Origin: Perkinsus chesapeaki ATCC PRA-425
Taxonomy: Eukaryota > Protista > Perkinsozoa
Length of the DNA stretch: 56,893 bases
Assembly (NCBI GenBank): GCA_013115145.1
Contig: JAAPAO010000182.1
Span: 1-56,893 of the forward strand
Reading direction: 5' to 3'
A program made the translations under genes and the position numbers. Below are positions 1 to 56,893 of the stretch, one piece after another (position 1 is the stretch's first letter; each line of letters begins with the position of its first letter). The notes below the pieces were generated by a model. That model saw only the letters and a list, made by a program, of their open reading frames with translations. It made no database searches and had not been told where the DNA came from.

Positions 1-236
1 GGCGTCCCGTCAGCAGTGACCGCAACAACGTCCGATCTCGCAGCTGAATAGAGGCCTAGGGAGTGACTTGCGAATCGCAAGTTGCGATCGTAGTGGGGTG
101 ACTCCACTGGGGTCCTACCAAGCCAAGGGTTGACCGCACAATTGACGGTGCCGATGAGAAATTGTACTAGAAACGCTTGAGAGCGGTGCCTTTATGAAGC
201 TGTTGAGAAGGGGCCTGTGAAAAACTTCAATTCAAT

Positions 237-896
237 TCAAGGTTTATGCCGGCCATTACGGACCAGAGGCCAATCGCCCATACTCTTACTAATGCCACTA
301 ACAAATACGACAAAAAGTGACCCTGGCCACGGCTTACCCGACTACGGCTAAATGTAGACTCAAGTATGGTACAGGAGAAACTTTCTCCGACTCGGAGACT
401 CCGAGAAAGTAACCGAGTAGAGGACAATCAACGTCGATGAGTGATCACACACAGCCTCTTCACCAGCGTGCAAACAGCCCATGGTCATCGACACTTGAAG
501 AACGGACGTCAAGGACTTAAACAGATCAAGTTGAACACACACAGGGGATTATGTTACTCGAAGGTACCTGCGAGTACTAAGGGAACTGGAATATCTTACT
601 TTGTAGCATCTGATGACGTGGGTCACCCACGGTGGGTTCAAGAGTAGTCATACACTCCTCGATCCGAGCAAAGTCATCCGCCATGACATGACCCTCTCAG
701 AAGGATTTATAACGCATAGTACAGCAATGACGAACCCGAGGTGAGAACCTCTCCCTCGGCGGGGAAGCACATGAGCTATGGGCCACGCTCTGTCGCACTC
801 GTTGAGTGGATGTAAGAGCTTCGCTCTTAGAGCAGTGGCAGCTCGATCCCAGTTTTGATCTGGTTGGAATTCACCATCCAGTAACCCCCATGCCAA
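237..896 (-). CDS. Possible spliced hypothetical gene, 5' end unresolved
   Basis: Protein-like segments (WDRAATALRAKLLHP, VMADDFARIEECMTTL, IDVDCPLLGYFLGVSE) can be joined by GT-AG-like introns. No family recognised; a decayed TE ORF is also possible. Confidence 0.25.
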
Positions 897-1298
897 AAAA
901 CTTGATGGTGAGTTGGTTGTAACTCAGCGAAATTGAAGGATTCCGAACAGCGCAGAAAATTTAGCACTCGCCCAATATTGCGCGCGGAAGTCGTGTTCGT
1001 TCGAACGGGTGATTACAGTGTCCCGAGATGTTTCACTAAACTGTCAGCTTACGATGTAGGGTTCAGTGAAAGCTCATGCAAGGAAGACGACAGCCGCAAT
1101 GAGCTAGAACCCAAGTATATCCTGACAGGCTTTTGAGTGACTAGTTCGCAAAACCGGTTTACATGAAATGTTGCTAAGCCGCGACCGGGCCGTTCGGGGA
1201 GAAATGAAAATAAAGTAGAGCTTTAGTTCTGAAGCCGCGGACGGCGATATCAAACACGCTCTCAGATAACACTGCTGTCGTGGAAGTCCTCGTATGGC

Positions 1299-1804
1299 TC
1301 AAGGAAGGAATATGCAAATTCCACCGACCGGCACTGGCTTTTGGTAGCATTGGCCTGGTGGAACGCAATGCTGAGAATGAAGACAAGTCTATTGCCACAA
1401 GTGAGTGTCGTACGCTATTATTCCTCTGACAGCCCATCCAACAAAAGCCATCAACGCATTTCTTAGAAGGGTCTACTCCTCTAATCGGAGGTGGGTCGGG
1501 ACATTCATCTGCCGTATTGCATCTCCTAGTACAGGCAATGTAAAGGAGTCGCTGGTTGGTATCCTAAAAATTAATGTCCATGTAGAGCACTTAGAACCAT
1601 CCGTTTACCAGCGCGAACGCCGCGTCTGGCGTGTTGCAAGAGCAATTCTCTACAAATCCGCTGTTTGCATTGTACACGCAGTCCCCAATCGGCTTCTCGT
1701 AGGAGTCACCTGATATCTACGTGGCCACTTGCTAAGTACCATCACACGTTACCTGTAGCAAGGTGGCGGATAGCAGGGTACCTAGGGGACCAAAAAGCGA
1801 TCAT
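1299..1804 (-). CDS. Small secreted cysteine-rich protein (4 exons; possible 1-nt frameshift in the signal exon)
   Basis: Manual splicing gives ...GDSYEKPIGDCVYNANSGFVENCSCNTPDAAFAL|DTNQRLLYIACTRRCNTADECPDPPPIRGVDPSKKCVDGFCWMGCQRNNS|HCVPPGQCYQKPVPVGGICIFLP*. Introns are GTAA/GTAC..AG. Confidence 0.55.
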
Positions 1805-3588
1805 TTAGTGGCTACTGTGACTTGAGCGATGCCTAATCTACCGTTACCAAATGCCCTGTGGCAGGGTCTATAGTATGAATACTCGCATGATACAATTTGT
1901 ACGAGACAACTTGGATCACGAGAAATGAGCATTGTCATGGAAGCAGAAGCCAAGAGCATTGGAAAGTACCCCGGCGGAACCCACGATGGTCGCAGACATA
2001 TCTTACGGATGCCCAGTCTTCATGTGTTGGAGGGTGACCTTCTCCATGGCGGAAGGAATGCACTGGAGGGCTAGCAGTAGGGCTACGCGATACATGATGA
2101 TAAAGGTTCAGCCTTCAAGGTTGGAAATCGTATCTAACAACTGCGATGAGGCGGCTTCTTCTAGGCACTTTCTTGATATCCACGTAGGAAGTTCCGCCCA
2201 GGAGTGTTCCCGCGGGAAGTTCCCTTGTTTATTTCGTACATCGGCATTTTTCATACTGGTTAGTTTTGTCTACACTGTCGTACACCGTTTGGCCTGGTTA
2301 AGTGGAACTATCACTATGGAAGTGTACCTGGAGCGAGTTGCAAGATTCAACCTTGTAAATAAAGCCGACCCAAGGGTAGGATACGTCGGTCGACTCCCAT
2401 GAATATGTATACGTGCGGGTATGAATGCTGGTAAACACACGATTCAACTCAGATCACGAATTTTCTCATCTCGGTTTCGCGTGTGCCAGACGGCCACTAG
2501 GCGATGGTCTAAAAAATGGAATATGCCCTCAAGACGGTGTTCAATAGCCACAAATGCGCACGAGTTTACCAGCGGCCAAAATGTTGCTGAGAAAAGATCG
2601 AGGAACGCAGCGTTAGGTTGAATGTAGCTACAGGGCCAGCGTTCCGAACGCTGGCCCTGTGCTGCAAAGGCCCAACGCTGGGACTTCGTAACGCGTGTGA
2701 ATTCATCGGTAAACGGGTACCATTCGTAAGCTCTCTATTCGCACTGTACTTCGAGCAATGCTCAAACGAAAAACTCTCTGCATAGGGAAATGTGCTATCG
2801 GATTTGGATTTTTGCTTTTTTCTCGCGGGAATAAACATGAATTGGCGGTCCAGAATTGAGTGGCCCACTAGTAGAGAATACTAGTGGCCCATGAATTGAG
2901 TGGGCCACTAGTAGTGGCCATTCTCAGCGCAGTCTTTCCCGAGTTCATGGAACGCCGAGTTCACCGTGGCATCACGCGCCATCGATGCTTAATGGGCTAC
3001 CAACCCAAGTTTGATCTCCCATCCTTATGTGGGATGATCTATCTCGCATTTCGATCTTCAGTACACATATCTGAATATCACAGGGATGCTCGAACTTGGG
3101 CTCCGTAACGAGCTAGAGTCAACCTCGACGACGACTAAATCGCTAGGAATGGTAAGTGGCTATCACTCTGATTCACTTTCGCAGGTAACGAATTTACAGT
3201 ATGGCGATTGAATCCACCAGAACTACGCTTTCGCGCAAGTTGCCGAGACTGCCAAGAGCAGCCTGTGGTGCCGCTGTGCACCAACTTCTGAACTTCTTCT
3301 AACTTCTGAATATAAGAGTGCGCGTGTTCGGATATTCGGTTGCGGTGTTTCGGATCTTCTACGTGATCGAGTCGGATATTTGAATGCGGGTCGGATAATT
3401 TAATGTTTTCCCGGATATTTGATGCGCGCCAATCGGATATAAGAGTGCGCGAGTCGGAAACATGACCGGGAAATGCTGTAGTTGAGACCAAGGAATTCAG
3501 GAAGCCGATCGGTTTGTTATTCCACAAAATCATGCTGCGAACACAACACCTGTCGATGTAGAGCACATTGATCATCTCAGCTGCTAGC

Positions 3589-4913
3589 TCATGTGTTCGT
3601 GGCATTTTCTGCCCCCGATAGTGCAGCAATATCCTTTAGGTGTCGCTCAATGTCATTCTGTAGTTGTAGGAGCTCATTCTGCTGCGCTGAGGAACAGAAA
3701 ATATCGACAACTGAGCCCCCACTATCAGCGTGCCAAGTCACTGTCTAGAAGGCACAGCCGATACTTACCGGTCATGCGCTTCAGACGATTACGGGATGCC
3801 TGTGAACCAGCCGGAGGCACGGGGAGCTTAGATTCGGCTTCAACTTCCCTGGCGAGATCAAAGCTCCTTCCCTGCTTTACGCGGACTTCTGTGAGAAGTT
3901 CATCGAGCTGAAATCAGATTCAATACTCCACGTTTGGGTTTTACCCGAACGAAACACCCGGACTCTCACCATTTCTTTGCGCTCCTGATCTTCGCAGCTG
4001 CGTTCTTCTTTCCCGTGGTGAAGGCACCGTTTATCTGAGGCACGGCATGAGCAACCCGGGCGGAGCTATTCGGCAGGCGAAATTAGACTAACCTCTCCTA
4101 TTCGTCCCTGCAGAGAGGGTCGTATCGACTTTCGGCAGCCCTAAGTAGCCGCCACCGAATTGATTAAGTTCTGCGAGGTGATCTTTCTCGGCTTCAAGAT
4201 CTCTGCCAGGCGCCAGGTTCAGCCCTAGAGGCCTGTAGTAGATTCGTCATTGCTTAATGCAGGCCGGCACCGACTCAGATTTTTTCAGCTCTTCTTCGAT
4301 CTGCTTTTTAGTCTTAACGCCTCTTCTGCAGTGGAGGGTACTCAGTCCGCCATTTCGCCGTCCACCAACACGGGGAACCAGGACTCGTACCTGCCAGGCT
4401 GGCTGGCGCGTTTAATGCATGGAGACGAGGGGTTTCTTATCTGATCATAGTCGGGAAGCTGACAAGAGTGCTATCACTATCATAGTAATATACAGTCACA
4501 TACATAATGTATAGGTCACCTATAATAGGTGCAAGCGTTACGGTGTATGTAATTTACATAATGTGAAAATAACACCTTAATCACACCATCCGACCGCATT
4601 GCTCGAGTCCCGGACTCTTGAGACATCTTTAACTATTGCTTTCGTACCCGAGATTTAGGCACAGCCTTTGGCTTTGATGCTAACTGAGGCGACTCTCTGA
4701 CTGCTCGGATTGATGGGTACTTTAAGGATTGATATGCGTTGTATTGGGCTGCCGAACCTTAACAACAAGGCTTGTTGTCGCACAAGAACTAAAGAGATGG
4801 TTACTGTACAGCGCGCGGAGGTGCTTTCCGGCTTCCGTATTCGTACCAAAGTCCTTCCAAAGCCGCAAACAAGGGTCGGGCGGCGCGTAGTCAGGCGTAC
4901 GATTTCCAACCAT
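3589..4913 (-). CDS. Multi-exon coiled-coil hypothetical protein, weakly reminiscent of UPF0193/EVG1-type proteins
   Basis: N-terminal LWKDFGTNTEAGKHLRALY and SLKYPSIR. Later exons read KEM|LDELLTEVRVKQ...RLKRMT|AQQNELLQLQNDIERHLKDIAAL, joined by canonical introns. The family assignment is from remembered motifs only. Confidence 0.5.
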
Positions 4914-5223
4914 GAGTGAAAAAAGTCTGTCTATCAGACATCAGTGGGTCGCTCAATTGTCCGAGTCCGAATCTCAGTATTGATGTACACGCAAAATAGG
5001 GCTATGGACGAATGATGAGTTTGGGAATTCCCCCCCCTAGGAACTTCCCAGTGGGAAGGGGAAGCGCCAGTCTGAAACTACGTGTCCGGATTGAGGCTCG
5101 TAGTGTTCGTGTATGGGAACTTTGTTGAATCTCTTGCTTCCAATAGGGAAATGCACATCATGTTCTACCGTGTTTTCTGCGCTACTTGTATATCTTAATG
5201 TAATCTTCTACTGGTTAACTATT

Positions 5224-5805
5224 ATGGTTAACAGTCGCTCCCGTCGCAACAGCTCATCAATATCGTCCCCGGCTTCTCCTCCAGACGCCCCTGTCGACTC
5301 GAGTATACCCACGCCCCCTACAACCACTAGCAACGAAGCCGAGAATACTCAACCACAAGACCAAACTCCTCCACACAAAGTGGCGAAGCCCGTGTACCTG
5401 CGCCCCCTTCGCAAGAAACCAGCGTGTCCACCCAAGACAACACCACGTTGATACTACCAGTTGCCCCCGAGAACGCCCCCCCCCACGCACCCGGTCGACT
5501 CTGCAACAGCCCTGTCTGCACCACCCAATTTACCCGAAGACCTTCTCCACCTCTGTGCTGGTTTGGATCCTATAGCATCCGGAACCGCCTTAGCCGTCCT
5601 ACCTAACGTAGGGATCGCGAATCCCGAGGCTCTAGGCTCCATCAGCGGCAACGAAACCATCAAGGATGCGCTGGCTCGTGATTTGGATCTCTACAATCTT
5701 TCGGATGATACGCACGTAGAGGATGCAATCATTTCATCCAGTTGCGTTTCTAATATGGGTGTATTACGTGCCGTGTTGAAAGTCATTCGACACAATACGA
5801 TATAG
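5224..5805 (+). pseudogene. Intronless, frameshifted Pro-rich ORF pair, possibly TE-derived
   Basis: MVNSRSRR... Pro/Thr-rich ORF changes frame near C-runs at about 5440-5480 into ...LPNVGIANPEALGSISG.... No introns seen; no diagnostic domain. Confidence 0.25.
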
Positions 5806-6680
5806 CGCGTGACGCTTCGGTTCACGTGAACTATACGCAAATGATTTTGATCGAGGATAGTTCTCATATTTGCAATGAAACCGAATAATTCGTATTCTCA
5901 GATGTCTGACTCATCATTAAGTGGTGTGGCAACATGAAATTTAGAAATTTAGAGTACGATGAGAATCAGAAACATGACATTTTATCGATCAACCGTCTTA
6001 GTATTACTTATGCAGCGTGTTTTGGAGTTATCTTACGGATTAAATCAAATCGAACTTGAATCGCAAACCGCTCCGTCAGAAAGAATAAATTCTATCAGTT
6101 CCTATCCCACATCATCAGCCGCTCGGGTATATTTCAGCGATTCAGAAATCTTCATAGGCCTTGTTCCCTCCAACTTGGTAGCTCACTCTATTAAGCGGCA
6201 CTGTATTGGTTGAGCCACTTGAGATATGAATTGAATGACTATAGAAACCCGAGGCCGTCAAGCTGTTGAAGAAAAGAAGTTACTAAAAGAGTAGTCGGAC
6301 TAGCCATAAGGGGTCTGTCTACAGTCCCAGTATGGACCAACCTGCCGATTCACGGTCACAGTTTAGCCTGAATAAACCACGCGTGCGCTCCAGCAGCACT
6401 GTGCTGCTGTGCTGCCAGCACACACACATGAAGTGCAGAAAATAGAAGAACTGAGTGATACCTGGATTGTTTACTAACGAGCCCGCGCTGCTCATCCAAG
6501 CAGCTCCTCACTGAAGGGTACCGACAAAGAATCACGGCCATGGCTCGGCCCGAGCATATCTAATGTGTGTTAAAGTTACACACGCTCTATCGAGCACACC
6601 GAGTGCGAGTAGACTCTACTCGGTAGAAATAAGACCATATACAGTAATGAGACTCAAGGCTTGACCACCAATTACGGTTA

Positions 6681-7064
6681 CTAACGAATCAGCTTCCTCA
6701 TGAGCACAGTCTGGTTGGCAAAGCGTGAAGTGACGGTATTTTTCTCACTATTGTATCTGAATTCATACAGACTTTTATGTGCATCAACTCGGCACCGGGC
6801 GCTGACAGTCTGGGTGAAAGTCGTGTAATTCTGATAACTGACGGGGTCGATAGTATAGGGATAAGTCCAATGCATTCGCAGGCGTGGTGAGTAAAGTGCT
6901 CCAGCAATACAGTGAACGGTTTCCAAAATCTCATAAGGCTCTGCCCCAAACCACTCAGTTTCAACACCGATACCGCCGACAGTCCCGAAATATCTGCCCT
7001 TCAAGGTGGCACCCAAACAAGAGCTACTGACCGAGAGTAGGAGGGCTAATAGGATAACTAACAT
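6681..7064 (-). CDS. Single-exon secreted protein, 127 aa
   Basis: Clear signal peptide MLVILLALLLSVSSSCLG followed by TLKGRYFGTVGG; intact ORF with N-glycosylation sequons NYT and NQT. Confidence 0.7.
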   Translation of the reverse strand: MLVILLALLLSVSSSCLGATLKGRYFGTVGGIGVETEWFGAEPYEILETVHCIAGALYSPRLRMHWTYPYTIDPVSYQNYTTFTQTVSARCRVDAHKSLYEFRYNSEKNTVTSRFANQTVLMRKLIR

Positions 7065-7655
7065 TATGATAACAACTTACAATTCGCAACAATTATTTTA
7101 ACAATGGCGACCAACTAGGGTGGATCACCAAACTTATAGTGAAGTATAGCTGATGGCAATACCAAATCTAGTAGATTTAATCTACCAGCACTTCAATCTC
7201 GTGATGCATTCGCAAAACTAAATGAGAGACCGCAACGAACATCGGCAACAAAGCGTGGAGCGTCACAGGTGACCTGACCATGTCACCAGGCCACACTGTC
7301 TTTCTGTTCTTCCCCATGGCCCTGGTCAGACGTGCCTAGTTTAAAGCTGGAACTGGTTTGATTAGGGCAAATGGCGTAGCCCAAGAAGTGTTTATTTGGC
7401 ATTATACGTAACGTATGTACCAGAATCTATTGGCATAATCGAAAGTATACAACACTTTGCATATTTGAAATGAGCGTTCACCGCTCACCGGTGGCTCACA
7501 TGAGTCATGTGACATGATGTAGAGCGTCTCTACTAGAGACAGCGGAATAATGGTGGCACTCTAGCGACTCAATACAATCGGATGCAATGATAGGAGACTT
7601 GAAATTGTAACGGTGTTAGAGCTACCATCAAAGGTTAACCATTTAAGTTACCAAT

Positions 7656-8636
7656 CTAAGTGGTGCCTCTCGAGGTGTTGTTGACGGGCCGAAGAAATGA
7701 CGTCCGAACTAGCTGTACCTTCAAGTCTCGCGGTACAGGCTTCAGCACGGAGTCGATGAAGTGAGTGTTCTGGTCAAAACATTGGCACACACCTGTATCA
7801 GAAACTGTGGTACACTTATGGTCAGTGCTGAGATGAAGAGTGCGAATATCTCTAAGCTGGTCGATGTACTGGTCTATGTTGGCGGCACCAGGAAAGGTAA
7901 GCTTAGCCACACGCTTCTTCACCTCATTACGGACCGCTTGAGCAGAGCAGAACTTGTCCAGGAGGATGTCCTTCAGTGAAGCCCAGTTATGACCGACTGT
8001 TGGTGAGTCGATGTGTCTAGCGGCTTCGTTGACGATGGTAGAGAGAGGTGATAATGTCTCTAAAAACTTCTCTATGACAGGAACTTTGATAGAATCATAT
8101 GGACAAAAACGTCCATCCTCATCTTTCTCTCCGAAGTTGGCTGCCGAAGACAAAGCTTCCATCCTTCGATAATGTATTGCAAGCAGTGATACATCATTGA
8201 GAGTTCGTGATGAGACTGAAACCTCTCTCACATCACTCATTTTTGTAGGAGTGGAAGTCGATGGACCATTCGATGTTGCTTTTGCCAGAGCATCGGCAAA
8301 AACAGTAGCCAAAGAAGTGACAGAGTCATTATAGGCAACCAGTGATAGATCAGTAGGAGCTTGAGGGTTAGCTCGATGAGATGAGTCGCTAAGTAGACAA
8401 TCAATCTTCGAGGAACATGTACCAATGACATCTCGATAATGTGCAATCTCAGTCTCCAGTGTACTCTCGCGTTCTTGAAGCTCTACGAAACGCTCGGTGT
8501 CGTCCTCGTCGTAGGCCTTGTCCAGTGCAGTGCGGACTTCGGCAAGTTCGTGAACCTTCTTAGTCCTTTGAGTTCGGCAAGTGCCGCGACCCTTCAGCCC
8601 TGCAAGACCAGTTGAGACTGGCTTTACTTTAGTTAT
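7656..8636 (-). mobile_element. LTR-retrotransposon gag-like ORF, truncated, no pol seen
   Basis: 981-nt stop-free intronless frame beginning with ATA. Contains WASLKDILLDKF...KLTF...IDQYIDQL, the W..LK..L..KF / EY..RF pattern of retrotransposon gag cores. Confidence 0.6.
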
Positions 8637-10482
8637 TCACGCCTTCAGTTCGAGGTGAAAGGGCCGAGCATACACAAGGTGAATTTGATATGCGCAATAA
8701 TTAGTGGCCATTTTGGTCCACATTTCTCCTTAGGCTGTCCCCGTAGGATGTCCCCATACTTCATGCACTTGCAGGAGCTTTTCAGTCGGCACGCATGTCC
8801 ATATCAACTAGTAAACATGTTTGTTATTGGTATAATATAACAGGGTTTCAGCTGGGCGTGTCTCACGCGCGCCGCCAGGCGCGTGTTGTGGGTGCATGCA
8901 ACGCAGTGTGTCGCACGTTTCAACGTGTGTTGAACACACGTGTGTGATACACACGGTGTATACCGCCCACCAATGCCCCATCACCATGGTACACAGACTG
9001 CATAACACAGTCGTATAATACGACTCCTATTCAGGGCTTGAATTTAGACCCCGTCTCTACGGACGGTACCCCGTCTCTGGCTGAAGAAAAAACAATGTTC
9101 GTGACCTTAGCCGGTCCCATACAAGCTGTTACCACTAATAATTTCTCGCATGAGCTAAGCTCATTGAGCTTGCCCGTTTCTCAAATTGGTGCGTTTACTT
9201 AGTTAACAGTTTAGTGAACTACTCGCTGAAACAGCGGTGCAATTGGTGGTCGGATTCCGAAGGTGAATAGATGAATATTTGGATTCTGAAGTCCAGCTTT
9301 GCCTCCCCAGATAAGCAAATTGCAAACCATCAGCGAAAACGTTCCCCTACGGAGAAATCAGCACTTGCAGTGGATCACACAGTACGCGTCATTTAGAACG
9401 CGCGCTTCTTGACAATCGATTTATATCTTAAGTATCGCGAGTTTTCACTTAATTCCTTCGCTATATACATTAGAAATGTCTCTTACGGTAAGACTCTTAC
9501 CGTGGTATCCAAGTTGCCGAATCTGAACACCCAAAACACTTTTCACTACCTTTAAACATATATACACGTACGTTATATCTGACGTTACACCAGTTGAAAC
9601 ATATATACACTCACCCCTGGCATCTCGAGCTCAGCTGGGCTGAGCTGCTCAGCTCAAACCTCGAGCTATTGCACACTGTCAAAGGTATCTTCATCCCGTT
9701 CGTTACATAATGTTCAAGTAGGATTTACAAGCGACTCAACACTATTAAGCTGGAAAAGATTTTTCGTTCATTTTCAGCTCGGTATCGAGGCAACCATGCA
9801 AACTCGACTATGCCGAGTCAAACAAATTGTACACGGCCGCCGCCAGCGCGGCGACTCGTATGAATTCGAATCTCTCAAACTTCTATTGTCAGATTACAAC
9901 GGTCGGTCTGATGGGGTGCATTCGACGGCAACCGACGAAGCAGCGATTTCCCTGGGACACGCGGTGGGGGGTGCTTCTCCGGCACGGGGAAAGTCGGGGG
10001 GTCTCGACCAGCGGGATGGCACGTCCGGTGGCGTTTAAGTAATGGCCCTTGACGTGGTGGACAAGGCCTGCATGAAAGCTCCCTCATATCTGCCAACTGT
10101 GATTGCCTACATGCTATGAATGCTGGAGGGAGTCAAAGGCCGCCTATCTGTTGCTGGAGAATGCCGAGGCCGCTTGAGAGGGAATCTTTTTGGCTCCACC
10201 TTTAGCCTGAAACGAAGTGCAGTCTCGAGCGGGAACATGACCAGAATGACCGCACAGTGTGCGATGAACATAGCTTGGGAGTGGCGTCGCTAGTCGTTTC
10301 TGCGGCAGAAAAACTGCTCCAATGACACCAAGGCTATTCGACCTCTCCTCGATGGTTATACACAATAGCTCAATGGAGCTATCATGCAAGATTCAACATT
10401 GGTTACCACAACCGAGAAACCGATCAAATCCATAATACCCGAGACACAATTGACGCTCTATTTCCCTATGATTGCAAAACGT

Positions 10483-11838
10483 TCATACTCGGGCCATCGT
10501 GAAGAATTCGGCGGACCTCTTAGCTTGGGGCTCCGAGTCTTCCGAAGGTGATGCGCTGCCGGAGGATTGGCTGCCGACACTTCTCTCGCTCGAATCCACC
10601 GACATACTCGTGGTTGAGCTCGCTTCGTCGCCGCCTTCCGCAGCCATATCGGAGAGGAGTCCTGAAGCAGAGCATTGCGATCAACCAGCGGCAGCGCTAG
10701 CGCTACCTGCAAAAGGATCTTCGCCCTTGAGCCAGGAGAGCTCCATGTGCATCTTCACGACAGTCCTCGGTGTCAACAGACCAGCCTCGCTTTTAACATA
10801 CACCAGCTGCCTAAGAACTTCGAGCAGCCTCTCGGAAAGATCCTCATTCACGGTAGAATCTATCTCGCTTCCGGCAGCTCTCACTACTAGCCGAGCCACC
10901 ACAGCGCAGGCCATCCGACCGCCGGCCCGGACTGCATCCACATCATCGTTGTTGCTAAAGTGTTCACTGTACAAATCTTCAAACCTCTTTCGCAGCCTTT
11001 CGTAATAACAACTTAGATCAACATCATCACAGGCCAACAGTGTCGCCGATTCCACCAACAAGTGGCCAGGGGATCTCTCACACAGCACAATGTCAGTCAG
11101 AGGCCTCACGCACTCCCCGAGGCCCGCGCCACTCTCGCGTAGTTCCCGAAGAACATTCAGGGCCACACCGACTCTGCCCGTGTAAAGGCTGGCTGGCAAC
11201 CGCGCAATCACCGCGCTGGCTTGGCGAGCGGTCGGCGGCGCCGCCAACTTCCCAGCCATTCCAGCTAGTAGGGAGACGCCGTGAGTTCTGAAGCCGACAT
11301 CAGTCATACGGGAGCCGGCAACAAGGTCGAGGATTCTGGAGACCAAATCTTGAGAGAGATTCCCGGATACAACCGGCACGGCGATCAGGAGCAGCGCGAG
11401 AGAAAGGTTGCCTGAGTTAACTTTCCTGCCGCCGCCGGGCAGATGGACATCACCGAGCTCGAGGATGCGGCCCAGGTAAGAGCACTGGCCGGCCTCACTG
11501 GCAGATGAGCGCCCTCTTTGACGCGCCATAAGATCAGCTAGAGTGGAGGATCTTCGGTCGGACTTTATCCCTCCTGTGAGAGCTTTACCGGCAACCGTGT
11601 CGAGCATGCCACAGTCGTTCATAGCATCACAGTTGCTACGAGACAACAAGGCCGAGGCTGCCAGTAGGAGCTGCTCCTCTGTCGAGTCGGGAGGAGCCAG
11701 GGACAGTCGAATGGTCAGGTTGCGGATACCCGCCGGCTTCAAGACTCGGCGCTCTGGTGGGTGCTGGGCTACCGCCTCGACTATGCCGATTTGAGGGTCG
11801 CTGCAAAGGCCTTGGATGAGATCGCTGATAGATTTCAT
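10483..11838 (-). CDS. Hypothetical helical (Leu/Ala-rich) protein with acidic Ser-rich tail
   Basis: 385-aa ORF. An intron (GTAGCG...CTTCAG, about 10660-10703) joins DPFA|GLLSDMAAEGG...FFTMARV*. An upstream exon is possible. Confidence 0.7.
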
Positions 11839-12248
11839 AGTGGTTCTGGTAGTGACTGTGGAGTGCTTCAGGCCAGGGCGAGACTGGCCATGAAATTCAA
11901 GTTGGATCCTAAGTTGATAACATTGAAGTACCGAGTTCGAGGGACGTCTATAGTATTACTTTTCCCACATTAAAAAATTGATAGTGAGTTGTATTCAAAC
12001 ACATAATAATTTTCAGAGTACATCACAGTAAATATGAATTGTAGAGTTATCCAAACGAGAGCTGTACAATCCCTCCCTTCCGTTTCAAAACCCTCCAAAG
12101 GGCGCACTGCACAAACCCTACCCGAGGGACTCCTCTCTATAATTCCCACACTCGATCCTACCACTATTGACTCACTTCCCCAATACGACATATGGCAGTA
12201 AGAAACGGCAATACTACTACGAAGTTGACGTTGGTAAAGGAATCGCTC

Positions 12249-23380: not shown

Positions 23381-23652
23381 TGCTGCTCATTGAACAGTGC
23401 TCAATCCGTTTCTCTGTAGATAACGCTTTGTATATATTATTTTTGCACTTGTACCATTTTTCCTCTAACACCCTCCGCTGCCTGCGCCCTCGCCAAGGCC
23501 GGTGCTTACCCGTCTAAAACGACCCACCTTTGGGACGACAGTTAACCTTAGAAATGCTGTACTGTTGGAGTCCTTAGGAGCCTATAGGAGCTATTTCTTT
23601 ATTACCATGCATTGCGTTGCTGAATGTGACGCGTAAAGGTGTCACGGGGAAA

Positions 23653-23689
23653 TGCCAGGTGCCGGGATCGAACCGGGGACCTTTCGGAT
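23653..23689 (-). pseudogene. Isolated tRNA 3' half (variable loop, T-arm with B-box, acceptor 3' strand)
   Basis: ATCCGAAAGGTCCCCGGTTCGATCCCGGCACCTGGCA. No D-arm or 5' acceptor strand is seen upstream. Confidence 0.65.
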
Positions 23690-24056
23690 GCGAGCGCAAA
23701 AAATTTGTCGAATCTTTATTCCTTATTTCTTTTTGCTTGTCTTTCCATCACTCTTGTGTAGCGTTATTAGTCTCTCTCTTCAAGAGTCTCTCCATCTTTA
23801 GATGCTCAATGCATCGGTGGTGAAACTCACCATAGCATCCTCTAGCAAACTTGCATTGCGAAGACACCACAGATGTCTTAGAATTGCTGTTATTGACCAA
23901 CACCAGTAATTAATTACTAATAATGACGCATACAGTTCATCTTGACCTCACTTACCTTCTATTACCCTATCACTTGCTGGTCGTGGGATAGATTATAATA
24001 ATCATGTTGAGTTAACAGTTGGACACTTCCCTATCTACACAGCCATTAACTCCCCA

Positions 24057-27000
24057 ATGGCATCATCCTCAGCCGGGGCTTTAGCGGACATGATGGGCGG
24101 CGGTGCCTCTCGGAGCCAGGAGCGGCTTGTGGCACTGCTTTCGCAGGCTCATAGAGCGGACAACGTCGAGGTCCGAATCGAGCTCCTACAGCAGGCTGCG
24201 GAGCTGCTGCTGTAACGAATGCATCGAGAGGCTCCGTTTGATGGTCGTGAGGTAGATACCATAGCGCACCTAACGACCAGCGAATCGACGAGTTCTTGGA
24301 TACTTTTCTGGCCTTCCACTTGGACCGCTTGGCGCCTATCCGACGGTTCTGTGCCCATTTCGTGCACAACCTTTGTTATACTAGGTCACGGTAAGCTGGG
24401 CGCCGATGATTGGTGGGAAAACTGGCTCTAGAGTGACCTGGGGTTCGTAGTGCCCTTTCGGACTGTGAATGTGATATAGGCCAATTCGACTTTAGAATCT
24501 GATTTCATGGGACACCTTGTGGAGAGAACGATGGTGAGATTATGCAAGTCGAAGGTTAGGAAAGTTTCCATTTCGCCGGATGAGGTTTCAATACCATCTC
24601 CATCACGTACCTTTTTTGCATTACCGTATCGCTTTCGTTAGGTATTCGCTGAGGTGTCTTTCAACTCTCTGCACACTACTATCCGATACCGACACCGGCG
24701 TCGTTCGCTTGGCTTTGGAGGCAGCTCGAACCATCTACCCCCGAGCACTGTACTGGACGAGTGTTGTCCAGAAACAGGTGATTTTGTGAAGTTAATGAAG
24801 GCGAATGAAGATCGGGTTTAGGCGCAACAGCAACTTAGATTGATAATGATGTCTGGCGATGCCGATGGTCAGTCTGCGGCTATGCGGTACCAACAGCAGC
24901 AGAGCGCTGCTATGGCCAGAGAAAGTGCACAGTTGTTGAGGGCAGTGCTGGCTGGTATAGCACAGCACACTACTAGGGGTAGTACGGGGGGTTCACTGGA
25001 GCAATGGACTAGACTTCTCGGAGACCTGAGCTCGGGGATATGAGCATTGCGGAGCTCTGGTCAGTTTTCAAGGATGACAGTTTCTTTCATATAGTCGACT
25101 AAATGAAAGTCACTGTATCTCTGATATACTCGGTATTCCTGTGTATGAGCTTGCTCTAACTTCCCCATGCTCAGGCCGTCATGCTACATTCATAGCAGCC
25201 GTCGACGCCATCACAGTGGTGGCGCTGTGCCAGAGTTCGCTAGAAGGCAGCGGCACCGATACCAGCGGGAGAGCTCTCGGTATGAAGTCGCAAGCGTATC
25301 TTGAGGAATTCGGAGCGAGCTGCTTGGATGATCTCAAGTAGAATGGTGGGGTGCGTAACACACCGGGTCGACTAGTTGTTTAGGTTATCCTCGCCGTTGC
25401 AAGGAGATGCTGCGGACAGCTCCTTCCAGGGCGGACTGGACGAGGCACAGCTCCAGCGTGAATCGGAACAGATAGTACTTGCGTTATGTAAGATGATGCT
25501 GACTGTATCACATGGGGAGGAGTGGGATGAGGGGACTAATGAGGGCTCACAGGAGGACAAAAGGACAGAGGTAGTGGAGGCAGGGGCATCGAAGGGAGTA
25601 GGGGAATAAAGGGTCTTACCGGAAGGAGCACGTCTGACGTTTCTTCTTGCCCTGGGAATAAATTTTTCGGCTTAATTGTCATTATATCTCCGGATTAAGA
25701 ACACGGTGTGGTTACCGAGGAATACATAGTGGGTAGTGGGGTGGCCAGTGATTCCTGGTTTCGGTCGGCGGAAGGATAGCCCTTGTCCGTTTGTTGTGTG
25801 TTTTGCGAACGTGGGCGTTCGGGTTTTATGGACCCGTTTGTTCAGGCAGAGATGGTATCAGTGGTGAGGGCGCTGGGAGTGCTTGGTGCTGAGAGAGCGA
25901 CGGCTAACGCACAGGCAAGTTAGGCTGCAGGGATGAAGTAAACTGCGTATAAGATTGTGTTGCTCTGTCTCCTTGGACTGAATGCGACATACGCTCTGTG
26001 AGATTGAACTGGCTATTTCGTGTAGCTCTGCACTTGGGAGCCCTAGGCGACTGGAGACGGCCCTGAAGCCGTTGGATCCAATGGAGTTGGATCCTGTGTA
26101 GGTGGTACATGTTTTCCTTAGGGGATCATGCTGACCTTCGCGAGTGGGTTCGAAGATCTGATGGAAGTATCTAGCAAGACCGGCAAGCTCCGTTCGGCTC
26201 TTATACAGGTAGGATCGGATCTAGACTTGTCGAGGGTAGTGTTGCCTACTTGTTTAGGCAGTAAGGAGAATGCTAGCATCGCCGCAGTGTACGCAATGGC
26301 AGCCGAGGCTGGCAGCTATCTTACAGCAACTTCTACAGGCTGCAGGTAGTAGGGTAGTCGGAGAGGGTCTATGAAAATGAAAGCAATCGTTTGGGGTTGG
26401 GGAGCAGGGGTGGCTGAGGGGAGGGATTCGTTCGACAGCCCGTCGATTAGGCGTATCGTAATGAATGCGGGGATTACTATTGATACACATTACAGTGGAG
26501 AGTAGAGCTCAATAGCAGCTTCTCCATAGATGACATTGTGATCTTAGAGACTTCTTAATAGTAAAAATCGGACAGTACGAGGCACGAATGTGTGTGTCTG
26601 TTGTTCTTGTTCTATTCGCCCTATCAGGTCAGACAGAACAGGAGACTTTAGATCAGATGGTGTTCGAAGCAGAGCAGGCTAGACTGCGTGAGGTCTTCGC
26701 TGGTGAGGTAGTCCGAGGGGATTGTGGGGATCATATGGTTATCTTGCTTTTTCCCGATCTCCCTATATATTAATTTAATGTAAACACGTGTTAATGTATT
26801 GCAATCCGAGCAACTGCTGCCGTGAATGGAATGTAGCGGATGACAGTGGTGTAATTCTCGAAGTCTCGTGGCCATGCTTTCTGCCGGAGCCCATGACGTG
26901 GTTTAGGACCCCACTCGACCAGAGCCTCATGCTAAGCGGAGGAAGATCGAAGGGGATAAGAGAACAGGGGAAGTGAAAGCATTGCCTGGTAGAATGCAGA

Positions 27001-30000
27001 GAGGTTGATAGTGTAAGAGTAGCATTAAATTAGCTAGGTGTCGACATGGTTGATGAGGAGCACGTAGTAGCTGTGTGTGCCGTCCGAGCTACGGGATCGA
27101 ATGATTCTCTTACCAGGATGGTGCAGAAGTTGTTGGGGCGGTTGCCGAGGAAGCTTATCAATGTAGGGCTCTTGGGACGGTCGAAAAAGGACGGATGTGT
27201 GAAGCAGCGCGTTTAACGTATCTTTAACAACTTGGACACGTCACTAAAAGCGCAATGCGCTGGATATCCGCGATGATTCGTGTGGCGCGTGCTCTTGTTG
27301 AAACTCCCTCGTCAAGGGGGATTGCTGCAGGGCATTTTGAAGCGGTGTTGGCTCTGCGGTTGAGTCGCTAGTTTCATATGTATAGACTGCTTACTACTGC
27401 GTAGTTAGATTATGAACCCCCTCGAGAACGTGAACGTGTTCTTCTGTCTTCAGCCGGAAGCCACAGTTCAAAGAGTTATAAGGGTGACAGATGCGGATGG
27501 CTTCAGCAATACGGCCACGGTTCAGCGGAAGCTCGATCGGGCGAAGGCTCTGTTCAGCTGTTCAGCGCAAGACTTCTTGGACGAGCCTTCTGAGGAAGGT
27601 AGGAAGGTTGGGGGTGTTACCGTTATGAGGTGCTCGTTGTAGATGAGGAGATCTATGAGGAGCCGCCGGAGGTGGTGACACCGGTGCCGAAGGAAGCGAC
27701 TGTGGCCGCTATGGATGCTGCAACTGCTAAGGAGGCAAGGAACGATCTGGCTAAGGTGGGTATCTTTGGATTCTGCCGAGTGCGATAGTCCGTGGGTTTC
27801 GTGGGACTGTGCTCATCCTAGAGTGATGAGGTTTTTTGAGCTTGATGGGATGCTGAGGCAGAGACATTTGATACTGTTTCATAGTGGATCAATTTCTATC
27901 AGTGGGAATCCTAGGATAGTCTGTCTGTTAGCGTAAAGCATGTAGGGATAGGGGCGAACAGGGGCTTATCAAATAGCCCGCAGCGGTGGGAATGAAAATA
28001 GTGGTGAGGTCAGGTGATATTCTCCAGCGTTCTGAAGGCCATGAGTCGATACGAGAGCTCGGCGTTGAGCGCGCCTTGCTTCGATAAAACCGCCACACAA
28101 TGGTTCAAGGACACTTATTTGTGTCTAGTAACACATCTCTGTACGACAAGGGGGAAGGAGGTGGAGTTCACGAAGGCAGCCATGGAGTATCTTTCGGGTA
28201 AGTTGTTGTTATCTGCGACCTCTGCAGTGGAATTTGGGACGAATTCGGGTTTGGGTTTTGGGTTTCCCAGTTGATTAAGCGTTGTTTAGATCGGACTAAG
28301 CCGACCGCTGCGACAACACAGCAGGTTCATTTGGTAAGTTGCATTTTTGTGAGGTGCTGAGCAGAATTGGTGGTCAGGTCGAATGTGGTATAGTGGATTT
28401 GATGGCAAGTCGTCATGCCTTGGATGCCGCCTATAGAGGTGAGTGTGGTTGATGCTTAGTTAATACAGGCGCGGCATTAAGCTGAGGCTGCATGGACTTA
28501 ATTATTCCTCTCGTGCATGCAGGCTAAACTAAGTGATGTATTGTAGATCACATTAGAATGTATTTCCTATACGAAGGTGAATAGAAGTAGTCGTTGTGAG
28601 TAACTGCCGATGGAGGGCTGCTCGCTCTGGCGGTAGCCAGTCGATCGCGTTACGGCTTTCTTGCGCTGGAGTTGGCGAACTGCTGGAGAAGCTGATAGAG
28701 CGAGTAAAGTCGGCGCTTGAGTGTGCGGCTTTGAATATGACAGGCGGCATTTAACGCTCGCCAACCACCAGCTGCATTCACCTGCTGCTTAGCCTCCTCT
28801 TTAGACCGGAATACCGCTTTGTCGTACGAGGGTGCCGCGGAGATACTTCTAGCCGATATCAACAAGCGGGACTATCTCACAGTGTAGCATCATCAACGCC
28901 CAGAGGTCTCCTCCCAGAGCCCTTGTCAGTCATGACGTTCGAGCCCTCCTGTTGGCTCTACCTGCTGTCCCAAGATGCTTCGTGGATTTCCTCTGGCACT
29001 CAGCCTCGTCATCTTCGGAACCAGTGAAGCAGAGACGGCAAGTGAGATGATCGTTTGTATGCCGCTGATTGCAGTTGCACTGGTAGGCACTATTAGCCTT
29101 GCGAGCTGTGATGGTGGAAAGAGTGGGCGCTGAGCGCTCGGCCCCAGGAGTGCCGACGACACGGCAAAGGTTAGTGACCCATAGACCTTCGCGTTGGAGC
29201 TTTCTTTCAGTGCCTTCTTGGGGCTGGCCCGCACCAGCACGCTGGGTTCAACAGAGGAGATCAGAGCAGATGCCACGAAGCTGATCTTGGCGCCTGATAA
29301 GTTCTATAGCCCTGCAACCCTCCCTGCTGTCGACGCTGCTACTTGCGAGGGGACCTGGCGATGGCCTTAGTGAGCTCGATGGCCGTTTTGATGCTCAGAA
29401 TCATCGGTTCTTTTTAGCCACGGAGATGGAGCAGATGAGCAAATGGTGGACCCATCGCGAGCGGAGGACTGGGTGGACGCCGAGTGGCTGATGAACAAGT
29501 GAGACGGGCGCAGCTTCCGAGAGACCCTATGCTGCTGTGGATTCAGTGGCTTGGAGGAATACGCCTTCGGCTGTTTACTGGACGCCACCGCCCCGGAGCT
29601 CTGCGAATTCGCACCGTTCATCACCCATGCGCTGAAGGAAGACTTGAAGGGAGAAGATGAGGCCGCAGCTACGGCGAGAGCTACACTGTAGGCTTCAGCC
29701 GCGCTTTTTTCAGAAAACGGCTGATGATGAAGCGAGTGGATGGCTCACATAGAGATCAGGAAAAACTGATTGTGTTAAAATTTGCCAATTCGTTTTTCGA
29801 AATGGGGGTTCTCAGTATTCTCGCCGAGTACCAGAGCGGTTCGTATGTCGATCGCAGGTCGCCTGGATTCTATCGGCTGCAAAAGCTGCACACCGTTTTG
29901 CGCTGGGATAGCCCTTGGGGGTCAGCCCTTGAATCTTCGTCCTTCTAGGTTCATGCAAATGCTGCCAAAGAGGCCGTCTCTACTTCACTCGGTGGTGGGC

Positions 30001-31613
30001 TGTGAGCACCTTAATTCGGTAGGAGATGCAGCACTCTTGACGACTCAGCCGATTCTCAGAGCTTGGATGAATGTTTGAAATCCCAAGTCCCGAAGGCCCT
30101 CGTGGAGTCCATGAAGGCAGAGCAGGCAAAGGGGGACTCGACTGCGACAGAGAAGACCGAGCCGCTGGTCGATTCTGCTCTGATAGAAGCGATCAAAGAA
30201 CTTGTGAAACGGAACTGTGAACGTACGCTAGCGCGTGCTAACGAATCAGAGACTCAGTGACTTCTTTGATAGACCCTTCTTAAGTTTGTATTGTTATTCC
30301 CACGAAGCATTAATCTTTGTTGCGATTCACGTTATTTCCTGTCGTGCAGGAGAAGCCCTACTTTTCCTCGTTTTCAGCCCCTCGCGCCGCTGACATGATT
30401 GCTGGTATATTTTACGAGATGATGAAAGCGCCGGAACTTTACGTGCGAAAACGCTTCTGTCGCGATGATTACGTAGAAGCAGTAACGGCAAATGAAGGGG
30501 AACCACCGACAGTAGATAGCCGGCTTCTCCTCGCGGTAAGGGAGGGTTGGTGGCGTTGAGGAAATGCAAGATTGGCAAGATTCGGTGCTTTCCCATCGCT
30601 GGTATGCAGGTCTTGCCCGGCTGCCCACATGACACTGTTCTCAATAGTTATCTCCCTGCAGTGGTGAACGATGAGAAAATGTAGGCGGAGCGCAGTGTTT
30701 CATATTGGCAATTTTGTCTTGTAAGGTATACTAAGGGCAACCTCCCCTACACCACAGTGGGCATTGGTCGCCTTCTTGAGAAGAGCAGCGGAGCTCGCGT
30801 GACCGCCATTGAGGTGAGCTTCTCGGTCGGCTCGTGACTCACTGCGATCCCTCTGTATCCATTTTCACAGAAGACCCCGTTATGGGAGTTTTCAGGTTAT
30901 TGGCGCCCTTCTGGAAATGAGGGAAGTTCCAACAGCGCGTCTGATGAAAATGATGAACCTCGTCTTCGATTTGCGTGGCAAGAGGTAGCATTCCTAACGT
31001 GGCGGTATGAATGTTAGCAAGATGCACATTGAGTCTCGACTAGTCATGGAGAGCTTCGGCCATCCCTTATCTTGTTTTTCTTCAGTTACGAAGTTCAGCA
31101 CTTGGGTTTGGTGCTGCAGTCCATTGCCGAACGGCTAGAACAGGATGAGGAGCCTCCACCGCTGTTCATGCGTGTCACATTGCAGCTCGCTCAGAACGAG
31201 GCAGTGATGGCCAAGTTCATCACCTCGGAAGTGGTATCGAAGTTGCTGCGGAATTCTTCGGTTTGGGAAGTCAACAGCAACTGGAAGGGGTGACCGTCTC
31301 CTTAGCTCTGGCGCGCCGTCGCATTTCTTTGGCAGGTTCCGCATGACCGTTTTGAGCTTACTGAAGGCGTTTGGTGATGACGAGCAATGTCGCTTTCTGT
31401 TGTGTAGAGAGCTGTGCAGCTCAGTGAGCGAGGGCTATCTTCCAGGCGAAAAGTTACGAGTAGGTGGCGGCGACTTGGCGCCTTGTAGATGTTCTTCGAC
31501 AGGAGTTGTCCGAGTTCAAGGGCGAAGTGAAGACGGCCCTCCGCGAGTTCCTCCAGCATCCTGATAACAGTGAGGCTTACACAGAAGCCAAGGAGGAACT
31601 GAGATTGATATAA
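24057..31613 (+). CDS. SYMPK: Symplekin/Pta1-like 3'-end processing scaffold, many exons
   Basis: N-terminal LSTLCTLLSDTDTGVVRLALEAARTIYPRALYW and C-terminal PPLFMRVTLQLA...FITSEVVSKLLRNSSVWEVNSNWKG match symplekin N- and C-domain patterns. Central exons are only partly resolved and could be split into two genes. Confidence 0.7.
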
Positions 31614-31692
31614 ACGTTGGAAAAGTTTCCTATTAATTATCTGTTGAGGACGAGTGATGTCACGCTCCACCGCCGACAGTTTCGAAGGATGG

Positions 31693-33765
31693 ATGACGGG
31701 CGGGTCCGAGAGTTCGGGAGAGAGGTCGCTCTTCCGGTGCAAAATGTCGCCTAACGCGGCGCGGATACTGCTTAAGAGTGTGATACTGGCATCTAGAGTC
31801 GACCACGATCTGATACTGTAAGATAGAGCAGGCTTCTGTGGTCCGGCGCTTCCGACTCCACCATCTCCAGCAACCGGCCTCCGCGACGTGCTGGAGCATT
31901 CCCTTCTCTGATGCTGGGTTCAGGTATGTACCGCCCTCATCACCGGTTGAGGACCCCTCCGCTGTTATACTGTCCTTGCAAGCTGCCAATGACACTCAAA
32001 CGGCTTGTCTGGTCGTCGAATTTAAGAGGAACTTCGCAAGTCAGATAACGCGGCGAAGAGGTGCACCGGCTGTCACGGTGCTCCACTTGGATGCGTCACT
32101 TCTTAATAGGTTTTGGAGTTGTCCGAGGGCATGATGAGCTCCTAGGGACGCTGCCTTGCCGTATGCTAGCCCACACCTTCCAATGTGTTGCCGCAGTACA
32201 CCTGGTTGAGGTCGAGCTCACCCTGGACGAGCTGAAATGCACCCTTCTATTCCGCAGCGAGCACGGTATTCTCGTGGAGCACCGGCTACGGCTAAACGAG
32301 GGGTCCCGGGTTAGAAGCGCCATCTTTTTGGCCCTTCTCTCATTGTGACCTTTGTTTAGGTATCTTACGTAGCATCAGAGCAGGTCATCTGCAGCTCTGA
32401 CAGCGTCTCCTCGCTGTCGTGCTCCTCTGAGCGGTAGGTGCCTTCCTTAGGTCTTTTGCGCATTACATCTCACCCCCATCACTTTCCCTATTTCATTTCC
32501 CTTGTTCCCCCCTTCCGGCTCTTCCTTATATTCCGCTTCATATCGTTTCTTGCATGTTTGTTCTGCTTCAGATTGAATGTGGTGTTGATGCCCTTTGCTC
32601 AAGGAGGTCACCCTTCATCGGTGGCTGCCTCCACCTACGTCTCGGTATCACGCCCATGCAACGCCCAGGAGATTACTGTAAAGCTCACCCTCTTATCGGT
32701 ACCATCTATTTCTGGTGTATCAGTTCTCCTCGGAGCGCGGTAATGCTCAAGCAACAGCGGCGGCGGACGTTGATGGCCATCATCTGCACATCGGCTTGAA
32801 GGAATCGGTTCTGCCATTGGGGCAGTTGTCAGCATCAAACTTGGCCCCCGATGACATCGCCTTCTCGATATCCCTGCCGGAGCTGCTTGCCCTTGTGGGA
32901 GCCTTCCTATCCGAGGGAAGCCTCAAGGGCAAGACTGGCCCCCTGCAGATCTTTTTCGCCCCGGAGGCGGCCGTCTCGGTTAAGTGTCACGGCCCCAGTA
33001 GGTGGCGGCTCGTTCCCTTGTGGCACATCCCTTATCTCAGGTGGAATTGACTATGGTGCGTTTGATGTTACGTTGCTGTTGAGTACGGAGAACGGTGACC
33101 AGCTCGATCTTGAGCCTCGGGAGCAGCCCCTTGGACGTCGCCACCCTGCCCCACGTTTCCCTCAAGCAAGAGTGCGGAGCCCTGCGACGTCCGGCCCGAG
33201 CACGACAACGAGAATCGCCAGCAGCAGCCCACGTTCACCCCCAGCCTCTACAAGACAAGACGAGTCGGTTGCGGGTTCCTCCCAGATGAGTTTCGGAGCT
33301 CCCGTCTCACCGGCACAGGTAGCGACGAGCTTGCGTCATGTCTATGGAGCCTGGTGATTGTTAGGGCATAAAACGACACAACTCCAACCCTCCACCACAT
33401 GAAGAAAACATGCCGGACGAGGTCGAAGTTGTCAAGGAAGAAGACCACGCCACCCTGAGCCAAGGAAATAAGGGCGACGATGGCGCTGAGAATCTTGAGG
33501 ATTTGAGGTAAGCAATTCATGGCGCGTGACGCATAATCTGCTTCGCTGCTCAGGCATCTTCTTTACGGTGTGGATGATACCGCGGCGAACGATATGCATG
33601 GAGAACAGGAAAGCTGGGCAGATCTTCTGCGTGCTATATCTCAAGATGATGACGGTCAGCCAAACCGCAGGCGATGCTGTTGACTTTGCCGACGCTTTAG
33701 GTGCGGCGGAGGACCCCCGGCAAGCCCGTGATCATGCTGTATTCAACTTTGATCAGATGTGGTAA
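31693..33765 (+). CDS. RAD9: RAD9-like 9-1-1 checkpoint clamp subunit
   Basis: NAARILLKSVILASRVDHDLIL, CRMLAHTF...VEVELTLDELKCTLLFRSEHGILVEHRL and IAFSISLPELLAL...LQIFF...FDVTLLLST follow the RAD9 motif order; acidic C-terminal tail ends VFNFDQMW*. Confidence 0.7.
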
Positions 33766-34984
33766 TTCGTTTCTAAGCAGCATTCATTTACTGTGTTTCT
33801 GGCCTTACCTTCCACTGTGTTTCTGACTTAACCCTTTGTTTATCTCTCTATCTGTCCCTATTTGCACCAAATCGGTTGTGTGGGAGCCTCAAATTGAACC
33901 GCGCAGTGTCTACCTACGATATCGTCTTCTGAGGCCGTGGCTGGCACTGTTCGACCAGATCCTCGTGGGGTTCTGTGCGGGATATTTGCGTGCAACGTTT
34001 GCGTGATCACAAGCGACGATCAGACCCATACCACTCAGAGGGGGTATGTCTCTTGACGTTTCGTTCGTTCCTGGATGGCGCAGTTTTGTTGCGCGCGCGT
34101 TGTGCTGGAGGGCTCCACCACTTGATGTCGCATTTTTTATGGTGGCAGTTCACGATCAATGGTCAGCGCTTTTGCACAATTTCCGGCCATCTCTATGGTA
34201 ACCACTCGATTTACTGTTGCTACAAGCATCGAAACTCTAGTTCATCATGCCCGACTATGGAGATGTCACCCTTCGATTACACCCTTATCTGAAACGGCGC
34301 CACGAGGAAAGCAGTTGAATCTGGCAGAAAAAAGCAAAGAGACGATCCCACAGATATAGCTGGGTCCCTCGGGCAGTGAGCAGTGCACTGGTCTGATGAA
34401 ATGTTGGACGCCAATATCATCCTCTGCGGCCGAAAACCCCGGACCTCGCCTCCGAGACACGGCCCGCGGTGACGTCTCACTCGCACGCGTGCGCAGACGT
34501 GACGCAAGGAAGCCTGCGAAAACAACGAAGTTACTGGCAAGCTTTGTAATTTTTATCCCTGATGGATTCGCTATACTTGAATGAGTCGCCCTTCATCGCT
34601 TCACTAGCAAGGGATGCGTGCATGAACAATGGAATGTTCCGAGATACATTTGTAAGTACCAAGGATCCACTTCGACGCCCCCCTCCCGTCATTTCGCTCT
34701 CCCCGACTCCTCACTCCTGTGCTAGGATGACAGCTTAGTGGTCCCTTCTTTAAACCCCACTTTCAGGTAAGTACCCCCACAAGATTCTGTGATATCCCTC
34801 GAAGCACAAGTGTCGCTGGCGACATCGCCTCTACCCCCTTTCTGTTCAATCCGCAAATACGTAAAGCCATAGCCGGCAATCTATCGCTGCCCTTGGGTGT
34901 TGTAGGAAGGGGACGTGTTAGACAGATTGTAGGTCAAGTAAGTGGTAAAGTGGTACCTTCTCCTTGCAAATGTTAATGTTTAGG

Positions 34985-35487
34985 CACTTCGGGAAAAGCC
35001 ACATCTGCGACCTCTGGTGAAGTCTATTGGTAAACTCAAGAGCGCCTCGATCCCAGTATTAATAGAGATGTGTCTGGTCACTGGCACATTGCAACAAGCC
35101 ACTCGTATTTCAATCGACTTCGTCCAGCAAAGGGGACTCAAGCAACAAGCCTCTAAGCGCAACAAGAGAGCAGGGGCCAAACCGGTCCGGAAAGTGAATC
35201 TCCCCTCGCTGATGGACTCTGGTGTGCCATATATGGATGTTGGTGTTGAAGCTCGTTCCGGGCCTGAGCCCTCTATTCCGGTATCTTTATTCAATCCAGC
35301 GGGTTGCCCCTCGCCAGATTCGGGTATGAAACTGGAGCCTCCGGTCCTCCCTTTACCCTGGCCCGATGTGTACGGTGTCCCGTCGTCTAATGCTGGCACT
35401 GAAGGGAGTAGCTCTGATAACAGTCTTGCCGAATTTATGGCCAGTGTTGCCCCTGAGTCTGTCATGCCAGCTCCCTACAAGGTATAG
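34985..35487 (+). CDS. Terminal exon of a hypothetical protein (upstream exons probably about 34620-34770)
   Basis: Acceptor tttag followed by an open frame ALREKPHLRPLVKSIGKLKSASIPVLIEMCL...PAPYKV*; GTAAGT donors lie upstream. Confidence 0.35.
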
Positions 35488-36223
35488 AGTAAAACGCTGT
35501 TATCAATTGTTCGAAGCCTTGTTGTTGTTGCTTATTACCGGTTCTTTTTCTTATGAAAGTCTTTACTTCGGGGATTTACGGTCTTCATCGTAGGTAAGTC
35601 GCTAAGCAGCCTCATTATTGCATTCTTCGTAATTATTCTTCTTATCGGCTTATTGTCATTATTTTTACACTTTCATTATATCTTACGAGTGATTACACAC
35701 TCGTTTGGCGGTTTTCGCCTCGGTGATGCCCGTCGAAACCGTCGTTATACCCGGATAGCGAAAGCTGCAAAAGGAGGACCTTCTCTTATCCAGTTGCTCG
35801 GTGCGGCACTTGACACGGTGCCTGTAATACGCAGTTCCCGCACCGGTATCTCCGCACTAGTACATCTCTACCGCTGACATATTATTTCTTAAGTTTCCAG
35901 TCTCGATTACTGATTTGTGTTGACCAATACGACCGATGAGAAACCCATCGAACACAGCTCATACGCATCGGTCCGGCCTTCCGCTTCGAGAAGGCCTTAC
36001 TATAGTTGAAGCTCTTACCACCATTCTATCGACTACAGGGCCCCGACAGACTCTCTGGCCACTGTTGCCTCTGGCAACTCAGAGCCGGGGCTTTGCCAAT
36101 ACCACGGTACCGCGCCTTCCGATTGAGTGATGATGATGCCTTTATGCTTGAATTAGATAGTGAACAAGACAGGCACTAAGTTCTTTGGTAAAGGAGAGCT
36201 GTTTGGTGGTCGACAGGACTGGA

Positions 36224-36915
36224 TCACCAACAGGCGCATGACAGATCTCCCCAAACAAAACTACAAAGCGTGGCCCCGAGATATGCAGTGAGCTCTGCCC
36301 TTCGCAGTTTAGTGTTCTCAACCTGTCTTTCAGTTTCACACGGTGGCCAGGAGTGGTCGGCGAGCGGCTCGGCGCTGAGTATTGGTTCCGGGAGACGCCA
36401 AACTGTCCGATGTCTGTCTATCATCACCAGGTTAGGCTGCCGGAGCGGGCATGCGGAGGTTCACGGCACCTTGTCAGACCGAGAAAAACAACTGTGTCTT
36501 CGTGGGCTCGGCAGACAAGCGCATGACCGAAGCGAGGACCATTGAAAACACCGCTAAGGCATACACGACCGGGTTCGCCGTTCAACTCCTGTTTGAAGGT
36601 CGAGGTGTCAAGGTGCTCGAGCCGTTTTAGCCACCGGCCGAGGCTACCACGTTTCTCGTCAGGCTGTGCTGCAACCAAGCTGGCCGCATCTCTCCGCCCG
36701 TCTAACCGTCGGCTCACCACTGAGAGACCTGTCATGTACCAACTCATTGGGATTCAGGCTCGATTTGTCCTCGCAGATATAGCCGGGCGAGACCCAGACG
36801 TTGTGGGGCATCTCAATAAAGATGGCACTATCCTCACACTGCATGGTCCAACAAAGAAAAGGTGAGACTCGGGATCGAACCTGCGTGTCCATATCTTTCC
36901 CTCAGAGTTGGCCAT
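36224..36915 (-). CDS. Spliced hypothetical protein, possibly PX-domain-like
   Basis: Co-oriented ORF pieces; WRLPEP...KLRRAELTAYL resembles the LP...E.RR..L..YL end of PX domains. Exon joins and 3' end unresolved. Confidence 0.3.
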
Positions 36916-37101
36916 GTTGCCATGTGTATTTGGGGGGCAACCAAGGCGGCGGTCTACACTGGGAAGGGTTCCCATTTAGCGTTTAACACGCCTCTACGGA
37001 AGACTATGAAAAAGCGATAAGATTGTCATGCAACGTGCAGTTTCTGTGGCCCGCGACTTTCCGAGTTGATTTCTCCACTGAAGTACTTGCCAGCTTCAGC
37101 A

Positions 37102-38507
37102 ATGTCTAACCACCCCGACGCCAAGGTGGTTTTCGTCATCGGCGCTACTGGCGTGGGAAAGACTAAGATGTCCCTCGACCTGGCACAGATCTTGGAGGGC
37201 GAGATCGTCGGTGCCGATTCAATACAAATGTATAAGTATTTCGACATCGCCAGTGCCAAGCCAAGTCGACAAGAGATTGGCACGGTAGGCTCTTAAGGAT
37301 AGTCAGTACAGCAGTGTTGCTCGTGTCAGGTGCCGCACCATCTAATAGACTGTGTCACTCCTAATGAGGATTACAACGTGGCCAGATATGTGAGTGGCGC
37401 GACGGCCGCGATTGAGGATATCGTTTCAAGGGGGAGAACTCCTATTGTAGTCGGAGGTAGGATGGATCATTTTTGGGATGATACCGTTTGATAAATGCAA
37501 TTTAAGCCCTACTCATCGCTTGTAGTGATGACTTGTTATAATAAGTGACAGTAGTCAGTGTACCTGTGATGGCTCAGCTGCGAGAGTTGTTTTAATATCC
37601 TACTATTCGCGTCGGGGAGCTCCACAGTAAAGTCAGTTATTTAACTAACACAGACAAGTCGCTCACGGTTGTTATGCTAATCTTGCCAGGCACGGTCCAG
37701 TACATCACAGCGCTCCTCTGGCCGATGTCGGCTCTGGAGCAAACCGTCCAGCCCGCCAATAGCACTAGCGAGATCTCTTCCTCCGATGAAGCGTCCAGCG
37801 ATCTCTACGCCAAGCTCCAGGCCGTGAACCCAGTAGCCGCCACCAAGCTGCATCCGCACGATTTAAGGCGCATCAAGCGGTGCTTGGAGCTCGGTGCGAC
37901 CACGGCGGAATCGGGAGAGTTGCGCTACGCCGGAGCGAGAGTCATCTGGCTCACGTGCGACGATAAGGAAGTCTATCGACGACGAGTATCGAAACGAGTG
38001 GACACGATGGTCTCCGAGGGCCTCCAAGATGAGCTCGAGCGGCTGGTTGTGCCGGGGATAAAAGACCGGACGCTGAAGTGGAACCGGGGACCTCTGCAGG
38101 GTATTGGCTATAAGGAGTTTCGGGAGTGGGTAGAGAATCCCTCCACCGAAAGCTGGGAACGATGCGTTGAGAAAGTGAAGACTGGCACTGTGAAGTACAG
38201 CCGGCAACAGGTGAAATGGATTCGCAATAAGATAGAACCGTTTCTAGAAGTTTGCCGCATCGACACAAGTCGAGCTGGCGAGAGCTGGCCGGAACTGGTG
38301 TCAATGGCGAGCGACTTTGTGAAGAAAGAAACAAAGAAAGTGGCGGTAATTGACAAGATTGAGTGGAAAAAATACGACTGTGAAATATGTGGCAAAGACG
38401 GAATAAATGGCCCGAATGAGTGGGAACAACATCTACACAGCAAGTTGCACAAAAGTCGAAAACGGAAAGCCAAGAGACAGTTGCAGGCGGAGCGAAGCGA
38501 TGTTTAG
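37102..38507 (+). CDS. TRIT1: tRNA dimethylallyltransferase (eukaryotic MOD5/TRIT1 type)
   Basis: IGATGVGKT P-loop, ADSIQMY, VPHHLID, PIVVG|GT, LHPHDLRRIKR, QGIGYKEF, YSRQQVKW, and C-terminal zinc finger CEIC...WEQHLHSKLH. Confidence 0.95.
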
Positions 38508-38578
38508 ATTCCTTTTTTGTGGTGTTGTTAATGAATGGAGGAATTGAGTCTACTTGAACAAAATGTTTGCCAGGATGA

Positions 38579-41500
38579 TCATGACGGCATTTTCTCTTCT
38601 TGCCGGCGTATTCTGCGGAACAAATCTGATTCTCGCGAGACAGCTGGTGCGGCCATAATGGCAGAGGTCGAAGATAAGGCTCGGATCTGCCAGCCATGAC
38701 TTCTCAACTGTCGATCAAGTACGCTTACTTCGTCACAAAGAAACCTGTCCAAGGCGCTGGTGTGGACGGAAGTCCCCAGGCCATCTCGTATCCGCATGAT
38801 AGAGCTCACGCGGCCATCAGATCCGTAAGCGCTATGCCTGAAAGCCGCATTCAAAACCACCTCCGTAACCGTGCCTATTAAGCTTCTTAAGGCTCTTTAA
38901 AGAAGCTTGTGAAATAGGCCCCAGGAGGTAGTCTACATTTCGCCCTGGCGGTACATTTCCTCCACAGCTTCCGTGTGCTTGTCAACTCTTCGAGTTGCCA
39001 CCATTCTCGATTGTGTCTGAGACTGTGTTGTCATTCGGGGGGTGGGTTGCCTACTTGATCATCTTTGCGAGATTCTCGTTTTGCTCTCCGGCCTAAGGCG
39101 GACGCCATGTGATGGAGGCGAACCTGACCGAAATAAAACATACTCATTATTATCTAGTTTGCTAGGGCTCCTCCAGGATAGTGCGGGCTTGATCCGGAAC
39201 GGTTTGATTCCGCCACACAAGGGTCTCCATTTAGTCAAGGACAGTTTCCAGGTCAAAAGGGATGGCTTGAATAATGTACAGAGGACACATGTGAGTCAAT
39301 ATAATAGATTAATGTGATGCTCTATGCTATGACGATGGCTCTCATGAAAGGATAGATCTGCTCTCAGATAGTTCCTCTTAAAATCAGATCGTCTTAGATT
39401 CCGGAATGTCCAAGCGAAGCTTCTGGACACTTCAAGAGTGTGCAGCAGGCATCAGCCATGAAGCATTATCCCTACATGAGCTCGTGCTGCTATAGCTTGT
39501 CGGCGTGCTGGGCCAATGCATTCGTTTACAGTGTTAGCCACATAGGCGTATCGGGCTGGTGTACCTGCTTCACGGTTAGCAGGCATTTCCTTAACAATAT
39601 CTCCTCACTCATTCGCTTGTGGGCCGGAGGCTGCAGTGCGGCCAAAGCGGACCCGAGCTCTCCCCACGTGGTGCTGCCGCTACCGGCTGTATCGAGGAGG
39701 CTGAATGCGACTGTACGGCACAGCATTGAAGGCTTTATGCGCTACTAGAAAATACAGTTCAAAGTCTGGTCGCGGATTGTTGTACGCCTAAGTCCGACGA
39801 GCCTTCTGATGAAGCGTTTGAAAGATGACAGGGTAAGAGTATCGGCGTCAGGAGGAGCTGAAACATCAACAGGTTGCGGAGCTCAGACGCGGACTGCCGA
39901 CGTACCGCTGGTCTCTGACTTCCTTCTCTGTTTGGCGACTCCAGCTGTAACCATCCACAATTTGCCCATAAGTCTAGAACAGATAGACCTCATCAAATTG
40001 CTGGCAATCGTGCCCACCTTGTGGCGTGCTGTTGCTGGGTATGCCGTACATCTGGCAAAGCTAATAACCATTGTAAGATGGTACTAGTCTTACTTTTCAG
40101 GCCGACTGATGCTGCTATTCTGGCAGCCTGCTCCGCCTTCGCACGGTGGTTCCATCGCTTAACTTCCTGGTCATGATGTCGCTTTTGAAACTCTTCAAGG
40201 GCATCTGGCACACTTCTATATTTACGCACCTAACAGTCGCAGGTTCGACCCCTGGCGAAGGTATCTCGTCTAACCAGCGGTGCCTGAATTTCCATCACGA
40301 GGATTTGTGGACAGAAGACAATGAGGCCGAGCATGAACTCGTATATCGGTATTTGCTCCATTCGCCCGCCGAGCGTGATCTTCCCGAAAAACCGTTTGGT
40401 CTCCGCGGGAAGAATTTGCAATGGCTCGAGAAGGCTGGCCTGAAACAGTTATCGAGAATCCCGCTCCTGGGCGTGGGAGCTGACATAGTCCTCCAATGAC
40501 AAAGCAAGTTGACCAGTGACGTCGACCAGGTACAACGCGTCCATAATTGCGTAGTAGCGGTTGATTATCTGATACACCACCTGTCGTGTTTTTGTGTAGG
40601 AGCGATACCTTCCTGCGGAACTCCGACAAACTGAAATCTGGCGTTGCAAGGCGAAGGCCCGAAACGAAATGCCTGAAGTGTGATTCTCAAGCCCGGAGGC
40701 GCAGGGTGGTTGCCTCAAAAGGAGGGGAGGGAAGTCGTCGTCGTCTTCGATCTCTGAATCTGTAGCGATGCCGCTGTCGGACGAGTTGGACGTGACGGTC
40801 TCTAGTTGCGAGGCATTGGCGCTCGACAGACGCTTACCTGCGATGACTCAAAGTCGCTGGATTAGGAGAACAGCTGGGTCTACTGCGAGTTGTAGAGCTG
40901 TCGGAACCTCTCCTGTCGATCCCAGCAGTGGGCTGATCGACCGAGTTGGCGGCCTGGTTTTGGACACTGTCCGTCTCATCATCATCGTTATCCGGTACAA
41001 GAGGAATCGCTGCCGGTATAGCATCAGATAAGAACTTATGGACGAGCTCAGCATGCCTAACAGTTAACGGCCTAAGTCCCACGACGGCACCTTGGCGTGC
41101 TTCGAGTTTACTCTGCGGGAAAGTTGAACTTCGCGGCGAGCTTCTTCATGTCCGATCTCGCGAGGTGTTGCTCCATACAATCTTCAGGGCTCCGCCGGAT
41201 GTTTAGGATCTTCGGGATGACTTTGTGGATTTGCAAAATATCGCACCTGCCATGGCGCTTGTAGAAGTGGGTGTGCTCCTCTACCACACTTTTCCTTCAT
41301 AACCCTTTGCATCTCCTCGAGGAATAGAAAAGGCGATACTGCAGTCATGGCGCTACACGGCAATATAAACATCGGAGCTGTGTGGAAGCACGCCACCTGA
41401 ACAGCTCTTCCTTGTCGAGGCCACCGCTGCCATCCAGATCAAGCTGCTTGAAGAGCAGCTCGGCCTCCTCGTGGAGCACGCCGCACTGCGAGATAACCTG

Positions 41501-43570
41501 CTCTCGCACTAGTTGGAACATCACCCGAAAATTGCCGCCGACCTTCACAAATTGCCTTTCATCCAGGCCGTCATCGGTCTCCAGCCAGATCTGCCCAATG
41601 TGGTTCAAGGCCGCCGACAGTGAACCGTACTTCATAATGAGCCGCCTGCATCAATCGATGTTAGTGCTGCCAGTGGAAAAAATCGCAAACCTGCGAAATC
41701 CCTCGAGGCTTGTTATTTCAGCGGCACTCTCGAGCGTGTCCATGAACTCCTGCACTGAAACTCCACCATCGCCGTTGATGTCAATCGCGTCGAATATCAT
41801 TCGAGCCTCGGCAAGGTCGCTGCAGATCTGAAGGATGGTGACTTTGATAACCGCCATTCCACTCTGCCGGTCACAAGTTAATTACCCGACGCCGACAACC
41901 TTCACAGTCTGAAGGTTGTCGGCACTACTCGGAAATGAAATGAATAACAGCGATGCCATTTGTGATAACAGCGTTTATTTGGGGTCATGAATCACTCTCA
42001 TACGCCTAGCATGTTGAAAGCAGTGCACTTCTGCCCCTTCCCCGATAGCTATGATGACGGGCGAGGCTTCCGTGCCAATCACTCACTTTGGTCTTGATAA
42101 GAGTGTTGCTGAATTCCTTTATTTTCATATCCCTTTCGGAGCCCACCAGAGCTATTCGCGAGAAGGCCTTCTGCAAGGAACCGAATCTTGCAATCAGCTT
42201 CTTTCGGAATCCTTGAAGGACCTGATCAATCGATTTTGTCACGAGCGGAGATGCTATCCAATCCCACCATTTGCTTGAATAGGATCGCGTTGCTCTTGGC
42301 ACGTTGTCGGTCTTCCCTGACGCGATCTCTTGAGGTCTCAGAGCCATCCCCGCGCGCCTTGGCTGTCGCGTAGCTAGGCTCGCACCTTGCCGCCTCAGTA
42401 ACGATCTCGATTATATCAGGACCGTATTTGTCTAAAGGGGGGCAATGATTTAAGCAGGCAGAAATAACGTCGGTTTTACTCAGAGCTTGTCGCCTTCTCT
42501 CCCGCGTATTCGTCGAGCGCTGCTGCATGAGGCTCTGCACAGTACAGACGAGTCACGTTGGAAACAAGGCCAGGCCCACCTCTCGAACTCGTCGCCATAA
42601 AATTTCATGCTCGTCAGTAACGTTCGCGGGAAAGATTTCGTCCAGTACCGACGCGACTTTGTATTCTGATTCTAGAGCTTCACCGCAGACCTGAAGGGCT
42701 CTCCAGGGAAGATGAGCCCCCATGGGAACGAACCTTGCCGTCTGCATATGTTGCAGCTTTTGGCAAGGGCGGCGGCAGCTGCTCCATTGCCGCCCTGGCC
42801 GAATTCCCAACGATGAAGCGCTGTATAAGCGAACCTATCAGAGGAGTAACAATAGAGGTTCTTAACGCAGTCGTCTCACCGTGCCTATACTTCGGGCATT
42901 GTTCTTGCTGGAGTACTGCCGTTGTGTCGAAATGACGTAACACTACGGAAGGTTTTCGAGCGGCGATCAGGAGGAGAGTCTCGCGGCTCACCTGGTCTCG
43001 TCCGTGACTTGTGAAGTATTGCTGTGGCTGGGCACTCCTCTGTAGCTCTGCCATAACATATCAGTTTGAAACTAGTTAGAAGCGAGCGCCTACTGTGATC
43101 GCTGTTGAGAACGTAATTTCTGATCCCACCGCGCCGATGCGTGTTGATGCAGACGGAATGCGATCTGCACACAGACACGTGAATGATGTTCGCAAAGGAC
43201 TTGTTTGTTGTGAAGTCGCGGATGCAAAACGTCTACCTCGGATCGTTCGGCCTGGTTAAAGCCTGACTCACCCCAGTGCGCTCGTAGCAGGTCTCCTGTG
43301 GAGTCTGGCAGGATAACAATTCAATAACAGTTTCCACGTTTCCATGATATCTTACAGCTCCGTTCGCCTGTCGACACCCACTTGGGATCAGAATTGAAGA
43401 GTCTTTGCTGTAGCGGACGATGCGGCGCGTGTGTCAAGTGATGGTGTGGCGCGATGGCTTTGATACGGGCGAGTGGTATCGGAGATACTAAACATGCCGA
43501 GATCGCCGGCCAGCATTAACACGGCCTGCTGACCTTCAACAATAGCTTCGGTTTCACGCTCGTCAGTCAT
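38579..43570 (-). CDS. Large multi-exon EF-hand protein
   Basis: EF loops DLDGSGGLDKEE and DINGDGGVSVQE, degenerate DTAGSGSTTWGE, and repeated (K/R)(Y/F)GSL..AF helices. Full exon chain not resolved; could be more than one gene. Confidence 0.6.
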
Positions 43571-43739
43571 TTTTGCAGTGCGTTCAGCATTGGCCCATCC
43601 GAACTGACTTATTGAACTATCCTTATTGACAAAGCAACACTTCAACCAAATCAATTGAAATATGCTTCCGAGGCTAAAGCCCAGGCAATAGTAGCTACCT
43701 TTTGAGACGAACGACAACGGCGGCAAAAGAGAATACGCT

Positions 43740-44558
43740 CTAGTGCGTCGGTAGGGTCAGCGAGGCAACGCTTTCCTCCAGCTTAGTTCCATAAGGCCGC
43801 CCCGGGACGAACTCGATAGCGTTAGGGGAAAGCCTGGTGTCGGGGAGCTTAGGCGCCGAGCGATTAAGAGGTTGAGGTGCACCCGAGGATTCCAACGTCG
43901 ACAAGATCTTCTTCAACTCGGCAGGGACCGATGTGTCGTAGATGTCAATCTCATCACAGCCTTCCTCCTTTATTATCTTGGTAATCTCCTCATCAGTCAG
44001 ACGTTTCACAGGCTTCCCAGTGCTCGTTTCCAAGCTCGGAAGATTCTTCGCCGACAACATGGCGTAAAGGCTTTCCGCGTACAACGGTGACTGCCGTCGA
44101 GTAGAGGGTTTCTGTAGCTGCTGGACTTGTCTGTTCTGCGCCGCCAGGAACCCTTGAGTTTGTGGCTTAGACTGTTGTTGTTGGTGAGGCTGGTAAGGCA
44201 TCTGTTGTTGGTGCCGTAGGAGCAATTGATGCAGTTGTTGCTGTTGAGAAGGTGACATGCCACCACCAGGGCTGTGCTCGATCGGCTGCTTAGATTGCTG
44301 TTCACCAAGTTGACCAGTTGTACCATAACCGTCGCTGAAGTTGTTAAGACCCGTTTGATCGTTGAGAAATAGACCTGAGTTTCCCAAGTAGCCACCACCC
44401 TTCCCAGCACTCATATCGAACCCTTCATTGGTAAGTTGGTGGTCATTGACGTTGAGGGAGTTTTTAGAGCCACCCAAATCCGAGCTGTTTTGAATGTAGT
44501 CACCGCTGTCCTCCTGTGAGCCTACAAGCTTGTTGAGTTCCGATATTTCCTGACCCAT
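43740..44558 (-). CDS. Intronless Gln-rich protein with C-terminal PAM2 (PABP-interacting) motif
   Basis: Long ORF with poly-Q tract and LSPNAIEFVP, matching the PAM2 consensus L(N/S)P.A.EFVP. First ATG at 44558. Confidence 0.75.
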   Translation of the reverse strand: MGQEISELNKLVGSQEDSGDYIQNSSDLGGSKNSLNVNDHQLTNEGFDMSAGKGGGYLGNSGLFLNDQTGLNNFSDGYGTTGQLGEQQSKQPIEHSPGGGMSPSQQQQLHQLLLRHQQQMPYQPHQQQQSKPQTQGFLAAQNRQVQQLQKPSTRRQSPLYAESLYAMLSAKNLPSLETSTGKPVKRLTDEEITKIIKEEGCDEIDIYDTSVPAELKKILSTLESSGAPQPLNRSAPKLPDTRLSPNAIEFVPGRPYGTKLEESVASLTLPTH

Positions 44559-44724
44559 CGCGAAAAGGACAACACGTGTGTTTCCGAAGACTCTGTGGGT
44601 TTTTTGAACGTGACCCCGTGTATAATCGTCGTGTAAAAAAATCCGATGTAGGAAACTTCCACAGTTTACATCGTCGTGGAAAGAGCACCGAAGAGTTGCG
44701 ACCCTCGTTGAGTTCTGCTTCAAA

Positions 44725-46027
44725 ATGTCCAACCTAAAGGCGGTGAAGACTCGTATGAAGTCTGTGACTTCTATTCAGAAGATCACCAAAGCCATGAAGG
44801 TAAGAAGCGGCAATCCTAATGGACGAACCTAATCCAGCTGCGACTAGTTCGCTCGATCCCTCCGAGCTCTACTGCCCCTTTAAAGGCTGGTTTATTTCTC
44901 TATAACCGATGCTTTAGTAGATATCTCAGTGTCGTGGCGTCTGCTAAGGGTGCTCGGGGATCACCGCGGTATGCCGGTTTCTGCTTTCAGATGGTTGCGG
45001 CTTCAAAGCTCCGAAGTGACGAGGACCGTGTGGTCAACGGCATGCCCTTCGCTCAGCCCGTTATTGACTTCTTCAAGAGGCTCCCTGTTGATGAGGGTAT
45101 CCCTAAGGGTGCGTCTCAGGCTCGTGTGTCGTTGCCGACGCTGTTCCCGTAAGGTCCCACGACAATAGTCGGTTTAACGTCGGATAAAGGCCTCTGTGGT
45201 GGCGTCAATTCCTCTATTACCAAGCGAGCTCGCGCTATGGTACTACCGGATCTCCACGAGTCTCTTATAGCATCGCATCTGGTCAGATTATGGAGGTCGA
45301 AGGTAACGGTGGTACAGCCAAGTACATAGGCGTTGGGGGCAAAGGCACCGCGGCGATGAAGAGGCTCTTTGCCGATCGTTTTGAAGTCTGCATGGAGGAC
45401 GTACGGCACTCGATGCTGGTGCATGTTCATGTTTCGCCGGTAGGTCCAAAAGCACCCCTGGAATTTCGCTCAAGCCAGCGCGGTCGCTGAGCGTGTGATT
45501 CGGAGCAAGCCGGAACGTTTGGTTATCCTATCAAACCACTTCAAGTCGGTTATTTCCTTCGACACCTGGGAGAACCGCGTCATCACAATGAAGGAATGTC
45601 AGGAGATGAACAGAGTACGAGGCTTAACAGTTTAGTGGCGCGCGGTCATGGGAGGATCCTTTCAGACGGAGTGGTCGAAGGCCGTGGACCAGTATTCGTT
45701 CGAGCCCTCCGTTTTCGAAGTCTTGGACGACCTTCACGATTTCTACGTCGCCAACTGCGTCTTCGGTTATATGCTGGACTCCATCGCAGCTGAGCAGAGT
45801 GCACGTAAGATACGCGGGAGAATCTTTAGGTCAGCTTGACCGCAGGTATGTCCGCAATGGAAAACGCTTCTAAGAACGCATCGGACATGATCGACAAGCT
45901 CAACCTACAGTAATCGGAACACTCTATAGGATAGCTGTAGATTCACTTTGTCAGGTTCAACAAGGCTCGCCAGTCTAAGATCACCACGGAGCTCTGTGAG
46001 ATTATATCTGGTGCGAGCAGCTTGTAG
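44725..46027 (+). CDS. ATP5F1C: Mitochondrial F1 ATP synthase gamma subunit
   Basis: MSNLKAVKTRMKSVTSIQKITKAMK|MVAASK, SDKGLCGGVNS, EQSAR|MSAMENASKNA and ARQSKITTELCEIISGA. Confidence 0.97.
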
Positions 46028-46213
46028 TGGTGACGATTTCCGCGCTGTGTGTTGATGATGATGATGACCGTTTCGTGTACTCTTTGATGAGAAGGGTTGA
46101 TTGATGATGCTCGATAGTCTCTCTAGACGGTTGCTGCTTTTTCTCAACCACAAGGATCGAGTTTCGTTCGCTCTCGGTGGAGGGATGGGTATCTTCCTCA
46201 CAGGCCCCTTTGA

Positions 46214-46718
46214 ATGTTGCTTCGATACGCCGCTGTAATAGTGGCAGGAATTGCTCTGATCTTCACGTAAGTGCATCATCACGGTTCATCATGGAGGTGA
46301 CTTTATCAGACTGGAGGGTTGCGGTGGGTGTGGAGGGTGCTGCTGCGGAATGTGCGCCTGCAAGGAGCATCATCCGACGGTACCGATTGAGACCTCGGAA
46401 TTGAGGGACCGAGTGCTTCGTCACCAACAAAGAATGAGAATACTGGAGAGGAAGGTCGAGGAGATAGACTGTGACTGTGATGAGGATGATAAGAAGGGAT
46501 CGACAAGTAGTGACCGCGCGCCGTTAAATTCGTGCCCTTATCCTCGTACCATTTTCGTAGCCCCCAGCAACAGTACTGCGTCACCACAGCTCTCTCGCCA
46601 GTCGAGCACTCTCAATGAGCCTCCCCCCTCGGCCGACCCTGTGAGACGATCGAGCTCCCTCAATCTGGAACCTCCAATGCCAATTGCAAGAGGCCCTCCA
46701 GGCGTTATGATGGACTGA
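46214..46718 (+). CDS. Signal peptide / LEGC Cys-cluster protein lacking the 4-Cys domain
   Basis: MLLRYAAVIVAGIALIFT|(GTAAGT..ATCAG, phase 2)|LEGCGGCGGCCCGMCACK, then a short coiled coil and Ser/Pro-rich tail. Confidence 0.75.
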
Positions 46719-46903
46719 GGTAGGCTACTATCTCCATGAACTTTGTTGCCGTATACTGCCTTAGATAAATTCGATGGATGGCATGCTGCTCAGTGTAATG
46801 CATGTTATGGTTAACCTTTGTTGAGAGCGCCTCTTGTGTTGTTGTCTCCTCTTTGACCGTTATAATGCAGTTCTATCCATCAAGCCCCTTTACCATCTAC
46901 ATT

Positions 46904-47791
46904 ATGAAGTTCTCAAAGTACACCAGCTCGATTACAGCTGCAGTCGCTGTACTCCGGTGAGTTCCTCTTCGGTTACACCGCATGACAATAACTTGGTGAA
47001 TCAGCCCGACTGTGGTATTTGGTCATGCTGCTGCAGGAGCAGCATTAATGCCCATCTCACTCGTTGAAGTTAAACAGACCGCCACCGTTCCTACTTGTAA
47101 GCTTTGGGCTCGCTGATCAACACATGGATCATTATTAGGTGTTCCGCTCGGCTTCCCAGCACCGGACACGTCAAACCCTCTTCGTCTGGCGCCCCCAGGA
47201 ACACCCCTCCTCCGGTTCGTAACAACGCTCCTGCGAGGACGACAGCTCCTCCTCCTCCGCCGCCGCCTCCAAGACCAACACCACGAAGAGAGGTGCCAAG
47301 TAGCAATCATCAGGCGTCATCGCAGGACTGGGCCAATGTAAGCAATTGTCGGTTGGGGTGTTATTAGCTGTTTGATACTAACCCGAATTTATGTTCAACT
47401 GGCTTTATTAGCTTTAGCTTCAACTGTTAGGTGAGCCCAACGGAAGTCGAGGCAAGTGGCAAGAAAAGCTGCACTATCCGCTCCAGTGACGGCAGTAAAA
47501 TCACTGTTTATTCTGAGCCGGCCGCCGGTGGTTCGATATATCCGAAGACAACTGCACAGTGCAAAATTGGGTAAGCTGACATTATCATCCTGACGGTAAA
47601 TGGAAGTCTTTTTCAGAGGAGTAATGAGAAGTGTTTTCCAATTTTTACGCGGACTTGAGCGCATCTTTGGCGATAAATTCAGCAGTTACTTCTTCAAAAT
47701 GGATTGTAAAGAAGTCTTTAGAAACACCGGCATCCAGGCAAGCAGTAACGATGAAGGTGTTGCTGAGATGTGCAGGAAGCTTACATCATAA
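46904..47791 (+). pseudogene. 4-Cys domain family member F (apparent 1-nt frameshift at about 47163)
   Basis: MKFSKYTSS...|..VEVKQTATVPT|CVPLGFPAP-[shift]-GHVKP...QDWAN|VSP...SCTI...AQCKIG|GVM...MDCKEVFRNTGI...AEMCRKLTS*. Confidence 0.65.
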
Positions 47792-50590
47792 ACATGACAA
47801 GCTCATACTTCATAATGACATGTCCTTGTTGAGATTTTGAATGTTCCAACAATCACGGCAATTGTGTTTGTCAATTTATCGGCTTGCGGTCCGTAATAGC
47901 GCATCTTAACGATTCATTTTCAATGCTTCTCAAGTGGCTTTGGCCAATCCTTTCGATAATCATAACCTCTGGGTAAGAATAAGGTGAAACTCCAACAACA
48001 GACGTCTGATGATCTCAGGGTGGAGTGCCCGAAATGTCGAGGGGCTGCTCCACGGTTGTCCAGTTTTTTACAACAGCGCAACCGACGAGAGGGCTGTCCT
48101 TGCCATGAGAGCTCTACGTGATTACATCGGTCATTTGACTCTCCGCTGTTCCTTCTGTGAAGCAATGTGTGCGCTGCGTTGCGAAAGGTTTGGTCATCAC
48201 CGGTGTTGCTTGGCCAGGCCTCTTACTTATTTCGTCACCCAAAATGACAGTCATCCGCCTTGGTCTCGTGGGGATGATCTACGCCCTTCTAGGAACAACG
48301 TAACTCTCTTGAAGTCTGTGTTTCGGCGATAGCAGTCTTATGTTCAGGTTTTCAGGTTGTGGTGGCTGCTGTTGCGGCTTCTGTGGTGACCACACAAGTA
48401 GCGTTCACGAACAAAGTGTTGAGTATGATGATTCTTCGGAGCGGTCGGCCGCACTGTTGCACTTGGCAAGGCAGCTGAGCCCTCGAAGGAAGGAAAGAGC
48501 TTCAACGACACCTGCTGGTAGCGATACCTGGATTCGAATTCCTATTGGTCAACCGGTCTTCCTTTAGATGATGGCACGTCCACGAAACTAGCCCCTAGTA
48601 GCACAACGACACCTGCACAACAGAAACGGTTATCTAATATGCTGGACATGGCAACAACCACAACACCGCGGATTCCGACTACCAGACCGTCTACCACTAC
48701 TGCTAGGAGAACTACTACCCCAAGGACAACTACTACCACTACTACCACAAGAAGAACAACCTCTCCAACACAGCCTAGTACTCCGCCGCGAATGGTGGAT
48801 CCATCAGAACCAATGTCTAGTAGCAATCGTCAGCCTCCATCTTCGAACTGGGCCAATGTGAGTTTTCCAGCTTCTACCTTAAAACTTCGCTAACACTCAA
48901 GGCATTGTCTCGAATTGCTGAAAGCCTGTCGTAGCCTCACGTGCATTCCTTCCTCGAAGCTATCTTTTAGCCTATGGTTCACTAGAAGTGGATATTCATC
49001 AGACTACGACCCATTCTCGTTCGATGTCAACCCTCTGGTCAGCAAAACAGGTTAATACTCTATTACTTTCGCCAGCGTCTATTCATTCCTGTGACAACGT
49101 GCTTGAAGCTCGTAGCGCTGAGCTACGTCTAATTTCTTATCTATGATATGATTTATAACTGTCAAAGTGTGCTTTATTATTCCCAAACTTCAGAGATGGT
49201 TGTTCGGCTGGCGAGCCGGGGGCCTACAATATGTGCGTGTGGTCAGGTTAGCCCTATGGAGCAAGATCCTAGTGGCAAGAAGAGCTGCACCATTCATTCC
49301 AGTGACGGCAGTAAAATCACAGTTTATTCTGAGCCGGCCGCCGGAGGTTCGATATATCCGAAGACAACTGCACAGTGCAAAATTGGGTAAGCTGACATTA
49401 TCATTCTAACGGCAAATGTTAGTCTTTTTCAGAGGAGTAATGAGAAGTGTTTTCCAATGTTTACGCGGACTTAAACGTATCTTTGGCGACAACTTCCACA
49501 CTTACTTCTTCAAAATGGATTGTAAAGAAGTCTTTAGAAACACCGGCATCCAAGCAAGCAGTAACGATGAAGGTGTTGCTGAGATGTGCAGGAAGCTTAC
49601 ATCATAAACATGACAAGCTCATACTTCATAATGACATGTCCTTGTTGAGATTTTGAATGTTCCAACAATCACGGCAATTGTGTTTGTTAATTTATCGGCT
49701 TGAAGTCCGTAATACCGCATCTAGCCCAATCATGCCCAACAGTGGTCTTGGTCAGTCCTCTCGAAAGTAGCAACCCCTCGGTTTAGAAGCTCTCCCTGAG
49801 AGTTATCTGAGAAACCGACTCCAACAACAGACGTTTGATAATTTTAGAGTCGAGGGCCCGAAATGTCGAGGGGCTGCTCCACGGTTGTCCAGTTTTTTAC
49901 AACAGTGCAACCGAAAAGAGAGCTGTCCTTGCCATAAGAGTTCCACTTGATTACATCGGTCGTTTGACTCTCCGTTGTTCCTTCTGTGAAGCAATGTATG
50001 CGCTGCGTTGTCAAGGGCTGGTCATCTCCTCTAGTGTTGCTTGGTCAGGCCCCTTAATTGTGTTATCACCTAAAATGTCAGTCATCCACCTTGGGCTTTT
50101 GGGAATGCTTTTCGCCATTCTATCAACAACGTAACTCTTTTCAAGTTTGTGTTTAACGATACCGTTTTCTGTTTAGGTTTTCAGGTTGTGGTGGCTGCTG
50201 TTGCGGCTTCTGTGGTGACCACACAAGTACCGTTCACGAACAAAGTGTTGAGTATGATGATTCTTCGGAGCGGTCGGCGGCACTGTTGCACTTGGCAAGG
50301 CAACTGAGCCCTCGAAGGAAGGAAAGAACTTCAACGACACCTGCTGGTAGCGATTGATACAGATTCCTATTGGCTTATCAATCCTGTTCAAGATGATAGC
50401 ATCGATCAAGAGTCTACAACATTGGTGCCGAGTAGCACAACAACACCTGCACAACAGAGGCGGTTGTCTAATATATTAAACATTGGCACTACAACTACAA
50501 CACCACGGCCCCAGACTACCAGGCTGTCTACCACTACTGCTAGGAGAACAACTACTACCGCCACTAGCACTACCACAACAACCACCACCA
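47455..50590 (+). repeat. Recent tandem segmental duplication, two imperfect copies offset by about 1.82 kb
   Basis: About 47455-48760 aligns by eye with about 49271-50590, including exons, introns and the intergenic spacer (e.g. 47600 vs 49416). Confidence 0.9.
48244..49607 (+). CDS. Signal peptide / FSGC / Thr-rich / 4-Cys domain protein (member G)
   Basis: MTVIRLGLVGMIYALLGTT|FSGCGGCCCGFCGD...TPA|DDG..T-rich..SSNWAN|VSP...SCTI...AQCKIG|GVM...MDCKEVF...EMCRKLTS*. Confidence 0.8.
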
Positions 50591-51264
50591 CTAGAAGAAC
50601 AGTTAAAACGCCTCAAGAAACACTCGCAAGGGTGCCCACCACTAGTGCTAGCCGGCGTTACTCCACGAGTACAACGCCACCATATTTCCGCGCTCGATCG
50701 AGTCCTCCTCCTCCTCGGACCCTCCCTCCTACAGCGGAATGGTCTGGAGTGAGAGCCTGCCACCCGAGGATTTATAAGCTCTCTCCTCAGTTACCGAACC
50801 ACCCGCAACCAGGAGATAATCAAGAATGCACTGTACAGGATGGTCCTTTGATGGCGAGATTAACCAAGAACATCGTCAATACTAGAGGGTGCTTCCGAGC
50901 ACGTCTTGAGCTACATTGCGGTGACAAGTAAAGATCAAGTTGAACTGGAGAGCGCCTTCTCATTCATATCTTAATTTCGCGTAGATAGGTGAACCATCTA
51001 ATGATTCTCCTGCCAATATTGTATAATTTGTTCATACTTATATAACGTTATTCAACTGGCCTTGATTTCTATCATATTTTCAGGAGATCGTTCACCCTAT
51101 CCACCTCCACTCTCATGAATGATATCTTCTGGTCCACAGCATTCAAGCTCATGTACCAAAGGCAGATTCGTTGTGGCTCCATCTTCTCGACCTTCAACAT
51201 ATTAGCGAACAGCAAAAAGGAGGGTATACTGAAAATGTGCGAAAATGCGTCAGGTTCGAGATGA
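50075..51264 (+). CDS. Signal peptide / FSGC / Thr-rich / 4-Cys domain protein (member H)
   Basis: MSVIHLGLLGMLFAILSTT|FSGCGGCCC...AEWSG|LPNHPQPGDNQECTV...RARLELHCGDK|RSF...IRCGSIFSTFNIL...LKMCENASGSR*. Confidence 0.75.
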
Positions 51265-51550
51265 GACAAACGACGACCACTGTCAGACTCGTCATTGTCC
51301 TTTCCATGTGCACCATGTAAAATGTGCTTGTCCCTTTGGATCCTGCGCGAAGCACGTTTGTCAGAAGTGCTTTCCGGCGGTGTTTAGTTTTACATCGGCG
51401 GTGACTGACATCTAGGAAACCCATGGTCATTTATCCGGTCCTAGTCTTCCTTATCTTTTCGTATAAAGATCGATACAAGGCTGCTTCGTGGTTCGATTCG
51501 ACAGAATTAATACTTCATACCAGGCCTCTTTAATCCCTTTAATTTCCATC

Positions 51551-52400
51551 ATGGTACACAAGTACGTCATAGCTGGATCGATGTAAGTCGGGGCGGGGGC
51601 GAGTCGAAACGATTCGACCTTTTTATTTTCAGGATTGCACTCGCCAACAGTCTCTCCGCGAAAGTTCCTTTCTTTCGCAGTACTACGTCTCTCTTGCAGG
51701 TTGAGCTGAAGACCGTGCCAACTTGTAAGTGGTGTTTCCGAAGATGCTCGTCTAGAGCGTTTCTGCTGCCCTTCAGGCGTTCCAGCTGGATTCCCGCCTC
51801 CAGGCGAACAACCTCGTGAAGGCTCGGGGAACCCATCCAAGGGCACGTCGCCACCAAGTTACAGCTCGTCGAAAAACCCACCACCGCCGGCAAAACTTGA
51901 ATCGCGGAGCAAGGACAGTCCACCCCCGAGCTACCGTTCATCAAGGGACGCGCCGCCGCCTAGCTCCAGTTCGAGCGGTGGTGCTTGGCCTGGAGTAGGA
52001 CTGCACAGAATATAGCGTTTAATTGGCGTTGTTGTTTGCAGCTGGACAGTAACCCGCGTCAAGGCCTTAAACAAGAGTGTTTGGTCTCTGATGGGCGAAA
52101 CGGGGTTAAATTGACTAAGACGTTAGTTACGATGGAGAAGCTCTGCTTCCGAGCGGAGATTCGAATGACGTGTAACGGGCAGTAAGTTTGTGACAAGTAT
52201 CGCTGTCTGCACGGCACTGCGATCCCTTCAGGAACAAGTGGATCGGCCTGGGGCAAATGCAGAGAGATCCCAATTTCAAACCGGCGATAGATGCGATGAG
52301 CTACGACAAGTTCATCGACTGCCAGAAAGTCTTCAGATCATTCGGTATATCGGCTCAGAGTAAATCCGATGGCATCAATCAAATGTGCCAAAGAGCCTAA
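51551..52400 (+). CDS. Secreted Pro/Ser-rich / 4-Cys domain protein (member I)
   Basis: MVHKYVIAGSM|IALANSLSA...VELKTVPT|CVPAGFPPP...GAWPG|LDSNPRQGLKQECLV...RAEIRMTCNGQ|NKW...IDCQKVFRSFGI...NQMCQRA*. Confidence 0.8.
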
Positions 52401-52505
52401 TAGACAAGATCATGTCAATGTCATGTTAAATTGTCTTGTGATATTACAAGGGTCTCGTGTTGACAGTCAAACTAAACACAACGATAGTTCTGGCCGAGAA
52501 ACAAA

Positions 52506-55500
52506 TTAAGGAGGGGTTTCGCCTGCTTTTGGACTCATCGTATGGAAGAGCTCCAAAATGGTAACGTTATCCGTAACATCCTCTGGAAGCTCACCAGCTT
52601 TGTTCTTTCTACAATCTGCACCTCCAGATAGTAGCAGCTCAACCTAATAAGGCGTATGAGGTTGACTTAGGGCATGTATCTTACGGTCTTCCTATAGCCA
52701 TGTCGCGCTGCAAAATGCAGGGGCGTGTCACCTGTATCCAGCAAGCATTGGGCGCATTGAGCCCCTAGGCCTTGGAGGCGACCAACAAGGCGTGCAACCA
52801 TAGCTGAACCGCACGACAAGCGTTGGCACAGAGGGAGAAGCGGCAGGCTCACTATCGGTTCGGTAAACTCCGTTTATAGGCATCACCGCCAATAGCACTG
52901 GTGTGGCCCCGCCGTCAACTCGGTTGTATTGGTTAACCGCTGACGCTATATGTGAAGGGACACTGGTCGGGGACTCCCCAACGTATGCATTTAGGAAATC
53001 TGTGAACTACTCGAGGCGTGGAGAGTATTGGAAGAATGCGCCACTAACTCACTCTTCTTTCCGAAGGGATGTCGATGGCCTCACGCACAAGCATGTGAAA
53101 AACGTTATCCCCTGTGTAAGGATGGACGACGTCTGCATGACACGAGAAAGGCCACGACGCCAATACCGATACGACCGGCCCGGGTCTATGTAACTGATGG
53201 AGTGGCTAAGTCACTGTAGCATGCTGCAATCCATGGAGTACCAAAGCAGCCATCATTAGAAGGCTGTAGCCGGCTAACAGAGAGTTGCTGCAGTCGATAT
53301 CGCATAGCGCAAGGATGTCCGTGAGCTGAGTGAATGGTGTTTAAGGGATTTGTGACGCTCACCCCGCCCACCTTCTTTGGGTCGTCGCACCGCTCTACTG
53401 CAATGAAGGCAGACTCGAGGACATCTCTTGTTTCGCTTCTCGGATCCGCCGCGGATTTGGGTGGTGTTATTTCCTTGGTATTAATTCCATCTCTTTCAGA
53501 AACGAGTTGATAGTAAAAATAGCTGAGGGGGTCTACTGAATAGCAACAGTGGATAAATACCTACTCCTCATCAAGACCTCCAGCGCGGAAGTCCTCTAGC
53601 CGAGCCTCAAATCTATCCTGGTCTAATTCGCACGCCTTCAAGGGGTCGTTCACAATGTCGCTTATCTGATCGGACCTCCTCGTCAAGGGCAAATTACCTC
53701 CGCTGATTCAGCAATGTAGCGGACTTACGACTGACCGCAGCCGCGGTGGGAGATCATCGTAGGAGCTAGTATGTAAATCTCGCTTCGGTTTGATCGCTGA
53801 TGCAGAAGCAGGGCGCGAAATTCCTGGTAATATGAACGGTTAAACACACGGCGTATTACAGCGTTATCTACCTCGCGTCGACTCTGACGACAGTTCCGAA
53901 TCCACGGGCGACGGACAGGGGAGCGGCGGGGCAGGAGGGGGTTTCGATGACTTCACAGAGGTCTTCCAAATCACCTAGACGATCCAGCCACTATAACACA
54001 GAAGTCGCCAAAATCGCGCTGATCAAGCCGGGACCATCACGATACACGGAAATTACTTCTCTCTTGCCGTGGGTTTGGACAACATCCGACTCGCACAGAG
54101 AATGTAACTCGGAAGCCAACTGAGCAACAAGGCCATCACCGGACAGGCACGATCCACTTCCAGAGGAACCTAAGTTTCCAAAGAATGCAATGCAGGAAAC
54201 ATCTTAACCGTGAGCATTATGAATTGAGTTTTCCTAGTTGGAGTATCGTCACTAATTATTCGTCGAGGCAGCAACAGATGCGCTACTCTACGCCGTCACA
54301 TGCTAGGTCACAAGAGTCCTGTGACTGAGGCCTTCACAAGCAAGCCGGAGATTGCAAGCCTCACAACTCATTGGATATAACGCATACCTGGTGCGAGAGA
54401 TACTGCGGTCACCACTGCATCTTGGCCGGGATGTTCCCATTGAATTTTCCCGGACTCTATGTTATAGTAGTACCTAAGAAGGCCGACTATTCTGCTGGCA
54501 TTTTTAACTTCCCTCCATCGAATACTCTCAGCCTGAGAGTCGGAAGTACAGCGCCTACTGTACTAATGTGAGCCGGGTTCAATGAGTCCATGTTAACCGC
54601 AACGCGGGAACGCCACTACAGAATACTATAACTATTATACTTACGGGAGACCAGTAGTTGACCCGGGATCATACGACATGTATTGATACCATCGATTAGA
54701 CATTAGACAAGGGGTAACATCACAACTGGGGAAACTAAGCACTTATTATCCAGTAGGAGCGGTGCGGGCACTGTCAGTGACCCACTGACGGCCCAGTGAG
54801 CCGGGTCCACTGTCAAGACTGGGCGAAAACGACGATGAAATTCATCGGATGAAGGATCAGCATTCGTTAGAGGAAGGACACCAATGATTGACCCCCTGAC
54901 TTAACACAGAAATCGTGGCAAAATATAGGCGTCCAAACATACATCGATCTCGCAGCTACTGAAGACGGCAACAATATCCATAACTTCCGCAGCTTGCAGT
55001 TGTCTGACTGTTAGCTCTCTTACAGCATTCTACAACAAGTGTCATACTTCATATGTGATGCGGAAGCGGAAGGTAACTACGGGGTAAAGGCCAGAATGCT
55101 CTGCTACTGTACTACAGTAACTGTAGCATTGTTACACCGTACAACGTTACAGCTCATACGCCGTGTTCGACCACACGGACTGCCTACCTGCTGTTAACAG
55201 TTATCAATGCCTCCTCGTATAGAGGAAAGGATCTCTCGGCCCAACGCTTTGAGGTAAATGTACAGGGGACGACGGGAGGAAAGGGTTTGACTCTCGCGGG
55301 GGCTGTTGCGGGGTTTGATGCAGTACCGGCCTTTCTAGTGGAGGCAGGTACTGGACCGGTTGCAAGTCGCGACGTCGCGGAAGCTCTTCGCTAGACCCCC
55401 ACAGCAGCGCCGGGCCCTCTCGCACGTCGTCCCAGGCAACAGGGTCCTCTGTCTGAAATAAACTTAGTAGCGTCTACCAATGAAGTCGCAGTGGGTAGCA

Positions 55501-56227
55501 TTTGTGAAAGCTCATCTCATGATTCATCGATGTTTGCCTTGGAGGTGTAGATTACACCGTTCATAGGACATTTATTACTCTCACAGCTTGTGCTTCAGGC
55601 TCTTCATAAAGCCTACGAGGGCTACGACTCCGGGACATTCGCCTGCCTCGACCTTTTCCAGGGGGCAAAACTCTCGAGGTTACTCTGGCGCGTCTTAAAC
55701 TGAAGTAGCGCCGTCAAGATGATACTGTCGTGGCCACCTTAGGGCCTCCACGGCAGCTTACTTTCTTTCGCTGCCAGCATCCGACTCTTGTTTGGTTGCG
55801 AATCGTGGCAAAGGGCTCTCAAACGACTGGAGCATTGCGACAACAGAGGAGTCAGCTACTGCTCTTTGTGCTGCCTAAAATAGTGCGGAGTTGCAAGCTT
55901 CTCCATCGAAAACAAAATGCGCAAGTGTCGTCGATAAGCCTGAGTGGCTAAGGTTTTGACTTCCGCGCCTGCTCCTCTTAAATATCCAAACAAGCTAAGC
56001 GAAGTTCACGGACGCAGTACACTCACCCGCGTGATGACATCTAAGAGTTCCCGCGAGTAACAATCTGCATCCTGTACAGCTCCCGCGAAGCCCTCTCCGA
56101 GTATATGATATGCACGGATCGCCTCAGATACTCTTGGATCCTCCATATCGGCGTCTGCCCGATATACTACGCCGCATTTCCACTCACCACCCTCCGGTTT
56201 TCGGAAGCGCCTTTGAGGAGGGGCCAT
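52506..56227 (-). CDS. Multi-exon protein with C-terminal ankyrin repeats (continuity of upstream exons uncertain)
   Basis: GDTPLHFAARHGYRKT|VELLLSGGADC...AGELPEDVT; also VNQYNRVDGGATPVLLAV and LAGYSLLMMAAL. Co-oriented exon-like segments extend to MAPPQRRFRK at 56227. Confidence 0.5.
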
Positions 56228-56763
56228 TGCGAGTCCTACTGGTAAACTCGGGACGATTCTGATAAAGAGAGCGCTAGGCATGCGGGCGCGCTATCAAATG
56301 CATAATGCATGACGCAGTACCCAGCGACGGTCGCTGAGCGACCCGATTCGAGGGATGGCTGGAGTGCCAGACTTACTGAAATATTATGAAATCGCTGCCT
56401 GCATCGTCTCTGAAAGTCGCTCGAGAGCAGCCACTGTCACCGCCACGCACACCAGGACCAAAGTGGTGGTCGACAAGCCACCCAACCACTCTAGCGAAGA
56501 CTTGGAACTTTGCAGGATCTTTCACCGGGAACCAAAATATTTGTTGCTCATGGTTTTGCGGGGCACCTACACAAGAGGGGCTGCTCTAAATCCTCCACGA
56601 AAGAGCGACTGTCGCTGACAAGGTTCGCATAACAAAGTGGCAGTGGACTGATCCGCTACGCAATATATTACGTGTAGTAGCAGTTCGCCATTCTCCATTA
56701 TCATCCCATACAAGTTGTGCAGATGCCATGTGGTGGGCGGGGTAACTCTCTGACGTAAAGGAC

Positions 56764-56860
56764 GGTCGAACGTCACACGCATCGCTTGGACGCACACGTC
56801 TCGTGAGAAATTTAGCGCACGCTAGCGGGGTCGAACGTATACAGAAAACGGGTCGAACGT
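56764..56860 (+). repeat. Three copies of the decamer GGTCGAACGT
   Basis: Exact copies at 56764, 56829 and 56851. Confidence 0.8.
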
Positions 56861-56893
56861 CAACAAACGCGGAGATATGCTGATATACATTAA

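Follow-up and report, generated by a model that had tools for sequence, protein, structure and literature searches.

Genes and exons of the second array

The window, a stretch of 56,893 nucleotides of Perkinsus chesapeaki DNA, carries two arrays of related genes: array 1, with six paralogs (A to F1), and array 2, with the genes F, G, H and I and the smaller gene X (Table 1). A head of about 100 residues with four ordered cysteines forms the C-terminal part of F, G, H and I and extends only 3–8 residues beyond Cys4. The C-terminal motifs described by an earlier sequence-only reading were recovered on the plus strand at 47699 and 49515 (MDCKEVF...EMCRKL), 51166 (IRCGSIF...KMCEN) and 52314 (IDCQKVF...QMCQR). 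The motif regular expression also matches array 1 at 16019, 18597 and 21251, and nowhere else in the six frames of the window. The bounds given there for array 2 are correct, as F has an in-frame ATG at 46904 and I its stop at 52400. As to the housekeeping genes said to separate the arrays, the only recognisable pieces are a tRNA isopentenyltransferase-like ORF (37674–38507) and an EF-hand exon (41345–41635).

Table 1. Positions of the four-Cys genes, their exons and related features in the window
Feature	Coordinates	Strand	Remarks
Gene X	46214..46718	+	exons 46214-46266 and 46310-46718; signal exon with phase-2 donor
Gene F (FOL47_002840 = P0002)	46865..47791	+	front type B, head type FG
F exons	46865/46904-46956, 47005-47096, 47139-47218	+	reproduce P0002 exactly; phases 2,1,0,2
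F head exons	A 47431-47570, B 47617-47791	+	A, Cys1-Cys2; B, Cys3-Cys4
Former 3' part of F linker exon	47219..47337	+	Pro-rich, ends DWAN before gtaagc
Gene G (FOL47_002841 = P0003)	48244..49607	+	front type A (as in H), head type FG (as in F)
G exons	48244-48299, 48348-48517, 48568-48857	+	signal; FSGC + Cys cluster; Thr-rich stalk ending NWAN
G head exons	A 49247-49386, B 49433-49607	+
Gene H	50075..51264	+	no GenBank annotation; front type A, head type HI
H exons	50075-50130, 50177-50346, 50393-50748	+	third exon, Thr-rich stalk ending EWSG; open spliced model, GT-AG introns
H head exons	A 50791-50927, B 51084-51264	+	extra fifth Cys in A
Gene I (FOL47_002842 = P0004)	51551..52400	+	front type B, head type HI
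I exons	51551-51582, 51633-51724, 51777-51994	+	third exon, Ser/Pro-rich linker ending AWPG
I head exons	A 52042-52181, B 52232-52400	+	fifth Cys in A
Tandem copy 1	47294..48813	+	F linker tail, F head exons, intergenic DNA, type-A front exons, to mid G stalk exon
Tandem copy 2	48814..50601	+	about 296 nt extra inside G third intron (48858-49246)
Array 1, six paralogs A-F1	15556..21355	+	about 25 kb from array 2
Array 1 head exon pairs 1-3	15786-15910/15955-16120; 17424-17578/17626-17914; 18313-18491/18545-18818	+
Array 1 head exon pairs 4-6	19276-19424/19475-19637; 20183-20334/20383-20548; 21013-21152/21196-21355	+

Splice enumeration confirmed the shared phase-2 intron after Cys2: a GT-AG intron of this phase lies 1–4 codons past Cys2 in all ten members, with a length of 43–53 nt in nine of them and 156 nt in H. 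A phase-0 intron upstream of the head is found in all four array-2 genes and also in A, C, D, E and F1, and the phases 2,1,0,2 are common to F, G, H and I. The linker exon ending in W-x-x before the phase-0 intron, previously ascribed to all of array 2, exists in G, H and I but not in the model of F, whose DWAN piece is out of frame. Its occurrence in two array-1 genes, then called C and E, holds for what are probably D (KNWSVY) and F1 (KKWSRM) in our nomenclature.

For G and I, the exon models are identical in every letter to the database proteins P0003 and P0004. H is missing from the GenBank annotation, in which the locus tags run on directly from G to I. Its product aligns with the full-length P. 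olseni protein P0017, which has the same architecture (38% identity, 318 columns, E = 5.5e-62); judged by this alignment, H is an unannotated gene with a P. olseni orthologue. The genes of array 2 begin with one of two front modules: type A comprises a signal, a Gly-Cys and a Cys cluster, and type B a signal and a ..TVPT/C VP.GFP motif. Gene X is a front module only, without the four-Cys head. Its second exon begins with LEGC and the Cys cluster GCGGCCCGMC, followed by a Ser/Pro-rich tail; in a shuffle test against exon 2 of G, none of 2000 shuffles scored as high, the Cys cluster driving the score. The stop codon of X is located 1 nt upstream of a donor-like GTAGGC.

In F, neither exon 2 nor the start of exon 3 is in frame with the DWAN piece (47326–47337). 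GenBank's P0002 has its splice at 47218/47219 and leaves this piece in the intron, and the last 44 nt of the former 3' part of the linker exon are 77% identical to the tail of the coding linker of G. The frame conflict makes the true F mRNA uncertain. Together with the omission of H from GenBank and with the head-less X, ending just ahead of a donor-like site, it could be read as a sign that array 2 is a decaying cluster, in which G and I alone still work and F, H or X have become pseudogenes. We consider such decay unlikely, since each of the four genes with a head can be spliced into an open model through canonical introns, the dN/dS of the F and G heads is low (see below), and H has a full-length P. 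olseni orthologue of unchanged architecture.

Kinship of the two arrays and size of the family

Members of different arrays share only about 25% identity in pairwise comparison, and the ten paralogs as a whole are divergent (25–32% identity). Profile–profile comparison nevertheless upheld the claim that both arrays belong to one family. Head exon B of array 1 aligned with that of array 2 (hhalign) at P = 1.7e-7 and a probability of 94%, with a score of 35.9 versus 8.0 ± 1.8 for column shuffles (0/200 as high). The signal of exon A alone was weaker and barely significant (E = 0.017; 1/200 shuffles as high); whole-protein profiles of the two arrays matched over 83 columns through Cys1–Cys4 with E = 2.4e-6.

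Independent AlphaFold models of an array-2 head (P0016, pLDDT 75) and an array-1 head (P0008, pLDDT 78) both contain three long strands, one short strand and then helices, and the four cysteines occupy equivalent elements, the two models being compared by secondary-structure order only. Judged by this order of elements, the heads of arrays 1 and 2 have the same predicted fold. In the predicted head, three to four helices come after a small beta-sheet; Cys1 and Cys2 belong to the sheet part, and the last two helices hold Cys3 and Cys4. Given these positions in the predicted secondary structure, we infer two disulfides, Cys1–Cys2 and Cys3–Cys4. No match to the head came from Pfam, PDB sequences or solved folds: Pfam searches with exons and whole proteins gave nothing below E 0.009 and nothing recurrent, the best E values were 0.94 in a PDB profile search and 0.63 in Foldseek, a wide VIA-align search with two head models reached Z of 4.2 and 4.3 at best (none ≥ 5), and TM stayed below 0.5 in the ESM Atlas.

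Profiles of either head exon match exactly ten places in the 41.7-Mb genome, with nothing else at E ≤ 1, and chance is thereby ruled out. All ten detectable copies lie within 37 kb of one contig (C897), a count limited to a fragmented assembly of 3544 contigs, from which further copies may be missing. An all-database HMMER search (1.84 billion representatives) returned about a dozen representatives, all encoded on this contig or by the syntenic genes of P. olseni; credible matches were to proteins of P. chesapeaki and P. olseni only, with the exception of one unnamed entry out of a sequencing-run assembly. Orthologue pairs with P. olseni were established for A, C, D, E, F1 and H; for F/G and I, word searches returned none. 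The H head is 48% identical to its orthologue versus 71–82% for array 1, marking H as fast-evolving. In the tree the heads group as F+G and H+I. In answer to the proposed phylogenetic check, the array-1/array-2 split has a support of only 78/71, and F/G stands on a very long branch.

These data bear on two other readings of the arrays. Their resemblance might be convergent, the heads being two small Cys-containing domains without kinship, and the low identity between arrays and the unconvincing exon A would fit this. It is hardly credible, however, in view of the exon B and whole-protein statistics, the same intron position and phase, the same exon order, the identical order of predicted secondary structure and the many weak top fold matches common to both models; by profile comparison, the array-2 head is homologous to the head of the six array-1 genes. 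Alternatively, as the sequence-only reading had suggested from nine paralogs, the two clusters could belong to a large dispersed multigene family, of which they would be the visible part; variant surface families in other parasites would be comparable. Two clusters, ten divergent paralogs, the quick evolution of H and the fragmented assembly speak for this possibility. Yet the genome yields only ten matches (six plus four) in one place, and the database representatives, limited to two Perkinsus species, are syntenic or from this very contig; the idea is highly improbable and already largely refuted.

Taking the two arrays as homologous, we think it very probable that they form a Perkinsus-specific family of exported, stalked proteins, which grew by tandem duplication and unequal crossover and has its second cluster at 46.2–52.4 kb. 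An undescribed Perkinsus-only protein family is thereby delimited to ten genes at one locus, without a hidden large family, and gains the unannotated gene H and the head-less relative X.

Origin of gene G and the mosaic of fronts and heads

Array 2 contains a tandem repeat (Table 1), detected with blastn as 84% identity over 1375 columns between 47426–48758 and 49242–50601 and as 78% identity between 47294–47342 and 48814–48862. Homology of the copies is colinear over 1.4 kb, through exons, introns and intergenic DNA, and the copies abut within about 56 nt (48758–48814). Identity varies along the repeat: 97.6% in exon 2, 67–80% in the adjoining introns and 86.5% in the ~450 nt of intergenic DNA. 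The extra ~296 nt of the third G intron are single-copy in the genome. The suggested dN/dS analysis gave 0.19 for the F and G heads, with dS of 0.27.

This arrangement identifies G as a chimera from a ~1.5-kb unequal crossover, with an H-type front and an F-type head, kept under purifying selection. The uneven identity could also be explained if G were an old, independent paralog and gene conversion had homogenised its front with H and its head with F; exon 2 and its introns could then mark conversion tracts. We regard this as very unlikely, because the homology continues without interruption through the intergenic DNA and introns, and copies abutting so closely are expected of one tandem duplication. 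Under the crossover model, G would be the youngest product, with a fusion point within the stalk exon between an H-type front and the tail and head of F type.

The fronts of F and I score 75 against each other versus 30 ± 6 for the null, and, going by such similarities, F, G, H and I combine two kinds of front with two kinds of head in a 2×2 mosaic. Tandem duplication, along with unequal crossover within or close to the phase-matched introns (2,1,0,2), probably drove the local growth, the crossovers mixing fronts A and B with heads FG and HI. The locus is an unusually clear case of new genes arising through unequal crossover, the paralogs involved having matched intron phases.

Export, attachment and comparison with known systems

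The array-2 proteins have hydrophobic N-termini, and a low-complexity segment rich in Thr, Ser or Pro, as in mucin-like stalks, lies between signal and head. Thr makes up 21% of the stalk in G and 25% in H, the P. olseni H stalk has 19% Thr and 16% Ser, and the I linker has 25% Ser and 27% Pro. The proteins would consist of an N-terminal signal, a stalk of low complexity and a C-terminal head, the stalk being mucin-like and rich in Thr in G and H, rich in Ser and Pro in I, and short in F. Such a layout suggests extracellular, surface- or wall-associated binding heads, held off the cell by a flexible, probably O-glycosylated stalk. For the biology of this shellfish pathogen, a clam parasite, the genes provide candidate proteins of the surface or wall, with a head of no known fold.

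We searched for lipoboxes with a PS00013-type pattern, requiring the Cys at position 15–35. It fits G (Cys23), H (Cys23), P. olseni H (Cys29) and array-1 A and is absent from F, I, B and P. olseni E; several array-1 members break the strict pattern by a Glu or Arg near the Cys. An x-G-C junction straight after the hydrophobic core occurs in eight of the ten genes, in X and in P. olseni orthologues. Because of this lipobox-like Gly-Cys junction, G, H and most array-1 members are probably tethered by a lipid or disulfide at the N-terminal Cys. F and I, with ordinary signal sequences, are probably released; as they have no lipobox, the tether idea does not span the whole of array 2.

As for lipidating enzymes, four Lgt-like matches (PF01790) of 30–41 bits (cut-off 24.9) were found on one contig of the P. 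chesapeaki genome (G000:C25), interrupted by stops as expected of intron-split genes, and Lnt-like genes are also present. A P. marinus EST with a match to Lgt has been reported (PMC2868825). For LspA (PF01252) the genome gave no match at E ≤ 0.001, the best being exon-sized with 19.7 bits (cut-off 25) and E of 0.02. At three signature positions one Lgt-like copy carries Lys, Cys and Asp, where E. coli Lgt has its key Arg, Asn and Glu. Our literature search found no paper on lipidation by the Perkinsus Lgt, LspA or Lnt homologues.

It is conceivable, if doubtful, that Perkinsus runs a bacterial-type lipoprotein pathway (Lgt-, LspA- and Lnt-like) in its secretory system, with G, H and most array-1 proteins as native substrates. 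If so, these would be the first eukaryotic nuclear-encoded proteins with an N-terminal diacylglyceryl-cysteine anchor, and the array-2 mosaic a natural experiment offering a tethered (front A) and a released (front B) version of each head type. Another reading, somewhat short of an even chance, is that all are plain soluble secreted proteins, cut by signal peptidase I at or near the Gly-Cys and not lipidated, with the conserved Cys and the Cys cluster serving disulfide cross-linking (e.g. in the trophozoite wall) or metal binding. The ordinary signals of F and I, the array-1 exceptions to the strict pattern, the sub-threshold LspA match and the altered Lgt signature agree with it; the Lgt-like and Lnt-like genes do not, nor does the recurrence of x-G-C in most genes, in X and in P. 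olseni orthologues otherwise only 38% identical. With a conserved lipobox-like signal in G and H, and both head types in F and I without one, array 2 is a convenient test bed for the question of whether the Perkinsus Lgt, LspA and Lnt homologues lipidate proteins.

The closest system for comparison is array 1, which shares with array 2 the homologous head with four ordered cysteines, the phase-2 intron past Cys2, the phase-0 intron before the head, the signal–stalk–head layout, the plus strand and the presence of P. olseni orthologues or paralogs. Array 2 differs by an extra exon (phases 2,1,0,2 versus 2,0,2), a longer and more hydrophobic Cys2–Cys3 segment with an extra helix, the fifth Cys in H and I, the Cys cluster behind Gly-Cys in G, H and X, the non-lipobox fronts of F and I, and the faster divergence of H, its single comparable orthologue pair. 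The P. olseni array-1 entries are automatically named 'Lipoprotein' by UniProt.

Bacterial lipoproteins, the substrates of Lgt, LspA and Lnt, resemble G, H and P. olseni H in their short positive start, hydrophobic core, [FL]-S-G-C lipobox and flexible tether, whereas the Perkinsus genes are intron-split and nuclear and their head has no bacterial homologue. Protozoan mucin-like surface glycoproteins combine a signal, a Thr/Ser/Pro-rich stalk of variable length and a small folded domain, and are encoded in tandem. Their layout and tandem arrays are alike, but the Perkinsus family is tiny and local, has no known sequence or fold relation to them and no apparent C-terminal hydrophobic GPI-type tail past the head. 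In Hedgehog and Spitz, the N-terminal Cys is palmitoylated by lumenal MBOAT enzymes. Signal cleavage would similarly expose the Cys-Gly-Pro of P. olseni H, and by this functional analogy, which implies no homology, the secretory pathway could acylate an exposed N-terminal Cys with no need for bacterial-type machinery.

One four-Cys family in two arrays

We scanned all six frames of the window, a complete 56,893-bp contig of Perkinsus chesapeaki, with a regular expression for the Cys3 motif of the head, the C-terminal four-Cys domain, and obtained seven matches, all on the plus strand. Four of them fall in array 2 (genes F, G, H and I), as the sequence-only reading had proposed. Three further heads were read in array 1, which therefore has six members (A–F1) and brings the family to ten, one more than the nine paralogs initially counted. 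The phase-2 intron described as common to the family was seen in every member of both arrays: enumeration of GT..AG pairs placed it 1–4 codons past Cys2 in 10/10 members, with a length of 43–53 nt in nine and 156 nt in H. A phase-0 intron lies directly 5′ of the head exon; the exon before it ends in NWAN in G, EWSG in H and AWPG in I, and in array 1 in KNWSVY (D) and KKWSRM (F1).

Features and their coordinates
Feature	Location	Strand	Remarks
Cys3-motif matches, array 1	16019, 18597, 21251	+	regular expression
Further array-1 heads	near 17678, 19524, 20438	+	reading of three plus-strand frames
Cys3-motif matches, array 2	47699, 49515, 51166, 52314	+	regular expression
tRNA isopentenyltransferase-like ORF	37674-38507	+	PF01715, E 2e-32
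EF-hand exon	41345-41635	-	between arrays
Gene X	46214-46266, 46310-46718	+	just upstream of F; family-type signal exon
Gene F	46865-47791	+	linker donor 47218/47219; equals GenBank protein P0002
Gene G	48244-49607	+	model equals database protein
Gene H	50075-51264	+	open five-exon model; without GenBank annotation
Gene I	51551-52400	+	model equals database protein
Tandem repeat copies	47294-48813 and 48814-50601	+	abut within stalk exon of G
Lgt-like genes (PF01790)	assembly G000, C25:4523-14345 (L001)	-	three or four in tandem, intron-split, over Pfam cut-off
CN_hydrolase ORFs (n=5)	assembly G000, C3426, C69, C1090, C3060		intron-less, 514-549 codons, Lnt-like size
LspA-like exon	assembly G000, C3015:82226-82369		weak, sub-threshold, E 0.02

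The two arrays were compared exon by exon, with whole-protein profiles built from database entries; joined spliced models entered only the model checks, the tree, the dN/dS estimate and one local BLASTP. Profile alignment of the C-terminal head exon between arrays gave P 1.7e-7 (probability 94%), and its score of 35.9 compares with 8.0 ± 1.8 in 200 column shuffles (maximum 15.4). The N-terminal head exon alone is weak (E 0.017, 1/200 shuffles equally high), and the alignment of whole-protein profiles covers 83 columns, running from Cys1 to Cys4, at E 2.4e-6. AlphaFold models of an array-2 head (protein P0016, alignment A7; pLDDT 75) and an array-1 head (P0008, alignment A8; pLDDT 78) agree in the order of their elements, with three long strands and one short followed by helices. 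In both, the first two cysteines belong to the strand part, Cys1 within strand 1 and Cys2 where strand 3 ends; Cys3 opens the penultimate helix and Cys4 falls within the last one. Disulfides would be expected to pair Cys1 with Cys2 and Cys3 with Cys4. Profile-profile comparison, named beforehand as the test of kinship between the arrays, is thus significant and, together with the matching models, favours one family.

We searched the P. chesapeaki assembly (41.7 Mb, 3544 contigs) for further copies, and each head-exon profile matched exactly the ten known places at E <= 1. With the Cys3–Cys4 exon profile, HMMER retrieved 16 proteins from 1.84 billion representatives. The credible matches come from P. 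chesapeaki or P. olseni, plus one entry from a sequencing-run assembly; the others are repeat artefacts. Among the matches, P0012–P0015 were judged spurious, as they consist of several short stretches or of none passing alone, and P0012, the one of them that was read, is a metagenome protein with a repeated Cys motif. With ten matches in the genome and credible database relatives mostly from these two species, the suggestion of a large dispersed multigene family is not supported.

One-to-one P. olseni orthologues were found for A, C, D, E, F1 and H, and that of H (P0017) shares its 71-kb contig with array-1 orthologues; this syntenic contig carries FOZ61_000369 to 000381. Identity of heads between species is 71–82% for array-1 orthologues versus 48% for H. 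Word-index searches found no match for the H head exon (open frame read through, region restricted), and none for the I and G heads beyond themselves and F; divergence of the kind seen in H may be the reason that orthologues of F/G and I were not recovered in this way. Several GenBank models from P. olseni and P. chesapeaki look like fusions of adjacent genes: P0001 and P0018 resemble E joined to F1, P0026, at 1013 residues, combines heads of types C and D, and P0005 extends far past the A head. Counting members from these annotations would give too small a family.

The only recognisable genes between the arrays are the tRNA isopentenyltransferase-like ORF and the EF-hand exon. About 6 kb of this interval (24000–30000) has strongly positive GC skew, +0.12 to +0.26, and contains no long ORF and no Pfam match. 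Within array 1, the minus strand carries a tRNA-Pro(AGG) gene (19755–19826) between D and E.

Fronts and heads of the array-2 genes

Our models of F, G and I agree letter for letter with GenBank products FOL47_002840, FOL47_002841 and FOL47_002842. H is missing from GenBank: no locus tag separates those of G and I, and the H protein was not among the matches of the 1.84-billion-representative HMMER search. H has the same architecture as its 310-residue P. olseni orthologue (38% identity, E 5.5e-62).

Intron phases are 2,1,0,2 in all four genes. In G and H the signal exon is followed by an exon that starts with FSGC and carries a Cys cluster (type A); in F and I it is followed by a 92-nt exon ending in ..TVPT, with a Cys codon split across the junction and continuing into VP.GFP (type B). 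Gapped local alignment of the F and I fronts across the exon 2/3 junction scored 75, and shuffles gave 30 ± 6 (0/2000 equally high); BLASTP of the 30-residue front exons was not significant. The head tree groups F with G (support 100/99) and H with I and P. olseni H (86/91). F, G, H and I are the four combinations of two fronts and two heads.

Besides the Cys cluster, exon 2 of G and H has an acidic stretch plus a basic motif, RRK, that might be a protease site; the motifs SGCG.CCC and RQL..RRK are also present in the P. olseni orthologue. The exon-2 module of G weakly matched one other place in the assembly (C3078:10936-11037), where reading revealed no similar gene. Gene X has a type-A front, with LEGC and the same Cys cluster as G and H, and a Ser/Pro-rich tail without a four-Cys head. 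In BLASTP, X had no significant match to G or to P. olseni H, and gapped local alignment of X with G exceeded shuffles solely through the Cys cluster. The stop codon of X lies 1 nt 5′ of a donor-like GTAGGC. X could be a relative that was truncated, or it could supply the exons downstream with an alternative front.

In the linker of F the reading frames conflict. A Pro-rich piece ending in DWAN (47219–47337), with its own donor at 47337/47338, matches the coding tail of G, and the GenBank model counts it as intron. Homology with I fixes the frame of exon 2 and of the start of exon 3, and the piece does not keep to it; a model joining exon 2 to a DWAN-ending exon 3 was rejected for this reason. 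Skipping exon 2 reopens the frame but loses the exon conserved with I; such a form is possible solely as an alternative transcript.

A probable chimeric origin of G

Segment 47426–48758 aligns with 49242–50601 at 84% identity over 1375 columns, and 47294–47342 with 48814–48862 at 78%; these segments belong to the two tandem repeat copies. The simplest history is that F's linker exon and H's stalk exon recombined in a single unequal crossover, giving rise to G. The third intron of G has about 296 nt extra; this is single-copy DNA and neither a repeat nor a transposon, and ARAGORN found no tRNA gene in it.

Identity between the repeat copies is 86.5% in intergenic DNA and 88–94% in head exons. 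For exon 2 (48348–48517 versus 50177–50346) it is 97.6%, with 67–80% in the introns on either side. This pattern suggests strong constraint on exon 2 or gene conversion. For the F and G heads dN/dS is 0.19 (dS 0.27), so both copies are maintained under purifying selection.

Possible export and lipidation, and comparison with known families

Neither exons nor whole proteins of the family matched a Pfam family. DUF6281 was hit by one exon (E 0.14), was absent from whole-protein scans and was therefore discarded; a New_glue match in array-1 B is the product of a Thr-rich low-complexity stretch. A PDB sequence search gave no match, Foldseek with the head nothing below E 0.6, VIA-align with either head model no Z >= 5 among 48,161 chains, and the ESM Atlas nothing usable. 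In the literature we found neither a study of the family nor one of lipoboxes (the Cys-containing signals of bacterial lipoproteins) in Perkinsus; an EST survey of 2010 includes an uncommented P. marinus Lgt hit (PMC2868825).

The N-termini of the proteins are hydrophobic. A PROSITE-type lipobox pattern fits G, H and P. olseni H, with the Cys at position 23 or 29, and does not fit F and I. In these three proteins the lipobox Cys is followed by an acidic segment, which favours a C-terminus facing outside; the G, H and I stalks, like that of P. olseni H, are Thr/Ser/Pro-rich. The assembly has intron-split Lgt-like matches over the Pfam cut-off and five long CN_hydrolase ORFs of Lnt-like size, and for LspA only the sub-threshold exon. 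On sequence grounds we favour a reading in which F, G, H and I would be stalked extracellular heads, G and H probably tethered and F and I probably released. The Lgt-like copy that we read has GKVGCFISGDGCYG at the positions of the Arg/Asn/Glu signature of bacterial Lgt.
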